From: Candidatus Woesearchaeota archaeon
GTDB lineage: Archaea > Nanobdellota > Nanobdellia > Woesearchaeales > 0-14-0-80-44-23
Reading direction: 5' to 3'
DNA: 64,000 bases
Assembly: GCA_038874135.1 (NCBI GenBank)
Contig: JAVZCZ010000001.1
Location: 640,001 to 704,000 of the forward strand
Under the pieces are notes generated by a model. The model worked only from the letters and a program-made list of their open reading frames with translations, searched no databases and had not been told where the DNA came from. A program made the translations under genes and the position numbers. Shown here piece after piece: positions 1 to 64,000 of the stretch; position 1 is the stretch's first letter, and each line of letters starts with the position of its first letter.

Positions 1-422
1 AGTATTCTTTTATGAAAAACTTTTTTGATAAAATACTCCTAGACGCGCCATGCTCAGGCACAGGCACTATCAACAAGTCTGTTGAAACAATAAAGATGTG
101 GAATCCCTCAATGGTGAAGAGGTTATCCAGCATACAAAAGCGCCTAATCAATGCAGCATTTTCAGCATTAAAGCCCGGGGGAACCCTTGTCTATTCAACC
201 TGCACAATGGAGCCCGAAGAGAATGAATCAGTTGTTAACTTCCTGCTATCTAAGCATGAAGATGCAAATCTGGAAGAAATTAGTCTGAACATAAAAAGAA
301 GTCGTCCAATAATGGAATTTGAAGGGGAAAGGTTCAGAGAGGAAATCTCTAAATGTTTAAGAATATGGCCTCAAGACAACCTGACAGAAGGATTCTTTGT
401 AGCGAAGATTTTGAAAGGCTAA
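1..422 (+). CDS. RsmB/NOL1/NOP2 RNA m5C methyltransferase, 5'-truncated by window edge
   Basis: ILLDAPCSGTG and LVYSTCT..PEENE motifs, C-terminal GFFVAK; frame is open back to the window start. Confidence 0.9.
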   Translation, partial: YSFMKNFFDKILLDAPCSGTGTINKSVETIKMWNPSMVKRLSSIQKRLINAAFSALKPGGTLVYSTCTMEPEENESVVNFLLSKHEDANLEEISLNIKRSRPIMEFEGERFREEISKCLRIWPQDNLTEGFFVAKILKG

Positions 423-474
423 ACCCTTTTGCCATTTAAAAAAGTTTATATAATACCCACTCATCTTTTATCCC

Positions 475-1017
475 ATGGAAGAGGTGGTCAGGCAGGACAT
501 TCTTTCAGTTCTCTCAGATGCAGAAAAATATATCAGAGAATCAAAAATATCTAACCTGAAGGAGCTTAGCAACCACACAATACACAACTGCAGCATATTT
601 CAAGACCACGATTCAATAATCATAGCTGTTCTGATATATTCCCTCTCCAAAGTTATGGAGAAAACTGATGGAGAGTTTTCTGCTCACGCTTTACGAAGCC
701 TAGCGTATGCTAGAAATAACCTCCTCTTAAACCATGAAGAGGAATATCAGAAGAGCATACAGGAGCTGATGGATTATATAGCCAAAACTGATAGCGCAAC
801 TAAGAAATATATACAGGAAGTAATCCTGCAGGCAATGGTTAAGAAGGGAGGTCGCATCTATGAGCACGGCATATCGCTAACCAGAGCAGCTTCAATTCTG
901 GGAGTTAGCCCGTGGGAGCTCATGACATATGTTGGGCAGAGTGCAGAGGTTGACGAGTTTATCTCAGGCAGAACTAGGGAGCGCCTTAATTTTGCCCGTT
1001 CGCTTTTTAAGAAGTGA
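475..1017 (+). CDS. Conserved hypothetical protein with C-terminal UPF0175-like HTH
   Basis: C-terminal GISLTRAASILGVSPWELM resembles UPF0175 HTH; overlaps the next gene (GTGA). Confidence 0.55.
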   Translation: MEEVVRQDILSVLSDAEKYIRESKISNLKELSNHTIHNCSIFQDHDSIIIAVLIYSLSKVMEKTDGEFSAHALRSLAYARNNLLLNHEEEYQKSIQELMDYIAKTDSATKKYIQEVILQAMVKKGGRIYEHGISLTRAASILGVSPWELMTYVGQSAEVDEFISGRTRERLNFARSLFKK

Positions 1018-1727
1018 TACTTATGAAAAATATAGTTATGGATTCAAGTTCAGTGATTTCATTAACTCTTAACAATATGCTGTGGGTTCTTGAAGAGCTT
1101 AGGCACTACCTGGATGGAGATTTTTACATTCCCCCCGCAGTAAAAGCCGAGCTTGTAGAACACCCTCTCAATACTAAGCGGTTTGAGTTTGAAGCGCTGC
1201 AGGTTCTTGCTCACATAAATCAGGGAACATTAAAGGTTGCTGAGCTGAACTCAGAATCCAAGGCGCTTTATGATGAACTTCTGAATCTTGCAAACACATC
1301 TTTCAAATCTAAAGGAGTCTGGATAAATATAGTACACTCAGGTGAGATTCAAGCTTTAGCAGTGGCAGTTGCAAATAAGGCAAGTGCTTTTTGTGTAGAT
1401 GAGCGGACCACCACGCTTCTGATAGAAAATCCCGCAGCGCTCAAGAGCCTGCTCCAGAGCAAGCTTCACAGCAGGGTTGAAGTTAATCGTGAAAATATTA
1501 ACAGGTTTAAATCACTTATACGAGGGATAAGAGTAGTTAGGTCTGTAGAGCTTATGCTGGTAGCTTATGAGAAGGGAATTCTAAACAGGTATCTTCCTGC
1601 TGATATTCCCGAGGCGCGGCAGGTTCTTCTGGATGGAATCCTCTGGGGACTAAAACTTAGAGGGTGCGCAATCTCCGAGCATGAAATTGCTCAGCTTAAG
1701 CGGATAGAAGCTAATTTTACAGCATGA
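1014..1727 (+). CDS. PIN-domain protein (DUF3368/VapC-like)
   Basis: VMDSSSVI, P.AV..EL, HSGE..AL, VDE acidic PIN motifs. Confidence 0.65.
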   Translation: MILMKNIVMDSSSVISLTLNNMLWVLEELRHYLDGDFYIPPAVKAELVEHPLNTKRFEFEALQVLAHINQGTLKVAELNSESKALYDELLNLANTSFKSKGVWINIVHSGEIQALAVAVANKASAFCVDERTTTLLIENPAALKSLLQSKLHSRVEVNRENINRFKSLIRGIRVVRSVELMLVAYEKGILNRYLPADIPEARQVLLDGILWGLKLRGCAISEHEIAQLKRIEANFTA

Positions 1728-1791
1728 CAAGTTTTTAGCATTCTCAAATAGCAAAATATTTAAAATGCTTCAGAAAAACTAACCAGTTCCC

Positions 1792-2424
1792 ATGGCAAAT
1801 CTAATCAGAAGATTTACAAGATTTTTCAAAAAGCTCTTCCTCAGGAGGAAACACCTCAAAATAGGAATATACGGACCTCCTAATGGTGGAAAGACCACTC
1901 TGGCTAATAGAATTTGCTCGGACTGGCTTGGTGAAGAGCTAGGAAAGGCTTCTAAGATACCTCACGAGACGAGAAAAGTTCAGATGAAAGAAGAAGTCAG
2001 AATAAAGTCGGGAAAGCATCAGCTCACATTCGCGCTTCTGGACACTCCCGGAATTGCAACCCGGATTGACTATGAAGATTTTGTTTCGGCAGGGCTTTCT
2101 GAAAAGGAAGCAAAGCAGAGGGCCAGGGATGCAGCCCGCGGCGTGATTGAGGCGATAAAATGGCTTGACGAGATGGATATAGTTGTACTTGTTTTAGACG
2201 CTACTAAGGATCCTTATAATCAGGTTAATCTAACAATCTTGGGAAATCTTGAAGCGAGAAATATCCCTGTTCTCATTGTTGCAAATAAGATTGATCTTAA
2301 ACGGGCAAATGTTGCTAAGATAACTTCTGCATTTCCAAACCATAAGATTATAGGCATATCTGCAAAGTTTGGTAATAACATGGAAGATTTTTATAGAAAC
2401 CTTATAGAATTGTCTTTTATCTGA
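1792..2424 (+). CDS. Archaeal Era-like GTP-binding protein (OapA-like)
   Basis: GPPNGGKT, IPHETR, DTPG, NKID; DPYNQVN motif typical of this archaeal family. Confidence 0.85.
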   Translation: MANLIRRFTRFFKKLFLRRKHLKIGIYGPPNGGKTTLANRICSDWLGEELGKASKIPHETRKVQMKEEVRIKSGKHQLTFALLDTPGIATRIDYEDFVSAGLSEKEAKQRARDAARGVIEAIKWLDEMDIVVLVLDATKDPYNQVNLTILGNLEARNIPVLIVANKIDLKRANVAKITSAFPNHKIIGISAKFGNNMEDFYRNLIELSFI

Positions 2425-2478
2425 TTTTTTTCCATAATTAAAAAAGAAATAAAAAGGGGAACATATTTATTTTCAGAT

Positions 2479-2874
2479 ATGCCTCACCAGTGCGTAAGAT
2501 GTGGAGCAGTTTATGAAGATAATTCTTCACAAATAATTAGAGGGTGCAGCTGCGGTTCAAAGCTTTTTTACTATGTTAGTAAGGAGCGACTTGAATTCCT
2601 TAGGCGTAAGGATGAGAAGTCTAAACAGGAGATACAAGAAGCTGAAAATGATGTTTTAGAAATTTTGGGCTCAGCTGTAGAGGAAATTTCACCAGTGCTC
2701 CTAGAAACTGGTTCAGTAAGAGTAATTCAGCCTGGAAAGTATGAGTTGGATGTAGTTAAACTTTTTAGAGAAAAGGTGCCAATTTTTGAAATTTCAGAAG
2801 GCAAATTTGTAATTGATATTGACTCTGCATTTAAAGGAAAATCAAACAAGAAGAGCAAGCTTATTTTGAAGTGA
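2479..2874 (+). CDS. Zn-ribbon protein (DUF2072/OapC-like)
   Basis: MPHQCVRCG...GCSCGSKLFYY and PGKYELD motifs; follows the Era-like GTPase. Confidence 0.8.
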   Translation: MPHQCVRCGAVYEDNSSQIIRGCSCGSKLFYYVSKERLEFLRRKDEKSKQEIQEAENDVLEILGSAVEEISPVLLETGSVRVIQPGKYELDVVKLFREKVPIFEISEGKFVIDIDSAFKGKSNKKSKLILK

Positions 2875-4060
2875 CAATTTCTATCACATCTCTGTGTTTG
2901 AGAATATAATTCTTTCCAACAGGCTTCTTGCTCCTCACATCTATTGCCGTTATAAAATTATTTCCCAAATCAGTGTGTATCTTGTATGCAAAGTCGAGCG
3001 CAGTTGAATTTTTAGGCATGAGGAAACAGTCGGGCAGTATTCTACCTTCTGAATCTTCAAGCTTATGCACCCCTCCCGGAAATACTGCAATATAGCCTAG
3101 AAGTTTGAACACCGCATCGTCTAGCGCATTCTGAACGCCGGTATTTCCAAATCTTTTCAAAACATTTTCTCTAATAAACTCCAAGGCGCGCTTCTGCTTT
3201 TCAGAAATCCTACTCTCATCAATTATTCTAAAATCAGAATCTCCAGGAACATACTCTATTAACCCTCTTGCATCAGCCTCTTTTAATGCAAGTTCCGACT
3301 CGGCAGAGCATGGCACCACAAGGTATTCTGGAAACTTCTCTTTAATACGTCTTATGTTTTCTTCAGCGTTAGGATAGTCCGCCTTATTTGCTGCTATTAT
3401 CATCGGCTTTGTCTTTCTTCTCAGGCTAGAGGCAAGATTTTTTAAGTCTTCAACACTCCACTTCGCAATTGGAATCTCATTAAGTTTAAGCTTCTCAATT
3501 ATCTCTTTGAAATCGTCCTCATCCGCGCCCAGCCCAGTGAACTGCTTAGCTATTGCCTTAATTGCATCAGCGTGTTCCATCGTAACTATCTTAGCAAACC
3601 TTTCCCATCCTTTGTTGAGTATCTGAAAATACCACATGTCCAGCTCTCTCTCCAAAAATTCTACATCTTCACAAGGATCGTGGCTTCCGGGCTGTACCGG
3701 CTCTCCGGATATGGTTGTAGAGCCGGCAGCGTCCACTATGTGTATAAAAGCATCGGCCTGTCTCAGATCATCTAAGAACTGATTTCCCATCCCCTTGCCC
3801 TCATGAGCTCCTGGAACAAGCCCTGCAACATCCATAACCTGAACGGGAACAAACCTGAAGGCACCCTTGTTAAAGCCGAAGCGTGGCGTAGATTTTACAT
3901 TAAATTCCTTATCTACATTTTCAACCCTCACATAGGCTACTCCACTGTTCGGCTTTATAGTTGCAAAAGGAAAGTTGGCAATATACACATCTGCAAGGGT
4001 CAGAGCTTTAAAGAATGTTGATTTTCCAACATTAGGTTTTCCAACAACGCCTATAAGCAT
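2861..4060 (-). CDS. ychF: YchF/Obg-family ATPase with C-terminal TGS domain
   Basis: GKPNVGKST, DVAGLVPGAHEGKGMGNQFLDDLR, NKAD, C-terminal TGS (AYKIHTDL). Confidence 0.93.
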   Translation of the reverse strand: MLIGVVGKPNVGKSTFFKALTLADVYIANFPFATIKPNSGVAYVRVENVDKEFNVKSTPRFGFNKGAFRFVPVQVMDVAGLVPGAHEGKGMGNQFLDDLRQADAFIHIVDAAGSTTISGEPVQPGSHDPCEDVEFLERELDMWYFQILNKGWERFAKIVTMEHADAIKAIAKQFTGLGADEDDFKEIIEKLKLNEIPIAKWSVEDLKNLASSLRRKTKPMIIAANKADYPNAEENIRRIKEKFPEYLVVPCSAESELALKEADARGLIEYVPGDSDFRIIDESRISEKQKRALEFIRENVLKRFGNTGVQNALDDAVFKLLGYIAVFPGGVHKLEDSEGRILPDCFLMPKNSTALDFAYKIHTDLGNNFITAIDVRSKKPVGKNYILKHRDVIEIVTSK

Positions 4061-4072
4061 CTTATCCCCTTG

Positions 4073-5941
4073 CTATTTTGTAATCTCTGAAATTTTTTCC
4101 TTCACAATCCTAGCTATAAGACTTCCGTCAGCCTTGCCTCTCAGTAGGGCCATGCTTCTCCCCATAACAAGACCTTCTCTAAGCTCAGCACCCTTGGATT
4201 TTAACTCAACTATTACACCCTCAATAATTTCTTTGACCTGCTCCTCGCTTAGGCGCTCGCGCTTTTTAATTGCTTCTTCAATGTTTATACCACTTGCCGC
4301 TTCAGCCAGCACTTCCTCAACAGCTTCTTTGGGAATAAGCCCTTTTGATAAAGCGCTTAATGCCCTGCGGAAGTCCTCATACTTAAGTCTGGAAGCATCA
4401 ATTCCCATTCGTGATTTTATATCCTTTGGGTATAGGAAAACTACTGAGAATACGAACTGTGGACCTATATCCGGAAATTCTTCTAGCAGACTTTCAAAGA
4501 GTTCCCTATGTTGGGACTTAGATATGATATCAGCAGCCTGCTCGCTAAGCCCCATTTTCTTATAATCCTCAGCAAACTCTGTAATGAGCTTTGGAATCTT
4601 TATCATATTGATATCTGGCGTTTTTATTATCGGGACATCCGTTTCGGGATACATCCTGCTAGCCCCCGAAATTGGCCTCATATAAGTTGTTGTTCCGTCA
4701 GTATTAGCCCTTCTCACTTCTTTCGGCACACCCATAATGCACATTTCCGCTCTCTTCAAAGCAGATTCTGCCGCCCTCTTCGCTTTTTCTTCAGAATCTG
4801 AAGCAATTATGAAGAAGGCGTCACTCTCTCCGCACCGCAAAAACTTTCTCGCATTATTTACTTCATCTTCTGATATCCCATACCCTGGTAACTCGTCAGA
4901 GTGAATTATTCCTGAAACGCCGAACTTCTTCGCATATTCAGAAAGCTCAGTGCCCAGGCGCTTTCCAGGCTGTATCTCAACTCCTAAGAGGCCTGACATT
5001 CCTTTAAGCATCGCTCCCACTACTACTCCGCCAGAGTGTATTGCTCCGAGAAGAACTTTGGAAGAGGTTTCTTTAAAGATATTTGTCATTTCTACAGCAC
5101 TGCTCTTTATCTCTTTAATTCCCCTCCTGTTTAATTCGTTTCTTATTTCTAACAGCTTCTTCTGCCGAATGGCTTCTATTTCAACTATTCTGTCCAGCAT
5201 TCTTAAATCTTGAGCTCCTTTTATCTCAACTCTTGAGCCGCCTTCTATTGAAACATTCACATCCTGCCTTATTGTGCCAAGCCCTCTTCTTATCTTGCCA
5301 GTGCTTCGCAGAATCATTCCTATCTTTTCCGCGCACTCTTTAACTTCTTTAGGATTTGATAGGTCGGGAGTAGTTGATATCTCAACTAAGGGTATTCCTA
5401 GGCGTGAAAGGTTATAAATATCATACTCCGGAGTTCTTTCTACAATTTTAGCAGCTTCTTCTTCAAGGCATATTGTGGAAATTCCCACTTTTTTACTTCC
5501 AATTTCAAGATATCCATTAACCGCTACAAGCCCAGTTCTTTGAAATCCTGAAGTGTTACTGCCATCTACAACTGTTTTTCTCATAAAGATTATCTTGGGA
5601 AGAGGCTTTGCGTTTAGTAGCAGTGCTATTTGAAGTGCAGTTTCTATTGCTTCAGGATTGGGCTCGTGCGGCGGCTCTTCGTCCAGCTCCACGGGGCAGT
5701 TTGATTTTTTGTACGCATGATATATGAAATTCTTCTTTAGCTCACTTTCATGCAGAGCAGCTTCATCTATGCTTCCCAACTCGCCAGCTACAGCTCTCAA
5801 CTTTCTTATTATCTTCAAATCCGGTTCATCTTCAATTATTTCAGAAGGACAGCTGCAAAAGAGCTTTCTAGTTGAAAGCTGCTGATGTATCTCCAGACCG
5901 CATCTCAGTCCCAATTTATCAAATTCATCCATCTGTGCCAT
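4073..5941 (-). CDS. gatE: Glu-tRNA(Gln) amidotransferase subunit E
   Basis: GLEIHQQL, RKTVVDGSNTSGFQRT, RGLGTIRQDVNVS, RMYPETD; start set at ATG 5941 just after the gatD stop. Confidence 0.96.
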   Translation of the reverse strand: MAQMDEFDKLGLRCGLEIHQQLSTRKLFCSCPSEIIEDEPDLKIIRKLRAVAGELGSIDEAALHESELKKNFIYHAYKKSNCPVELDEEPPHEPNPEAIETALQIALLLNAKPLPKIIFMRKTVVDGSNTSGFQRTGLVAVNGYLEIGSKKVGISTICLEEEAAKIVERTPEYDIYNLSRLGIPLVEISTTPDLSNPKEVKECAEKIGMILRSTGKIRRGLGTIRQDVNVSIEGGSRVEIKGAQDLRMLDRIVEIEAIRQKKLLEIRNELNRRGIKEIKSSAVEMTNIFKETSSKVLLGAIHSGGVVVGAMLKGMSGLLGVEIQPGKRLGTELSEYAKKFGVSGIIHSDELPGYGISEDEVNNARKFLRCGESDAFFIIASDSEEKAKRAAESALKRAEMCIMGVPKEVRRANTDGTTTYMRPISGASRMYPETDVPIIKTPDINMIKIPKLITEFAEDYKKMGLSEQAADIISKSQHRELFESLLEEFPDIGPQFVFSVVFLYPKDIKSRMGIDASRLKYEDFRRALSALSKGLIPKEAVEEVLAEAASGINIEEAIKKRERLSEEQVKEIIEGVIVELKSKGAELREGLVMGRSMALLRGKADGSLIARIVKEKISEITK

Positions 5942-5945
5942 CTCT

Positions 5946-7265
5946 TTAAATGAAACTAAGCGGCTCCCTCTCTGAGATTTCACCTCTGAAATTCTTCAGG
6001 ATTAGGTTGTTCCTTTTTATTTCTTCAACAGAGAAGTTACTTAGTAGCCAGGCCAGCTTTATGAAGGTGGTTTCAGGAGTCATATCAGAGTAATTACCCA
6101 GCACTCCCGCATCCAGAAGCTTCCTTCCAGGGCTGTACACGTTCATATTTACTCTTCCAAATATTGTTTGCGTGCTCATAACTACCACTTTTTCTTTTGC
6201 AATCTTGGCTATCGCTTTGAATATCTTTTCATTTTCTTCAGTAAACTCGTCGCTTTTCGTTATAGGCATATGCCCAAGTCCAGTTCCCTCCAGCACTATT
6301 CCGTCATAGTGTGAAAATCTTTCAATCTCATCAGCATACATGTTCGGGTGCGATTTAATAATTCCAATTTTTAAGTTCTCCTTTATAGGCATTAGTTTTA
6401 GAGTGAAATTTCTTGATCTTCGCGTGTAGTTTTCTGAGAAGATTTTTATTCTTCTGTTTTCATAATCTACGAGAGCTATTGGTTCAGAATTTACTGCTTT
6501 AAAAGCATCTCTTCTTGAAGAGTGGAGCTTTCTGCACTTACATGCTGGCAGTATTGCAGCAAGCCTATCCTCTGTGGAGTGGTGCATACAGACTGCGACT
6601 CCTGCAAAGTCGGAGTTAGATATGAAATACGCAGCAGAGGTTAGGTTCAGCGCGGCGTCAGAGCTTCCCCTGTCTGAGCTTCTCTGCGATCCAACTATAA
6701 TTATAGGAATTGAAATTCCGTCAAGAATAAATGAGAGGGCTGCTGCAGTGTAATGCAGCGTGTCAGTTCCTTGAGTTATTATTATGCCGTCGCTTCCAGC
6801 TTCTACTTCCTTTTTAACCTCCTCTGCTAAAAGGTTGTAATGTGCAAATCTCATGTCGTCTGACATCATGTTGCGAACAAGTCTGCTTTTTATATTAGCT
6901 ATTTCTCCGAGCTCCGGCACCATCTCTAAAATTTCTTCAGGTGAGAACTTTGCCTTGACTGCTCCAGTTTCATAATCCACTTTTGAGGCAATTGTCCCTC
7001 CAGCGTGCAGTATTGATATTGTTGGAAGCCCCTCGCGTTTTTCAGAAACTGCAGTCCTAACATTTTTTTCCTCTTTTTGATTAAAAATTCTTTCTAGGGA
7101 TTTGGCTTCAATAATCCCTCTTTTTGGAATTGACACCTGATATCCGCTTTCCAGCTTGAGTACTAAGTCTTCCTCATCTTCTTTTATTATCATCCCGTAA
7201 AACTCGCCCTGTGCTGTTCTAACTAAAAACCAGTTTCCAGTTTCAAAGTTAAAGCTTCTTTCCAT
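5946..7265 (-). CDS. gatD: Glu-tRNA(Gln) amidotransferase subunit D
   Basis: GGTIASKVDY, GTDTLHY, GSQRSSDRGSSD, HSSRRDAF. Confidence 0.96.
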   Translation of the reverse strand: MERSFNFETGNWFLVRTAQGEFYGMIIKEDEEDLVLKLESGYQVSIPKRGIIEAKSLERIFNQKEEKNVRTAVSEKREGLPTISILHAGGTIASKVDYETGAVKAKFSPEEILEMVPELGEIANIKSRLVRNMMSDDMRFAHYNLLAEEVKKEVEAGSDGIIITQGTDTLHYTAAALSFILDGISIPIIIVGSQRSSDRGSSDAALNLTSAAYFISNSDFAGVAVCMHHSTEDRLAAILPACKCRKLHSSRRDAFKAVNSEPIALVDYENRRIKIFSENYTRRSRNFTLKLMPIKENLKIGIIKSHPNMYADEIERFSHYDGIVLEGTGLGHMPITKSDEFTEENEKIFKAIAKIAKEKVVVMSTQTIFGRVNMNVYSPGRKLLDAGVLGNYSDMTPETTFIKLAWLLSNFSVEEIKRNNLILKNFRGEISEREPLSFI

Positions 7266-7387
7266 CTAAGCCCCTCTTATGCTTCTCAGAGGTGTTAGAT
7301 GCGGTATATATTAAAATCTTTTCGGATGAAACTTATTGGGAAAAATTTAAAAGATAGGACTTCCTCTATGCTGAGCGAGGTGGTAGT

Positions 7388-7696
7388 ATGCAGGTTGAGC
7401 ATTTTGGAAATCTTTCAAAAAAGATAATTCTGATAGGTCTGATAGCAATTCTTACAGGAATCGCTGTTGTAGCTTGGATATTTACAACCACGCCAGCATT
7501 TCTCTTTGGAATCTACGCCGGCTTCCTCTGGATTATGGCGGTTGGCATAATAATCATGGCAGCATATCTAGACGAGATAAGTATGGAGCTGAAAGGGTTG
7601 TATTCACAGCAGACAGATGAGCTTAAGCTTCTAAGGGCTGAGGTTGGACTTCTCAGGCACGAGATGACTAGCCCTGAAAAGAAGGGTAAGAGGTAA
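7388..7696 (+). CDS. Small two-TM membrane protein with C-terminal coiled coil
   Basis: Two hydrophobic helices; GAGGTG RBS and TTTAAA TATA upstream. Confidence 0.7.
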   Translation: MQVEHFGNLSKKIILIGLIAILTGIAVVAWIFTTTPAFLFGIYAGFLWIMAVGIIIMAAYLDEISMELKGLYSQQTDELKLLRAEVGLLRHEMTSPEKKGKR

Positions 7697-7703
7697 AGCC
7701 ATA

Positions 7704-8255
7704 TTATTTTTTTACTCTCTCCCTTCTTAAAAAGTCACCCAGATCAAAATTGTTTATAATTATAACATCTTTCTTTGCATTATCAGCTATCCTTCCATAT
7801 CCCAAACATTCTAGTGTGGAGTTGAAAATGAGGTACAGCTGAGCAGTTTTTGAAGAGGTGTGCATCTTTACTATTCCCCGCCGCATCACATCCCTGCCGC
7901 ATAGGAAGAGCCACGCAGCCTTATCATTCAGAACAACATAGTTAAGCTCATCTTTGAATATGCTAAGCTCGTTGAGAAAAGGATAAGCACACCTAAACCT
8001 ATCGTTTTTAAAACTTCCTACCCTCACTCCTAAGTATAAAACATCTCTCAACAGTGTAGCGAAGCTTACTAAGTCTTCTGGCGCAATGAAAATTTCCTCA
8101 TTGAGAATTACTAAGCCCTTCCCCTCATTTATCTTACTTTCTAGCATTTCCTGGAATATCCTTTCAGGATTGTCTGCTCCGAAATTCTTTATGAATTGAA
8201 TAACTGATTTTTTAATAGCATTTAATGAGGCTTTACCTTCTACTTCTTTTTTCAT
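7704..8255 (-). CDS. Nip7-like PUA-domain ribosome biogenesis protein
   Basis: K.AWLFLCGRDV, LGYG and DLGDFLRRE C-terminal signature; directly downstream of a NOP2-like methylase. Confidence 0.7.
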   Translation of the reverse strand: MKKEVEGKASLNAIKKSVIQFIKNFGADNPERIFQEMLESKINEGKGLVILNEEIFIAPEDLVSFATLLRDVLYLGVRVGSFKNDRFRCAYPFLNELSIFKDELNYVVLNDKAAWLFLCGRDVMRRGIVKMHTSSKTAQLYLIFNSTLECLGYGRIADNAKKDVIIINNFDLGDFLRRERVKK

Positions 8256-8260
8256 AATCT

Positions 8261-9139
8261 TCAGCCCTTTTTCAGTTTCGCTATGAAAAAACCCTGCGTG
8301 CCCGTTAGATGGGGCCACAACCTTCTCGCTAGACTAACTGATTTTTCATATTCTCTACCATTAAATTCTAAGACAGCTGGAACTCCTATTTCAAGTCCGG
8401 TTTGTTCAGCTTGCATGCCCAAAACCCTTATTGCGTAGTCCACAATCTCTTCATCTTCTTCTGGCTCAAGAGAGCAGGTTGAATATACTATAGTTCCACC
8501 CCTCTTAAGCAGTTTGAACGCTTTCTCTATAAGCCTTTTTTGCATTTCAGAATTTTTTAATATTCCTGCAATGTTTCTCTTAACGAACCAGTTTGGTTCG
8601 CTTAGATAATTCCCGGAACATGGCGCATCAAGAAGGATTCTGTCAAATCTTTCTCCTGCTTCAATTTCAAGAGCATCCTTAAGCAGTACTGCAGCGTTTC
8701 TGCAACCGGTTCTTTCCAGGTTGTTTGAGAGGGCTTCAGCCCTCTTTCTATTTTTTTCAACAGCAATTAAAACACCAGTGTTGTTCATCAGCTCGCAGAG
8801 CTGTGTGCTCTTTGAACCGGGAGCAGCGCACATATCCAGCACAACCTCGCCCGGGCTTGGATTAAGCACTACTGCTGGAATCATTGAAGCGGCTTCTTGA
8901 AGATAATAATAACCTAGTAAATATTCTGGAGTTGCTCCTAAGGAAAATCTGCTTTCATAATAAAACGCATTCTTAACAAAGGGTATCTCTTCTAAGGACA
9001 CTCCTTTTTCTTCCAACCGCCTCTTCACCTCGCTCGTGCTAATCTTTAAAGTATTGACTCTTAATGTTTTTCTAAGCTGAATATCCTGAATGTCGCCTCC
9101 TATGCTCTTATACCTTTTAAGAAAGAATGATTGATCCAT
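8261..9139 (-). CDS. NOL1/NOP2/Sun RNA m5C methyltransferase
   Basis: LRVNTLK, YYLQEAASM, DMCAAPGSKS, LLDAPCSG, VYSTCS. Confidence 0.93.
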   Translation of the reverse strand: MDQSFFLKRYKSIGGDIQDIQLRKTLRVNTLKISTSEVKRRLEEKGVSLEEIPFVKNAFYYESRFSLGATPEYLLGYYYLQEAASMIPAVVLNPSPGEVVLDMCAAPGSKSTQLCELMNNTGVLIAVEKNRKRAEALSNNLERTGCRNAAVLLKDALEIEAGERFDRILLDAPCSGNYLSEPNWFVKRNIAGILKNSEMQKRLIEKAFKLLKRGGTIVYSTCSLEPEEDEEIVDYAIRVLGMQAEQTGLEIGVPAVLEFNGREYEKSVSLARRLWPHLTGTQGFFIAKLKKG

Positions 9140-9185
9140 GAAGTAAATTAAAGTAGTGACCATTTAAAAATGTTGATGTGAAGAA

Positions 9186-9258
9186 AGCCTCTGGAGGGAC
9201 TTGCACCCTCGACCTACTGATTACAAGTCAGTCGCTCTAGCTCCTGAGCTACAGAGGC
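9186..9258 (-). tRNA. tRNA-Thr(UGU), intronless, CCA not encoded
   Basis: Cloverleaf GCCTCTG/CAGAGGC, D arm GCTC/GAGC, anticodon arm ACTGA-CTTGTAA-TCAGT, T arm GAGGG-TGCAAGT-CCCTC. Confidence 0.95.
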
Positions 9259-9319
9259 GTATTTTTGCTGGTTCAAAAACACCTTTTTAAAGCTTTTCTA
9301 TTTTAGAGCTCAGTTAGGA

Positions 9320-9889
9320 TCACTCGTAGCCTTTTGGTTCGTGGAAGAGTTGCTTTTCTGGAGTGTACTGGTATAGCTCAAAGTACATCTTTATTATGGA
9401 GTATAGCTTGTTAACCTCATCCAGGAGTATCTTCTTGTGCATTTCCATCTCTTTTATCCACACTCTCCTCTTGAAGAATTCTAAGAATAACTTCATAAAC
9501 CACGACTTGTCCCACTCCTTCCCATAGTCAAGCTCAACCGTCCCATTTATGAATATGTTAAGTTCTCCCTTTTGAGCTTTTATCTTTTTGTCCTTGAATT
9601 GCACTTCAACATCGCTCACTGCAACGCCCAAGTATTCCATGTTTATCTTATAGGTTATTCTGGAATTGCTGGACGGCTTTTTAAACCTCCACCATATGTT
9701 CATAACATATGTGGAGCCGCTCTCCTCGTGGGAATAGAATGGCTCCATAAAAGAATCCTTATTGTCAGTCAGGTCTTGATATCCATTTTCAATGAACCAG
9801 TCGTGAAGCATCTCATAAAGGGGCTTATAAGCCGCAGTTGCTTTATATCTAAAGGCGATTTCAGGCAGTTTTATCTTTAATGTGCCCAT
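9320..9889 (-). CDS. Conserved hypothetical protein
   Basis: Long clean ORF with TATA-like TTTATAAA just upstream; no recognised family. Confidence 0.7.
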   Translation of the reverse strand: MGTLKIKLPEIAFRYKATAAYKPLYEMLHDWFIENGYQDLTDNKDSFMEPFYSHEESGSTYVMNIWWRFKKPSSNSRITYKINMEYLGVAVSDVEVQFKDKKIKAQKGELNIFINGTVELDYGKEWDKSWFMKLFLEFFKRRVWIKEMEMHKKILLDEVNKLYSIIKMYFELYQYTPEKQLFHEPKGYE

Positions 9890-9990
9890 AAAAGTTTTCA
9901 ATCTCTTCAAGCTTTATAAATCTTTCCGACTGGCATAGACCACAAGTTTTATATAGGTATTAGTTCAAAAATGGGCGAAGAGGTGGAAGC

Positions 9991-10311
9991 ATGGCAAAAA
10001 AGCAAAAAAAGAAGACCTCTCACCAAGCAGTAAAGAAGAAGGTGCAAGCTAAGAAGAAGACCGGGCAGAAGAGTGTAAAGCATGCACACAAGAATGCATC
10101 TTCAAAAACGAAGCGAAATGTAAAAGAGGAGAAGATGCAAAGAACTGCTAAACAACCTAAAGAGGAAGAAGAATTTTATGTGGATGAAGATGAGATAAGA
10201 GAGGAACCGTTCCCTTACTTCGCGGAAGATAGAGAAAATGAGGTTCCGGACGCTGACGAACCTGGTTATGACTTTGATGAAGACGAGTCCAGTTATGAGG
10301 ATGAATTTTAA
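9991..10311 (+). CDS. Low-complexity protein, Lys-rich N half and Asp/Glu-rich C half
   Basis: GAGGTG RBS, TTTATATA promoter, strong charge segregation. Confidence 0.7.
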   Translation: MAKKQKKKTSHQAVKKKVQAKKKTGQKSVKHAHKNASSKTKRNVKEEKMQRTAKQPKEEEEFYVDEDEIREEPFPYFAEDRENEVPDADEPGYDFDEDESSYEDEF

Positions 10312-10406
10312 ATCTTTTTTATAAAACATCCTGCCAGATAAAGGCAGGGTGGCGCCTTTCTGAAAAAGTTTAAATACTTGAATGCTAATTTAATGGTGAA
10401 AAAGAG

Positions 10407-10892
10407 GTGTTCAAAATATCCAATTTCTTACAAAATGCAGTTAAGGTTCTGGTGCTCGCTAACGGCACAGTAGTTAGAAATCTCTATGATCTCAGATTGG
10501 CTTTAAAATACATGGATGATAAGACTTTCTCCATTCATGTTAACCGGAATAAGAATGACTTTGTAAATTGGATCGAAGTTGCAATAGGAGACGTTAATCT
10601 GGCAAACAGCCTCCGATCAGCCACAACAAAGAAGGAAATGTATGAGATAGTTGATAGGAGAATAGAGTTTTTATCTTCCTCACTCACTACACGTTCTGAA
10701 AGCGAAGACAAAAAAATCCAGTCCCAGAACGATAAATATATTGATTATGAGTCCCTAGAAGATGATGTAAAGAAGGAAATTCTTAAAATTGAAGAGGGGC
10801 TTGGGCTTGAAAGGTTTAGGAAGGGACTTATTGAATTCCTCTTCGGTCTGGTGCTAGGCATCCTTTTCGGGTTCCTGCTGGCGATGCTTTAG
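10407..10892 (+). CDS. DUF5752-like domain protein with C-terminal TM helix
   Basis: NG..V.NL.DL..AL..MDD.TF..HVN..KNDF.NWI motif; hydrophobic C-terminus. Confidence 0.65.
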   Translation: MFKISNFLQNAVKVLVLANGTVVRNLYDLRLALKYMDDKTFSIHVNRNKNDFVNWIEVAIGDVNLANSLRSATTKKEMYEIVDRRIEFLSSSLTTRSESEDKKIQSQNDKYIDYESLEDDVKKEILKIEEGLGLERFRKGLIEFLFGLVLGILFGFLLAML

Positions 10893-10903
10893 CACGGTAA
10901 AAT

Positions 10904-12259
10904 TCACCTGAACCTTATACTACTCCCGCCAACCTTTCCAACCTTCCTTACAAGCTGTTCAAGGTTTCGCGGAGTCCCGCCGGAGAATGCTTTTATAAGC
11001 TTCTTACTCTGTTTATACTGCTTTAAGAGCTCCCTGACATCCTTAGCAGATGTTCCAGAGCCGCGCGCAATCCTTTCAACCCTTCCAAAGTCAATTATTT
11101 CCGGATTTTCCAGTTCATATTTAGTCATTGAGTCCATAATGAACTTCCAGCGCTTAAGCTTTTCATCCTGCACAGAAATTAGCTCCTTAGGAATTGAAGC
11201 GCTGCTGAGTCCAGGAATCATATTTATAATGCTGCTGAGAGGTCCCATCTTTTTAACTGCTTGCATCTGCTCATAGAGATCTAATAGGTTAAAGTCTCCT
11301 TTCAGCATTTTATCTTTGATTTTTTCAGCATCTTTTTCAGAAATTGCATCTTTTGCTTTCTCCAGCAGAGCGTCTATGTCCCCCATTCCGAGCAGCCTTG
11401 AAACAAATCCTGCGGGGTTGAACTCTTCTAAGTCCTCAATTTTTTCTCCAACACCTATAAACTTGACCGGGGTTCCAGTCGCTGCGCAGGCAGATAGTGC
11501 ACCCCCTCCCTTGGCAGTGCCCTCCATTTTTGTTATTATTACCCCAGTTATCTTGCAGTTGGCATGAAAGCTTTCCGCCTGAAATCTTGCACTCTGTCCA
11601 ATGTCAGCACTTATTACGAGAAGGTTTTCATCCGGCAGGATGCGCTCGTAGAGAGCTCTTATCTCCCTTATCAACTCATCTGAGAGAGCATCCCTTCCAG
11701 CAGTGTCTATTATTGCTATGTCATACTTCTTTATCTCATCTTCAAACTTTTCATATATCTTTAAAGCATCTCCAAGCTTAGGATCGCCATATACTGGCAC
11801 GCCGATTGACCTTCCAAGCTGTGTGAGCTGTTCAAAGCCGGCGGGCCTGTATATGTCTGTTTGGAGCAGGCAGACTTTGAATCCTCTTTTCTGGAAGAAT
11901 CTTGCGAGTTTTGCAGCCTGGGTTGTCTTTCCAGAAGCGTACAGCCCCACTAGCATTATTTTGAAGTTTTTCTTGTTAACTTCTATCTTAGCGCCCTTTT
12001 CTCCGAGAAATCTGACAAGCTCTTCATAAACTATCTTTATGAGCTGTTCCTTCTTGCTAAGCCCGGGGGTTTCCTCTTTTAAAGCGCGCTCTCTTATCCT
12101 GCTGGAAAGTTCAAAAACCAGTTTTACATCCACATCAGATTGGAGAAGTGCCTTCTGAATCTCCTTCACAAGCTCATTTATCAGTTTTTCATCTACAAAT
12201 AGGCTTTGAGATATCCTCTTTAGCACTCCTCTGAGAGAATCTCCAAGTTTTTCCAGCAT
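10904..12259 (-). CDS. srp54: Signal recognition particle protein SRP54
   Basis: GLYASGKTT, DTAGR, TKMEGTAKGGGALS, RLLGMGD, M domain RIARGSG. Confidence 0.96.
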   Translation of the reverse strand: MLEKLGDSLRGVLKRISQSLFVDEKLINELVKEIQKALLQSDVDVKLVFELSSRIRERALKEETPGLSKKEQLIKIVYEELVRFLGEKGAKIEVNKKNFKIMLVGLYASGKTTQAAKLARFFQKRGFKVCLLQTDIYRPAGFEQLTQLGRSIGVPVYGDPKLGDALKIYEKFEDEIKKYDIAIIDTAGRDALSDELIREIRALYERILPDENLLVISADIGQSARFQAESFHANCKITGVIITKMEGTAKGGGALSACAATGTPVKFIGVGEKIEDLEEFNPAGFVSRLLGMGDIDALLEKAKDAISEKDAEKIKDKMLKGDFNLLDLYEQMQAVKKMGPLSSIINMIPGLSSASIPKELISVQDEKLKRWKFIMDSMTKYELENPEIIDFGRVERIARGSGTSAKDVRELLKQYKQSKKLIKAFSGGTPRNLEQLVRKVGKVGGSSIRFR

Positions 12260-12311
12260 TTTATACTGAGCATTCTAAATCTTTTTATAAATTTATTGCG
12301 GAACCCATCCT

Positions 12312-12350
12312 AATCCAAAAGTTTATATACCTTTGGCGGTTTTTTGGATT
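12312..12350 (+). promoter_or_regulatory. thrS promoter: TATA box (TTTATATA) inside a 9-bp inverted repeat AATCCAAAA/TTTTGGATT
   Basis: Direct reading of 12312-12320, 12322-12329 and 12342-12350. Confidence 0.5.
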
Positions 12351-12379
12351 TTGGGCTATCTTTTGAAGTTTTTTATTAT

Positions 12380-12411
12380 TTTTTCAAGCCCTGTTGTAGA
12401 GGGATGAAAAA
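12380..12411 (+). promoter_or_regulatory. Candidate thrS operator hairpin mimicking the tRNA-Thr anticodon arm
   Basis: TTTTTCA..CCCT-[GTTGTAG]-AGGG.TGAAAAA; 7-nt loop with U-UGU-A; 3' arm covers the RBS and the A of ATG. Confidence 0.5.
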
Positions 12412-14315
12412 TGGTCGTAGTAAACATGGGAAATTCTAAGCACGTATTTAAAAGCGGAATTACCTGTAGTGAGATTGCAGGCTCTCTAAATATTAAAGAC
12501 GCAGTTGCTGCTAAGGTTGATGGAGAGCAGGTTGACCTGTCATACCGCGTGGATAAGGATTGCACTCTTGAGTTCATAAAGCTGTCCTCTTCAGATGGGC
12601 TAACAATCCTTAGGCATACAGCAGCGCACATACTCGCACAAGCAGTTCTGAGATTATTTCCCAAAGCTCTTCTGACAATAGGGCCAGCTGTGGAAGATGG
12701 CTTTTATTACGACATAGACCATGAGCCTTTCACCCCGGAAGACATTAAAAGGATTGAAGAGGAGATGCATAGAATAGTCAAAGAAAACCTTCCAATCATA
12801 AGGGAAGAGATTTCAAAAGAAGAAGCATTGAAGCTTTTCAGCAAAAATCCTTACAAGATTGAGATGATAAATGAGCTTCCAGGCGGCATTGTTTCAATTT
12901 ATAGGCAGGGGGAATTCTTTGACCTGTGCAGGGGCCCACACCTTCCGTATACCTCTCTTGTGAAGGCGTTTAAGCTTACTAAGATTGCAGGCGCATACTG
13001 GCGCGCAGACGCTAAAAACAAGCAGTTGCAGAGAATATACGGCATCGCATTTCCGGAAGAAAAGCAGTTAAAATATTACATTACCATGATGGAAGAGGCA
13101 GAGCAGAGGGACCATAGGAAGATAGGAAGAGAGATGGACCTGTTCAGCTTTCACGAAGAGGGCCCGGGATTTCCTTTCTTTCACCCAAAGGGCGTAATAA
13201 TTCTAAATGAGCTCGTTCAGTTCTGGAGGGAAGAGCATTCCAAGGCAGGCTATCAGGAGATAAAGACGCCGATAATTCTTTCAAAGACACTCTGGGAGCG
13301 CAGCGGTCATTGGGAGCACTACCGCAATAACATGTACTTCACTAAGATTGATGAGAAGGACTTTGCTGTAAAACCGATGAACTGCCCAGGAGGCATTTTA
13401 GTATACAAATCCTCCCCTAAGAGTTATAGGGATCTTCCTCTCAAACTTTCTGAGCTCGGATTAGTGCACAGGCACGAGCTTTCAGGAGTGCTCTCGGGAC
13501 TATTCAGGGTGAGGTGCTTCACTCAGGACGATGCGCACATCTATGTTACAGAGGACCAGATAGAGGAGGAGGTAGTGAATGTTGTCAGACTGGTAGACAA
13601 GTTTTACAAGAAGTTCGGATTTGAATACCATGTAGAACTATCCACCAGGCCTGAGGATTATATGGGCGAACTTGAACTTTGGAATAGAGCAGAGTCAAGC
13701 CTTAAGCACGCTTTAGAATCCTTAGGAATGAAATATAAGATTAATGAGGGAGACGGAGCATTTTATGGACCTAAGATAGACTTTCACATAAAGGACTGCA
13801 TAGGCAGGACATGGCAGTGCGGCACTGTTCAGCTGGACTTTCAGATGCCCATAAAATTTGACCTGGAGTATGACGGGCAGGATGGAAAGAAGCACAGGCC
13901 AGTGATGATTCACAGGGTTGTTTATGGAAGTCTTGAGAGGTTCTTAGGCATTCTTATTGAGCACTACGCTGGAAGGTTCCCGCTTTGGCTGGCTCCAGTT
14001 CAGGTCAGAATTCTTACGGTTGCGGACAGGCATAATGAGTATGCTTCTCAGATAGAAAACATGCTCTCATCTAAGAAGCTGAGGGTTGAACTGGATTCGA
14101 AGGCTCAGACCATCGCCTATAAGGTGAGAGACGCTCAGCTGCAGAGAATTCCAGTGATACTCACAGTGGGTGATAAGGAAGTAAGCTCCAGAACAGTTGC
14201 ACTTAGGACTCTGGACGGAAGGGTTAAGTTTAATGTTGATCCAGCTAAGCTGACTGAAATCCTCATAAGGAATGTTGAGGAGCGCTCTAACTCTTTAGAG
14301 CTTGATGGAATTTAA
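12411..14315 (+). CDS. thrS: Threonyl-tRNA synthetase, bacterial type (TGS and SAD editing domains)
   Basis: RHTAAH, DLCRGPH, RDHRKIG, KPMNCP, RVRCFTQDDAH, GAFYGPKID. Confidence 0.97.
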   Translation: MVVVNMGNSKHVFKSGITCSEIAGSLNIKDAVAAKVDGEQVDLSYRVDKDCTLEFIKLSSSDGLTILRHTAAHILAQAVLRLFPKALLTIGPAVEDGFYYDIDHEPFTPEDIKRIEEEMHRIVKENLPIIREEISKEEALKLFSKNPYKIEMINELPGGIVSIYRQGEFFDLCRGPHLPYTSLVKAFKLTKIAGAYWRADAKNKQLQRIYGIAFPEEKQLKYYITMMEEAEQRDHRKIGREMDLFSFHEEGPGFPFFHPKGVIILNELVQFWREEHSKAGYQEIKTPIILSKTLWERSGHWEHYRNNMYFTKIDEKDFAVKPMNCPGGILVYKSSPKSYRDLPLKLSELGLVHRHELSGVLSGLFRVRCFTQDDAHIYVTEDQIEEEVVNVVRLVDKFYKKFGFEYHVELSTRPEDYMGELELWNRAESSLKHALESLGMKYKINEGDGAFYGPKIDFHIKDCIGRTWQCGTVQLDFQMPIKFDLEYDGQDGKKHRPVMIHRVVYGSLERFLGILIEHYAGRFPLWLAPVQVRILTVADRHNEYASQIENMLSSKKLRVELDSKAQTIAYKVRDAQLQRIPVILTVGDKEVSSRTVALRTLDGRVKFNVDPAKLTEILIRNVEERSNSLELDGI

Positions 14316-15344
14316 TCATTCAAGAACGCCTTCCCGTTTTTTTATCTCTTTTATTAACTCTTCTCTTTTGAAGTCTTCTCCCAGTTTCTTTCTTATCTCA
14401 AATTCAACTCTATAAGCATTGTAGTTTTTCATGATCTTATCTACATAATTTATGATTTCTTTTGCCTTATCCTTCGGGTATGAATAATATTCTGAACAGG
14501 CTTTTTCTATGTATGGAACTAAGTCTTTCCACTCTTGCTCCCAGTATGCCTTGCCATTATCTCTAGATGCCATTTTTACAGCGTCTCTAACTACGCTTTG
14601 ACCACCGTTGTATGCAGCGAGTACCAGCTTTAAGTGTTCCCATCTTAGTTTGTAGTATCTTGCTGAATCTCTTTCTTTAAGCCATTCGGGCGGCTCGCAG
14701 AATTTAAGGTAGCTCTCCTTCTCATTAAGTATTTTTATTCCAGCCCTTATATTTGAATATGGGTCAAATCTGTTCTTCCAATCTTCTGCACTGACGCTGT
14801 TACGCATTATCTGCATCAGGCCTGAAGCTCCGCATTCAGATATACACCTTTCATTCCAAGTGCTTTCTGATTCTATTATTGCAGCTATGAGGGCAATGTC
14901 TTTCATTTTAGAGAATTCGTTTAGGATGTTCCAATATTTTTCAGGCATGTTTATTCTCTGGTAATTTTTTATGTAGTATGCCATTTCAGCTTCTGGAATT
15001 TTAGAAAGCACTTCTTCAAGAGATTTGTTGTTAGCTCTTGTCTCTTTCAGCTGCATTCTCTGAGCAGTAGCTTCCAAACCTTTCAGCTCCACACCGCAAA
15101 TTCCAGGAGTTTTGCCAATGTTAATCTGGACTACATTTGATGTTTCATAATTTTGTGTTTTATAGCAATCATACTTCTTGTCTTTTGAAATTCCCTTCGC
15201 AATACCCAGAGCCAGCAGTCCAACTCCGATAATTCCTGCTGCTGCTTTAATCAAGTTTTTCTTTCTTTTCCTTTTTTCTTCATAATCCAATCTGCCGGCA
15301 TCAGGGTTATTATACATGAATCGGAGCATCGGGTCTTTTTCCAT
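14316..15344 (-). CDS. Membrane-anchored lytic transglycosylase (SLT/GH23 domain)
   Basis: LIAAIIESES, GASGLMQIM, FDP..NI.AG, LAAYNGG, E..NYV.KI motifs; N-terminal TM after a basic stretch. Confidence 0.85.
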   Translation of the reverse strand: MEKDPMLRFMYNNPDAGRLDYEEKRKRKKNLIKAAAGIIGVGLLALGIAKGISKDKKYDCYKTQNYETSNVVQINIGKTPGICGVELKGLEATAQRMQLKETRANNKSLEEVLSKIPEAEMAYYIKNYQRINMPEKYWNILNEFSKMKDIALIAAIIESESTWNERCISECGASGLMQIMRNSVSAEDWKNRFDPYSNIRAGIKILNEKESYLKFCEPPEWLKERDSARYYKLRWEHLKLVLAAYNGGQSVVRDAVKMASRDNGKAYWEQEWKDLVPYIEKACSEYYSYPKDKAKEIINYVDKIMKNYNAYRVEFEIRKKLGEDFKREELIKEIKKREGVLE

Positions 15345-15369
15345 ATTTGTTACTAAGTAGTAGTGATAT

Positions 15370-16044
15370 TTAAATCTTTTGTTTTTTCGCGTTATCAAAT
15401 AGTATTTTCATAATAAGAAACAATATGACTTCTTCAATTGCTGTTGCTATCAAAACAAAAAACAGCCCATCCATAAAGAACCTTTCTGGAAAAAAAATTA
15501 GGATTCTGCTCCCTAAAGGAAACTGCCAGTTTCCCATTTTAAAAAATATTGCATGAAAACCAATGAAAGCTGCTGAGAAAACATTCCTAAAACAAACTGA
15601 AAATCCTAAGATAATCACTAGAAAGAAAGTGGCAAAAATCATTTTTCTAAGACATACAAAAAAATTATCCAGCATAGCTGTACTTACTGCTAACATCATA
15701 AGTAAGCCTGCCAAACAGACAATATAAACCTTAAACCCGAATTTAAACAAATTCTTAACATCATTCAGATGAGACGCTTCTTCTACACTAAAAATCCCCT
15801 CGCTGAGGGAAGCCCTTCCAACTAAAAAATCTGGGAATGTGTTAATGAATGATTCTGCGTCTTCCCTTGCAATTCCTACCTGTTCCAGCTCGCCATAAAT
15901 ATTTAGACGGTAGAACTCAAGCCTATACCATGTCTCACTGAAGGCAAGTGCGAAAGTGTTTGAAAGCATTAGAATAAATAGCAGGATTAAAGCCGCTAAG
16001 AAAGAAGATATCCAGCATAGTGCAACCTTGCTAATCTTTACCAT
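15370..16044 (-). CDS. DUF1461/TIGR01906 (Lit-like) integral membrane protein
   Basis: E..HL.DVK.LF, F..FH.IFF..GNWQF and FPE.FF motifs; four TM segments. Confidence 0.7.
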   Translation of the reverse strand: MVKISKVALCWISSFLAALILLFILMLSNTFALAFSETWYRLEFYRLNIYGELEQVGIAREDAESFINTFPDFLVGRASLSEGIFSVEEASHLNDVKNLFKFGFKVYIVCLAGLLMMLAVSTAMLDNFFVCLRKMIFATFFLVIILGFSVCFRNVFSAAFIGFHAIFFKMGNWQFPLGSRILIFFPERFFMDGLFFVLIATAIEEVILFLIMKILFDNAKKQKI

Positions 16045-16098
16045 AATATGCGTATTATCCAGCAAATTATTAAAACCTGTGCTTATTCTTTATGAAAA

Positions 16099-17190
16099 AT
16101 GTTTCGGAGAATGGTTCAGGCAATCATAGATTCTTCCTTTTTAGATGATACTTCAGCAGAGGAAATCCCTCTAGTCTCTCAAGGGTCCGCCGGAGTTCCA
16201 CTAACAAGAGAAAACTTTCACCCTCTAACCATATTTAAAAAGGAACTTCCGGAAATGGCTTTCTGCGATGGGGGAAACTGCGAGATTCTCTCAGCACCCA
16301 ATGCATCCATACAGCTAATCCGAGGCTACTTCTCAATTTTCAGAAGCAATCAGAAGGTTTTCTCGCACACAGAGCAGTTTTATCTCCTGGTAAAAGCTCA
16401 AGGCTCTGATGGGAAAATCAATTATAAATGCAGATTCTTCTCAGAGATGGGTTCTGAACTTTCGGAAGAGGAGATTTGCGCTCTTTTCAATATCCCTCAG
16501 GAAGAAAGGGAAGAATTTTTTTCTTCAACAAATAACTTTATATTTGATCCATTTGACCGGAACCTCACAACTTCCAGAGAAAGGGCTACCCCTTCAAAGA
16601 TTGCAGAGGTTATAAGAAGGCTGTTTGAACTTGCCATAGCAGAAAGAGCTGCTCACAAGCTTGAGTGTGGAATACTAATCTTAGACGGCTCATTGCAAGA
16701 GAGCCATCCCAGTGAGAATTATCTTATGCAACGACTTTTCAGCAAATGTAAATTTAGAAGAATTGTGCTTGGCGGCATGTCAAAAACTTCTAATCTGCTT
16801 ACAAACTCTGGCAAACCACTTCTGCCACTCCTTTCTTCAATATCACCGTTTTCAGAGTGGTATTACTTCCCAATCGTCAAAGAGCAGGATGACTCACTGG
16901 TCAGACAGTATGTTGTAAAACTTAATTCCTCTTCACCCTACTCTTTCAGGATTGAAATTGCGAGCTCACCCATTAATGCTGAAGAGGTTTTCTGGGCCCT
17001 TCAAAAGAACGCTACAGATTATGCCTTTCCCGGATATCCCTATGGTCTTATTGATGCTGACAAGTTTGCGCAGGTTTCAAATGATGAGAAAAAAATTCTT
17101 GTGGCTGCACTTCTTTCAGAATCTGGCTCTTCCAAACTTCAGCTGCTAGGTGCATCTCTGGACGCGCATAAAATTCTGAATACCCTTTAA
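16099..17190 (+). CDS. nurA: NurA-domain nuclease
   Basis: AFCDGG, ILDGSL, G.SKTS, GYPYGLIDADKFA motifs. Confidence 0.8.
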   Translation: MFRRMVQAIIDSSFLDDTSAEEIPLVSQGSAGVPLTRENFHPLTIFKKELPEMAFCDGGNCEILSAPNASIQLIRGYFSIFRSNQKVFSHTEQFYLLVKAQGSDGKINYKCRFFSEMGSELSEEEICALFNIPQEEREEFFSSTNNFIFDPFDRNLTTSRERATPSKIAEVIRRLFELAIAERAAHKLECGILILDGSLQESHPSENYLMQRLFSKCKFRRIVLGGMSKTSNLLTNSGKPLLPLLSSISPFSEWYYFPIVKEQDDSLVRQYVVKLNSSSPYSFRIEIASSPINAEEVFWALQKNATDYAFPGYPYGLIDADKFAQVSNDEKKILVAALLSESGSSKLQLLGASLDAHKILNTL

Positions 17191-17273
17191 AATATCACGC
17201 TTTTATAGTAATAACAAATCTTTTTAATATTCCCGCCAAATATTCAGAGTGCCAGGGAAAAAGAGGTGTTATA

Positions 17274-19700
17274 ATGGAAAAAAAGGACAGATTTATTCTT
17301 TGGTTTGACGAGATAGGCATAGAAGATATCTCGCTAGTAGGAGGAAAAAACGCATCTCTGGGTGAAATGTATCGCTTTTTAAAAGACAAAGTGTCCATCC
17401 CGAATGGCTTTGCAATAACAGCCACAGCGTACAACTTCTTTCTTGAAAGAACTAAACTCAAGGATAGGATAAGAGAAGAACTTAAAGGACTAAACACTAG
17501 AAATATAAGAAACCTGGAAGAAAAAGGACACAAAATCCGTTCTATGATACGAAATGCTGAAATTCCATATGAGCTTAGAACAGAAATTCTTGCAGCATAC
17601 CAAAAGCTCTGCGAGCAGTACGGTCCCAACACAGATGTTGCAGTGCGAAGCAGCGCCACTGCAGAAGACCTTCCAGACGCAAGCTTTGCCGGACAGCAGG
17701 AATCCTACCTGAACATAAGAGGACCTGAAGAACTAATTAAAGCATGCCTGATGTGTTTCTCCTCACTTTTCACAAACCGAGCAATCTCATACAGGGCAGA
17801 TAAGAAGTTTGACCAATTCGGAGTTTCTCTGAGCATAGTTGTCCAGAAGATGGTACGCTCAGACAAGGCGTGCTCTGGCGTCATGTTCACTGTAGACACG
17901 GAGTCGGGCTTCAAAGATGCAATAGTAATAAACGCCAGCTACGGCCTGGGCGAAAACATTGTCAAGGGCTTAGTAAATCCAGACCAGTTCATAGTATTTA
18001 AACCAACACTTAAACAAGGCTTTAAACCAATAATATCCAAGCGTATCGGCTCAAAGGAGATGAAGCTGATATACTCCTCAGAAGGGAATGCTAACACGCG
18101 AAATGTGCATGTTCCCATAGAGGATAGAGAGAGATTCTGTATTTCTGACGAGGAGGTTCTTCAGCTGGCAAGGGCAGGATGCGCAATAGAAGACTACTAC
18201 ACTGCAAAGAAGGGAAGGTTCACGCCCATGGATATAGAATGGGCTAAAGACGGAGTTTCAGGAAAGCTATTTATAGTGCAGGCGAGGCCAGAAACAGTAG
18301 TTTCAAGAAGAGACCCGAACATAGTTAAGAAATATGTGTTAAAAAAGAAGGGTAAGTTAATAATTGAAGGCACAAGCGTAGGCGACAAGATCGGGAGCGG
18401 CGTTGCAAATGTTATAAAGAGCGTTCACGAGATAAACAAGTTCAAGCCAGGGGAGGTTCTCGTTACAGAAATGACCGATCCAGATTGGGAGCCGATAATG
18501 AAGATTGCTTCAGCAATAGTTACCAACAAGGGCGGAAGGACTTGTCACGCTGCAATTGTTTCAAGAGAGCTAGGAATTCCCTGCGTGGTAGGAACAATTG
18601 AAGCAACAAAGAGGATAAAATCCGGTCAGAAGGTAACAGTGAGCTGTGCAGAGGGAGATGTCGGCAAGGTGTATGAAGGTATTTTAAAATATGAGGAGCA
18701 GGAAATCAACCTGAAAGAGATTCCGAGGCCAAAGACTAAGATAATGATGAATGTTGGCGATCCTGAGGAAGCGTTTAAACTCTCATTCATTCCCAATGAC
18801 GGCGTCGGCTTAGCAAGGGAGGAATTTATAATAACATCTTACATAAAAGCCCATCCAAAAGCACTACTTAAGTTTAAGTATCTGAAAGACAAGGATGCCA
18901 AAGAAAAGATTGCAGAGCTTACAAAAGGCTATGATGACAAGGCAATGTTCTTTGTGGACATGCTAGCTCAGGGCATAGGCACCATAGCTGCGGCATTCTA
19001 CCCCAAGGATGTTATTGTTCGCCTAAGCGATTTTAAAAGCAATGAGTACTCTGGACTTATTGGAGGAGAAGAGTTTGAGCCTAAGGAGGACAATCCAATG
19101 ATAGGATGGAGGGGAGCTTCTAGGTATTATGATGAGAATTACAAGGATGCCTTCGCATTGGAGTGTAAGGCGTTTTTGAAGGTTAGAAATGAGTATGGCT
19201 TGAAGAATGTTAAGATAATGATTCCCTTCTGTAGGACTGTTGAAGAGGGGATTAAGGTGTTGGCAGAGATGAAGAAGAATGGTCTTGAAAGGGGAAAAGA
19301 CGGTTTGGAAGTTTATGTGATGTGCGAGATTCCTTCAAATGTTATTCTGGCTGACGAGTTCTGTAAGATATTTGATGGCTTCAGCATTGGGAGTAACGAC
19401 TTGACACAACTAACCCTTGGCGTGGATAGGGATTCTGAACTGGTAAGCAAAGTGTATGATGAGAATAATCCCGCAGTAAAAAGACTAATTGAGTCAGTAA
19501 TAAAAACAGCCAAGCAGTTTAACAGGAAGGTTGGAATATGCGGGCAGGCACCTTCTGATTTTCCGGAATTTGCAGAGTTCCTTGTGGATTGCGGCATAGA
19601 TTCAATATCACTAAATCCGGATACAGTTATAAAAACAACGTTTAGGATTTATGAGAAGGAAAGCAAATCTTCACAGCTGTTGCCTTCACCACATTTTTAA
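17274..19700 (+). CDS. ppsA: Phosphoenolpyruvate synthase (pyruvate, water dikinase)
   Basis: VGGKNASLGEM, AVRSSATAED, GGRTCHAAI, NPMIGWRGA, FSIGSNDLTQ. Confidence 0.96.
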   Translation: MEKKDRFILWFDEIGIEDISLVGGKNASLGEMYRFLKDKVSIPNGFAITATAYNFFLERTKLKDRIREELKGLNTRNIRNLEEKGHKIRSMIRNAEIPYELRTEILAAYQKLCEQYGPNTDVAVRSSATAEDLPDASFAGQQESYLNIRGPEELIKACLMCFSSLFTNRAISYRADKKFDQFGVSLSIVVQKMVRSDKACSGVMFTVDTESGFKDAIVINASYGLGENIVKGLVNPDQFIVFKPTLKQGFKPIISKRIGSKEMKLIYSSEGNANTRNVHVPIEDRERFCISDEEVLQLARAGCAIEDYYTAKKGRFTPMDIEWAKDGVSGKLFIVQARPETVVSRRDPNIVKKYVLKKKGKLIIEGTSVGDKIGSGVANVIKSVHEINKFKPGEVLVTEMTDPDWEPIMKIASAIVTNKGGRTCHAAIVSRELGIPCVVGTIEATKRIKSGQKVTVSCAEGDVGKVYEGILKYEEQEINLKEIPRPKTKIMMNVGDPEEAFKLSFIPNDGVGLAREEFIITSYIKAHPKALLKFKYLKDKDAKEKIAELTKGYDDKAMFFVDMLAQGIGTIAAAFYPKDVIVRLSDFKSNEYSGLIGGEEFEPKEDNPMIGWRGASRYYDENYKDAFALECKAFLKVRNEYGLKNVKIMIPFCRTVEEGIKVLAEMKKNGLERGKDGLEVYVMCEIPSNVILADEFCKIFDGFSIGSNDLTQLTLGVDRDSELVSKVYDENNPAVKRLIESVIKTAKQFNRKVGICGQAPSDFPEFAEFLVDCGIDSISLNPDTVIKTTFRIYEKESKSSQLLPSPHF

Positions 19701-19712
19701 ATTTTTTTAACT

Positions 19713-20783
19713 TTAGAATTCTGTAAGCTTGGCATCTGAAGAGTCTTTTACTATAGTTGTTTTTCCTTCCTTGCCACCACTTATTTTCTCAAGGTTCACA
19801 AACTTTCCCTGCTCTAATCTATCTATTCTTCTTTGAAAAGTCTTGTAAGTGTATCTTCCACCCCTCTCAACATATTCCTTATATAATTCTCCTATCTTCT
19901 TTCCCGAATTTTCTCTAACGATTTCTAGTATTAGCTGTTCATCTTCTCCCAACTCCTTCTTGTCCTTAACATAAAACTCATCCAGCTTATTCACTGCACT
20001 CCTTACACTTTCAACCCCAATTTGCCTTTTTCCCTCGTCCTCAGCGCAGCTTCCCGCTTCCCTCATAAGATAAAGCCCAGCTCTTATGTCACCAGTTTCA
20101 TAAGTTTTTCTCACCACAACCTCAAAAGCATCCTGCTTCCAAACATCAGGGTAGAAGGCAATATCTCTTCTTTGCTTAAGTATCTCACGCACTTCCTCCA
20201 GCGAATACTTTCTGAACTCTAAAACCTCAGGAATCAAACGGGAGCGTATTCGCGAGTCCAACACTGCTAAATAATCCTTATCATTAGTTATTAGGATGAC
20301 GCTCTTTCTATAAACTTCTTCCAGTATGGAATAGAGAAAGTCGTCATCCTCAGCCTTATCTGCCTCGTCAAAAACAAAAACAGCTGAATGCTTGTTTATT
20401 ATATCTCTAACTATATTGAAAAGCTCCTCAGTTTTCTTGTTCTGTGTGAACTTGTATCCAAGATCCTCACATATCTTGAGAATCACCTTATAAGAAGTAT
20501 TGTGCTTCCAGCAGTTAATATACAAAGGATAAATGTCTTCAGTAGTCTCTTCAATCTCGTTAAGAACATGTTTACACGCAGCCGTCTTTCCAACTCCGGG
20601 ACTTCCAAATATGAACAGGTTACGGCCGTTCCTGCTTTGAAATAATGGTTTTATGCAGCTGGCAATCCGCGCCTGTTCGTTCTCCCTGAAAGGAATTATC
20701 TTTGGAAGGTAATCGTAGTCCAGAGCAACAGAGTCCCTGAAAAGGGTTTCCCCTCCCGAAAGCATGTCTTTAAAGATTCCCAT
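19713..20783 (-). CDS. cdc6: Orc1/Cdc6 replication initiator AAA+ ATPase
   Basis: DYLP..IPFRE, GSPGVGKT, YINCW, VFDEAD, RIRSRL, GDIR; C-terminal wHTH. Confidence 0.9.
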   Translation of the reverse strand: MGIFKDMLSGGETLFRDSVALDYDYLPKIIPFRENEQARIASCIKPLFQSRNGRNLFIFGSPGVGKTAACKHVLNEIEETTEDIYPLYINCWKHNTSYKVILKICEDLGYKFTQNKKTEELFNIVRDIINKHSAVFVFDEADKAEDDDFLYSILEEVYRKSVILITNDKDYLAVLDSRIRSRLIPEVLEFRKYSLEEVREILKQRRDIAFYPDVWKQDAFEVVVRKTYETGDIRAGLYLMREAGSCAEDEGKRQIGVESVRSAVNKLDEFYVKDKKELGEDEQLILEIVRENSGKKIGELYKEYVERGGRYTYKTFQRRIDRLEQGKFVNLEKISGGKEGKTTIVKDSSDAKLTEF

Positions 20784-20922
20784 CCTTTCAATTATGAACA
20801 ATCAGCTGTTTATATATCTTTTTCTATAAAATTCGCAAATGTTTCTTTTAAGTCTGAGGCACACTTCATAAAAATTTATAAAGAGATGCCCCACTCTGAA
20901 GTGCGCTTAAGAGGTGCGAAAA

Positions 20923-23580
20923 ATGGCAAGTGATCAGTCTGAACAAAAACATGTATACTTCTTTGGTGAGACCAAATCCGATAAGAATCTTCTCGGAGGA
21001 AAGGGTGCTGGATTGAATGAGATGACTAAGATAGGAATCCCTGTGCCCCCTGGATTTGTGATTACAACCGAAGCGTGCAGGGAATTCTTTAAAAATGGTT
21101 CAGTCAGAGGTTTAGATCTTGAAGTTGAAGAAGCAATATTAAAGCTTGAAAGGATTACTGGCAAGAAATTTGGAAGCCCAAAAAATCCTCTATTAGTTTC
21201 AGTTCGCTCGGGTGCCCCAGTCTCAATGCCCGGAATGATGGATACAATCTTAAATCTCGGAATGAACGAAGACACTGCTGCGGGGCTGACAGAACTTTCA
21301 GGGGATAGCCGATTTGCATATGACTGTTACAGAAGATTTATTCAGATGTTTGGAAATGTTGTTCTCGGAATAAAACATGAGGAATTTGAAAAAATAATAG
21401 AAGAAGCGAAGAAACAACTGAACAAGAGACAGGACACAGAATTGACAGCTGAGGACTGGAAAGAAGTAATAAGAAAGTATAAGAAGCTAGTGCTAGAAAG
21501 GACTGGAAAGCAGTTCCCAGAAAATCCGCGCCAGCAGTTAAAACTTGCAATAGAAGCAGTTTTTAATTCTTGGAAAAATGAGCGGGCAATAACATACAGG
21601 AAGCTTAATAATATTCCCGACGAGATGGGCACTGCAGTGAATGTACAGGCAATGGTCTTCGGAAACCTGGGCGACGACAGCGCTACCGGCGTAGCATTCA
21701 CCAGAAATCCTTCCACGGGCCAGAATGAGTTTTATGGAGAGTTTCTCATAAACGCGCAGGGGGAGGATGTAGTTGCAGGTATAAGAACGCCTAAGCCAAT
21801 CTCCGAATTAAAAAAGGAGATGCCAGAAACCTATGAGCAGCTGCTTCAAGTTAGAAAAAAATTAGAATCTCACTATAAGGACATGCAGGACATAGAATTT
21901 ACAGTTGAAAGGGGAAAGCTGTTCCTGCTGCAAACAAGAAGTGGTAAAAGAAGTGCATATGCGGCAGTAAAAATCGCCCTGGACATGTTAGAAGAAGGTA
22001 TAATCTCAGAAGAAGAGGCACTACTCAGGATAGAGCCAGCTCACCTCAACAGCCTAATGCACAAGCGCATAGATCCAAATGCTAAGCTGAAAGTCATTGC
22101 AAAAGGACTCGGCGGAAGCCCCGGAGCTGCCTCAGGACTGGCAGTTTTCAGCGCAGATGAAGCTGAACTCTTAGGTAAGGAGGGCAAGAGCGTAATCCTT
22201 GTTAGGAGCGAAACATCTCCAGACGACATTCACGGAATGGCAGCAGCGCAGGGAATACTTACTGCAAGGGGCGGACTAACAAGTCACGCAGCAGTCGTAG
22301 CTAGAGGCATGGGAAAGTGCTGCGTGGTAGGATGTGAGGACATAGTGATTGATGAGAAATCCCAATCTTTTAAGACAAAATCCGGAATAATAGTTAAACA
22401 TCTTGATTCAATCACCATAAACGGCACTACAGGTGAAGTAATTCTTGGAGAAGTCAAACTTGTAGAGCCAGAGCTTGGTCCTGAATTTAGAAGGATATTA
22501 GAGATTGCTGATAGGCATAGGCGCTTAGGAGTCAAGGCGAATGCAGACATTCCCAGAGACGCAATCATTGCCAAAAAGTTTGGAGCAGAGGGCATAGGCC
22601 TATGTAGGACAGAGCACATGTTCTTTGCAGAGGAGCGCCTCCCAATAATGCAGGAGATGATACTTGCTGATAATGAGGTTGACAGGCGAAGGGCTCTTGA
22701 AAAGCTGCTGCCAATGCAGAGGGCTGACTTTTACGGATTGTTTAAAGAAATGGAAGGCTTTCCCGTAATAATTAGACTTTTGGACCCGCCCCTTCACGAA
22801 TTCCTTCCTAAGAGGGAAGAACTAATGGTGGAGTTGGCATTAGCGAAGGAGAGAAAGAATGATCCTGAAAAGATTGAAAAGTTGGAAAGATTGCTTAAGA
22901 GGGTTGAATCTCTCCACGAATTTAATCCAATGCTTGGCCACAGAGGCTGCCGATTAGGAATAGTTTATCCTGAAATAACTGAGATGCAGGCTAGAGCAAT
23001 CTTCCAGGCAGCATGCTCCCTTGCAAAGGAGGGGAAAAGCGTTATGCCAGAAGTAATGATTCCCATAGTTAGCGATGTTAAGGAGTTTGTAAATCAGAAG
23101 AAGATAGTTGATGCAGTTGCAGAGCAGGTGATAAAGGAGGAAGGAATCAAGATAAATTATAAAGTCGGCACAATGATAGAGCTTCCCCGGGCAGCTCTTC
23201 TGGCAGATGAGATAGCCGGTGCAGCTGAATTCTTTTCTTTCGGCACTAACGACTTGACACAGACAACATTTGGCTTCAGTAGGGATGACTCTGGAAAGTT
23301 TATAAGATACTACTTAGAGCATGGAATTCTAGAGAAGGATCCATTTGCAGTGCTGGATCGCAGGGGCGTGGGAAAGCTTGTGGAGATGGCAGTTCGGCTT
23401 GGAAAAGAAGCTAATAAGCAGCTGGAGGTTGGAATCTGCGGAGAGCACGGCGGCGACCCTGAAAGCATAGAATTCTGCCATAAGGCAGGGCTAGATTATG
23501 TTAGCTGCTCACCTTTCAGAGTTCCAATAGCCCGCCTTGCAGCAGCAAGGGCAGCTGTTTTGGAAAAAATCAAACAATAA
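20923..23580 (+). CDS. ppdK: Pyruvate, phosphate dikinase
   Basis: LGGKGAGL, SVRSGAPVSMPGMMDTILN, GGLTSHAAV, GLCRTEHMF, SFGTNDLTQ, GEHGGDP. Confidence 0.97.
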   Translation: MASDQSEQKHVYFFGETKSDKNLLGGKGAGLNEMTKIGIPVPPGFVITTEACREFFKNGSVRGLDLEVEEAILKLERITGKKFGSPKNPLLVSVRSGAPVSMPGMMDTILNLGMNEDTAAGLTELSGDSRFAYDCYRRFIQMFGNVVLGIKHEEFEKIIEEAKKQLNKRQDTELTAEDWKEVIRKYKKLVLERTGKQFPENPRQQLKLAIEAVFNSWKNERAITYRKLNNIPDEMGTAVNVQAMVFGNLGDDSATGVAFTRNPSTGQNEFYGEFLINAQGEDVVAGIRTPKPISELKKEMPETYEQLLQVRKKLESHYKDMQDIEFTVERGKLFLLQTRSGKRSAYAAVKIALDMLEEGIISEEEALLRIEPAHLNSLMHKRIDPNAKLKVIAKGLGGSPGAASGLAVFSADEAELLGKEGKSVILVRSETSPDDIHGMAAAQGILTARGGLTSHAAVVARGMGKCCVVGCEDIVIDEKSQSFKTKSGIIVKHLDSITINGTTGEVILGEVKLVEPELGPEFRRILEIADRHRRLGVKANADIPRDAIIAKKFGAEGIGLCRTEHMFFAEERLPIMQEMILADNEVDRRRALEKLLPMQRADFYGLFKEMEGFPVIIRLLDPPLHEFLPKREELMVELALAKERKNDPEKIEKLERLLKRVESLHEFNPMLGHRGCRLGIVYPEITEMQARAIFQAACSLAKEGKSVMPEVMIPIVSDVKEFVNQKKIVDAVAEQVIKEEGIKINYKVGTMIELPRAALLADEIAGAAEFFSFGTNDLTQTTFGFSRDDSGKFIRYYLEHGILEKDPFAVLDRRGVGKLVEMAVRLGKEANKQLEVGICGEHGGDPESIEFCHKAGLDYVSCSPFRVPIARLAAARAAVLEKIKQ

Positions 23581-23592
23581 TCTTTTATCTTT

Positions 23593-24777
23593 TTATTTAA
23601 GAAAATTTTTAACTGCGTATATGAACATTCCTGCAGCCCAGGCAAATGGGCGCTCGCTCTTGTAAAGAATACGATCTACAGGAATTCCTCTTCTCTCTTC
23701 ATACACTTCGCAAACATCACTGTCCCTATTTATGATGTCAGAAATTTTTTCTGCAAGTAGCATCGCATTCTTTTTCTTTCCCGCGACCGTCTTTGCTATT
23801 ATTCCTAGGCAGCCTATCCAGAGCCAGCTCATTCCATCTTGGTAATCTGGAATCAGTAGGAGATAATTAGCTGGGTCAATGTTTCTCCAGCCATAGTGTG
23901 GATAATTCGTCCTGTAAGGGACTCCGTTTTCCAGTCCAAATTCTTCCAACTTTGAGATTATTAAGGAAGCCCTTTTATTGTCAGCTATTCCCAGCATTAT
24001 TGCCATCAGGTTTCCTTCAGTTGAAAAGAATTCGTGTCTCTGCCCATCTTCGGAAATCCAATCAGTGTAGTATGCTCCGTTCCACATCAAAGAGTTTATT
24101 TTCTTTTTAACCTTTTCAGCAATAGACTGGCTTTTCTTATAATCCTTCCAACGATTTTGCCGCTTTGCAATTTCAGCGAAAGAGAGGCATCCCCAGTAGT
24201 GGCAGGCTTCAGTATAAAGCACCTTGCCCGACTTTTTCACAGTGTCCAGCCAGCTGCAATAGGTACCTTCCTCTATAAGCCCGTCTTCATCCACATCTAA
24301 GGTTAGGTTCCACTCAAAAGCCTTCTTCACAGCTTCATAATTTTTTCTTGCAAAATTCCAATCTCCTGACTTTTTACAATACTCATTAAATGCAACTAGG
24401 AATAGAGAATTCTGATCAGCAGGCTTTTTAGACCCTGAAATCCAGGGGTATGCTCTATCAATTTCATACCTGACCTTATTTATCTTTTCTTCCGGAGAGC
24501 TTTTTAGGTGTATTCCTAATATTTTAGGGATAATATTGTTACAGCCTATCCTTAGAGGAATCTGCCCATCCTCTTTCTGCTTTGAGATGAACAACTGCAA
24601 ATGATCTCTTACGACTTTGTAGTGCTCCAGCGATGAGGCTCCTAAGCACGCAAAGAAGCCGTCCCTTGCCCAGTAGTCATCAAAATGTCTCTTTCCCGCA
24701 AGAATTCCGTAAGGGGTGTAACATTTTTTTAGAGAATGAGTTGCAACTTCCAAAGCTTTAATTATCTTCCTATTCAT
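23593..24777 (-). CDS. (alpha/alpha)6-barrel glycoside hydrolase (debranching-enzyme/invertase-like)
   Basis: F.DYWARD, D.DEDGL, SWLDT, YQDG.SW.W, E.Y and FAWAAG motifs; no signal peptide. Confidence 0.75.
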   Translation of the reverse strand: MNRKIIKALEVATHSLKKCYTPYGILAGKRHFDDYWARDGFFACLGASSLEHYKVVRDHLQLFISKQKEDGQIPLRIGCNNIIPKILGIHLKSSPEEKINKVRYEIDRAYPWISGSKKPADQNSLFLVAFNEYCKKSGDWNFARKNYEAVKKAFEWNLTLDVDEDGLIEEGTYCSWLDTVKKSGKVLYTEACHYWGCLSFAEIAKRQNRWKDYKKSQSIAEKVKKKINSLMWNGAYYTDWISEDGQRHEFFSTEGNLMAIMLGIADNKRASLIISKLEEFGLENGVPYRTNYPHYGWRNIDPANYLLLIPDYQDGMSWLWIGCLGIIAKTVAGKKKNAMLLAEKISDIINRDSDVCEVYEERRGIPVDRILYKSERPFAWAAGMFIYAVKNFLK

Positions 24778-25205
24778 TTTATGAACTCAAAAATCGCCGT
24801 GCCAGTCCAGTCTGAAGGAGTTGCATTCTCAGGTATATTAGCAGTGCAGCTTATTGTAATCTTCTCGTTAGGCATTATTGTTGAGCCATTACCAGTGCAA
24901 CTCACTAGTTCTGAAGCATTTCCAACTATCCAAAACCTCAACTTTAGGGGAATCTTATCTGAATTTGTTATGATTAACTCTCTTCTTCCAAAACCTCCAG
25001 GTGGTATCTGCCCAAAATACAGAATATTCCCCTGAATTATTCCTACACCTACTTCCATCTCTTTGGATACTGAAAAATTTATTGGAACCTCAACCATTTT
25101 ATAAGATGAGGTTTTAACTCTTATCAGTAAGAAGAATGATACCACAGAGAAAACTACTAAAATAATTAAGGCTATTGCAACCTGAAAATTATTCTTTTTT
25201 AGCAT
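24774..25205 (-). CDS. Small membrane-anchored Ig-like protein (putative minor filament subunit)
   Basis: N-terminal TM; LYFG.IPPG, IITNS, IP.NA.P..W.G.A.F beta-sandwich pattern. Confidence 0.6.
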   Translation of the reverse strand: MLKKNNFQVAIALIILVVFSVVSFFLLIRVKTSSYKMVEVPINFSVSKEMEVGVGIIQGNILYFGQIPPGGFGRRELIITNSDKIPLKLRFWIVGNASELVSCTGNGSTIMPNEKITISCTANIPENATPSDWTGTAIFEFIK

Positions 25206-25221
25206 ACCAATCCTTCTTTTA

Positions 25222-26388
25222 TTAATTAAGCCTTTCTTTCCTATTGATGATTATCCAGATGCCTATATTTATTAGAAGGACTGCAATTACAATTATGGAA
25301 ATTACTGCCCACTGAGGTACTGTAAACTTTTCTTTCTGCTTCGGCTCAAGCTTAACTTCAAAGCTTCCAGAATACGCTTCTGCTTTATTCCCATACTTCA
25401 AAGATATGTCTAGCGTGTAGTTTCCAATTGGGATGCTGCTTAAATCTATATATCCGGTTAAGTTCTTTCTATCCCAGCTTGTTAAGGATTCGGAAAGAGT
25501 TCTAAACTGGGAGAGCTTTACAGTTCCATTCTTTAAGGAGACCTCTGCTACAACCTCATTTATTGGCTCGTTCCAATTGCTCTCAACTTCTAAATAGAAG
25601 GGATTTATCTTTCCTACAAATCCGCTTCTGCTGAAGTCAATCAAGTCCACTTTGAGTTCTCCAATCCTGAACTCTATGGGAGGAGTATGCGCTGATATCC
25701 CATCATAGTCCAGCTCTGCATAAGCCCAGTACCTTCCCGGGCTCAGCCCATCCCCCTTGAGCAATGCTTCAGTTTCTTTTACTTCATTCGGTTCAAGTCC
25801 AATGACTTCCTGCACATCTGTGCTTCCCACACTCTCGTTTGCCCCGTTGTAGGCATAAACAGTTCCATTTATCCTATCTATAGCCTGGTCTCCCAAGTTT
25901 GTCATTGATACCTTAAACTTAACATCTTCTCCCTGTTTTGCCCCTTCACTTGAAAGATAAGCATCTAGGTATTTTCCAGAATATGGCACGTGGATTCTTA
26001 AAGGCTGATTAACCTGTGCAAATACAACTATTGTTCCATGCTGATTGTACCTGTTTTCCTTTACGCTTATCAGCTGCTGGTGCACTCCCGGCTTTTCAAT
26101 CTTTTCAGGAAATTTTATTATCACATTGAACTTTTTAGTTTCGTGAGGTGCAAGCTGAAACTCATCAGGAGAAGCGCTCATATACTCTGCAAGGTCTCCT
26201 GAAAAAAATATTGAAATGCCCATTGTTTCATCATTTGTGTTGTATGCTGCGTATTCTATTGTAAGCTCCTGATTTGGCACAAAGCTTACATCCTTTGTTG
26301 AGAACATTATTCCTACTGCTCCGGCAAAGCTTGAAAAAAAGAGGAAAAGAATCATCCAGTAAAGTGTGAGCCAGCCTTTCTTAACCAT
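25222..26388 (-). CDS. Exported multi-Ig protein with C-terminal TM (chaperone/DUF916-like architecture)
   Basis: Signal peptide, three beta-sandwich domains (F.P..., V..TNLG, SNWN), C-terminal TM plus basic tail. Confidence 0.65.
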   Translation of the reverse strand: MVKKGWLTLYWMILFLFFSSFAGAVGIMFSTKDVSFVPNQELTIEYAAYNTNDETMGISIFFSGDLAEYMSASPDEFQLAPHETKKFNVIIKFPEKIEKPGVHQQLISVKENRYNQHGTIVVFAQVNQPLRIHVPYSGKYLDAYLSSEGAKQGEDVKFKVSMTNLGDQAIDRINGTVYAYNGANESVGSTDVQEVIGLEPNEVKETEALLKGDGLSPGRYWAYAELDYDGISAHTPPIEFRIGELKVDLIDFSRSGFVGKINPFYLEVESNWNEPINEVVAEVSLKNGTVKLSQFRTLSESLTSWDRKNLTGYIDLSSIPIGNYTLDISLKYGNKAEAYSGSFEVKLEPKQKEKFTVPQWAVISIIVIAVLLINIGIWIIINRKERLN

Positions 26389-26462
26389 AACAACCACAAT
26401 AGTCTTTAACAACTATAAAAATTTTATTAAAAATTTTGAAATAAGAAAAAAATTGTAAATCC

Positions 26463-27125
26463 TTATGATGAGATAAAGTCTATTTGCACCTGCACCTGTT
26501 TTTCTCCAGGAACTGCGTCAAACGGCACGGTTACCTTTGCAGCTACCCAGAGTTCGTTGTTAGTTCCATATGTGAAGGCTGTTCCAGTAGCGTTGGCGCA
26601 AAGGTTGCTCTTGGCAGTTGTTAGAGGTGTCCAGCTGGTTGTCTGGAAAGCGTCGTTACAGCCATCGTTTGCAGTTGGGTTTATAGCTGCAAACCACGCC
26701 TGGCTCCAGCCTGTTGAAACAGAGTTTATCCAAGCTGTAGCGTTTGCAGAAGCATTTATTGTAAGGTTTCCATTAGTGTTTCCAGTATTTCTAACTATTA
26801 TGTACCTCTTTGTCGGGTCTGATATGGCGTTTGCCCAGTCGCCCTGGCAGTCGGTGTCAGGTCTGGCTCCTGAAGAGAGGTTGCTTTCCATTGTGCAGTT
26901 TGTATTAACTAAAGCGTATCCGCTTCCGAAGTCAATCGCCTGCGTTACGGTTATTGCTGAGCTGCTCGTAACAGTAAGGTTAACCTTTGCAGATCCAGAT
27001 GTTGCGAATCCGGTTATTCCGAACTTCGAAAGCCGGTTTAGGCTGATTAGTGTTCCGCCTATTGAAACTATTATGGCAATCACGAGAAGGGTTGCCAATG
27101 TTTTATTGCTTATTTCTTCTGCCAT
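26463..27125 (-). CDS. Exported beta-sandwich protein, putative major filament subunit
   Basis: Signal anchor, ITGFA, N-terminal strand AKVNLTV, IDFG, RNTGN, SWT, VTVP.DA.PG.K; four Cys. Confidence 0.65.
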   Translation of the reverse strand: MAEEISNKTLATLLVIAIIVSIGGTLISLNRLSKFGITGFATSGSAKVNLTVTSSSAITVTQAIDFGSGYALVNTNCTMESNLSSGARPDTDCQGDWANAISDPTKRYIIVRNTGNTNGNLTINASANATAWINSVSTGWSQAWFAAINPTANDGCNDAFQTTSWTPLTTAKSNLCANATGTAFTYGTNNELWVAAKVTVPFDAVPGEKQVQVQIDFISS

Positions 27126-27147
27126 TTTATTCCTCCCATCATTCCCA

Positions 27148-27366
27148 TCATTCTGGTTTTATAACATTTAAGCTTATTCTCGCCTGTCCGCTGGGCGGCT
27201 GCGAGGGCTTTATGACTGTGAGTGATATTTTTGAAGTTGTCGGGGCTGGCTGCGCGCTCTGTTTTTGCGTATTTGTCGCACTGAGTATTGTCCAAGTTCC
27301 AAGTATTGAAACAATAATCGTTAGAACAAGCAGCACAGCTACAGTGTTTTTTGAGACTTCAACCAT
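27148..27366 (-). CDS. 72-aa membrane peptide with two repeated beta-strand motifs
   Basis: ATG 27366 preceded by GGAGAGG RBS and TATTTAAA; sequence MVEVSKNT-TM-...SKISLTVIKP...ARISLNVIKP; the ORF-track extension into rnpB is spurious. Confidence 0.75.
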   Translation of the reverse strand: MVEVSKNTVAVLLVLTIIVSILGTWTILSATNTQKQSAQPAPTTSKISLTVIKPSQPPSGQARISLNVIKPE

Positions 27367-27486
27367 TTTCAACCTCTCCAGAGATGATTTAAGCTGCTTT
27401 AAATCATTTCCATTTTTAAATATTTCTATTCTGCGGTGGTTATAGAATGGCAAAATTTTTAATTTAGCACAGCTATCATTTAAAAG

Positions 27487-27787
27487 GTAGGGCAGATACC
27501 CGGCTTTCGGAGCAGATGCTCTGAGGAAAGTCCGCCCACCATACAGAGCTGCACGCACAAGCGTGGCCTGGAAACAGGCGGCAACCGCTCAGAAACGAGA
27601 CCTCCTGAGCCAAGGATGAAGCGTGAGAGTGCCCTGGCGACAGGGCTCAGTTAACCCGCAGACGTTCCTCAGGGAAGGGTGAAACGGCGAGCCCCAGCGG
27701 TGCAAGTCCGTTTTTGGACGCTAAGTAGAATGCTGGGAGGGGCATTTCGCAAGATGCCTGACAGAAGGCGGCTTATTTCTGCCCTAC
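27487..27787 (+). ncRNA. rnpB: RNase P RNA
   Basis: P1 GTAGGGCAGA/TCTGCCCTAC; CR-I GAGGAAAGTCC; AGAAAC and GTGAAAC; GGTGCAAG; CR-V ACAGAAGGCGGCTTA. Confidence 0.95.
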
Positions 27788-27790
27788 AAT

Positions 27791-27820
27791 ATATTCCTTC
27801 TTTTTTCAATTCATTTTTTT
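27791..27820 (+). terminator. Oligo-T terminator after rnpB
   Basis: T6 and T7 tracts immediately after P1. Confidence 0.5.
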
Positions 27821-27962
27821 ACTACTTCCTACTCTGTTAAACTCTTATGTTACCGCAAAGTAGAACATTTTTGAAAAGATTTAAATATTGAAAGGTTACA
27901 ATTACACAAAAAAAGGGGTGGAATGTCAGTTAGCACGTTCCAGATGCACCGGAGGTAATAAG

Positions 27963-28790
27963 ATGATAGTAAAGGAAGAGTTTCTCAGCAAACTGCGCCT
28001 GTATTTCTCTCTAAACCTCTATGAAGTCAAGATTTGGACTGCTCTGCTCTCAAGAGGAGTTTCCACAGCAGGAGAGCTCTCAGACATAGCAAATGTTCCG
28101 AGGTCAAGGGCTTACGATGTTCTGGAATCCCTTGAAAAGAAGGGCTTCGTAATAATGAAGTTCGGAAAGCCTATAAAGTATCTTGCAGTCCCTCCAGAAG
28201 AAGTTGTTGAAAGGGTAAAAAAACACATGCAGAGAGAGGCAGAAACAAAGATAAAGCGCCTAAATGACATAAGAAATACTGACATTCTGGATGAGTTAAA
28301 ATCCATTCACAGTCAAGGAATAGAACTGGTAGAACCAACAGACCTCTCAGGTAGCCTAAGGGGAAGGCACAACCTATATAACCACCTTGAGTCAATGATG
28401 CTAGCTGCAGAAAAAACAGTCACGATAATAACGACAACGCAAGGTTTCATAAGAGAAGTTGAAGGATTTAAGCCGGTATTTGAAAAACTCAAAAAGAGAG
28501 GAGTAAAAATAAGAATAGCAGCCCCCCTAACGCAGCAGTGTGCAGCAGCAGTTGAAGAAGCCTCAAAGTATGCTGAAGTGAGGCATACAAAGACAAAGGC
28601 GAGATTCACAATAGTTGATTCAAAAGACATAACCTTTATGGTTATGGATGATGCGGACGTGCACCCCACATATGACATAGGAATCTGGATAAACTCTCCA
28701 TTCTTTGCATCTGCGCTTGAAGAGATGTTTGAACTCGCCTGGAAGGAGATGAAGCCAGCAGAAGAAGTTATAAAATTAAAAACCAAATAA
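27963..28790 (+). CDS. trmB: TrmB-family transcriptional regulator
   Basis: LNLYEVKIW.ALL, VPRSRAYDVLESLEKKGF, KP.KY.AV.P; PLD-like C-terminal domain; GGAGGT RBS before ATG 27963. Confidence 0.9.
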   Translation: MIVKEEFLSKLRLYFSLNLYEVKIWTALLSRGVSTAGELSDIANVPRSRAYDVLESLEKKGFVIMKFGKPIKYLAVPPEEVVERVKKHMQREAETKIKRLNDIRNTDILDELKSIHSQGIELVEPTDLSGSLRGRHNLYNHLESMMLAAEKTVTIITTTQGFIREVEGFKPVFEKLKKRGVKIRIAAPLTQQCAAAVEEASKYAEVRHTKTKARFTIVDSKDITFMVMDDADVHPTYDIGIWINSPFFASALEEMFELAWKEMKPAEEVIKLKTK

Positions 28791-28812
28791 ACTTTCTATT
28801 TTTTTAATTAAT

Positions 28813-30123
28813 CTAATCTAATTCAATCTTCTTCCCACTCTGCCTTTTTATTGTTTCATATGCACTCATTATTAGCTCGCGAACCTTCTTCCTTTCACTT
28901 GGAGAAAGCTTCTCATAATCCATCCTTAAACGCTGATAAATCTTAACTGCTCTTTCAACATTTCTCAACTCAGCTTCCCTGATAGCCCTCTTAGCCCTCA
29001 GCTTAATGATAGAAGTTTTCAAGCCAGCCGACCTAAAAACAAAAATCAGAATAATTGAAGCAACAAAAAATACCACAATAGTTAAAAGCCTCTTCTGCCG
29101 TAAGGCGTCCTCACTCTCAGCATAGGTAATTCCCGACATAGCACTAAGACGGAATTCTCGCATTTCAGAAACATTATCATAAAAGGCATAAACCTTAAAG
29201 GTATACCTCCCCTCGGGAATTTCTGAACAATCCCAAAAGAATTCAACATCTGCGTCTTTAAATATCGTAAGTGAATTTGCCCTTATTTCAGAAATTAGAC
29301 TACCTTTAGAATTCACAACCTCAATTTTCGGCTCAAACTCAACACCCCTATTCCAATTTGAAACATAACTCACAACAATCCTATTTATCTCTCCAGGCTT
29401 GAATCCTGGAACTTCTACCCTAATCGGAACTACTCTCACCTTCCCAATTCGGATAAGGGAATCATACCCTCGCTCTACACCATCGTAATACAGCCACACC
29501 CTTGCAAGATACTCACCCGAAAGATTACCACGGCTCCTACTTATCGTCTTCTCACTTCCAGAAGCAACTCCGCCAATACTCTGATTAATCCTGAAAACCT
29601 CAGAATCGCCATCATAAAGAACAAGAGAAGCATATGCATCCCTAATGTCACTCAGTCCAAGGTTTCTAACTCTTAAAGCAATCTCCCTCTCACTAGAGTT
29701 TATCATCGCAAAGAGAAACTTATCAGACTTCACCACAGTATAAATCTGAGCACTTACAGATACACCGGCATTTATACCTTCTCCTTCAGAAGGCCTGGCT
29801 GAAAACACCACTTCAGTAACATAAGTTCCAGGGCTCAAGCCAGAAGGTAGTTTTACTTCAACATTAACAGGATAGTATTCCTGCTCTGCACTTATCTTGA
29901 AAGAATAGTTGGATATTTTAAAATATTCTGCAAGCTCACCGCTCACAATAGCAGAAACATAAACCGGTACTCTATCCTTATTATACAATCTGAACTGCAA
30001 GTTATTTACAATGCCCGGCTCGTATTCCAGAGTATAATATGCTGGACCAACACCCAATCTCAATGCTTGCACAATTGAAGCTAATGTAAGCACTCCTAAA
30101 ATCCAGATTAAAATTTTTTTCAT
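28813..30123 (-). CDS. Exported multi-Ig protein with C-terminal TM and cytoplasmic helical tail; paralog of 25222-26388
   Basis: Shared G.....EP, SG[DE]LAEY, PG, V.NLG, G.Y.A...L.YDG, RIG, G.IN.....SNWN and IP.G.YT motifs. Confidence 0.7.
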   Translation of the reverse strand: MKKILIWILGVLTLASIVQALRLGVGPAYYTLEYEPGIVNNLQFRLYNKDRVPVYVSAIVSGELAEYFKISNYSFKISAEQEYYPVNVEVKLPSGLSPGTYVTEVVFSARPSEGEGINAGVSVSAQIYTVVKSDKFLFAMINSSEREIALRVRNLGLSDIRDAYASLVLYDGDSEVFRINQSIGGVASGSEKTISRSRGNLSGEYLARVWLYYDGVERGYDSLIRIGKVRVVPIRVEVPGFKPGEINRIVVSYVSNWNRGVEFEPKIEVVNSKGSLISEIRANSLTIFKDADVEFFWDCSEIPEGRYTFKVYAFYDNVSEMREFRLSAMSGITYAESEDALRQKRLLTIVVFFVASIILIFVFRSAGLKTSIIKLRAKRAIREAELRNVERAVKIYQRLRMDYEKLSPSERKKVRELIMSAYETIKRQSGKKIELD

Positions 30124-30124
30124 C

Positions 30125-33100
30125 TCAACTCGCCATAATATAGATCGTAGCATTCTTAGTAGCAGGAGGCTCCGCGCTTGGAACTTCCACTCTTATGTCA
30201 ATCCTCGCTTCATCCGCATAGTCCAGATATCCTAAATCAATAATTGAAAGAGTTGAAATGTTAGTCATGTTAGTCCAGGATGTCCGCGAGTTTCTCCAGT
30301 CAAAAGCATAATATTCTCCGCTAATATTTCCTATCCTGAACTGATAATAGCTAGTGTTAAGAGGCACTGAACTCCAGAGGGCTGTAGAGTTTATACTTAT
30401 ATTCACAGGAATGTTACCATTATTTCTAATTTTTATAGGCTGAGGACTATTATCTAAGGTGTCTTCTATTGCTCCAGGATTTAAATTTCCGAAAGAGACA
30501 TTTGCAACATAGATTTCAATATCCCTATAAGGCTCTATTGAGAAGTTCCAAGTATCACTCCACTCTCCATAGTCAAAGCTGTCAAACGCCCTAACCTTCC
30601 AGAAGTACGAAGTTGAGAGGTTAAGCTGGCCCGGATAGGTGTAGCTTGTTAAATTCGTATCAGTGATTATTAATGGAGAGGAGAAGTCAGCATTGTCATC
30701 TACCACGAGAGAATATGTTATCTTATCTGATTCTGGGTCAATGGCGGCATTCCAGACGAAAGTCATATTTCGGTCATGCTCTGTTCCGCTGTTATTCAAT
30801 GGGCTTGTAAGGTTAACTTTTGAAGGAGGAGTGTTGTTACTCCTAATTTCAATGTATGTGGGTAGGGTTTGATTGTATCCCGTTTGAGAATAATTCAGAG
30901 ATTCAAATATTACAAAGAATTCGTACTTGCTACCCTTAGTGCCAGTTGCGTTTACATACCAAGTTACATTGCAGCTCTGCTGGTCATAAATACTGCCCAA
31001 GCAGCTTAAATCGCTGCTCAGCAGAGGATTTGAAGTGTTGGTCCAGAACGGGATTGTTCCAGGAATAGTTGAAATTATCCCTTTTGAGGATAACACTAAG
31101 AACTCGTGACTGGCGTACCCGCCGATGTTTCCAGCATTGTCAAACGCCTTAACATAGAATGTGTGATTCCCCGACGGAAGCGTTTCGTTCATGTAATACA
31201 AACTAGTTGTATTTCTACCACCCACTTCAGGCGCACTATCATCAATAGCGTAGTAATAGCCAGCCACCCCGCTCACATCATCATATGAAGCACTCCAGTT
31301 AAATGTTCTGTTGCTCACAAAGCTCCACCCTTCAATTGAGTCCGTAAGATTCTGAGGTATGGATGGCGGAGTCCAGTCAATGCTGAAATTTACTGAAATA
31401 GTGTTTGAATTATTAACATTATCATACGCTCTCAGCTCAACAACACAGCCGTACTGCATCTCAACATTACAGTCCATTCCTAAGCCAACGCTTATTCCTA
31501 AAACATCGTTGCAGTTCCTTACAGTCCAGCCCTTAGTTTGAGTTCCATTGCTCAAAACCCTGTAGTAGCATGCCTTGAGCCCTGAAACAGAATCGGAATC
31601 TGAGATGTTAATCTGGAAGTTAGAATTCTTCCAGGAGCCCGCAGCTGGAGAGTTAAGAACTATTTGAGGTGCAGTTACATCTCTAACTAAGGTAAACTGA
31701 GTTGTATTCATATTTCCAGCATTATCATAACAGGTTATTGTGCCGCTTCCATTAAAGGTGCTGGAAGTGCTAAAATTATAAGCGCCAACATCCTGAGAGG
31801 CATATGGTGAAGAAGTATCATTCCCATACCCGGCAATTGTAGAAAGCTGAGGGAAATTTACAGCCGCAATCCCGTTGGAATCACCAGCACTCACAGAAAT
31901 GTTAATGCTTCCAGAGCCAGCAGGGCTATAATATGTAGTGTTTCCAACAACATATGCATAATCAGAAGTTTTAGAAATTTCTGTAATCACGCAATAAGGT
32001 ATTGAATAGTCTATTTTGATTGTTTTGCTTTGGGTTGTTTCTGTGTTTCCGGCGTTGTCTGTGCTGTTGTATCTTATGTATGTTGTTCCCTGGGTGTTTA
32101 TTTGTATTGGTGCGGTGTATGTTGTGGTTGGCGTGCAGGTGTTTGTTGTGTCTGTGCAGTATTGTGTGAGTGAGCATCCTGAGCCTGAGGCGTCGTTGCA
32201 TGTTAGTGTTACGTTTACGTATGGGCTTTTTGTCCAGGTGTTGAAGGTGTAGCTTGCTCCGGTGCTGTTTACTGCTGTTGCCGTGGTTGTCGGCGGTGTT
32301 GTGTCTATTTTGATTGTTTTGCTTTGGGTTGTTTCTGTGTTTCCGGCGTTGTCTGTGCTGTTGTATCTTATGTATGTTGTTCCCTGGGTGTTTATTTGTA
32401 TTGGTGCGGTGTATGTTGTGGTTGGCGTGCAGGTGTTTGTTGTGTCTGTGCAGTATTGTGTCAACGCGCAGGTGCCCCCTCCGCTGTCTGTGCAGTTCAA
32501 AGTAACATTTACATAAAGGCTTTTAGTCCAAGTATTGAAAGTATAAATTGTTGAAGAGTTAGTTATTGCAGTAGCATTAGTAAAGGGAGCATTTGCATCA
32601 TAAGTAAATGTTGTGTTTATAACTGCTGAAGTTTTTATCTGTCCACAAGCGTCTGCAGAATTTTCTAATGCTCTAAGGTATATCGTGCAGGTGCCTGTAA
32701 CTGTGCAGGCTGTAGATGCTACGAACTGGCAGCTGGCTTGGCTGCCGCTGCTTACTTGTGTTGAGTTGCACAGGGTCTGTGTGCATGCTGAGTCCTTACA
32801 AACTTGAAGTTTCATTGCGTCAGCATTCGGGTCTGTAATTGTGGCTGTGGCGTTTACTATAGTGTTTGGTCCCGCGCAGCTGGGCGTTGCTGATGGACTT
32901 GCAGGAGTGTTTGGTGGGGCGTTTGTTGAAGTGCTCGTCCACCCAGTGGCTGTACAGCTTACTCCAGTATAGCACGTCTGGCTTGTGGAATTGTAACAAA
33001 ATCCTGAGTTGCAGTTTCCTCCAGTGCATGTGCATAGTGTTGTATTTACTACTGTACTTGTGCTTCCACTTGCCCCTCCAGAGGTGCATGCTACATTATA

Positions 33101-36100
33101 ACAGCAGGTGTCTATGTTGCCTGAGTTGCAGGTACTGCTGTCTGCTCCCTTGCAGTAAGTGTTAGGGCTTGCGCACATGGTTGTGCTGCTTGGACATCCC
33201 GTTCCAGTGTAGTAGCAGGTTGTTAGAGTCCAGCACTTTCCACTTGGTCCTGTTCCCGCACAGGTGCTTACATATTCTATTGGGTATCTGCTAGTTGTAC
33301 TGCTGTATGCTGTTTCTACACTCTGATTGTTTCTAGCCTTTACCCTGTAGGTGTATTGTGAGAAGCAGTTTAGTCCAGAATCTATGTAACTCATCGCAGT
33401 TGTCCATCCAGAGTCTGTTGCTCCAGCATTGTATGATGTTTCGTTAGCATAGTATTGAGGGTTGTTATATGCACATACTGCTGTCCAGCTTACATTTAAA
33501 CTTGTTGTGCTTGTTGGAGTTACTGTCGGCGCACTGGGTCCATTTACGAGCGTGTATGTACAGCTTGTTGCTGAGGCTGTTCCAATATTATTTAAAGAAT
33601 CTCTCGTTTGGGCGGTGTAGCAGTATTGCGTGTTACAATTTAACCCAGTATCAGCCCATGTTGGGCTGGTCTGCCATCCGCTGCTAGCTGTTGTTGGACT
33701 TGTTCTATTTATTTGATAGTATACCGTAGCTGAGCATCCCGTATCTGTAGCTGTTGTGGCTGTTATGTTTATTTGTGAGCTTGAGATTGGTGTTGTGCTG
33801 CTTATTGTTGCCGGGTTCGGAGTAGGCGAGCTGACATCAATGCTCAACACAGAGCAAGAACTCCAACTTCCCCAATTATTGTAAACATCCTTCGCTTTGA
33901 CCCTCCACGAATATGTGCCTGTTGATAGAGCGCTGGGAGTCCAGCTATTTGAGGAAGGCGTTCCTGTTTGAAGAGCAGTTCCGCTGCAGTCAGAAGTTGA
34001 GTAAATCTCAACCTGATAGCCAGCAACAGAAGAACAGCCAACATCTGAAGGAGCACTCCAAGACAAAGTGGGAGTTGAAGAGCCATTACAATTACCAGAA
34101 CTTGGCAGCAAGCCCGTAGGAGCATTAGGACCTGCAAAGTCAATGTAATAAATGTTTGAACTCTTCAAAGATTCAGCATTGCTAACATTATCTATTGAAT
34201 AAGTGCATATCTTCTTAGCGCAGTAGCTACCAGGCGGGCACCCTACCAAAAATTGTGAAGAGTACAAACTCATCCCACTTATATCGCACGCTGTTCCAGA
34301 ATCAACAATCTTATACCAGGTTGAACTGCATCCAGAACCAGAACCGTCACTGCAAGAAAGTGTGACTGAAACGTTTGAATTGTTACAAGCTTGTCCATTA
34401 GGATTAATAGTTGTTGTTGGAGCCTGTGCATCAATATAAATTGTTGAACTCTTAGTAGTTTCAACATTAAAAGCATTATCAGTGCTGTTATACCTAACAT
34501 AACCCACGCACACACTTCCCGCAGCGCACTGGAATAAGATGGGAGTGCTAAGCGAAGATGGAGTGCAGGAGTTTGTCCAGTCACCACAAGCGTGAGTAGC
34601 CAAGCAGCCACTCAAAGCATCCGTACAGTTAAAACCATTCACACTAACATTCAAACTAGTCCAAGTGCCAATAATATAACTGCTTGAATCAGACTTAGTA
34701 ATATTAGAAATACTTGTTGTTGGAGCTGTTGTGTCACTTCCAACAATTAGTGTTCTCATCTCTGTTTGATTTACATTTCCAGCCAAATCTTGAGCATAAG
34801 CAATGTAGGTATATGTTCCCGTGGGGAGTAGTGTAAAGTTGTGATATAATCTATAAATCCCTGCATTGTAGGAAGTAGCTATCTCCTCAGCACTAAGCGC
34901 CCTATTGTAAATGCGGACTTCATCAATTGTGCCTTTTAAGTAATAAGTTGAATATTTACCAATAATTAAATTTAAATTGTTCACACCTATATTGCCAGTT
35001 GCTGATAAAGCTGATCCAGTAGGAGTGCCATCTAACCATAATCTAACTGCACTTCCATTATAAACCATCGCAACATGATGCCATGAATTGGGAGATACTG
35101 AACCACCGTCAGACACTTCTTTCCAACCACTTATATTAACTCCTCCTTTTAAGGTTCCACTGCTGGTGACATATAACCAATACACAGAATCTGCTGCTAA
35201 ATTTCCTTTTTCAATTATCATTTGTGTAGTTGTTGGAGTTGCTGCGAGGTTGATCCATGCTTCAAGAGTAATAGCATTTGTAATGTTTAAACTTTTATCA
35301 GTTGGGACGGTTATATAGTCATCTATCCCGTCAAATGTTAATGCGCTTCCGAATTTTCCGGCTGTCGTAATATTTGGGCAGCTAGTTCCAGAACATGTTG
35401 CATTGTTGCCGTAAATGCTCCAATCTTTAAAGAATGTGCTGTTTTCTTCACTCTCTTGATTGAATCTCCACCACCCAACCAGGCTGCTATTCCAATCAAT
35501 AAGTCCTGTTGTGTTGTAAGCGTCACTTATACTAACATTTACGAAACTCCAATTCTTGTATGTAAATGTTCCATTCGCATCAGTTTGTCCTTGAAATGAA
35601 ATAGCAGGTTTCACATTATCTATTGTAATAATTCTTGTTTCGCTTTGTCCTGCGTTTGCTACTGAGTCGTTTGCCCAGCCGTAATAGGAATAGGTTCCCT
35701 GTGTTAGGTTTGTTATGTTGTTGTAGAATCTCCATTCTGTTGAGCTGTATTTTGCAAATTCTGACTGGTAGTGCATTAGTATTTCTTGTGGAGATAGTGC
35801 TCGTTTGTAAATGCGGACTTCATCTATTGATCCATTAAAGAAGTAGGAGGAGTTCGTTAATGTTCCTATTTTTAGTGTGTCTGTTGTTGCGTAGGGTGTT
35901 GATGTTGCACTGGTGTAAGCTAGAAAACCACTTTTGTTTTGCCCATTTACATATAACTCAAGGTTGTCATTCCCTTTAATAATTCCTACAACGTGTACCC
36001 ACTGATTTTTTGGAAAGTCTGTAGTTCTGAATTCATCCCACCCAGCTCCATCTCCGTATGCAACGCTTAGCATCGCGCTATTGTTCATAATTCCTAAGAA

Positions 36101-37057
36101 ATAGTTTTTCTGAGCCCAAGTGCCAGGACCTTTTTGAACAAAAGCAGTGCCTCCACCTAGTTGAGTTGTATTTATGTACACCCAAGCTTCTATAGTGATT
36201 GGAAATGTAGTTATTTGAAGAGATGTGCTGTGAGGTATCATAACCCAGTCATCTACTCCGTCAAATGTAATTCCCTTTCCAAAACGTCCTGTAGTATATT
36301 GAGGGGGCCTATTTCCATCTGCATTACTAGTATTTGCATCATACATTGTTCCGTTGTTTCCATATTTTGATATGTCTACTGCTGTTGTGGCGCTGTCTCC
36401 TATTGCAGAATTGTTGTTGAAGTTTAATGCTAGTACTAGTGAATCGTCGTAGAAGGTGTAGTTTGTGCCGTTCCAGTTGAATTTGAAGGAGTCTAGTCCT
36501 GCTCCGCTTTCTACTATTGTTATATTTATTTGTGTGTAGTTATTGGGGGTGTATGTGTTGTTTGCTGGGGTTGGATAATAAAATGTTAATGTAGGAGCTG
36601 TTATGTCTCTGTATACGTAAAGTGTTGTTGTTCCTGTTGAGCCCCAGTAGGAGTAGCAGGTTATTGTGGCTGAGCTGCTGTAAGTGCTGCTCGTTGTCCA
36701 AGTGTAGGTCCAACTGTAGGGATAGCTTGTATCACTTCCTCCAGTGGATACTGTGCTTGGAAAACTCACACTTGATATGCCGTTAGGATCATTAGTGCTT
36801 GCAACCACATTTACTGTGAATGTTCCTCCTGCTATTGTGTTGTAATATTCGTATGGGGCTGAAGCATATTGGTATTGGGGGTTTGTTCCTTCGGTTATTG
36901 ATTGTATTGAACATGTTACTGTGTAAGCAAATGCTTTGAAGCCGTAGGCTTTTCCGTCTTCTTTAGGATTAACTCCGTATATTAGGAAGGTTATGGTGAG
37001 TATCAGCGCTATTATTTCCAGCGTTTTTCTCATTCCGGGTTGTATTCTCGTTTTCAT
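30125..37057 (-). CDS. Giant surface adhesin: two LamG domains, Ig/FN3-like repeats, Cys-rich region, C-terminal subunit-like domain
   Basis: N-terminal TM; two LamG motifs (FDG.DD, W.HV, G.IDEVRIY.RALS); repeated D.AGN Ig ends; many N-x-S/T sequons. Confidence 0.85.
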   Translation of the reverse strand: MKTRIQPGMRKTLEIIALILTITFLIYGVNPKEDGKAYGFKAFAYTVTCSIQSITEGTNPQYQYASAPYEYYNTIAGGTFTVNVVASTNDPNGISSVSFPSTVSTGGSDTSYPYSWTYTWTTSSTYSSSATITCYSYWGSTGTTTLYVYRDITAPTLTFYYPTPANNTYTPNNYTQINITIVESGAGLDSFKFNWNGTNYTFYDDSLVLALNFNNNSAIGDSATTAVDISKYGNNGTMYDANTSNADGNRPPQYTTGRFGKGITFDGVDDWVMIPHSTSLQITTFPITIEAWVYINTTQLGGGTAFVQKGPGTWAQKNYFLGIMNNSAMLSVAYGDGAGWDEFRTTDFPKNQWVHVVGIIKGNDNLELYVNGQNKSGFLAYTSATSTPYATTDTLKIGTLTNSSYFFNGSIDEVRIYKRALSPQEILMHYQSEFAKYSSTEWRFYNNITNLTQGTYSYYGWANDSVANAGQSETRIITIDNVKPAISFQGQTDANGTFTYKNWSFVNVSISDAYNTTGLIDWNSSLVGWWRFNQESEENSTFFKDWSIYGNNATCSGTSCPNITTAGKFGSALTFDGIDDYITVPTDKSLNITNAITLEAWINLAATPTTTQMIIEKGNLAADSVYWLYVTSSGTLKGGVNISGWKEVSDGGSVSPNSWHHVAMVYNGSAVRLWLDGTPTGSALSATGNIGVNNLNLIIGKYSTYYLKGTIDEVRIYNRALSAEEIATSYNAGIYRLYHNFTLLPTGTYTYIAYAQDLAGNVNQTEMRTLIVGSDTTAPTTSISNITKSDSSSYIIGTWTSLNVSVNGFNCTDALSGCLATHACGDWTNSCTPSSLSTPILFQCAAGSVCVGYVRYNSTDNAFNVETTKSSTIYIDAQAPTTTINPNGQACNNSNVSVTLSCSDGSGSGCSSTWYKIVDSGTACDISGMSLYSSQFLVGCPPGSYCAKKICTYSIDNVSNAESLKSSNIYYIDFAGPNAPTGLLPSSGNCNGSSTPTLSWSAPSDVGCSSVAGYQVEIYSTSDCSGTALQTGTPSSNSWTPSALSTGTYSWRVKAKDVYNNWGSWSSCSVLSIDVSSPTPNPATISSTTPISSSQINITATTATDTGCSATVYYQINRTSPTTASSGWQTSPTWADTGLNCNTQYCYTAQTRDSLNNIGTASATSCTYTLVNGPSAPTVTPTSTTSLNVSWTAVCAYNNPQYYANETSYNAGATDSGWTTAMSYIDSGLNCFSQYTYRVKARNNQSVETAYSSTTSRYPIEYVSTCAGTGPSGKCWTLTTCYYTGTGCPSSTTMCASPNTYCKGADSSTCNSGNIDTCCYNVACTSGGASGSTSTVVNTTLCTCTGGNCNSGFCYNSTSQTCYTGVSCTATGWTSTSTNAPPNTPASPSATPSCAGPNTIVNATATITDPNADAMKLQVCKDSACTQTLCNSTQVSSGSQASCQFVASTACTVTGTCTIYLRALENSADACGQIKTSAVINTTFTYDANAPFTNATAITNSSTIYTFNTWTKSLYVNVTLNCTDSGGGTCALTQYCTDTTNTCTPTTTYTAPIQINTQGTTYIRYNSTDNAGNTETTQSKTIKIDTTPPTTTATAVNSTGASYTFNTWTKSPYVNVTLTCNDASGSGCSLTQYCTDTTNTCTPTTTYTAPIQINTQGTTYIRYNSTDNAGNTETTQSKTIKIDYSIPYCVITEISKTSDYAYVVGNTTYYSPAGSGSINISVSAGDSNGIAAVNFPQLSTIAGYGNDTSSPYASQDVGAYNFSTSSTFNGSGTITCYDNAGNMNTTQFTLVRDVTAPQIVLNSPAAGSWKNSNFQINISDSDSVSGLKACYYRVLSNGTQTKGWTVRNCNDVLGISVGLGMDCNVEMQYGCVVELRAYDNVNNSNTISVNFSIDWTPPSIPQNLTDSIEGWSFVSNRTFNWSASYDDVSGVAGYYYAIDDSAPEVGGRNTTSLYYMNETLPSGNHTFYVKAFDNAGNIGGYASHEFLVLSSKGIISTIPGTIPFWTNTSNPLLSSDLSCLGSIYDQQSCNVTWYVNATGTKGSKYEFFVIFESLNYSQTGYNQTLPTYIEIRSNNTPPSKVNLTSPLNNSGTEHDRNMTFVWNAAIDPESDKITYSLVVDDNADFSSPLIITDTNLTSYTYPGQLNLSTSYFWKVRAFDSFDYGEWSDTWNFSIEPYRDIEIYVANVSFGNLNPGAIEDTLDNSPQPIKIRNNGNIPVNISINSTALWSSVPLNTSYYQFRIGNISGEYYAFDWRNSRTSWTNMTNISTLSIIDLGYLDYADEARIDIRVEVPSAEPPATKNATIYIMAS
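32009..32461. repeat. Exact 159-bp intragenic direct repeat (32009-32167 and 32303-32461)
   Basis: Identical copies at 294-bp offset encoding TQYCTDTTNTC...KTIKID. Confidence 0.9.
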
Positions 37058-37548
37058 TCTTTCTCTTTTGCCTTATTATAGGCTGTCCAGACCGTTCTGT
37101 AGTTTCTTTTCAGGATTTTTGCAATTTGGCTGAGCCGCATATTTTTTTCATCCTTTAGGAACTTTACAGCAGATTCTAGTATTCCCATGTTTCTGTTTTC
37201 AAATGCTCTTAGGGGGATGAGTATTCCTGTTTTTTCTGCTGGTTTTTTTCTTTCAGTCTTTTTTATTGTAGTCCAGATTGTCTTGTAGCTTCTTCCAAGT
37301 TTTTTTGCTATCTCTTTTGTTGAGTAGCCCTTTGCTTTTAGTTCGGTGCATATTGCTCCCAATGGTGCTCTTTTCTGAAATATTCCTGCATCTATGAAGT
37401 TTCTGCCTTCTTCTGAAATTCTTAACAAATCCTCCTTCTGAATTCCATATCTCCTGCTCAGTTCTTCTATGCTAGTGCTGATTTTTTGCAGCATGTCTTC
37501 TTCCCTGCTCAATATCTTCTCCATCCACTCAGCATTTTCAAATTCCAT
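37054..37548 (-). CDS. Tandem-HTH DNA-binding protein, translationally coupled to the adhesin
   Basis: Two repeats of S.IA..L.R...T[IV]WT; stop overlaps the adhesin ATG. Confidence 0.75.
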   Translation of the reverse strand: MEFENAEWMEKILSREEDMLQKISTSIEELSRRYGIQKEDLLRISEEGRNFIDAGIFQKRAPLGAICTELKAKGYSTKEIAKKLGRSYKTIWTTIKKTERKKPAEKTGILIPLRAFENRNMGILESAVKFLKDEKNMRLSQIAKILKRNYRTVWTAYNKAKEKE

Positions 37549-37614
37549 TTTTCCTATTTAATAAGTATTTTATTTATTAATTATTTAAATATTTTCCTAT
37601 TTAATAAGTATTTT
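37549..37614. promoter_or_regulatory. Two 23-bp direct repeats (TTTTCCTATTTAATAAGTATTTT) flanking a minus-strand TATA box
   Basis: Copies at 37549-37571 and 37592-37614; TTTAAATA on the minus strand between them. Confidence 0.7.
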
Positions 37615-37615
37615 T

Positions 37616-40600
37616 TTATTTTTCATCAGGACTTACTGAGATAAGATAGTTCACCTCCTCTTGATTATAATCTGTAACTATGACGCCGTTCCAGTCTACC
37701 CTAAACTTTCTGCCGGTTTCATTATATGATTGTGAGTTCAGATATTCTTCTATTTTCCTTTTAATCGAGTCTTCTAGCATCTTGTGTAATTCTAAGGGGT
37801 CTAATGTTGCATTGAGATCACCACAAGGACCTCCAACGCACCTCACGCCTGCCTTGAATGTGAAGAACTTCTGATACGGCACTGTTGTGTTTCCATAAGG
37901 CTCGTATGGCCACACATAGTATGGTTCTAGGTGTCCGTATGCTGAGTTATTGAACATGAAGCTGTATATGTAGGTGCCTATATCTCCTAATGAGTTATTT
38001 GCGTATATTGTTATTGTATGAGTTTGTTGGTCTGTAAGGTTTGTTGTGTTTATGTAGTATGGAGCGTTTAGTGTGTTGTTTGTTCCTCCGTCTATGTTGT
38101 ACCATGAGGCGTTGGCTCCGCTTATTGTGAATTTGAGTAGGGTGCCTGTGTGTATTATTGAGTTGTTTACTGGGCTTTCCAGGGTTACTATTGGCAGTCC
38201 CGCCATGTTGTATGCATATGCTGTTTTGTTTCCAAACCTGAATTGCTGAGTGTGTTTTCCTCCTGTTAGCACATTTACTGTGTAATATGATGTTGTTGAG
38301 CAGTTGTAGTTTTCAACCATTATTGAGATGACTGGTATGCTCAACTCTGAATCCATTAAGGTAGTGTAATTTATGTAGCTCAGTTCTCCATCCGAAGTGC
38401 AGCCTAGTGTTGAATTTTCAATTTTGCCATCTGTGCATGAGGCATTGCTGATTACTATTATCCTGTTCTTGTTTATTATATTGTTTCCACATTTTAGCTC
38501 TATAAATCTAAGATCGTCTTCTGTTTCGTTGTTGTCATTTGGCTCTTCCCTGTAAGTTGTGCCGTTGTATGCTGTTATTATTAAGTTGGCAGTTCCTGTA
38601 GTGTTGAAGGCAGTTGTCCAGTTTCCTCCTATCATTGGGAAGCTCTGTACTGTTATTATTATTAGGTCTATCTGTAATTCAAATTCTTCTTCACTCAGCA
38701 GAGGGACTGTCCAGACTACCTTTTCAACCCTTCCGTTGCCGTTCAGGTCTATTAACTGGACGTTGAATCTTTCATCATTTGTTACATCTTGTTTTGTTCC
38801 ATTGACTATCCAGAAGAGCTTCACTTGCTCTGGCAGCGACTCCGGTATTGAGCTATAGGCAGTTGTATTCTCATAGTGTATGTAAGACTCTGATCTTATT
38901 GTTACTTTTTTCTTCCAAGTGTTCTGGTCTTTTGTTGGTTTTTCTTCAATCTTTTCAGGAGCTGGAGTTGTGAATCTTATAAGGTATTGTGTTTCTTCAT
39001 CTTTTTCTGGAATTATTAGTTTTATTGCTTCATCTATCTTTGCAGGTGGCGTTACCTCTTTTGCTACCTGTGGAATTTCAGTAAGTGTTTGTGCTGAAGT
39101 TCCATTCTCCTCCTCTTTTTCTTGTATCACAACATTTTCTGATGTCTCTGCAGTACCGTTTTCCGTTGTTATTTCTTGAGTAACAGTTTGGTTTTCTGTT
39201 GCTTGCAATACACTTCCTGTTGTTATATTCTCCTGACTTGCATTTTCTTCCAAGATTAGTGTTGTTGTATTTTCTTCACTGTACACTGCAAATCCTGTTA
39301 TCCTACTAAGCTCTGCAAAAATCTTATATACGAAGCTGACAACTCTTTCTGCAAAGTCGGTTATGCTCCTAGTGGTTTTAATTGCTGCTCCCGTTATTGT
39401 CTGGACTGAACTCTGAATTTGTGTTTCTCCCCTGTTGTAGTTTTCAATATTTTCAGTCTTGTTGTCCACGCTTACTAGGGCTTCTGTAACTTGTATGTTT
39501 AAGCTTCCGTATCTTTTATACACTGTTATGTTCTTGGCATCTTTTGGAAGCACTATATCTATGGTCTGAGTTTCATTGCTTACTTTTCTTAGCGAGATTT
39601 TATGCGTCCACTCAACCGGTTTTCCAATTTCCGCCTTTGACTGTACAAACTCCTGCGATATGATTATTACTCCTTTTTCAAACATCTCAATTATGATTGT
39701 AAACCTGCTCTTTATTTCTCCTGTTGAAGCTTCAAGTATTACATAACCGAGGCCTGTGCTTTGGTCTTCCTTCCAGATGTTCAGAATTTCTCCTTTTGTT
39801 TCTGCTCTAATATTTGCAGACTCTATTACTGAGTATGTTATGTTTTGGTCTTTTCCGCCCGTGCAGTATTCTCTGAGGTTTATGGTTGTGTAGTTTTCCG
39901 TGAGGATTATTGGATTGAAAATGCATTCTATTGCAGTTTTTTGCTGAGGTAGTACTTCCACTTCTACTTCGTTGCTATATGTTATTTCGTTGGTGTTTGA
40001 AGCTGCAAACTTTATGGTGTAGTATCCTGATTCTTCTGCTCTTATTTCTGCGATTTCTTTTTCAATTGTTATTGTAAGACCATCAGCCCCTATTGCGATA
40101 TAACTTAGTTCCCTTCCATTTTCTTCAGTGAAGTATTCTGATAGGTTTATTATTGCACTTTCGTTTATCTCTAGTGTTATTGTTGGAATTTCTTTTGTTA
40201 GCACAGGCGCTTTTTCTGTTATGTTCTGAGTTACTTCTTCGCTTATGTTTTGGGTTATGTTTTCTGTTATGTTTTGAGGTATGTTTTCAATAGTCTGTTC
40301 GCTTGTTTTGTTTTCTTGCGGAATTTCTTCGCTTATGTTTTGGGTTATGTTTTCTGTTATGTTGGTGCTTGTTTCTGTTATGCCAGTTTCATTGCTTTCT
40401 GATGTTATGTTTTCTGAAGTTTGGTTGGTTTCGTTTGTTTCAATTATGGTGATGTTTTCTTGTGTTGTAACTTCTGTAGCGTTTTGAGTGGTTATGTTTT
40501 CCCAGCTGCTGAGGTTTTGGGTAGTTTCTGGTATTGTTAGATTGCCAGTTCCGTTTTCCGTCTCATTGTAGGTTGCACTTTCGTTTTCTAATATTGCAAG

Positions 40601-40999
40601 TCCTGTTATCCTTGTTCTTAAGATTCCTGTTGCATACAGCAGTCCAGTTATTCCTACGGCTATTAATAACACTGCTATTATCGGTGCATAATTGCGCGTT
40701 TCTCTTTCCTCTTCAATTTTTCTTATTTTTTCTTCTAATTCACTGAGTTTCTGTTGCTGCTGAGTTATCTCTTGCAGTTTTTCGTCTTTCCAATTCTCAG
40801 GCGTTTTTCCTTCAAAGATTCTTGCTATTTCTCTGGTGTACTCTTCTAAGCTATACTCATCCTTCAGATAGGCGATGTAGAGCTGTTTTCTGGTCGCGTC
40901 TGTTATTTCTATCTTCTTCCTAAGCAGGTCTATGGTTGTGGCTGTCTTTTCTATTTCTGCCCTAATCTTCACTATCCTTTCACGCTTGGATTTATTCAT
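37616..40999 (-). CDS. Large membrane-anchored surface protein (coiled coil, TM, E/T/N-rich stalk, Ig-like domains)
   Basis: N-terminal coiled coil, one TM, NITENITQNISEE repeats, beta-rich domains, Cys motif near the C-terminus. Confidence 0.8.
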   Translation of the reverse strand: MNKSKRERIVKIRAEIEKTATTIDLLRKKIEITDATRKQLYIAYLKDEYSLEEYTREIARIFEGKTPENWKDEKLQEITQQQQKLSELEEKIRKIEEERETRNYAPIIAVLLIAVGITGLLYATGILRTRITGLAILENESATYNETENGTGNLTIPETTQNLSSWENITTQNATEVTTQENITIIETNETNQTSENITSESNETGITETSTNITENITQNISEEIPQENKTSEQTIENIPQNITENITQNISEEVTQNITEKAPVLTKEIPTITLEINESAIINLSEYFTEENGRELSYIAIGADGLTITIEKEIAEIRAEESGYYTIKFAASNTNEITYSNEVEVEVLPQQKTAIECIFNPIILTENYTTINLREYCTGGKDQNITYSVIESANIRAETKGEILNIWKEDQSTGLGYVILEASTGEIKSRFTIIIEMFEKGVIIISQEFVQSKAEIGKPVEWTHKISLRKVSNETQTIDIVLPKDAKNITVYKRYGSLNIQVTEALVSVDNKTENIENYNRGETQIQSSVQTITGAAIKTTRSITDFAERVVSFVYKIFAELSRITGFAVYSEENTTTLILEENASQENITTGSVLQATENQTVTQEITTENGTAETSENVVIQEKEEENGTSAQTLTEIPQVAKEVTPPAKIDEAIKLIIPEKDEETQYLIRFTTPAPEKIEEKPTKDQNTWKKKVTIRSESYIHYENTTAYSSIPESLPEQVKLFWIVNGTKQDVTNDERFNVQLIDLNGNGRVEKVVWTVPLLSEEEFELQIDLIIITVQSFPMIGGNWTTAFNTTGTANLIITAYNGTTYREEPNDNNETEDDLRFIELKCGNNIINKNRIIVISNASCTDGKIENSTLGCTSDGELSYINYTTLMDSELSIPVISIMVENYNCSTTSYYTVNVLTGGKHTQQFRFGNKTAYAYNMAGLPIVTLESPVNNSIIHTGTLLKFTISGANASWYNIDGGTNNTLNAPYYINTTNLTDQQTHTITIYANNSLGDIGTYIYSFMFNNSAYGHLEPYYVWPYEPYGNTTVPYQKFFTFKAGVRCVGGPCGDLNATLDPLELHKMLEDSIKRKIEEYLNSQSYNETGRKFRVDWNGVIVTDYNQEEVNYLISVSPDEK
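40235..40363. repeat. Exact 39-bp intragenic repeat in the stalk region (NITENITQNISEE)
   Basis: 40235-40273 equals 40325-40363. Confidence 0.8.
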
Positions 41000-41579
41000 T
41001 TGACAGTTTCTTTTCAGCTCTTTTGGCTATTGTCCAGATTGTGCGCGGATCCCTTTTGAGTGTGGATGCAATTTGGCTCAGTTTGAGCCCTTTTCCTCTG
41101 AGATGATGCACTATTGCCTCTAGGACGGAGAGCTGCCTTGAGGCGATGATTGAGATTGGAATCTTATTTTCAGAAGCGGCATCCAATTGTTCAGGCATTT
41201 TGGAGCTCGCATTTTTGTAGGTGCTCCAGATTGTCCTGGGGTTTCTGTTGAGAATTTTTGCAATTTTGCTGTAAGAGTACTTCTTGTTCTCTACTAGATA
41301 TTTTACTATACTTTCGAAAGGAGATATCTTTGTGTTAAAGATTGAATCTGGAAAATTTTCAGAGCTCTCTTCTGTTGGTTCTATGCTTTTTAGAAGTGTT
41401 AAAAGTATTTCGGAGGATAGCTCTTCTGTTTTCTTCTGTATTATTCTTGTTATGATTTCGTTAAGCGCGCTTTGAAGCTTCTTACTCTTTAGGCTTTCAT
41501 CTCCTTGCTTTTCTAAGAATTCCTTATTTCTCAAGTATTCTTCGCGCGCGATTTTAAACCACTCTACCAAAAGCCGCAA
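40992..41579 (-). CDS. Tandem-HTH DNA-binding protein, paralog of 37054-37548
   Basis: YSKIAKILNRNPRTIWST and LSQIASTLKRDPRTIWT; overlaps the start of 37616-40999; TTG start uncertain. Confidence 0.75.
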   Translation of the reverse strand: MRLLVEWFKIAREEYLRNKEFLEKQGDESLKSKKLQSALNEIITRIIQKKTEELSSEILLTLLKSIEPTEESSENFPDSIFNTKISPFESIVKYLVENKKYSYSKIAKILNRNPRTIWSTYKNASSKMPEQLDAASENKIPISIIASRQLSVLEAIVHHLRGKGLKLSQIASTLKRDPRTIWTIAKRAEKKLSNE

Positions 41580-41601
41580 AAGTGCTACTAATATATTGAT
41601 T

Positions 41602-41716
41602 TACTCATTATGTAAGATTATTTATATATAAATATTTTGAATTTTATTATTTTTTACTTATTTTGTAAGATTATTTATTACTTATTATGTAAGTATTATT
41701 ACTTATTATGTAAGTA
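41602..41716. promoter_or_regulatory. Four palindromic TACTTA-N5-TAAGTA-like sites in the divergent HTH/pheS promoter region
   Basis: Copies at 41602, 41655, 41679 and 41700; the last two are perfect. Confidence 0.7.
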
Positions 41717-41765
41717 TTATTTTTTGTGCAAAGATTTATATAGATTTTTCTTTTCCAATTTTGAG

Positions 41766-43307
41766 ATGGCCTCTCAGAACCTGAACGAGATTATAGAAGG
41801 TCTTCACCCATATGAAAAAAAGGTGCTCTCAAATCTGCACGAGCCTACCACATTTGAGTCGCTGCTGGAAAGAACTGGCCTTAAAGATGTCCAGCTTATG
41901 AGGGCAATTCAGTGGCTTCAGAATAAGGGGCTTGTTTCTGTTAAGACCGAGCTTAAAGAGGTGGTCGTTCCCGATTCTAACGGGAAGATTTATCTTAAGC
42001 AGGGGATGCCTGAGCGCAGGTTTCTTGAAGCTATAAGTGCCGGGCCCTTGACTGTTTCAGAGCTGAAATCTAAAACGGGGCTTTCTGATCAGGAGGTTGA
42101 GGTTTGTATTGGCATCCTGAAGAAGAAGCTCGCAATAGAGATTCAGAAGACAAAGAAGGGACTGCAGTTCTCAATTACTGAAAATGGCAGAAACATACTC
42201 AGTCAGGGCTCTCTTGAGGAGAACTTCCTTAAGCGCCTTCCAATTGAGGTTTCCAGTATGGAGCGCGAGGACAGATTCTGCTATGAAGAGTTGAGAAGGA
42301 GAAATAGGATTGTTAAGAACGAGGTTATTAACAGCAGAGTAATCCTTCCAACCGAGCTTGGCTCCCAAATTTCTTCTTATGATTTAAGCCAGGATTTGAT
42401 AGAACAGCTCACTCCAGAGATAATCAAGAGTGGCGAGTGGAAGGTTAAGAAATTTCGCAGGTACGATGTCAAGGCTCCCGTTCCTCAAATATATTTTGGA
42501 AGGCGACACTTTGTAAATGAGACGATAAGGTATATAAAACGCATCTGGCTGGACCTTGGTTTCAGAGAGATGGAAGGCAACATTGTTCAATCCAGCTTCT
42601 GGAATTTTGACGCACTGTTCACCCCCCAAGATCATCCTGCTAGAGAGCTTCAGGACACATTTTTCCTAAAAAATCCGGCAAACAGCTCACTTCCAGACGC
42701 GTCTTTAGTCAAAAGGGTATCTCAAACCCATGAGAACGGCTGGAAAACAGGAAGCACTGGATGGCGCTACCGTTGGAGTTCTGAGGAGGCAAAGAAATTG
42801 GTTTTAAGGACACACACCACAGTGCTTTCAGCTAGGACAATTGCCTCCCTTAAAAAGGAGGAGCTTCCTGCAAAGTTCTTTGCAGTTGGCAGATGCTTTA
42901 GAAACGAAACTCAGGACTGGAGCCACCTCTTTGAGTTCTACCAGGTAGAAGGCATAGTTGTTGATCCAAACGCCAACTTCAAACACCTCATCGGCTATCT
43001 GAAACTCTTTTATAACAAGATGGGATATGATGAGGTGAAAATAAGACCGGGATACTTCCCATACACAGAAATGAGCGCAGAGATTGACGTTTACGACCGC
43101 GAGCATAAGAAATGGATAGAGCTCGGCGGGGCGGGAATATTCAGGCCAGAGGTGGTCAAGCCACTCTTAGGAGAGGACATTCCAGTTTTAGCATGGGGCT
43201 TAGGGCTTTCAAGGATAATATCACAATACTACAAGCTTGACGATTTGCGAAGACTGCACAGCAACAACCTTAAGGAGCTGAGAGAGGCAAGGGCCTGGCT
43301 CAGGTGA
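41766..43307 (+). CDS. pheS: Phenylalanyl-tRNA synthetase alpha subunit
   Basis: FWNFDALF.PQDHPARE.QDTF, LRTHTT, FRNE, YFPYTE.S, GAGIFRPEV; start at ATG 41766. Confidence 0.96.
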   Translation: MASQNLNEIIEGLHPYEKKVLSNLHEPTTFESLLERTGLKDVQLMRAIQWLQNKGLVSVKTELKEVVVPDSNGKIYLKQGMPERRFLEAISAGPLTVSELKSKTGLSDQEVEVCIGILKKKLAIEIQKTKKGLQFSITENGRNILSQGSLEENFLKRLPIEVSSMEREDRFCYEELRRRNRIVKNEVINSRVILPTELGSQISSYDLSQDLIEQLTPEIIKSGEWKVKKFRRYDVKAPVPQIYFGRRHFVNETIRYIKRIWLDLGFREMEGNIVQSSFWNFDALFTPQDHPARELQDTFFLKNPANSSLPDASLVKRVSQTHENGWKTGSTGWRYRWSSEEAKKLVLRTHTTVLSARTIASLKKEELPAKFFAVGRCFRNETQDWSHLFEFYQVEGIVVDPNANFKHLIGYLKLFYNKMGYDEVKIRPGYFPYTEMSAEIDVYDREHKKWIELGGAGIFRPEVVKPLLGEDIPVLAWGLGLSRIISQYYKLDDLRRLHSNNLKELREARAWLR

Positions 43308-43316
43308 GGTTAGAAA

Positions 43317-44960
43317 ATGCCTACTATAAACATACGCAAGAACTATCTCAGAAAGCTTTTGAAGAGAAGGTATTCTGAAGAATTTATTCTGAATAGGATT
43401 TCAATGCTGGGCACTGCAATAGAAGGCGTCACTAGAGACGAGTTCATAATAGAAGTGTTTCCAAACAGGCCAGATATGCTCTCTGTAGAGGGCTTCGCTA
43501 GGGCACTCTCACTCTTCACAGGCGCTCGGAAGTCACTGCCGAAGTACTCTGTAGCTGAGAGCGGGCTCAAGGTTCTAGTTGATAAGAGCGTGTCTAATGT
43601 AAGGCCATTTATAAGGTGTGCCCTGGTGAAAAATGTAACCTTGAATGATGATTCTATTAGGAGCATAATGCAGGTTCAGGAGAAGCTGCACCAGACGCAC
43701 GGTAGGAAGCGCAGGAAGGTAGCAATTGGAATTCACGATTTCAGCAGGATGAAGTTCCCCTTAACCTATAAGGCTGTTGATCCCGATTCGGTATCCTTCA
43801 TTCCTTTGGGAGATAATAAAGAGATGAGCCTTTCTCAAATTCTTAAAAGGCATCCTAAGGGGCAGCAGTATTCCTTCACGCTTGAAGGCTTCTCAAAATA
43901 CCCACTGCTCGTGGATGCTAATGGGAATGTGATGAGTTTTCCCCCAATAATAAATGGGGAGCTCACTGCTGTAACTGAGAAGACGCGTGACATCTTCATA
44001 GATGTAACTGGCAGTGATGAAGCTGCTGTTGAGCAGGCGCTTGCAATAATGGTGACAACATTTGCGGATATGGGAGGCAAAATATACTCTGTAAAATGTG
44101 GGGTTAAAAATTCTCCAAACTTGAAATGGCGCAAGCTTCCTCTAAACCTTGCATATGTAAACAAGCTTTTAGGGCTTTCTCTTAAAAAGTCAGACTTGAA
44201 AAAACTACTTTTAAGAATGGGAATAGGCTTTGACGGAAGTAATGCTCTGATACCCCCATACAGGGTTGATATCCTACACCAGTTTGATTTAGTTGAGGAA
44301 GTAGCAATAGCTTACGGCTATGAAAACTTTGAAGCAGAAATTCCGAAAACAGCAACCATTGGAAGTGAGAGCAGCTCTGAAATCTTCTTTAACCACCTGA
44401 GCTCAATAATGGTTGGCTTCGGCTTTATTGAAACGAGCACTTATCACCTCTCAAATTACACAGACATAAAGATTAAGATGAACTATGCACTTCCCTATGT
44501 TGAGCTGGCAAACTCTGTATCTTCAGAATACAACCTGCTGAGACCCTGGCTTCTTCCGATGCTCATGAAGGTGCTCTCAGAGAATAAGACGCAGGCTTTT
44601 CCTCAAAAGCTGTTTGAGATAGGAACGATTTTCATTCCAGATTCAAAAGAGGAAGTGAAGGTGTCTGAAAGGAAGTCCTTTGCAGCTGTGATTTCTGAGA
44701 GGAGCGCTGATTTTACAAAGATAAGGCAAGTGTTAGATGCAATCATGCTTGCTCTTGGCTTACGCTTAGAACTGGAGCCCTGCGAGCACCCATCTTTTAT
44801 TTCGGGAAGGGCCGCTTCAATACTTGTTGAGGGCAAGAATGTGGGCATTATTGGAGAGATAAGCCCGGTAGTTCTTTCATCCTGGCAGGTTGAGACTCCT
44901 GTTGCGGCTTTTGAGATTGACGCTACTCTTCTCAAAACGCTAACTGAAAAGGTAAGATGA
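43317..44960 (+). CDS. pheT: Phenylalanyl-tRNA synthetase beta subunit
   Basis: PNRPDMLS, QEKLH, AIGIHD, FPPIIN, YRVDILH..DLVEEVAIAYGY. Confidence 0.96.
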   Translation: MPTINIRKNYLRKLLKRRYSEEFILNRISMLGTAIEGVTRDEFIIEVFPNRPDMLSVEGFARALSLFTGARKSLPKYSVAESGLKVLVDKSVSNVRPFIRCALVKNVTLNDDSIRSIMQVQEKLHQTHGRKRRKVAIGIHDFSRMKFPLTYKAVDPDSVSFIPLGDNKEMSLSQILKRHPKGQQYSFTLEGFSKYPLLVDANGNVMSFPPIINGELTAVTEKTRDIFIDVTGSDEAAVEQALAIMVTTFADMGGKIYSVKCGVKNSPNLKWRKLPLNLAYVNKLLGLSLKKSDLKKLLLRMGIGFDGSNALIPPYRVDILHQFDLVEEVAIAYGYENFEAEIPKTATIGSESSSEIFFNHLSSIMVGFGFIETSTYHLSNYTDIKIKMNYALPYVELANSVSSEYNLLRPWLLPMLMKVLSENKTQAFPQKLFEIGTIFIPDSKEEVKVSERKSFAAVISERSADFTKIRQVLDAIMLALGLRLELEPCEHPSFISGRAASILVEGKNVGIIGEISPVVLSSWQVETPVAAFEIDATLLKTLTEKVR

Positions 44961-44963
44961 ACC

Positions 44964-45287
44964 TTAATTCTTTTTTTCACCAGTTTCAGTTTTATCTTTT
45001 GCTCTCTGCTTTGAAGGTTTTTCAGATTTTTCTTTCTGCTCCTTCTTCTTTTCCTTTTCTTTTAACTCATAGCCCGCGCTTCTTAATGCCTGAACAACCT
45101 CTTCATGAGAGGCATTCTTATTTATCTCAACCTTCCTTTCTGATGGTTCTAAATGCTTTATGTTACACTTTCGCCTTCTGCAAGCTCCGTCTACTATAAC
45201 ATAATTGCTGTTTATTACATCTATCACTACGCATATACTCCCTGCGTCCCTTCCAGCTATTTTAGTGCAAACTCTTCCTATCTCCAT
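44964..45287 (-). CDS. rpl14e: Ribosomal protein L14e
   Basis: EIGRVC.KIAGRDAG, RRRKCNI.HLEP. Confidence 0.93.
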   Translation of the reverse strand: MEIGRVCTKIAGRDAGSICVVIDVINSNYVIVDGACRRRKCNIKHLEPSERKVEINKNASHEEVVQALRSAGYELKEKEKKKEQKEKSEKPSKQRAKDKTETGEKKN

Positions 45288-45305
45288 TTTTTACACCTCG
45301 CCCAG

Positions 45306-46049
45306 TTAGTATACTTTCATCAGCTTTCTGAACAGGCTGTTAAATATCAGGGCAAATATAAAGTATGACCAGAACCACCCCATGCTGAATCCTCCCAACT
45401 TTATCACCTTTCTGGGAGCGTTTCCTATTTCTATTGAGGTGATGTTTCCGCTCAGTTTTGTTATTGGATTTTCATACTTTGTGCCACTAGTTATGATAAC
45501 CCTTTTTTCATAGCTCACGTTCCCAAATGTGAATGTTAAATTGTATACGCCTTCTTCTCCAGAGAGTAGCCATCTTGCTTTTCCGTTCTGAATTTCCCTT
45601 GTAATATTTCCGTCCAGCACCTGCAGCTGCGGCGTTGCATTTAAGCTAACTTCCCCGCTAACTCCCGACTTGAATGAAAGCGTTACATTAAATGGCTGTC
45701 CTGGAATTATTGGTTCGTATGCCAGGTTTGCAGACATCCAGGCGAATATCAGTATTATTGGTATCCAGCTTATAAGCATCGGCTTTAGAGAGTGGCGCAT
45801 GTACTCTCCGTTTATGCTCATCATTTCAGAATTTATCTTCATAAGCTTCTTAGTGTCAGAGCCGGCGTTTTTAGCTTCCTTCTGAAGTTGGGAGAGCCTC
45901 TCCTTGAGTTCCTTCATCCTCTTCTGGTCTGTAGCGTATTTGTATATCAATGTCATTATAAATGTTATTAATATTGAGAATAGTATGACTGTGATCAGCG
46001 GGCTGAATCTTATCATCTGAGATAGTCCATCATCCAAAAATGACAACAT
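45306..46049 (-). CDS. DUF106/EMC3-TMCO1 (Oxa1 superfamily) membrane protein
   Basis: TM-coiled coil-TM, S.KPM, GW.W.Y; conserved position after secY. Confidence 0.85.
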   Translation of the reverse strand: MLSFLDDGLSQMIRFSPLITVILFSILITFIMTLIYKYATDQKRMKELKERLSQLQKEAKNAGSDTKKLMKINSEMMSINGEYMRHSLKPMLISWIPIILIFAWMSANLAYEPIIPGQPFNVTLSFKSGVSGEVSLNATPQLQVLDGNITREIQNGKARWLLSGEEGVYNLTFTFGNVSYEKRVIITSGTKYENPITKLSGNITSIEIGNAPRKVIKLGGFSMGWFWSYFIFALIFNSLFRKLMKVY

Positions 46050-46069
46050 CTTTTTACCTCCACAAGGCT

Positions 46070-47458
46070 TTATCCTTTTATGAACTTCCTGACGGTAGGA
46101 TTCATATCAACTGCGTGCTCTCTTGCAATCCTCTCATAGAATTGGTATATTATCATAACAGCGAGCAGTATCCCAGTTCCTCTTGAAAGCGCGCCTGAAA
46201 TATCTGCAAATGCAGCTAGGAATCCAACTGCAATTGCACCCATAACAGTTAATGGGAATATGTATCTTTCCAGAATCCTTTCAAGTATCCTCTCATCCCT
46301 TCTGAATCCGGGAACTTGCAGTCCAGAAGCCAGAATCTGCTCTGCTTGGCTACGCGCATCCATTCCAGAAGTTTGGACCCAGAGGATTGAAAAGAGCACT
46401 GCACCGAGTATCATGAAAAGCATATAAACGAGGGCATGCGCAACATCCAGCCAAGTTAGCCCTCTAGTAACTATCCTGCTCATTATGTTAGGAGCGTTGA
46501 GCCAGGCAACAATTCCAGTAGTTGGAGTGTTCCCTGCAAAAGTTCCAAGTATTGGCCTTCCCATGTTTTGAAGGAGTCTTGCGATGAGCTGAATGTTAGC
46601 CATGAGTGCAGCCACTAATATCACGGGAATGTTGCTGGTGTAGATAAAGTTTAGAGGCCATCTTATGCCATACCCTCTGACTCTGCCAAAGGATAATGGA
46701 ATTTCAACCTTCATCGCCTGAAGGTATACTGCAATGGCGAAAACTGCGAAGGTGAAGAATATTGACATAAACATTAGAGAGGCTGTTTGGATGTCTCCAC
46801 CTGTAAGACTCTTTATGAACATCGGAATTGCTCCTATGTACGCTTCAGGATTTGCTGGGCTTTTAAGTGGTGAGAGCAGGGCTATGAATAGGCTTTTTGA
46901 AACGCCCGCAGCTATGAACAGTGATATTCCCGAGCCGAATCCCCACTTGTTGCTCACCTCATCCATAAATAGGATCAGCATTCCTCCTAGGAATAGCTGA
47001 AATATGAGCACTAATTTTATGAGCCCCTGGTTCGGAGCGTTTGGGTTGGGAGCGAGTCCTCCAGTGTAGACATACAAGGTAGCTTCAAGTATTATAAACG
47101 CTATGGATAGGAGTTTTTGGATGTTTTCAAAGTATGCTCTTCCTTCAGGCTCATTTATGTTTATTTTTAAAAGTCCAGCTCCTACTAGAAGTTGTAGAAC
47201 TATTGAAGCCGTCACGATTGGTCCTATTCCGAGGCTTAGTATGGAGCCGAATTCTGCACCGAGTATTATTGAAAGATATTCAAACTGCTGCAGCGCGTTA
47301 TTTCCCAAGCCGAATAGAGGAATCATCCCCAGCACGAAGAATGATATTAGAACTACCAGAGTCCATTTGAGTTTCTGTTCAAAGGGAACTACTTTTTGAG
47401 TTGGAGGCTGCACTTCTGGAAAGAAGGAAAATATTTTCGGAAGTTTTTGTTCAGACAT
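46070..47458 (-). CDS. secY: Preprotein translocase SecY
   Basis: LGIGPIVTASI..QLL, KWG.GSG.SLFI, YTSNIP.IL, GTGILL.V. Confidence 0.97.
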   Translation of the reverse strand: MSEQKLPKIFSFFPEVQPPTQKVVPFEQKLKWTLVVLISFFVLGMIPLFGLGNNALQQFEYLSIILGAEFGSILSLGIGPIVTASIVLQLLVGAGLLKININEPEGRAYFENIQKLLSIAFIILEATLYVYTGGLAPNPNAPNQGLIKLVLIFQLFLGGMLILFMDEVSNKWGFGSGISLFIAAGVSKSLFIALLSPLKSPANPEAYIGAIPMFIKSLTGGDIQTASLMFMSIFFTFAVFAIAVYLQAMKVEIPLSFGRVRGYGIRWPLNFIYTSNIPVILVAALMANIQLIARLLQNMGRPILGTFAGNTPTTGIVAWLNAPNIMSRIVTRGLTWLDVAHALVYMLFMILGAVLFSILWVQTSGMDARSQAEQILASGLQVPGFRRDERILERILERYIFPLTVMGAIAVGFLAAFADISGALSRGTGILLAVMIIYQFYERIAREHAVDMNPTVRKFIKG

Positions 47459-47484
47459 TTTCCCTCTGTGCTTTATTTTTCTTC

Positions 47485-47976
47485 CTAAATCTCTTTTGGC
47501 ATTTCGTTCTTAAGCTTTTTAGCCAGTGCTGCTCCAGAAACGAGAACCTCCCCACCTGCAGCGTTTATTTTTTCCTCAGCAGCTGAGCTTGCGCTCTCAC
47601 AGGTTATTACGAACTTGTGTTTTGGAGTTCCTTCCGAGAGGAGCTTTCCAAAACCGAGGTTTTTGAGATTTATTATATACTTGTCCCCTACTTTTTCTAC
47701 CAGCTTCTGTTCTATAAGCTTCTCTAGATTTTCTTCTAAGTAGGATATGTTCACTGCAGGCTTTTTCTTTGGCGATCCATGAGGATAGAAGCCGTGCTTT
47801 CCGAAGAATTCTCTGTTCTTCCAAATCAATGGCTTCATCTGGTCTGCGCGCTTTCCGGTTCCAGAAAAGCCAGCTCCTCCCTTTCTTCCAGTTCCCCTGT
47901 GGCTCTTTTTTGAGCCCCAGCCGTGGGATCCGGAGCCGCGCATCCTTGAACTCTTCTTTCTCTTATTTGTTGGCAT
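47485..47976 (-). CDS. rpl15: Ribosomal protein uL15
   Basis: RGS.SHGWG.KK.HRG.G.KGG.G, FGKHGF, KI..AGG. Confidence 0.93.
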   Translation of the reverse strand: MPTNKRKKSSRMRGSGSHGWGSKKSHRGTGRKGGAGFSGTGKRADQMKPLIWKNREFFGKHGFYPHGSPKKKPAVNISYLEENLEKLIEQKLVEKVGDKYIINLKNLGFGKLLSEGTPKHKFVITCESASSAAEEKINAAGGEVLVSGAALAKKLKNEMPKEI

Positions 47977-48349
47977 TTTTAACACTCTGCTTCATCATTT
48001 TTTTAATTAGCGCTATTATTTCTTTTCCCCTGTAGCCCAGGGCTCCCTTATTCGTGTACGCTCTCTTTATGCCTCCCCTTTCAAAGCCACCTATTGGGGG
48101 GTGCAGCCTGAAGAATCCCTTTTCATACTCCTTAGGCATCTTTTCTTTTAGCATATTTTCAAAAGATTCATCAATTTCTCCATATGTGACGTAGTCCTTG
48201 ACCTTGTAAATCATTCCAAGGTTTGCAGGATTCTTTTCTAAGAGCACCATTGCGTGCTTTCTCCTAAGCCTCAACATGTTTAAGGTGTCTATTATCTCCT
48301 TCTTCGCAGTTGAGGTTCCCCTTATTAGGATAACTGCTATTTTTTCCAT
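47963..48349 (-). CDS. rpl30: Ribosomal protein uL30
   Basis: DTL.MLRL, KVKDYVTYGE, FRLHPP.GG. Confidence 0.93.
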   Translation of the reverse strand: MEKIAVILIRGTSTAKKEIIDTLNMLRLRRKHAMVLLEKNPANLGMIYKVKDYVTYGEIDESFENMLKEKMPKEYEKGFFRLHPPIGGFERGGIKRAYTNKGALGYRGKEIIALIKKMMKQSVKNANK

Positions 48350-48361
48350 TTTTTTGCACCA

Positions 48362-49192
48362 TCACACATTTGAATAGTTCTTCTTATTTCCTTCTATGAA
48401 TTTTGCTTTTGAGCTGAGCCCTTCTGTTTTCATCTCGTTAAGCTTTTGAAGAGCGTCCATTATCGCCTTAACCAGGTTGACTGTGCTTCTGGTTTGTCCA
48501 AGTGCCTTAGACCAAACATCTGTTATGCCTGCAAGCTTTAATATCTTCTGGCCCTCTTCTGTTATGCAGAGGCCTTTTCCCTTCGGAGCGGGTATGAGCT
48601 TTATTCTTACCGAGCCGCACCTTCCTTCAACAGCATAAGGGATGCTGTGGTAACCGCCGCATCCGCACTCCCAGGAGCCGCATCCCCTTCTTATCTTTAT
48701 AAGGTTTAGCTTAGCATTTCTTAGTGCCTTCTCCCTTGCAGGAACTGTTTCCTTTGCTTTGCCGTAGCCAACTCCAACATAGCCGTCTGAGTTTCCTACT
48801 ACTGCAAAGGTTGCGAAGTGAGGCTTGTTTCCTTCCGGAGTTTTCTTTTGAGTCTGCTTGAAGACTCTCCTTTGTCCTCCTCCGAATTTTCCTTTTGCTT
48901 GTCCTATCATTAACAGTTCTGATTTCAGGTTGGGAACTAATGCGTCTACTATCTCTGGCTCAAGGATTTTAAGTCCGTTGTCTAGTATCTGGTCAATGTC
49001 TGTTATCTCTCCACTCTTTACTTTCTTACCCAGTGTGGTTTTGGGATTCCAAGCTTCCTTATTGAATTCGCTTTTTATTTCAACAGTTTCCTCTTCTTCT
49101 ATGGGAACTATTACCTCTTCCTCTGCAGGCGGAGCTTTTGGAATCTCCACTTCTTCCTTTCTCTTTCTGGGTTTTCTTTTTTCCTCAGCCAT
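48362..49192 (-). CDS. rps5: Ribosomal protein uS5
   Basis: W.PKT.LG, VVGN.DGYVG, RRGCGSWEC, PAPKG.G. Confidence 0.95.
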   Translation of the reverse strand: MAEEKRKPRKRKEEVEIPKAPPAEEEVIVPIEEEETVEIKSEFNKEAWNPKTTLGKKVKSGEITDIDQILDNGLKILEPEIVDALVPNLKSELLMIGQAKGKFGGGQRRVFKQTQKKTPEGNKPHFATFAVVGNSDGYVGVGYGKAKETVPAREKALRNAKLNLIKIRRGCGSWECGCGGYHSIPYAVEGRCGSVRIKLIPAPKGKGLCITEEGQKILKLAGITDVWSKALGQTRSTVNLVKAIMDALQKLNEMKTEGLSSKAKFIEGNKKNYSNV

Positions 49193-49212
49193 TTTTTCTC
49201 ACTGATTCCTTT

Positions 49213-49800
49213 TCACTTTTTTCCAGCGGAAGATAGTATCTTCTGCTTTGTTGCTTCAAATGCTTTTTCAGGTGTCACACCTGATTTTTCGTATTCTGAG
49301 AAGAACCTTTTGAACTTATCCGGTTCTTCATTCTTAAGCTTGAGCATGTAATCGCTGATGTGCTTTCCGGATATTCTGCTTTCTTCTGGCAGTATCTCTT
49401 CAGAGTGTGGAATGTTTAGTCCAGCATCCAGAGCTCCTTTAAGTGCAGCGTATAATCTTGAGCCCTTTACAGATTCCTGAAGCCCTAAGTCAAGAATTGC
49501 TTCGGGATTTTTCATTACCTTTCGCGCCTTAATTCCTAAAAGTAATCCTGTCAGGTATGCTGCGGGAATGTTTCCCCTGTTTAGCTTCCAGCCGTATTTT
49601 ATGAGTTCTCTGGAGTGCGCGCTAGCAACTACGATATCTCCTTTCGGATTATATTCTACAAGCTGAACTATGATGTTTTTAAGCGCCTTTCTAACAACGA
49701 GCCTGGGCTTTTGTGATGAGAGCAGCTTTATTCTCTTATAATAGTTCGTTTTTCCTTCCCTTTTCCTTCTGAATTCCACTGTGAATATTTTTTTTGCCAT
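49213..49800 (-). CDS. rpl18: Ribosomal protein uL18
   Basis: [26 protein letters not shown]. Confidence 0.95.
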
Positions 49801-49810
49801 CTTAACCATC

Positions 49811-50266
49811 CTACTGCTTCTTGGTTGCAAGGTTTTGTTCCATTATGTAGAGCTTAAGGTGCGCCTTGCTTCTAAACATTCCGCCCTTGACTTTTAGGTA
49901 TAGCATTCTGAAAGTTTTTCTATCAATTATCCCTTTTTCTTTTAGTTCTGAGAGGAACCTTCTCTGAAGCCTAACCCTGTTCATCCAGCTCTCTTTTTTA
50001 GGAAGGCGCGCTCCATGGCTTCCTTTCAACGAGCCGTCACTTCTCCTTCTTCCCTTCCTCTTTTGTATTAGTATCTTTCTTGCTCTTCCACGCGAAACTC
50101 CCTTCTCCTGTTTTTTGTATATCGCTCCAGAAGATATTAATCTTCCTATGTCCTGCTTGGTTATTGCCTCTTTTATCTCATCCAAGCGCTCTGTGTCAAA
50201 GCGCACCCTCTTCTGGGAGCATTTCATTATTTCAGCAGCAATCCTCTTTTGAACTTTCAGGTTCAT
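49811..50266 (-). CDS. rpl19e: Ribosomal protein L19e
   Basis: L..QKR.AA, KGVSRGR, W..RVR.QR. Confidence 0.95.
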
Positions 50267-50276
50267 TTTTAATCAC

Positions 50277-50879
50277 TCACTCTTTTGAGGTAAGCACCTT
50301 TTCCATCTCTTTTATTTCTTCTTCCTTCTTCTCCTCAGCAGATACCTCTTTGTTTTCATTTTGAGATTCCTTTTCTTTCTTAGAAGCAGCCTCTTCTCTT
50401 TCTCTAATCTTTTTCTCCTTGGTCTGGCTTGCCTCTTTCTTCTTCTCAATTCTCTTCTTGAATTCCTCTTCTGCTTTTGTTAAATATTTTTCAGCATCAA
50501 GGTTAAGTACTTCTATGCCCTGCTGTTGCGCTTTTCTGATTATTTCCATTCTCTTCTTCATTCCAACTTTTGAGCTTATTATGACGCCTTGGGATTCCTT
50601 TTTTATCTTTTCAAGCTCTTTTATATTTGAAACAATCACCATTTCAAGTCCGGAATTGTGAAGCCCTCTAATGTCAGCAGGACTCCTCCAGCCAGTGCTC
50701 ACTACAGGAATGTGCCCGGCCTTTCTATGTCTCAACTTTGAATGTATTCCTGTTGGGTATCTCCATCTAGCTTTTACCCTTTTTCTCCTGCCGTAGCACT
50801 GCATTACAAACTTGGGCCTCTTTTTTGCTATCTCAGCCCTCTTTTTCAGGTGTTCCTTTTTCTTATTTTCTGATGCCAT
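50277..50879 (-). CDS. rpl32e: Ribosomal protein L32e with charged C-terminal tail
   Basis: WR.P.G.HSK.R, G.RSP...RGLH.SG. Confidence 0.93.
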   Translation of the reverse strand: MASENKKKEHLKKRAEIAKKRPKFVMQCYGRRKRVKARWRYPTGIHSKLRHRKAGHIPVVSTGWRSPADIRGLHNSGLEMVIVSNIKELEKIKKESQGVIISSKVGMKKRMEIIRKAQQQGIEVLNLDAEKYLTKAEEEFKKRIEKKKEASQTKEKKIREREEAASKKEKESQNENKEVSAEEKKEEEIKEMEKVLTSKE

Positions 50880-50899
50880 TTTGCTTCACAGCTTAATCA

Positions 50900-51469
50900 T
50901 TATTCAAGCAGGTTTTTGCCAGCTTTTTCATATATGAATATCCCATCTTGGAATATGCGCCTATCCCTGTTTTTTATCGTGCATAACTGTTCTATTGAAG
51001 CAGCTGTCTGCCCAGTTTTTTCCTTGTCTGTACCTTCCACTCTTACAATGTTTCCGTCTACAGTAACCTTTACTCCTGAAGGAATTTTCATTGTTCTAGG
51101 CTTTCTCTCTCCTAAAAAGTTTTTTACTGAAAATTCATCTCCACTCACTGTGGCTTTTATTGGGAAGTGGCTATAGCATATCTTAAGCAGGTAAACATAT
51201 CCTTCTTGAACTCCCCTTATCATGTTTTTTATGTGAGCAACTACAGAGTAGAGCTGTGTCTTCGCTCTCTTTTTTGGCTTTGCTGCACTAACAACTATTT
51301 TTCCTTCTGAAATCTCTAATGTTATGTTTGGAAACTTGAACTCTCTTACTACTTCTCCTTTGGGCCCCTGTACTGATAAGAGGGATCCGTCCAGCCTTGC
51401 ACTTACGCCTGCGGGAATTTCTATTTCTTCAAAGATTCCCTTTTCACCATTCGCATTTTCTTTCGCCAT
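50900..51469 (-). CDS. rpl6: Ribosomal protein uL6
   Basis: GPKG, YSHFP, NFLGE, DRRIFQDGI. Confidence 0.95.
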   Translation of the reverse strand: MAKENANGEKGIFEEIEIPAGVSARLDGSLLSVQGPKGEVVREFKFPNITLEISEGKIVVSAAKPKKRAKTQLYSVVAHIKNMIRGVQEGYVYLLKICYSHFPIKATVSGDEFSVKNFLGERKPRTMKIPSGVKVTVDGNIVRVEGTDKEKTGQTAASIEQLCTIKNRDRRIFQDGIFIYEKAGKNLLE

Positions 51470-51481
51470 TTTAGACCCTTT

Positions 51482-51871
51482 TTAGTAACAGTATGCTATC
51501 AGTCTTCCGCCCAGGTTCTGTTTCTTGGCTTCTTTATGAGTCTTTAACCCTCTGTTTGTGGATATTATGAGTATTCCGAAGTCCTGAGCGGGCAGGAACC
51601 TCTTCTCATACTTTTCATAATCTTCAATCTTGACTGAAAACCTTGGCTTTATTGCTCTGCACTCGTTTATGTTGCCAAGCAGGTTTATTTCTACAGATTT
51701 ACCTCTCTTGTTTTCTATTTCTGTAAAATCACCTATGTATTTGTTTTCTTTAAGTATCTTCAAAACTTCCTTTCCAAGTCTTGAAAAGGGCCTCACAGTA
51801 CACTTCTTCTTTCCAGCTTTTTCGTAACTGTTAATCTTGTCCAACATTACCGCGACAGTGTCATTCAGCAT
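51482..51871 (-). CDS. rps8: Ribosomal protein uS8
   Basis: AIKPRF, EKRFLPA.DFG, GG.LIAYCY. Confidence 0.95.
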   Translation of the reverse strand: MLNDTVAVMLDKINSYEKAGKKKCTVRPFSRLGKEVLKILKENKYIGDFTEIENKRGKSVEINLLGNINECRAIKPRFSVKIEDYEKYEKRFLPAQDFGILIISTNRGLKTHKEAKKQNLGGRLIAYCY

Positions 51872-51880
51872 TTTTTCACC

Positions 51881-52111
51881 TTAATTGTATTTTTTGAATC
51901 CTATCTTAGTGCTTATCTCTCTGAAGCAGTGCCTGCACAGGTTCAGCCCATACTTGCTGATGTGACCTCCTGCTCTGCCACACCTTTCGCACTTATGCGT
52001 TGCTAGCCCGTGCTTTCTCTTTTTTGGGGCACTGAACTTCAGGAACCTCTCCTTCTTTACCGGCTTGTCCTTTATTTGTTTCAATATCTTTTTGTAGTAT
52101 GATACTGTCAT
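51881..52111 (-). CDS. rps14: Ribosomal protein uS14 (Zn-finger type)
   Basis: C.RCG...[15 protein letters not shown]...GFKKY. Confidence 0.93.
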
Positions 52112-52121
52112 TTTTCTCTCC

Positions 52122-52646
52122 TCATTCAACAGTTGCCCCGTATTTTTCTTTCATAAATGCTATTGCTTCCTCCTTAGTTATCTTATGATGTTTTGAGATT
52201 TTCTTTTGCTTAATCTTTCTCCTCTTTATTCTGAAACCCCTTCGTTCAAGTGTAATGCACGCCTGAAGCCCCATCAACCCTATTTCCGGGTCATACTTAG
52301 TTCCCGGAATGCTTATGTATTCGTGAATTCCGAATGAGATGTTTCCTTCATTATCAAACTGACTGCTCTTCAATTTTCCATCCACCGCGTCCAGCAGCCT
52401 TTTAAGTATTGATTCAGCATCCTCCTTCCTCAGGGTTACCTTGCAGCCTATCGGAAGCCCAGGCCTGAGCCCCCAAGCAGGTAGCCTCTTATTAGTTACT
52501 GTTTTTATAGGAGTTTTTCCTGTTATCACGGATAGCAGTTTAACTGCCTTGTCCATCTTTTCAGGATTTTTTCCAACTCCAATGTTAAGAGTAACCTTTT
52601 CAATTATTATTTCCCGCATAGCGTTTTCCTGTTTCATTTCTTCCAC
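52122..52646 (-). CDS. rpl5: Ribosomal protein uL5
   Basis: N.MR.I.IEKVT.NIG, IG.KVTLR, YDP.IG..G. Confidence 0.95.
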
Positions 52647-52656
52647 TTTTGCTCTT

Positions 52657-53364
52657 TTATTGTGTTATTGTGATGAGCGGTTTTTCCTCGCCTATTACGA
52701 ATGCATACTCTGTTAGAGTTTCAAACTTTTGTCCATTGCTTTCTACGAGTATTCTGGTCTTCTGAATTGATTTCTCTCCAATTATCTCAACTATTCTTCC
52801 AAATTCTCCAGCGTGCTTTCCGTCTGTTATGAACACGAAAGAGCCCTTCTTAAGCGTTAGATGCTGCAATGGCTTTCCAGATGGGAGCTCAATCATTAGA
52901 CTGTCTCCAACATTGTATTCCTTATTCTCTGTTAAGAGATTTCTGCCGTCGTGAAGTGTAATCTGAATTTTTCCTCCCTTCACCATCTGTTTCCTTATTA
53001 TTTTGCAAGGTTTGATGTTCTCTTCAGATTTTGGAATCTTGATAAGCTCAAGTTTCCCTTTTGAGTTAAGCATCATCCTGAATGCCTCTCCGCTCTTCAG
53101 ATTTTTAAGCACATCCATCAAGCCTACAGGGAACTTAAGGTCTTTTCTCACCTTTCCATCAATTGTAATCCAACCATTTCCAAGTATTGATTTTACCTCT
53201 TTGGAAGTGTGCGCATAATTTAGCATCTCCTTCAATACTGAGTTCAACGCGATTCCATATTCCAATGAGTGAGGGCCCGGATTCGGCTTTGTTACAAACT
53301 TGGAGCCCTTTCTTTCCAGCGGCCATGTGCTGGGCATTGCCATTCTTTTGAGGTGTTTGCTCAT
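52657..53364 (-). CDS. rps4e: Ribosomal protein S4e
   Basis: KHLKR, PGPH, FPVGLMDV, LHDGRN, GKHAG. Confidence 0.95.
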   Translation of the reverse strand: MSKHLKRMAMPSTWPLERKGSKFVTKPNPGPHSLEYGIALNSVLKEMLNYAHTSKEVKSILGNGWITIDGKVRKDLKFPVGLMDVLKNLKSGEAFRMMLNSKGKLELIKIPKSEENIKPCKIIRKQMVKGGKIQITLHDGRNLLTENKEYNVGDSLMIELPSGKPLQHLTLKKGSFVFITDGKHAGEFGRIVEIIGEKSIQKTRILVESNGQKFETLTEYAFVIGEEKPLITITQ

Positions 53365-53738
53365 TTTTTCATTGCCTCTGCTCTTTTCTTGTCATTTAGG
53401 TTTAGTTCAATTATCATAAGGTTGGATGGGTGTATTGCAATTTTCACCTTTGTTCCATCTTTCCTTATCATCTCCACTCCGCTTATTCTGACTTTTCCAG
53501 ATTTAAGCTCAATTGACTCTACTGTTCCAGTTCTTCCCCTCATGCTCCCTCTCAGCACCTTTACCCTGTCGCCCTTTCTCAGCTGAACATTTCTCCTTCC
53601 ATATTTTTCCCTCAGCTCTTTTGAAAGGTGAGCAGAGATCATTCTGCGCTTTATGTGAAGTGGAGCATTCTTAACATATTTTCTCTGCTTTCTCGGCTGA
53701 ACGCTTGCCTTCCAGCTCGGTGAAAATTTGCTTCTCAT
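53361..53738 (-). CDS. rpl24: Ribosomal protein uL24
   Basis: QPRKQRK...APLH, RKGD.VKV.RG, IHPSN. Confidence 0.95.
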   Translation of the reverse strand: MRSKFSPSWKASVQPRKQRKYVKNAPLHIKRRMISAHLSKELREKYGRRNVQLRKGDRVKVLRGSMRGRTGTVESIELKSGKVRISGVEMIRKDGTKVKIAIHPSNLMIIELNLNDKKRAEAMKK

Positions 53739-53748
53739 TTTTCTCTCC

Positions 53749-54150
53749 TTAAACTATTATGTTTGCGATTTTGGCTATTGCAGGCCATCTCTCGCACACT
53801 TCTTTGGCAATTGCACCCTTAAATATGGTTCCCTTAGGATTTCCTTTGTCATCTTTAAGCACTACTGCAGCGTTGTCTTCAAATTGTATTCTTTCCCCAT
53901 TAGCCCGTCTGAAAGGCTTCTTCTGCCTAACAATTACTGCGTAGACAACCTGCTTTCTCATTTCAGGCTTTCCCTTTTTTATTGAAGCTAATACCAAGTC
54001 GCCTATGGCGGCTTCTGATTTTCTGCCAAGCACAGTTTTGGAGCCTATCACGCTGATTATGTGTATGAGCTTGGCTCCGGAATTGTCGCACACTGGCACG
54101 TGCGACATCACATTCAGGGATCTTGTTAGGCGAGCTTTAACTGCTTTCAT
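53749..54150 (-). CDS. rpl14: Ribosomal protein uL14
   Basis: DNSGAK, AVIVRQ, FEDNAAV, PKGT.FKG..AKE. Confidence 0.95.
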   Translation of the reverse strand: MKAVKARLTRSLNVMSHVPVCDNSGAKLIHIISVIGSKTVLGRKSEAAIGDLVLASIKKGKPEMRKQVVYAVIVRQKKPFRRANGERIQFEDNAAVVLKDDKGNPKGTIFKGAIAKEVCERWPAIAKIANIIV

Positions 54151-54556
54151 TTTCCTCTACCTTCTTTTCAGATTCCTTCTTCTTTTCAATTGAAGCGTAA
54201 TCCCTTTCCTGGATGTCTTCCTTATGGCCAACCTTCTCAATTACTACAAAGTTTTTTATCTTGCTTATAGGTCTTGTTTCAATTATCTTTACAATGTCCC
54301 CCTTAGCAGCATCTATGCATTCGGGGTTGTGAGCATGAATCACAGTTCTATCCTTCCCGTATCTTTCATACTTTTTGAAGTAAACTTGCCTCTGCATTTC
54401 AACGGTCACTGTTTTCTGGGCTTTATCACTTATTACTACTCCAGTGAATATTCTGCCGTGTGTCTTTATGCTTCCGTGGAATGGACAATTCTTATCGTGG
54501 CACACCTTTGTGGGTGCCTTTACATCCAATCCTATATTTCTTGCTTTGCTTTTCAT
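54137..54556 (-). CDS. rps17: Ribosomal protein uS17
   Basis: C.D.NCPFHG, KYERY, AHNP.C, ETRPISK.K. Confidence 0.95.
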   Translation of the reverse strand: MKSKARNIGLDVKAPTKVCHDKNCPFHGSIKTHGRIFTGVVISDKAQKTVTVEMQRQVYFKKYERYGKDRTVIHAHNPECIDAAKGDIVKIIETRPISKIKNFVVIEKVGHKEDIQERDYASIEKKKESEKKVEENESS

Positions 54557-54561
54557 GACAA

Positions 54562-54819
54562 TCACTCTGTCTTCATTCCAACCCTGTCTTCAGGTCTTTT
54601 GTTTATCTCTTCACCTTTGACTTGAATTTTTTTTCCTTCAATTTCAAATTCAAACACGCATTGTTTTTTGATTACTTTCTTATTGCCCTTCTCAGTGAGT
54701 ATCGTGAATGTGTTTTTTGTTTCATCCTTAACGATTCCGCACATTCCTTTAACGGATTTGTTTTTTGAAGCTGTTATCGTGACGCGCTTTCCTATCAGTA
54801 GGGCGCGTCTTGCTTCCAT
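54562..54819 (-). CDS. rnp1: RNase P protein Rpp29 (component 1)
   Basis: LIG..V, G.V.DETKNT, RPEDR; conserved position before S17. Confidence 0.9.
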   Translation of the reverse strand: MEARRALLIGKRVTITASKNKSVKGMCGIVKDETKNTFTILTEKGNKKVIKKQCVFEFEIEGKKIQVKGEEINKRPEDRVGMKTE

Positions 54820-55124
54820 CACTTCACCTCTATTTGGCTTTCTGCAAATCCGAACTTCACAAGCACTTCTTTGACTTTGTGCCTGTGATCGCCTTGAAGC
54901 TCAATCCTTCCCTCCTTATCTGTGCCCCCGCAGGCGAGTTCTGACTTGAGGGTTTTCATGAGCTTCTTTATGTCAATCTCTTTCTGGTCTATGCCTGTTA
55001 TTACAGTGTAGTTTTTGCCAAATTTTTTGTTTTCAAGGTAAACCTTGATTCTCTGCGTCTCCTTCGCTATTGTTTCACAGACGCAGAGCTCCTTTGGCAA
55101 ACCGCACTTTGGGCAAATGTTCAT
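54819..55124 (-). CDS. sui1: Translation initiation factor aIF1/SUI1
   Basis: C..CGLP.ELC.C, LACGGT, IELQGDH. Confidence 0.95.
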   Translation of the reverse strand: MNICPKCGLPKELCVCETIAKETQRIKVYLENKKFGKNYTVITGIDQKEIDIKKLMKTLKSELACGGTDKEGRIELQGDHRHKVKEVLVKFGFAESQIEVK

Positions 55125-55339
55125 TCTTTTTTGTTTTCCTCCTTCCTTTCTTTTTCTTTGAGGATTGTGAGTATTTTCGCTATTGTTTTTCTTATGACTC
55201 TTATCTGTGAAGAGTTCTTCGGGGCGCTGCCTGTTTTTGCCTGGGCATTTAGTTTCATAAGCTCTTTTCTCAATTCTAATAATTTTGAGTTTAGCTCTTT
55301 TTCACTCATCTCTCTAAGCTGCTTTGTTTTTACAGCCAT
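55121..55339 (-). CDS. rpl29: Ribosomal protein uL29
   Basis: LREMS..EL..KL.EL, IR.TIA.ILT. Confidence 0.9.
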   Translation of the reverse strand: MAVKTKQLREMSEKELNSKLLELRKELMKLNAQAKTGSAPKNSSQIRVIRKTIAKILTILKEKERKEENKKE

Positions 55340-55344
55340 GTTGC

Positions 55345-56097
55345 TCACTCTTCAGCACCTTTTTTGTTGCCCTTTTTCTCTGATTTCCTCTGCCTTTTGG
55401 GCTTTTCAGCTGGTTTTTCTTCCTGCTTTTTTGAGGATTCTTCACTTGATTTGGATTCTTGCTGTTTGATTTCGCTTGTTGTATCTTGGGCACTTTCACC
55501 TTCTTCTTTAACTTTCATATTGTCGGGCAATACAACGCCAGGAGGCATTATGCTGACCTTTATGCCTACTGTTCCCGTCTTAAGCTCAGCTCTGTTTACT
55601 GCTCTCCTGACATTTTCTATGCTTATGTTTCCGCACTTTTTTAAATATCCACTATAAACTCTCCAGCTCTTTGCTCTACTGCTGGGAATCTTGCCTGAAA
55701 CTACGATCTCAACACCCATTGCCCCAGCATTCATTACGTCCTCCATTGACTTGTGCATTATGCCCTTAAACCTGTTTATGCCGTATCTCTCCAGCGAAGT
55801 TGCTATCTTCTCGGCAACTATCTTTGGATCGAGATTAACATTTTCAACTTCGCTTATTTCAATCTGTGGATTTTCCAATCCAAACCTCTTTTTTAAACTC
55901 TTGGTGAGTTTTCTTATGCTTTCTCCACTTCTTCCAACCACAAGTCCGGGCCTGGAAGTGTATATGATTATCTTTTCTCCAAGAGGAGTTCTCTGGACCC
56001 TGACCTGGCTGATTCCAGCCCTATTCAAGTTTTTCTCTACAAATTCTTCTATTTCAAATTCCTTAACATGCTGTGCCACGAAGTTTCTCTCAATCAT
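55345..56097 (-). CDS. rps3: Ribosomal protein uS3
   Basis: RTPLG, RPGLVVG, GA.GVEI.VSGK. Confidence 0.95.
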   Translation of the reverse strand: MIERNFVAQHVKEFEIEEFVEKNLNRAGISQVRVQRTPLGEKIIIYTSRPGLVVGRSGESIRKLTKSLKKRFGLENPQIEISEVENVNLDPKIVAEKIATSLERYGINRFKGIMHKSMEDVMNAGAMGVEIVVSGKIPSSRAKSWRVYSGYLKKCGNISIENVRRAVNRAELKTGTVGIKVSIMPPGVVLPDNMKVKEEGESAQDTTSEIKQQESKSSEESSKKQEEKPAEKPKRQRKSEKKGNKKGAEE

Positions 56098-56555
56098 TTA
56101 CTTCCCTCTTTGGATTTTTTCTCTCTCTTTGTTTCTTCCAGCGTGATTTCAACATGAGTGTTCTTTCCAGTTCTTCCCCTCTTACGGCCGTATTTGTGTA
56201 TTATCGCGGCCTTTTTTGCAATGATGCTTCTTACCTTCAAGGAGGCGGTGTCTAGTCCTGCAAACTGTGCATTCTTCTCTGCGCTCTCCAGCAGCTTCAG
56301 TATTTCTGAAGCGGCTTTTACAGGATATCTTCCTGAGCTCATTCCAGTCTTGTGAGCTATGTCTCTCTTTCTCTTCTTGAAAGGAACTGCTTGCCTCTTT
56401 TCAATAACTGCGAGGAGTATTGATTTTGCCCTCTGAAGGCTCTTGCCTCTTATCATTGAAGCTATCTCTACAGCGTGTTTAGTGGATATTCTAAGTGAGG
56501 TTCCGTACGCTCTAGCCATGTGTTCCTTGTTATAATCTTTAAAAGCGTATTCCAT
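56094..56555 (-). CDS. rpl22: Ribosomal protein uL22
   Basis: ISTKH..EI, GRYP.KA, NA...GLD, THVEI. Confidence 0.95.
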   Translation of the reverse strand: MEYAFKDYNKEHMARAYGTSLRISTKHAVEIASMIRGKSLQRAKSILLAVIEKRQAVPFKKRKRDIAHKTGMSSGRYPVKAASEILKLLESAEKNAQFAGLDTASLKVRSIIAKKAAIIHKYGRKRGRTGKNTHVEITLEETKREKKSKEGSK

Positions 56556-56561
56556 TTTAGT

Positions 56562-56945
56562 TTACCTCACTGAGAGGGCGGCACTTGACTTTGTTGCCCC
56601 AATTCCCGGAGCGTGGTGCGTGACCTTCTTTCTCGTCATTGCAAACTCTCCTAAGCGGTGACCTATCATCTCAGGCACGATTTGGGTCTCCACAAATTCT
56701 TTACCATTATGTATCAATATTGTTCTTCCAACCATTGATGGAAGCACTATCATATCCCTACAGTGCGTTCTTATCCGCTGTTTTCCCTTAGCTATCTTTT
56801 CTAATAGCTTCTTTTCAGCATCAGTAAATCCTCTTTTGATTTTTCTCCTCTCTCTAGCAGGGACTAGCGTCATGAACTCTTCCAAGCTCATCCTGTTGAG
56901 CTCATCCAATGTTCTTCCCCTGTAAGTGAACTCCTTCTTAACCAT
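56562..56945 (-). CDS. rps19: Ribosomal protein uS19
   Basis: FTYRG, RTHCRDM, MIGH.LGEF, GIGAT.SS. Confidence 0.95.
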
Positions 56946-56947
56946 TT

Positions 56948-57652
56948 TTACTTCCTCTTTCCAGTTCTAGCAGGCCTTATCTTTCCAACCTTTCTTCCCG
57001 GAGGCGCATTCTTGGGTGCTATTGTAGGTCTTCCTTTATGGTGAGAGCTTGATCCTCCGAATGGATGTTGTACAGCGTTCATTGATACTCCGTGTATTCT
57101 TGGATATCTCTTGTTTCTAGCGTGCATCTTATGATATCTCTTTCCGGCTTTTAGGAATGGCTTGGCATTTTTTCCAGAGCCAGCTGCCGTGCCTATTGTT
57201 GCCAGGCAGTTTCCATTCAGGACTTTCTCTTTTTTTGAAGGAAGCTGAACTGCAATCCCGCCTTCAACCTTGCCCAGCACTCTGGCAACTGCGCCTGCGC
57301 CCCTTACGAGTTTTCCGCCGTCTCCGGGAACTAGTTCTATGTTAAAAACTTCAGTTCCTGGAGGAATGTCTTGTAGTAGCATTACATTTCCTGTTTTTAC
57401 TTCAGTGCTCATCATTTCAAAAGTGTCGCCCTTTTTTATCCCGTTCGCAGCCGGTATCAGCGCCCTTTTTCCATCATTGTACTCAATTACAGCCAGAGGA
57501 GCGTCGTGCCCAGTGCTGTGTATTATCTCTTTTATTGTGAATGTTGCCGGTGAATGTCTCTCATATGAGCATCTTCCAGCATACCTAAAACTTGGAGCTA
57601 AGTATCTTGAAGTTCCCTTTCCTCTCTTTTGTGAAATAAGGTTTTTTCCCAT
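56948..57652 (-). CDS. rpl2: Ribosomal protein uL2
   Basis: MGK.L..Q.RG.G, GDGGK.VR, KP..KAG, MNA..HPFGG, PPGRKVG. Confidence 0.96.
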
Positions 57653-57913
57653 TTACATCAGTCCCAGTTGAGTTGCTATGTCAATCGCCGGATTCTCTTT
57701 GCTCAGCTTGACATATGCCTTTTTAGCGCCTTTCATATCATTCACTATTCTTACTTCTTCCACCTTTACATTAAACATTTGTTCAACTGCCTTTTTTACA
57801 TCAGCCTTTCTAGCAGCTTTATCAACTATGAAAGTAAGCTTGTTTTCTGACTCTATCATTCTTATTGTTTTTTCATTTGAAACTGGATATTTTAGGATTT
57901 TTGAAGCGTCCAT
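57653..57913 (-). CDS. rpl23: Ribosomal protein uL23
   Basis: EK....IE.ENKL.F.V, KKAY.KL, A.DIA..LG. Confidence 0.94.
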   Translation of the reverse strand: MDASKILKYPVSNEKTIRMIESENKLTFIVDKAARKADVKKAVEQMFNVKVEEVRIVNDMKGAKKAYVKLSKENPAIDIATQLGLM

Positions 57914-57919
57914 TTTTCT

Positions 57920-58723
57920 TCACTCAAAAAGATTTTTCTTTTCAATCGTTTCAACTGCTCTCCTGCTAAATATGGTGAGCCTTCCAGGAACTCCTCCGGG
58001 AGCCAAATCCTCTGCATTTATCTCATCTACTCTCTTTACATCTAGAGGAAGATTTTCAGCAGCTTTGATTAGAGGGCACTCCTTTGATACTACTATGAGT
58101 ATTCCCCTATTTCTTACAAATCGCCTTCCCCTGCTCTTTCCCCTTCCAGCTCTTATTCTGACTTTTGAATTTCTCTTCATCTCCTCTTCCAGCCCTAATG
58201 ACTTCAACACTTTTAGTACTTCTCTTGTCTTGTTTAAATCTTCAATTTCATCAGATACTATAAAGGGGTAGTTTTCCGGTGCGATGTGACCTCTTTCTAT
58301 TACCAGCTCTTTCTTCATTGTGGCTGAGAGAGCACTCCTTATCGCCTTCTTTCTCTCTTTCTTATTTATCTTCTGCTCCCACACTTTGGAGCTCTTTGGA
58401 GGATGAGCCCTTCTTCCTCCGACTGTGCCGGGAGCAACTGCTGCTACCCAGTAGAAGCTAGAACCGCTGTGGCTCAGCGTCTTTCTCGGAACTCTGGATA
58501 TTCCCTTTCCGTAGCTGCCCTTATAGTTTCTTCTCCTTCTTGACAGTTTGGCAGAAGGTCTCATTCCAGAGTCCTCTTCCGCTCCATACGCCTGTCTTCT
58601 TATGCTCTCTATTGCGAGAACTGCCCTTTGTATTAGGTCCTTTCTCACTTCTTCTTCAAACTGGCTGGGCAGCTTTTCCTTTCCAACGCTCTTCCCGTGA
58701 ATGTCTAATATGTTAACCTGCAT
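57920..58723 (-). CDS. rpl4: Ribosomal protein uL4
   Basis: G.SRVPR, GGRRAHPP, RAGRGK.RGR, LAPGG.PGRL. Confidence 0.96.
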   Translation of the reverse strand: MQVNILDIHGKSVGKEKLPSQFEEEVRKDLIQRAVLAIESIRRQAYGAEEDSGMRPSAKLSRRRRNYKGSYGKGISRVPRKTLSHSGSSFYWVAAVAPGTVGGRRAHPPKSSKVWEQKINKKERKKAIRSALSATMKKELVIERGHIAPENYPFIVSDEIEDLNKTREVLKVLKSLGLEEEMKRNSKVRIRAGRGKSRGRRFVRNRGILIVVSKECPLIKAAENLPLDVKRVDEINAEDLAPGGVPGRLTIFSRRAVETIEKKNLFE

Positions 58724-58727
58724 GTTC

Positions 58728-59705
58728 TCACTTCTGGATTATGCCTCTAAACTCATATGCGCCTTCGGGCATTTTCTTGTTCTCTCTCACTGGCAAATTA
58801 AATCTTATAAGCCTCTTAGGGCTTCCAGCTACAGAGCCTTTAATTATTACATAGCTGTTCTTTACAATCCCGTAGTGCGGGAATCCTGATTTTAGGTTTA
58901 TGTTATCATTTCCAATCTTGAGTAACAGCTTGTTGTATTCCGTTCTGAGCTGATAGCCCATCTGTCCAGCATGGGCAACCCTGTACATTATGTGAGCCTG
59001 AGAGCACCAGTCGGCAAGGCTTCCAGGACCCCTCTTAGTTTTTTCTGACTTGTGCGACCTTATTGCAACTCCAAATCTGCGCACGGGTCCCTGAATCCCT
59101 TTGCCTTTTGTGACTGCGTGAACGTCCAAGTTTTGTCCATCTGAGAATACCTCATTTACTAATATGTCTTTTCCAATCTTTGATTTTAAGTATGAGAGCT
59201 TTTCAGCAAGACTTCCGCCAAGTGCGACTTCGAACACTTCAGGCTTTTTCTTTCCAATTCCAGTGAGGGACGGCTTGGTATAAACTACTGCTCTTATATC
59301 AGTGAATTCATCCAACTTTGATTCAAGCTGAGCGAGCTTCTTTTCGTATGACTCTTTCGGAATCGTCAAGCGCCTTGCCAAGTCTTTATCATTTGCAACC
59401 AGCACTTCTTCAGCCACAGAGAGCTTTCCATTCTTATTCCTGTAAAATCTTATTGCGGCAAGCCGTAAGGGTGGGCATTCTATTATTGTGGCAGGCACCA
59501 CTATTTCCTCTCCCTTTGTCATGGAAGTTGGATAATTATCCAGGAGAACTACTTGGACCATTCCCACCTTGTACCCTGCAAATCCCAAGAGCTTTGCCTC
59601 TTTAACATTGGCAGGGTATCTTCTAACTCGCGCGTAGGGCTTGCTCGCCCTCTTCCTAGGCCAAAACTGCATTGAACCCTTATGTGGGCTTCTCTTTGTA
59701 GGCAT
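58728..59705 (-). CDS. rpl3: Ribosomal protein uL3
   Basis: GS..F.PRKR, F.GYK.GM, TKGKG.QG.V.RFG, AGQMGY..RTE.NK. Confidence 0.96.
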   Translation of the reverse strand: MPTKRSPHKGSMQFWPRKRASKPYARVRRYPANVKEAKLLGFAGYKVGMVQVVLLDNYPTSMTKGEEIVVPATIIECPPLRLAAIRFYRNKNGKLSVAEEVLVANDKDLARRLTIPKESYEKKLAQLESKLDEFTDIRAVVYTKPSLTGIGKKKPEVFEVALGGSLAEKLSYLKSKIGKDILVNEVFSDGQNLDVHAVTKGKGIQGPVRRFGVAIRSHKSEKTKRGPGSLADWCSQAHIMYRVAHAGQMGYQLRTEYNKLLLKIGNDNINLKSGFPHYGIVKNSYVIIKGSVAGSPKRLIRFNLPVRENKKMPEGAYEFRGIIQK

Positions 59706-59833
59706 TTTTCTTAACCTTTTTGTATCAACGCCTTCAGAAAGAACACTCTTTAGATCTGCTTAAAATTCTGTACTGAAAGAGTTCCTCTTTCAGGCGTCGT
59801 GAATGAAGATGGGAAAAAGGGGGTATTTATAAA
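59706..59833 (-). promoter_or_regulatory. Promoter and structured 5' leader of the ribosomal superoperon
   Basis: TTTATAAA at 59826-59833; perfect CTGAAAGAG-N3-CTCTTTCAG hairpin at 59773-59793; ACGCCT/AGGCGT outer stem. Confidence 0.5.
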
Positions 59834-59911
59834 GCTTTCTGTATTTTAGGGCAAATTAAATAAAGTTCATATGCAACTATAAAATCTCCATAGCCAAAAA
59901 GTGATGTTCAA

Positions 59912-61099
59912 ATGGATAATAAAGAAATCTCGCCAGAAGTTATTCTGAATTTCTTCTCTGTTTCAGACGATGGGCTTGCAAGGATTTCTGCCAGTGAGAT
60001 ATTTGAAAATACGGGAGCAGAAGCATCTGTTGAAGGCTGCATCTCATTTTTTAAAACCAACTACGGCTCAGCACTTAAATTCTGCTACTCGGCTCAATCA
60101 ATTAGGAGATGCTGCATCTTGCTCAGTAGGTTTGAAGTTTCAGAAAGGCTGGAAGAGGCATCTCGTCAGATAGAACAGGCGCTTAGAAGTGTGGATTTCA
60201 GCTTTCTAGCAAACAAGAGCTTCATGGTGGAATGTGAAAGGATTGGCGCTCAGGAGTATCACAGCGTGGACATAGCTAAAGAGATTGCACATTCAATTCA
60301 GCTTTTAACGCATTGCAGGATTGATTTCAGGAATCCAGAGTACAGGCTTTATGCTATAGTGCAGAGAGACCTCTGCGTTCTCGGAATTGATTTAGGAGGA
60401 ATTGATCTGAGTAGGCGTGACTACAGAATCTTTAATCATCCGGGCTCTTTAAAGGGAACTATCGCTTACGCGATGTTCAGAAGCGGCTTAGAAGCATGTG
60501 CCAATACTGAGAAGCTAAGCGTAGCAAACATTTTTTGTAAGTCTGGAGAACTGGCGATAGAAACCGCACTTTTCCTGTCCAGAACCTCGCCAAATTTTTT
60601 CCGTAAGGACTCCCTCGCTTTTTGGCAATATTTTGGACTGGATAGGAAACAAGTTCAGAAGATAATTGAAGATGCGGATTCTAAAATAGGGAATTCTGCC
60701 GATTTTGAGATTTTCGCTTCAGATTCTGAGATGAGACACATATCTATGGCTAGAAAGAATGCGAGAATTGCGGGTGTTGAAAGGTTCATCTCTTTCAGCC
60801 GAAACGATTTAGAATGGCTATTCTTGAAGTTTGGGAGAAGCTCTCTTGACCTCATCATCTCAGACCTCGGTGCGGGTAAGCATTCCGACTTTCAGGCAAT
60901 CCTTAATGCCTTTTTTAAGCAGGCAAACATAATCTTAGAACCTGAAGGTGCGCTTTGCATCTCACTCAGAGATTTTGAAGCATTAGAAAATACTGCTCCA
61001 AAATTTGGTTTTAATATTGTTCAGCACCTAACCTGCTTTCAGGGTCAGCAGAGAATTGATTTTTATATCTTGAAGAGGGCCAGCACTACATTATCCTGA
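59912..61099 (+). CDS. THUMP-domain RNA methyltransferase (Trm14/RlmL-like), divergent motifs
   Basis: F.V...R.G...Y.S.DI THUMP pattern; GID.GG.DLSRRDYR...HP.SLK..IAY; A..NA..AGV. Confidence 0.75.
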   Translation: MDNKEISPEVILNFFSVSDDGLARISASEIFENTGAEASVEGCISFFKTNYGSALKFCYSAQSIRRCCILLSRFEVSERLEEASRQIEQALRSVDFSFLANKSFMVECERIGAQEYHSVDIAKEIAHSIQLLTHCRIDFRNPEYRLYAIVQRDLCVLGIDLGGIDLSRRDYRIFNHPGSLKGTIAYAMFRSGLEACANTEKLSVANIFCKSGELAIETALFLSRTSPNFFRKDSLAFWQYFGLDRKQVQKIIEDADSKIGNSADFEIFASDSEMRHISMARKNARIAGVERFISFSRNDLEWLFLKFGRSSLDLIISDLGAGKHSDFQAILNAFFKQANIILEPEGALCISLRDFEALENTAPKFGFNIVQHLTCFQGQQRIDFYILKRASTTLS

Positions 61100-61107
61100 A
61101 ATATTTC

Positions 61108-61758
61108 TTAAGAGTTTAATTCTAGAAGTTGAATTAGCTTGTTCTTCGGCTGGAAGCCGTAATGTACCTCTTCATTAATTACCAGAGTTGGAAGGCGGTT
61201 CTGGCTTATATTATATTTGTTTTTTAAATAGTTAAGTGCAGAATTGTTCAGAGCATATTCAAAAGAGTACACTTGTAAGTTGCCATATTCCTGATGAATA
61301 TTTGTAAGAACCAAGCCCTGGTCTTCGCAGTCAGCGCATCCGAAGTTTGAGTAAAAATATAAGACAATCGGAGTTTTGTAGCCGCACTTAGCACCAATCT
61401 CCTTCATTAGCATCCAATGGCGAATTTCCAGCAAGCTGTAATAATTTTTCAGCTTAACAACTTCCTGATTTTCAAAGCCGTAAAGCGACTCCATATATGT
61501 TAGCCTTTTTCCTATTGTGTAAAGCTCCAGATTATATTCGCTCATATTAAGGTCCTTGCAAGAGCTTGACTGCACTAACTGGTAGAGCAGCTCATTACTA
61601 AGCGCATCAGCTCTGATGTCCTGAGCCATGTCGCTGAGCTGTTTGAACTTCTGAGAATTTATAAGAGCACTCGCCATAAAACCAAATAGGAAGATGATGA
61701 TAGCAGCCGCTATTCCAATAATATACCTGGCAGTTTTTATTCTCCTTTTTGGCACCAT
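61108..61758 (-). CDS. Membrane-anchored thioredoxin-fold protein
   Basis: N-terminal TM; LYFYS...CADC..QG..L, LPT.VIN. Confidence 0.65.
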   Translation of the reverse strand: MVPKRRIKTARYIIGIAAAIIIFLFGFMASALINSQKFKQLSDMAQDIRADALSNELLYQLVQSSSCKDLNMSEYNLELYTIGKRLTYMESLYGFENQEVVKLKNYYSLLEIRHWMLMKEIGAKCGYKTPIVLYFYSNFGCADCEDQGLVLTNIHQEYGNLQVYSFEYALNNSALNYLKNKYNISQNRLPTLVINEEVHYGFQPKNKLIQLLELNS

Positions 61759-61763
61759 AATTA

Positions 61764-63026
61764 TCAACTCGCAAAATAGTTGGGACCCCATTTAACCTTT
61801 TTACCACTTATATAATAATATATCGCTAGAACCCAGCAGATAGGTCCTAAAATCCAGTATGTCAGCGTAAAAGCTATGAAGGGCAGGAATATTTCCTGCT
61901 TCTCTTCAGATATGATTTTTATATAATACATGAAGGCGCCTAATACGAGCAGCAGCACTACTGGCAGAACTGTAGTGTTTTTTATTGTTATTAGAAAGGG
62001 GTCAAATGAAAATTCAAACAGGTGTTTAAATGAAATTCCCACAAGACTAACCTCCCTAACCCATTTGATAAGGTTGCGCACAATTCTAAACAGAGTGTAT
62101 GAGAATACAAAGGTGTTAAGGAAGATGTAAAATACCGAGAGTGGCAGGATGAAGAAGCCCAAATCACCATACTTGCTACTAAACATGTGTTTGTATTTTT
62201 TCATCTGAACAATAAAACCATAGAACCATCTTAACCTCTGATTTATAAATGCTTTTAAGCTGTTAACTCCGCTAGTGTACACATTTGCTGAAACAACATG
62301 TTCAATCCTGTAATGGTGGCTCTGTATCCTTAAAGCCATCTCCAAATCCTCTACCATTGTGTCCTTGCTGTATGCTCCATGCTTGTCTATGAAAGATTTT
62401 CTGATTACAGTGCAGGCTCCCGAAACTAGAGGCACTCCCCCTAGACTTGATTGTATGTGCAATACAAATACAGAACTTAAGAATTCTTGAAACTGGATTT
62501 TTTGAAGAAGTGACTTGGGCTGCCAAATCTTAACTGAGGGCATTGCCGCCATAACTCTCTTATCCTTAAAAACTGGAACTATCTTTTCAAAGACATCTGG
62601 CATAATAAAAGAATCCGCATCCAACCCCATTATCAACTCGCCAGTAGCGTGGCTTATTCCCAGATTTACCGCCTGCGTCTTCCCCTTGGACTTCTTATGA
62701 GAAAAAATCTTTACCCCAAACTTCTTATATTCTCTAATTATTTCAAGCGAGTTATCTGTTGAGCCGTCATTTACTACAATTATCTCCAGCTTATCTTTAG
62801 GATATCTAGCGTTAAGCACAGAGTCCAATGTCTTTCTTATTCTTTCCCCATTATTCGAGCCCTCATTCCACACTGGAATTATGACGCTTATCTTTGGCCT
62901 AAATTTTGAATCATAAGAATGTCTCTTCTTCTTTTGCGAAAGTATTGTGACTATGTAAACTGTAGATGTAAAAATTCCTATAAAGCATAGAACTCCTATA
63001 ACTACATCCTGAAATGTTATCAGCAT
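61764..63026 (-). CDS. GT2 membrane glycosyltransferase, processive type
   Basis: ISVIIP.WNE, VNDGSTD, LDAD, VED, QRLRW; flanking TM helices. Confidence 0.9.
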   Translation of the reverse strand: MLITFQDVVIGVLCFIGIFTSTVYIVTILSQKKKRHSYDSKFRPKISVIIPVWNEGSNNGERIRKTLDSVLNARYPKDKLEIIVVNDGSTDNSLEIIREYKKFGVKIFSHKKSKGKTQAVNLGISHATGELIMGLDADSFIMPDVFEKIVPVFKDKRVMAAMPSVKIWQPKSLLQKIQFQEFLSSVFVLHIQSSLGGVPLVSGACTVIRKSFIDKHGAYSKDTMVEDLEMALRIQSHHYRIEHVVSANVYTSGVNSLKAFINQRLRWFYGFIVQMKKYKHMFSSKYGDLGFFILPLSVFYIFLNTFVFSYTLFRIVRNLIKWVREVSLVGISFKHLFEFSFDPFLITIKNTTVLPVVLLLVLGAFMYYIKIISEEKQEIFLPFIAFTLTYWILGPICWVLAIYYYISGKKVKWGPNYFAS

Positions 63027-63077
63027 GTGAGAAGGGATCCATTTTTTATTTAAAAATGTTCTCTAAAAACTCTTGCC

Positions 63078-64000
63078 TCATGACAGGTTACTGCTGTTTA
63101 ACAGGTATTCCCAAACCTCTATCCCTTCACTTTGGTTTAGCTCAACTCTTCTGAATGTTTCTTTATTTCTTAGAATGAAGAGCAGCCCCTGATCTTCTCT
63201 GCTCCAAACGCTTCCATTTTTCATATCAGGAGTTATAAGGATGTAGGCTATGCTGTTATTTTGCAACAATTCTCTTGAGTATTTTAGGCTTCTTGAATAG
63301 AATATCTCATTAGCCAGGTTAACTTTGTTTTTAGAAGAATAGGTTTCGTCCACAAATGTTTTAATATTAACATACTCCAAGTAGAACCCATTTTCAGGGC
63401 TAGAGAGCACAATTCCGCCGTTATAACTGGACTTGGCAAATTCTCTAAGCGAACTTATCAAAAGGGGAGAAGGGCCCATCTTTATTATGATGTTTGTAAA
63501 TGTTAAAGTTGCAAAAACTAAGCCGCACATTATCAGAAGCAATGAAGCCCCTTTTAGCATCGGAAGAGTCCACTCCCTCTCTTTAAGCTTCTGAATCGCA
63601 TATGCTGCTAGTATTGCAGCTGTAACTGCAGCGTATGCAACGATGTCAAAACCCAAAGTCAGCAGAACAATTAAGAAGAGCACTCCATAAACTACATTTC
63701 TATTCTCACCTTTTGAGGATACCGAGTAGATTATGCCTATGAATGCAACAACAGCTTCAATGATTCCTATTCCAGATATTCCTCCAAGTTCAAGCACAAT
63801 CTGTGAGAGGCTTAGTTTTTGCTTGAAGATAAACAGAATGTTCCAGCCAAACTTAAATGCCGGAAGGATGTATACTAGTGAAGCGAGGGCAATCAAGCCC
63901 AAAAATGCGTTTTTAATTTTTTCTTCATTTCCTAATGCAATAACTAATACAGCACTTATTATTAATCCCTCTTTTGTCATGAGGGCAGCTGCTAGAAAAG
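63078..64000 (-). CDS. Polytopic membrane protein with soluble C-terminal domain (GT-C-like), 5'-truncated
   Basis: Multiple TM helices; C-terminal L....I.YI.I pattern; frame is open to the window end. Confidence 0.6.
   Translation of the reverse strand, partial: FLAAALMTKEGLIISAVLVIALGNEEKIKNAFLGLIALASLVYILPAFKFGWNILFIFKQKLSLSQIVLELGGISGIGIIEAVVAFIGIIYSVSSKGENRNVVYGVLFLIVLLTLGFDIVAYAAVTAAILAAYAIQKLKEREWTLPMLKGASLLLIMCGLVFATLTFTNIIIKMGPSPLLISSLREFAKSSYNGGIVLSSPENGFYLEYVNIKTFVDETYSSKNKVNLANEIFYSRSLKYSRELLQNNSIAYILITPDMKNGSVWSREDQGLLFILRNKETFRRVELNQSEGIEVWEYLLNSSNLS

Follow-up and report, generated by a model that had tools for sequence, protein, structure and literature searches.

A putative single-hairpin mimic of tRNA-Thr in the leader of a bacterial-type thrS gene from a Woesearchaeales archaeon

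Could an archaeal gene for threonyl-tRNA synthetase (ThrRS) be controlled by a leader element that imitates the enzyme's own tRNA? This question is raised by a small hairpin at the start of thrS in the 64,000-nucleotide stretch of DNA analyzed here (the window; G000:C1:640001-704000). Translational feedback by tRNA mimicry is textbook knowledge for aminoacyl-tRNA synthetases, having been worked out for E. coli ThrRS and proposed for a few yeast enzymes. A literature search turned up no published archaeal case of synthetase autoregulation by tRNA mimicry. E. coli ThrRS represses thrS through anticodon-like hairpins that adjoin the Shine-Dalgarno (SD) sequence (PMC11088916, PMC9976931, PMC7373986). 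Its N-terminal domain is required for repression (PMC7373986), and G35 and U36 are recognition elements for the enzyme (PMC4267643).

The window is part of a complete genome of 909,956 bp (G000; 41% G+C) from the Woesearchaeales (DPANN), and a sequencing-run search located its DNA in three DNA runs from one hot-springs metagenome study and in no RNA run. The gene is flanked upstream by a divergent SRP54 gene, which has its own TATA box at -31 on the opposite strand from thrS, and downstream by a gene coding for an SLT-domain protein. A search of the genome returned the product of 12411-14315 as the sole strong ThrRS match. Its domains follow the order TGS, tRNA_SAD, class II core and HGTP_anticodon, which is the bacterial architecture and upholds the initial annotation's description of the enzyme as bacterial type. 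The same annotation placed the gene in an archaeon, as is borne out by the BRE/TATA promoters of the genome and by the Woesearchaeota labels of related proteins: the closest named relatives of this ThrRS are from Woesearchaeota (DPANN) MAGs.

Three anticodon-contact residues of E. coli ThrRS are N575, E600 and R609. The C-terminal domain of the window's enzyme, residues 526-626, aligns with residues 536-636 of E. coli ThrRS (1QF6/1KOG). In this alignment the counterparts of E600 and R609 are retained and that of N575 is Ala. The N-terminal domains on which repression depends in E. coli are present as well.

Having described the enzyme, we turn to the leader, the features of which are collected in Table 1. 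The initial annotation had drawn a hairpin at 12380-12411 with a 7-bp lower stem, an internal loop, a CCCU/AGGG stem and the loop GUUGUAG, and both the sequence and the predicted folding agree with it exactly. The seven pairs of the lower stem run from U12380-A12411 through A12386-U12405 and are followed by an AG/A internal loop, in which A12387 and G12388 lie opposite A12404. Above it, the four pairs of the upper stem run from C12389-G12403 through U12392-A12400. The loop had also been said to place U-UGU-A as in the tRNA-Thr loop CUUGUAA, and we found the same register and the same loop size. In these two 7-nt loops, U33 (12394), U34-G35-U36 (12395-12397) and A37 (12398) coincide. Positions 32 and 38 do not match, being G and G in the hairpin versus C and A in tRNA-Thr.

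Table 1. Features of the thrS locus and of the tRNA that its leader resembles. Positions are those of the window.
Feature	Positions	Strand	Details
tRNA-Thr(UGU), the imitated molecule	9186..9258	-	ARAGORN; anticodon arm ACUGA-CUUGUAA-UCAGU
SRP54 gene, divergent upstream neighbor	10904-12259	-	
Predicted thrS promoter	12315..12329	+	BRE-like CCAAAAG, then TATA box TTTATATA (12322-12329); PWM 13.2
5' part of predicted leader	12353..12379	+	GGGCUAUCUUUUGAAGUUUUUUAUUAU; sequence, folds
Lower stem, 5' arm	12380..12386	+	UUUUUCA; pairs with 12405-12411
Upper (anticodon-stem-like) stem, 5' arm	12389..12392	+	CCCU; pairing probability P > 0.95 in 12353-12420 (68-nt leader); identical in L231/L277
7-nt anticodon-loop mimic	12393..12399	+	GUUGUAG; register of the tRNA-Thr(UGU) loop CUUGUAA
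Shine-Dalgarno GAGG(G)	12399..12403	+	Takes in the final base of the loop and the 3' arm of the upper stem, AGGG (12400-12403); GAGG starts at -12, the genome-wide peak
Lower stem, 3' arm	12405..12411	+	UGAAAAA, last base is the A of AUG; sequence, folding
thrS, bacterial-type threonyl-tRNA synthetase, 634 aa	12411..14315	+	Pfam TGS, tRNA_SAD, tRNA-synt_2b, HGTP_anticodon

The hairpin alone has a predicted stability of -9.6 kcal/mol (z = -2.2), which was equaled by 8 of 200 shuffles, and this value drops from 37 C to only -2.3 kcal/mol at 70 C. The stability of the whole 73-nt leader is unremarkable (z = -0.95), and the upper stem forms with a pairing probability above 0.9 in the leader ensemble. 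Throughout both strands of the genome (2 x 910 kb) we counted 57 hairpins whose loop is NUUGUAN and whose stem has 4 bp or more, from which about 0.002 would be expected by chance in a 58-nt leader. Only thrS has such a hairpin in its true 5' leader; those near the start codons of other genes fall within open reading frames. Sequence and folds gave no second anticodon-like hairpin with an NGU loop in 12353-12379.

We next considered how the hairpin relates to the signals for transcription and translation. A promoter PWM trained on 146 leaderless-gene promoters of the genome scored the thrS promoter at 13.2, compared with a seed median of 12.8, and from this we infer a transcription start site (TSS) at about 12352, upstream of the hairpin. 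The promoter motif is kept in the family relatives L231, L001, L046 and L002. At the predicted thrS start, GGGCTATC is conserved in the family, as is the promoter, and so is the leader block GGGCTATCTTTTKGRA-TTTTTTATT, even in leaders that have no mimic. A second promoter in the T-rich box 12369-12384 is unlikely, with a PWM score of only 2.6 versus 13.2 for the upstream TATA box. Predicted TATA boxes also put the TSS upstream of the hairpin in 7 of 10 other leaders with a mimic, and no TATA-like motif was found before the remaining ones, L003, L038 and L245.

Two types of start are seen in this genome: leaderless starts with a TATA peak at -30, and SD-led starts with peaks for GGAG at -14, GAGG at -12 and GGTG at -10. 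The 3' end of the 16S rRNA is GGATCACCTCCT. Since the GAGG of thrS (12399-12402) stands at -12, the SD is made up of the end of the loop and the 3' arm of the upper stem. The initial annotation's placement of the ribosome-binding site and the A of AUG (A12411) inside the 3' arm is thereby confirmed.

If the resemblance to tRNA-Thr has a function, it may have left a trace in related genes. Protein similarity was used to gather thrS loci from a 60-genome set of relatives, a 400-genome sample of the order, species-representative genomes, metagenomes and a protein-cluster database. Several of their leaders have a hairpin with the loop (G/U/A)UUGUA(G/U/C) just 5' of GGAGG or GGUG. The closest relative, L231/L277 (80% ThrRS identity), keeps CCCU-UUUGUAG-AGGG on a remodeled lower stem, of which only UCA/UGA is left and the five extra A-U pairs are gone. 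Other carriers, as grouped, are L003, L285, L286, L287, L038, L007, L245 and L268; L004 and L006/L236; L005; and L248. UUGUA is invariant in 11 archaeal thrS hairpins, rows that were picked by a loop-motif scan, and UUGU is retained in 14 of 14 distinct archaeal hairpins. The L286 loop, GUUGUUG, has U at position 37. Because this first alignment of hairpins (A1) was chosen by motif scan, its loop invariance and its pairing are partly the result of construction, and we relied instead on motif-independent tests.

In the first of these, we listed all hairpins that have 4 bp or more and a loop of 7 nt between -60 and +3 in 56 distinct archaeal thrS leaders. Among the 70 different loop cores obtained, UUGUA occurred in 9 leaders and the runner-up 5-mer in 2. 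With shuffled leaders, the count for UUGUA averaged 0.18 and reached at most 4 (2000 trials). UUGUA is the single enriched loop core, at approximately 50-fold. According to the ThrRS tree and pairwise identities, the 9 leaders span at least 5 ThrRS lineages with mutual identities of 50-66%, and their stems are unrelated. The same enumeration of 143 bacterial thrS leaders revealed no UUGUA enrichment (2 cases), with U-rich loops at the top. We rejected the idea that the element was imported with the gene from bacteria, given that the leaders of the nearest bacterial ThrRS (Desulfobacterales, Firmicutes) lack the enrichment.

Covariation was examined in the L003 clade, which was delimited by protein similarity (ThrRS 62-84% identical); one GTDB genus contributes all five of its sampled species. 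Each of the 8 members has the hairpin immediately 5' of GGAGG. In the alignment, 95.8% of the cells are paired, a share that drops to 12-51% after sliding of the partners, and double compensatory changes are seen at three pairs (G-C/U-A, U-A/C-G and A-U/U-A). We also trained a covariance model on 11 hairpins and searched 324 kb from 77 non-training loci. It gave 5 matches at E < 0.03, every one of them in a thrS leader, before the next match at E = 6.8; L285, L286 and L287 are new species, and L236 and L277 are near-duplicates of training rows. Applied to the window's own genome, its sole match was the window's hairpin, itself a training row. These results bear out the comparative check that the initial annotation had called for, in that other Woesearchaeales have the loop in their thrS leaders as well, on stems that covary. 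The position of the hairpin varies among lineages: the analogue of G35 lies at -15 in the window, at about -24 to -27 in most other lineages and at -20 in L248, and the SD is not part of the stem in most relatives.

The hairpin is confined to a minority of Woesearchaeales lineages. G001, a genome of the same genus, shares the promoter and a long leader but has no mimic, and the same holds for its relatives, L232, L235 and L278, and for G002 of the same family. G003 has only a variant with a 9-nt loop, GCGG-CAUUGUUGA-CCGC, in which UUGU is kept. Starts are short or leaderless, with no mimic, in the group at 64-65% identity and for most thrS genes of the Woesearchaeales. When 150 genomes of the order were searched with a covariance model, thrS gave no match; there were four weak matches elsewhere (E 0.07-0.2), which we judged to be chance. 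This patchy distribution counts against an operator function, as do the single hairpin, the 4-bp upper stem, the mismatch at loop positions 32 and 38, the lack of conservation of the lower-stem A-U pairs, and the replacement of N575 by Ala.

We consider it fairly likely that translation of thrS is controlled by the hairpin at 12380-12411, acting as a minimal operator of a single hairpin in the manner of the E. coli operator. The mRNA would start near 12352-12353, at a canonical BRE/TATA promoter, and would have a leader of roughly 58 nt. The upper part of the hairpin, that is, the CCCU/AGGG stem and the loop G-U-UGU-A-G, would mimic the anticodon arm of tRNA-Thr(UGU). When ThrRS is in excess of uncharged tRNA-Thr, we infer that its C-terminal anticodon-binding domain would grip the loop via G35 and U36. 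Binding would clamp the stem, which has the SD in its 3' arm and the A of AUG at its base, such that the 30S subunit could not bind, either because the SD-containing stem is held closed or for steric reasons. Competition of tRNA-Thr for the same site would relieve repression. By this route, ThrRS probably shuts off its own translation, as it does in E. coli.

How closely does this proposal follow the known case? The E. coli thrS operator (domains 1-4; 1KOG) is likewise situated in the 5' leader of a bacterial-type thrS, directly beside the SD and AUG, and presents a 7-nt loop with U33-N34-G35-U36 (UUCGUGU in domain 2, versus GUUGUAG here) to a ThrRS with N-terminal and anticodon-binding domains. 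By analogy, the two would be expected to share the logic of a competition among tRNA-Thr, mRNA and the 30S subunit. The two also differ. The E. coli operator has two symmetric hairpins (domains 2 and 4) that match the ThrRS dimer, with the single-stranded domain 3 as the linker between them, whereas the window has one hairpin and no domain 3. The G35 analogue lies at -32 in domain 2 of E. coli compared to -15 in the window, where the mimic stem has the SD as its own 3' arm. The imitated anticodon is UGU in the window and CGU in E. coli, the host is an archaeon with a BRE/TATA promoter, and the window's element has neither sequence homology to the E. coli operator nor an Rfam family. Because the two-hairpin symmetry of E. 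coli is absent, we regard the window's element as a variant that would work like the operator and do not assign the two to one RNA family.

Other systems are more distant. In yeast, the mimics associated with AspRS, HisRS and ThrRS-RPC10 also combine a synthetase with an anticodon-like mRNA stem-loop to tune translation (PMC9976931, PMC6542539, PMC9956033), but they are eukaryotic and cap-dependent, occupy other mRNA positions, and involve other enzymes or appended domains. Firmicute homologues of thrS have T-box motifs instead (AGGGTGGAACCRCG in L010, L014, L019, L024 and L239). The T-box (RF00230) resembles the proposed element in that it, too, controls thrS, in those bacteria whose ThrRS is closest to this one, and in that it senses the status of tRNA-Thr. 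It differs in presenting a codon (ACN) to the anticodon of the tRNA and in binding the tRNA itself, whereas the window's element has the anticodon sense (UGU), is about 32 nt long and contains no T-box sequence. We rejected a T-box riboswitch here, as RF00230 gave no Rfam match at E <= 10 and the loop is in anticodon sense, not codon sense. More generally, an Rfam scan of 12000-12800 at E <= 10 found nothing in the leader.

A conserved UUGUA loop need not be recognized by ThrRS. It could be the target of some other factor, such as an RNA-binding protein, an RNase or a trans-acting RNA. The presence of only a single hairpin and the U at position 37 of some members (GUUGUUG in L286; AUUGUUG in G003) speak for this. 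Nevertheless, the element is found only before thrS, where it copies the anticodon loop of ThrRS's own substrate, and no other gene of this genome has it in its leader. The domain 2 loop of E. coli, UUCGUGU, departs from A37 too. We hold recognition by another factor to be unlikely.

It is equally unlikely, in our estimation, that the element acts with no protein at all, as a hairpin that damps translation or as an RNA thermometer whose likeness to tRNA-Thr is incidental. The enclosure of the SD and AUG within the stem, the loss of predicted stability between 37 C and 70 C (-9.6 to -2.3 kcal/mol), and the origin of the DNA from hot-springs metagenomes are all compatible with such a role. Yet a damper or thermometer needs no conserved loop, and the UUGUA core is kept while the stems change completely. 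Moreover, the motif is specific to thrS leaders, and most relatives have the SD outside the stem. Matches to Rfam thermometers in 12000-12800 were outside the leader and far below threshold.

The initial annotation had further proposed that GGGC (12353-56) and UUGAAG can pair alternatively to free the ribosome-binding site. In full, this would be a two-state switch between the SD-sequestering mimic and a fold combining GGGC 12353-56/GCCC 12388-91 with UUGAAG/UUUCAA, from which ThrRS selects. The alternative pairs can be drawn at -7.4 kcal/mol, the best fold with GGGC/GCCC enforced reaches -9.4 kcal/mol, and the closest relative, L231, has both GGGC and GCCC. However, the mimic alone reaches -9.6 kcal/mol and the minimum free energy of the leader keeping it is -11.5 to -13.6 kcal/mol, with the upper stem at P > 0.9, which leaves the alternative 2-6 kcal/mol weaker than the structures that retain the mimic. 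GGGC is equally conserved in same-family leaders of the G001 type that have no downstream GCCC; since it is kept even there, it provides no covariation for the two-state fold. The UUGAA/UUCAA partners are split by an insertion in L231. In most other mimic leaders the predicted TSS is 2-10 nt before the single hairpin, leaving no room for an anti-sequestor. Given the weaker energy, the lack of GGGC/GCCC covariation and the absence of a competing upstream sequence in most carriers, we dropped the two-state part of the proposal as very improbable.

Least probable of all is a functionless chance hairpin in this genome. It is true that the stem is short and AU-rich, that the leader is not unusually stable (z = -0.95) and that a same-genus relative lacks the hairpin. 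Against this, chance would put only about 0.002 such hairpins in a leader, L231/L277 (80% ThrRS identity) has the hairpin too, and the same loop is enriched approximately 50-fold in archaeal thrS leaders.

Returning to the one-hairpin operator, the element is small and a clear prediction follows for loop mutants at G12396 and U12397, which makes the claim directly testable in vitro. On balance, we lean toward viewing this locus as a case of aminoacyl-tRNA synthetase autoregulation by tRNA mimicry in Archaea, in which the bacterial-derived ThrRS of Woesearchaeales is paired with a minimal single mimic that was kept or re-invented in several lineages and is compacted here, the anticodon-like stem having the SD as its 3' strand. 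If true, this operator would be smaller than any other known of this type and would have no archaeal precedent. Should ThrRS bind the 32-nt element, this would mean that one hairpin suffices and that the mechanism works with archaeal SD-dependent initiation. It would also show how a reduced, symbiont-type genome of 0.9 Mb builds or keeps the regulation of a gene that it acquired horizontally.

The block GGGCTATCTTTTKGRA-TTTTTTATT, located where the thrS leader is predicted to begin, also occurs in the closest relative (L231) and in L001/L232, L235 and L278. It is kept family-wide, including in leaders that lack the tRNA-Thr anticodon-arm mimic, and its spacing is constant to the upstream TATA box but not to the ATG. 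The short ORF that overlaps the thrS start out of frame is probably not used, because its AUG lies just 1 nt from the Shine-Dalgarno sequence (SD).

Variation in the mimic itself includes U in place of A at loop position 37 in two leaders, L286 (genome G336; GUUGUUG) and L046 (same-family genome G003; AUUGUUG). UUGUU is likewise contained in the upstream hairpin (domain 4 region) of the E. coli thrS leader. A more elaborate leader is that of L287, from one species of the L003 genus: here the mimic hairpin is found at -71 together with its GGAGG, and a 45-nt insertion comes 3' of both. A second hairpin within this insertion (CCUCCAAAC-AAA-GUUUGGAGG) sequesters the proximal SD through an anti-SD CCUCC; the leader has a minimum free energy of -35 kcal/mol. 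Elsewhere in the source genome, two identical hairpins, uggua-CUUGUAA-ugcug, occur 10.6 kb apart and outside the window, with a loop identical to the tRNA-Thr(UGU) anticodon loop.

Coordinates of the features
Feature	Location	Strand	Remarks
Conserved leader block	window 12353-12379
Short ORF	window 12404-12439		11 codons, none of them for Thr; starts with AUG at 12404
SLT-domain lytic transglycosylase gene	window 14316-15398	-	immediately downstream of thrS
Two hairpins with the tRNA-Thr(UGU) loop	G000:C1 771366 and 781947
L287 thrS leader	G255:C26, about -100 to +3 of thrS
Bacterial anticodon-like loops (L200, L223, L078, L097)	-28 to -34, immediately 5' of SD		UUUGUAU, AUUGUAU, UUUGUAU, CUCGUAA

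An SLT-domain gene also follows thrS at L277, at L278 and on the P0010 contig, an unusual arrangement given that archaea of this kind lack murein. SRP54 lies upstream of thrS only at L278 among the relatives and downstream of it in several others (L279-L283).

Among bacteria, four thrS leaders carry weak AU-rich hairpins with anticodon-like loops, a kind of hairpin that showed no statistical enrichment among 143 bacterial leaders enumerated for 7-nt-loop hairpins. No consistent mimic was found in the thrS leaders of Desulfobacterales (L073-L094, L155-L186). The ThrRS proteins of these bacteria are about 60% identical and, in a quick tree, branch within the Woesearchaeales ThrRS clade, where the L153/L004 group is their sister. 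Such a placement suggests transfer between sulfate reducers and DPANN archaea.
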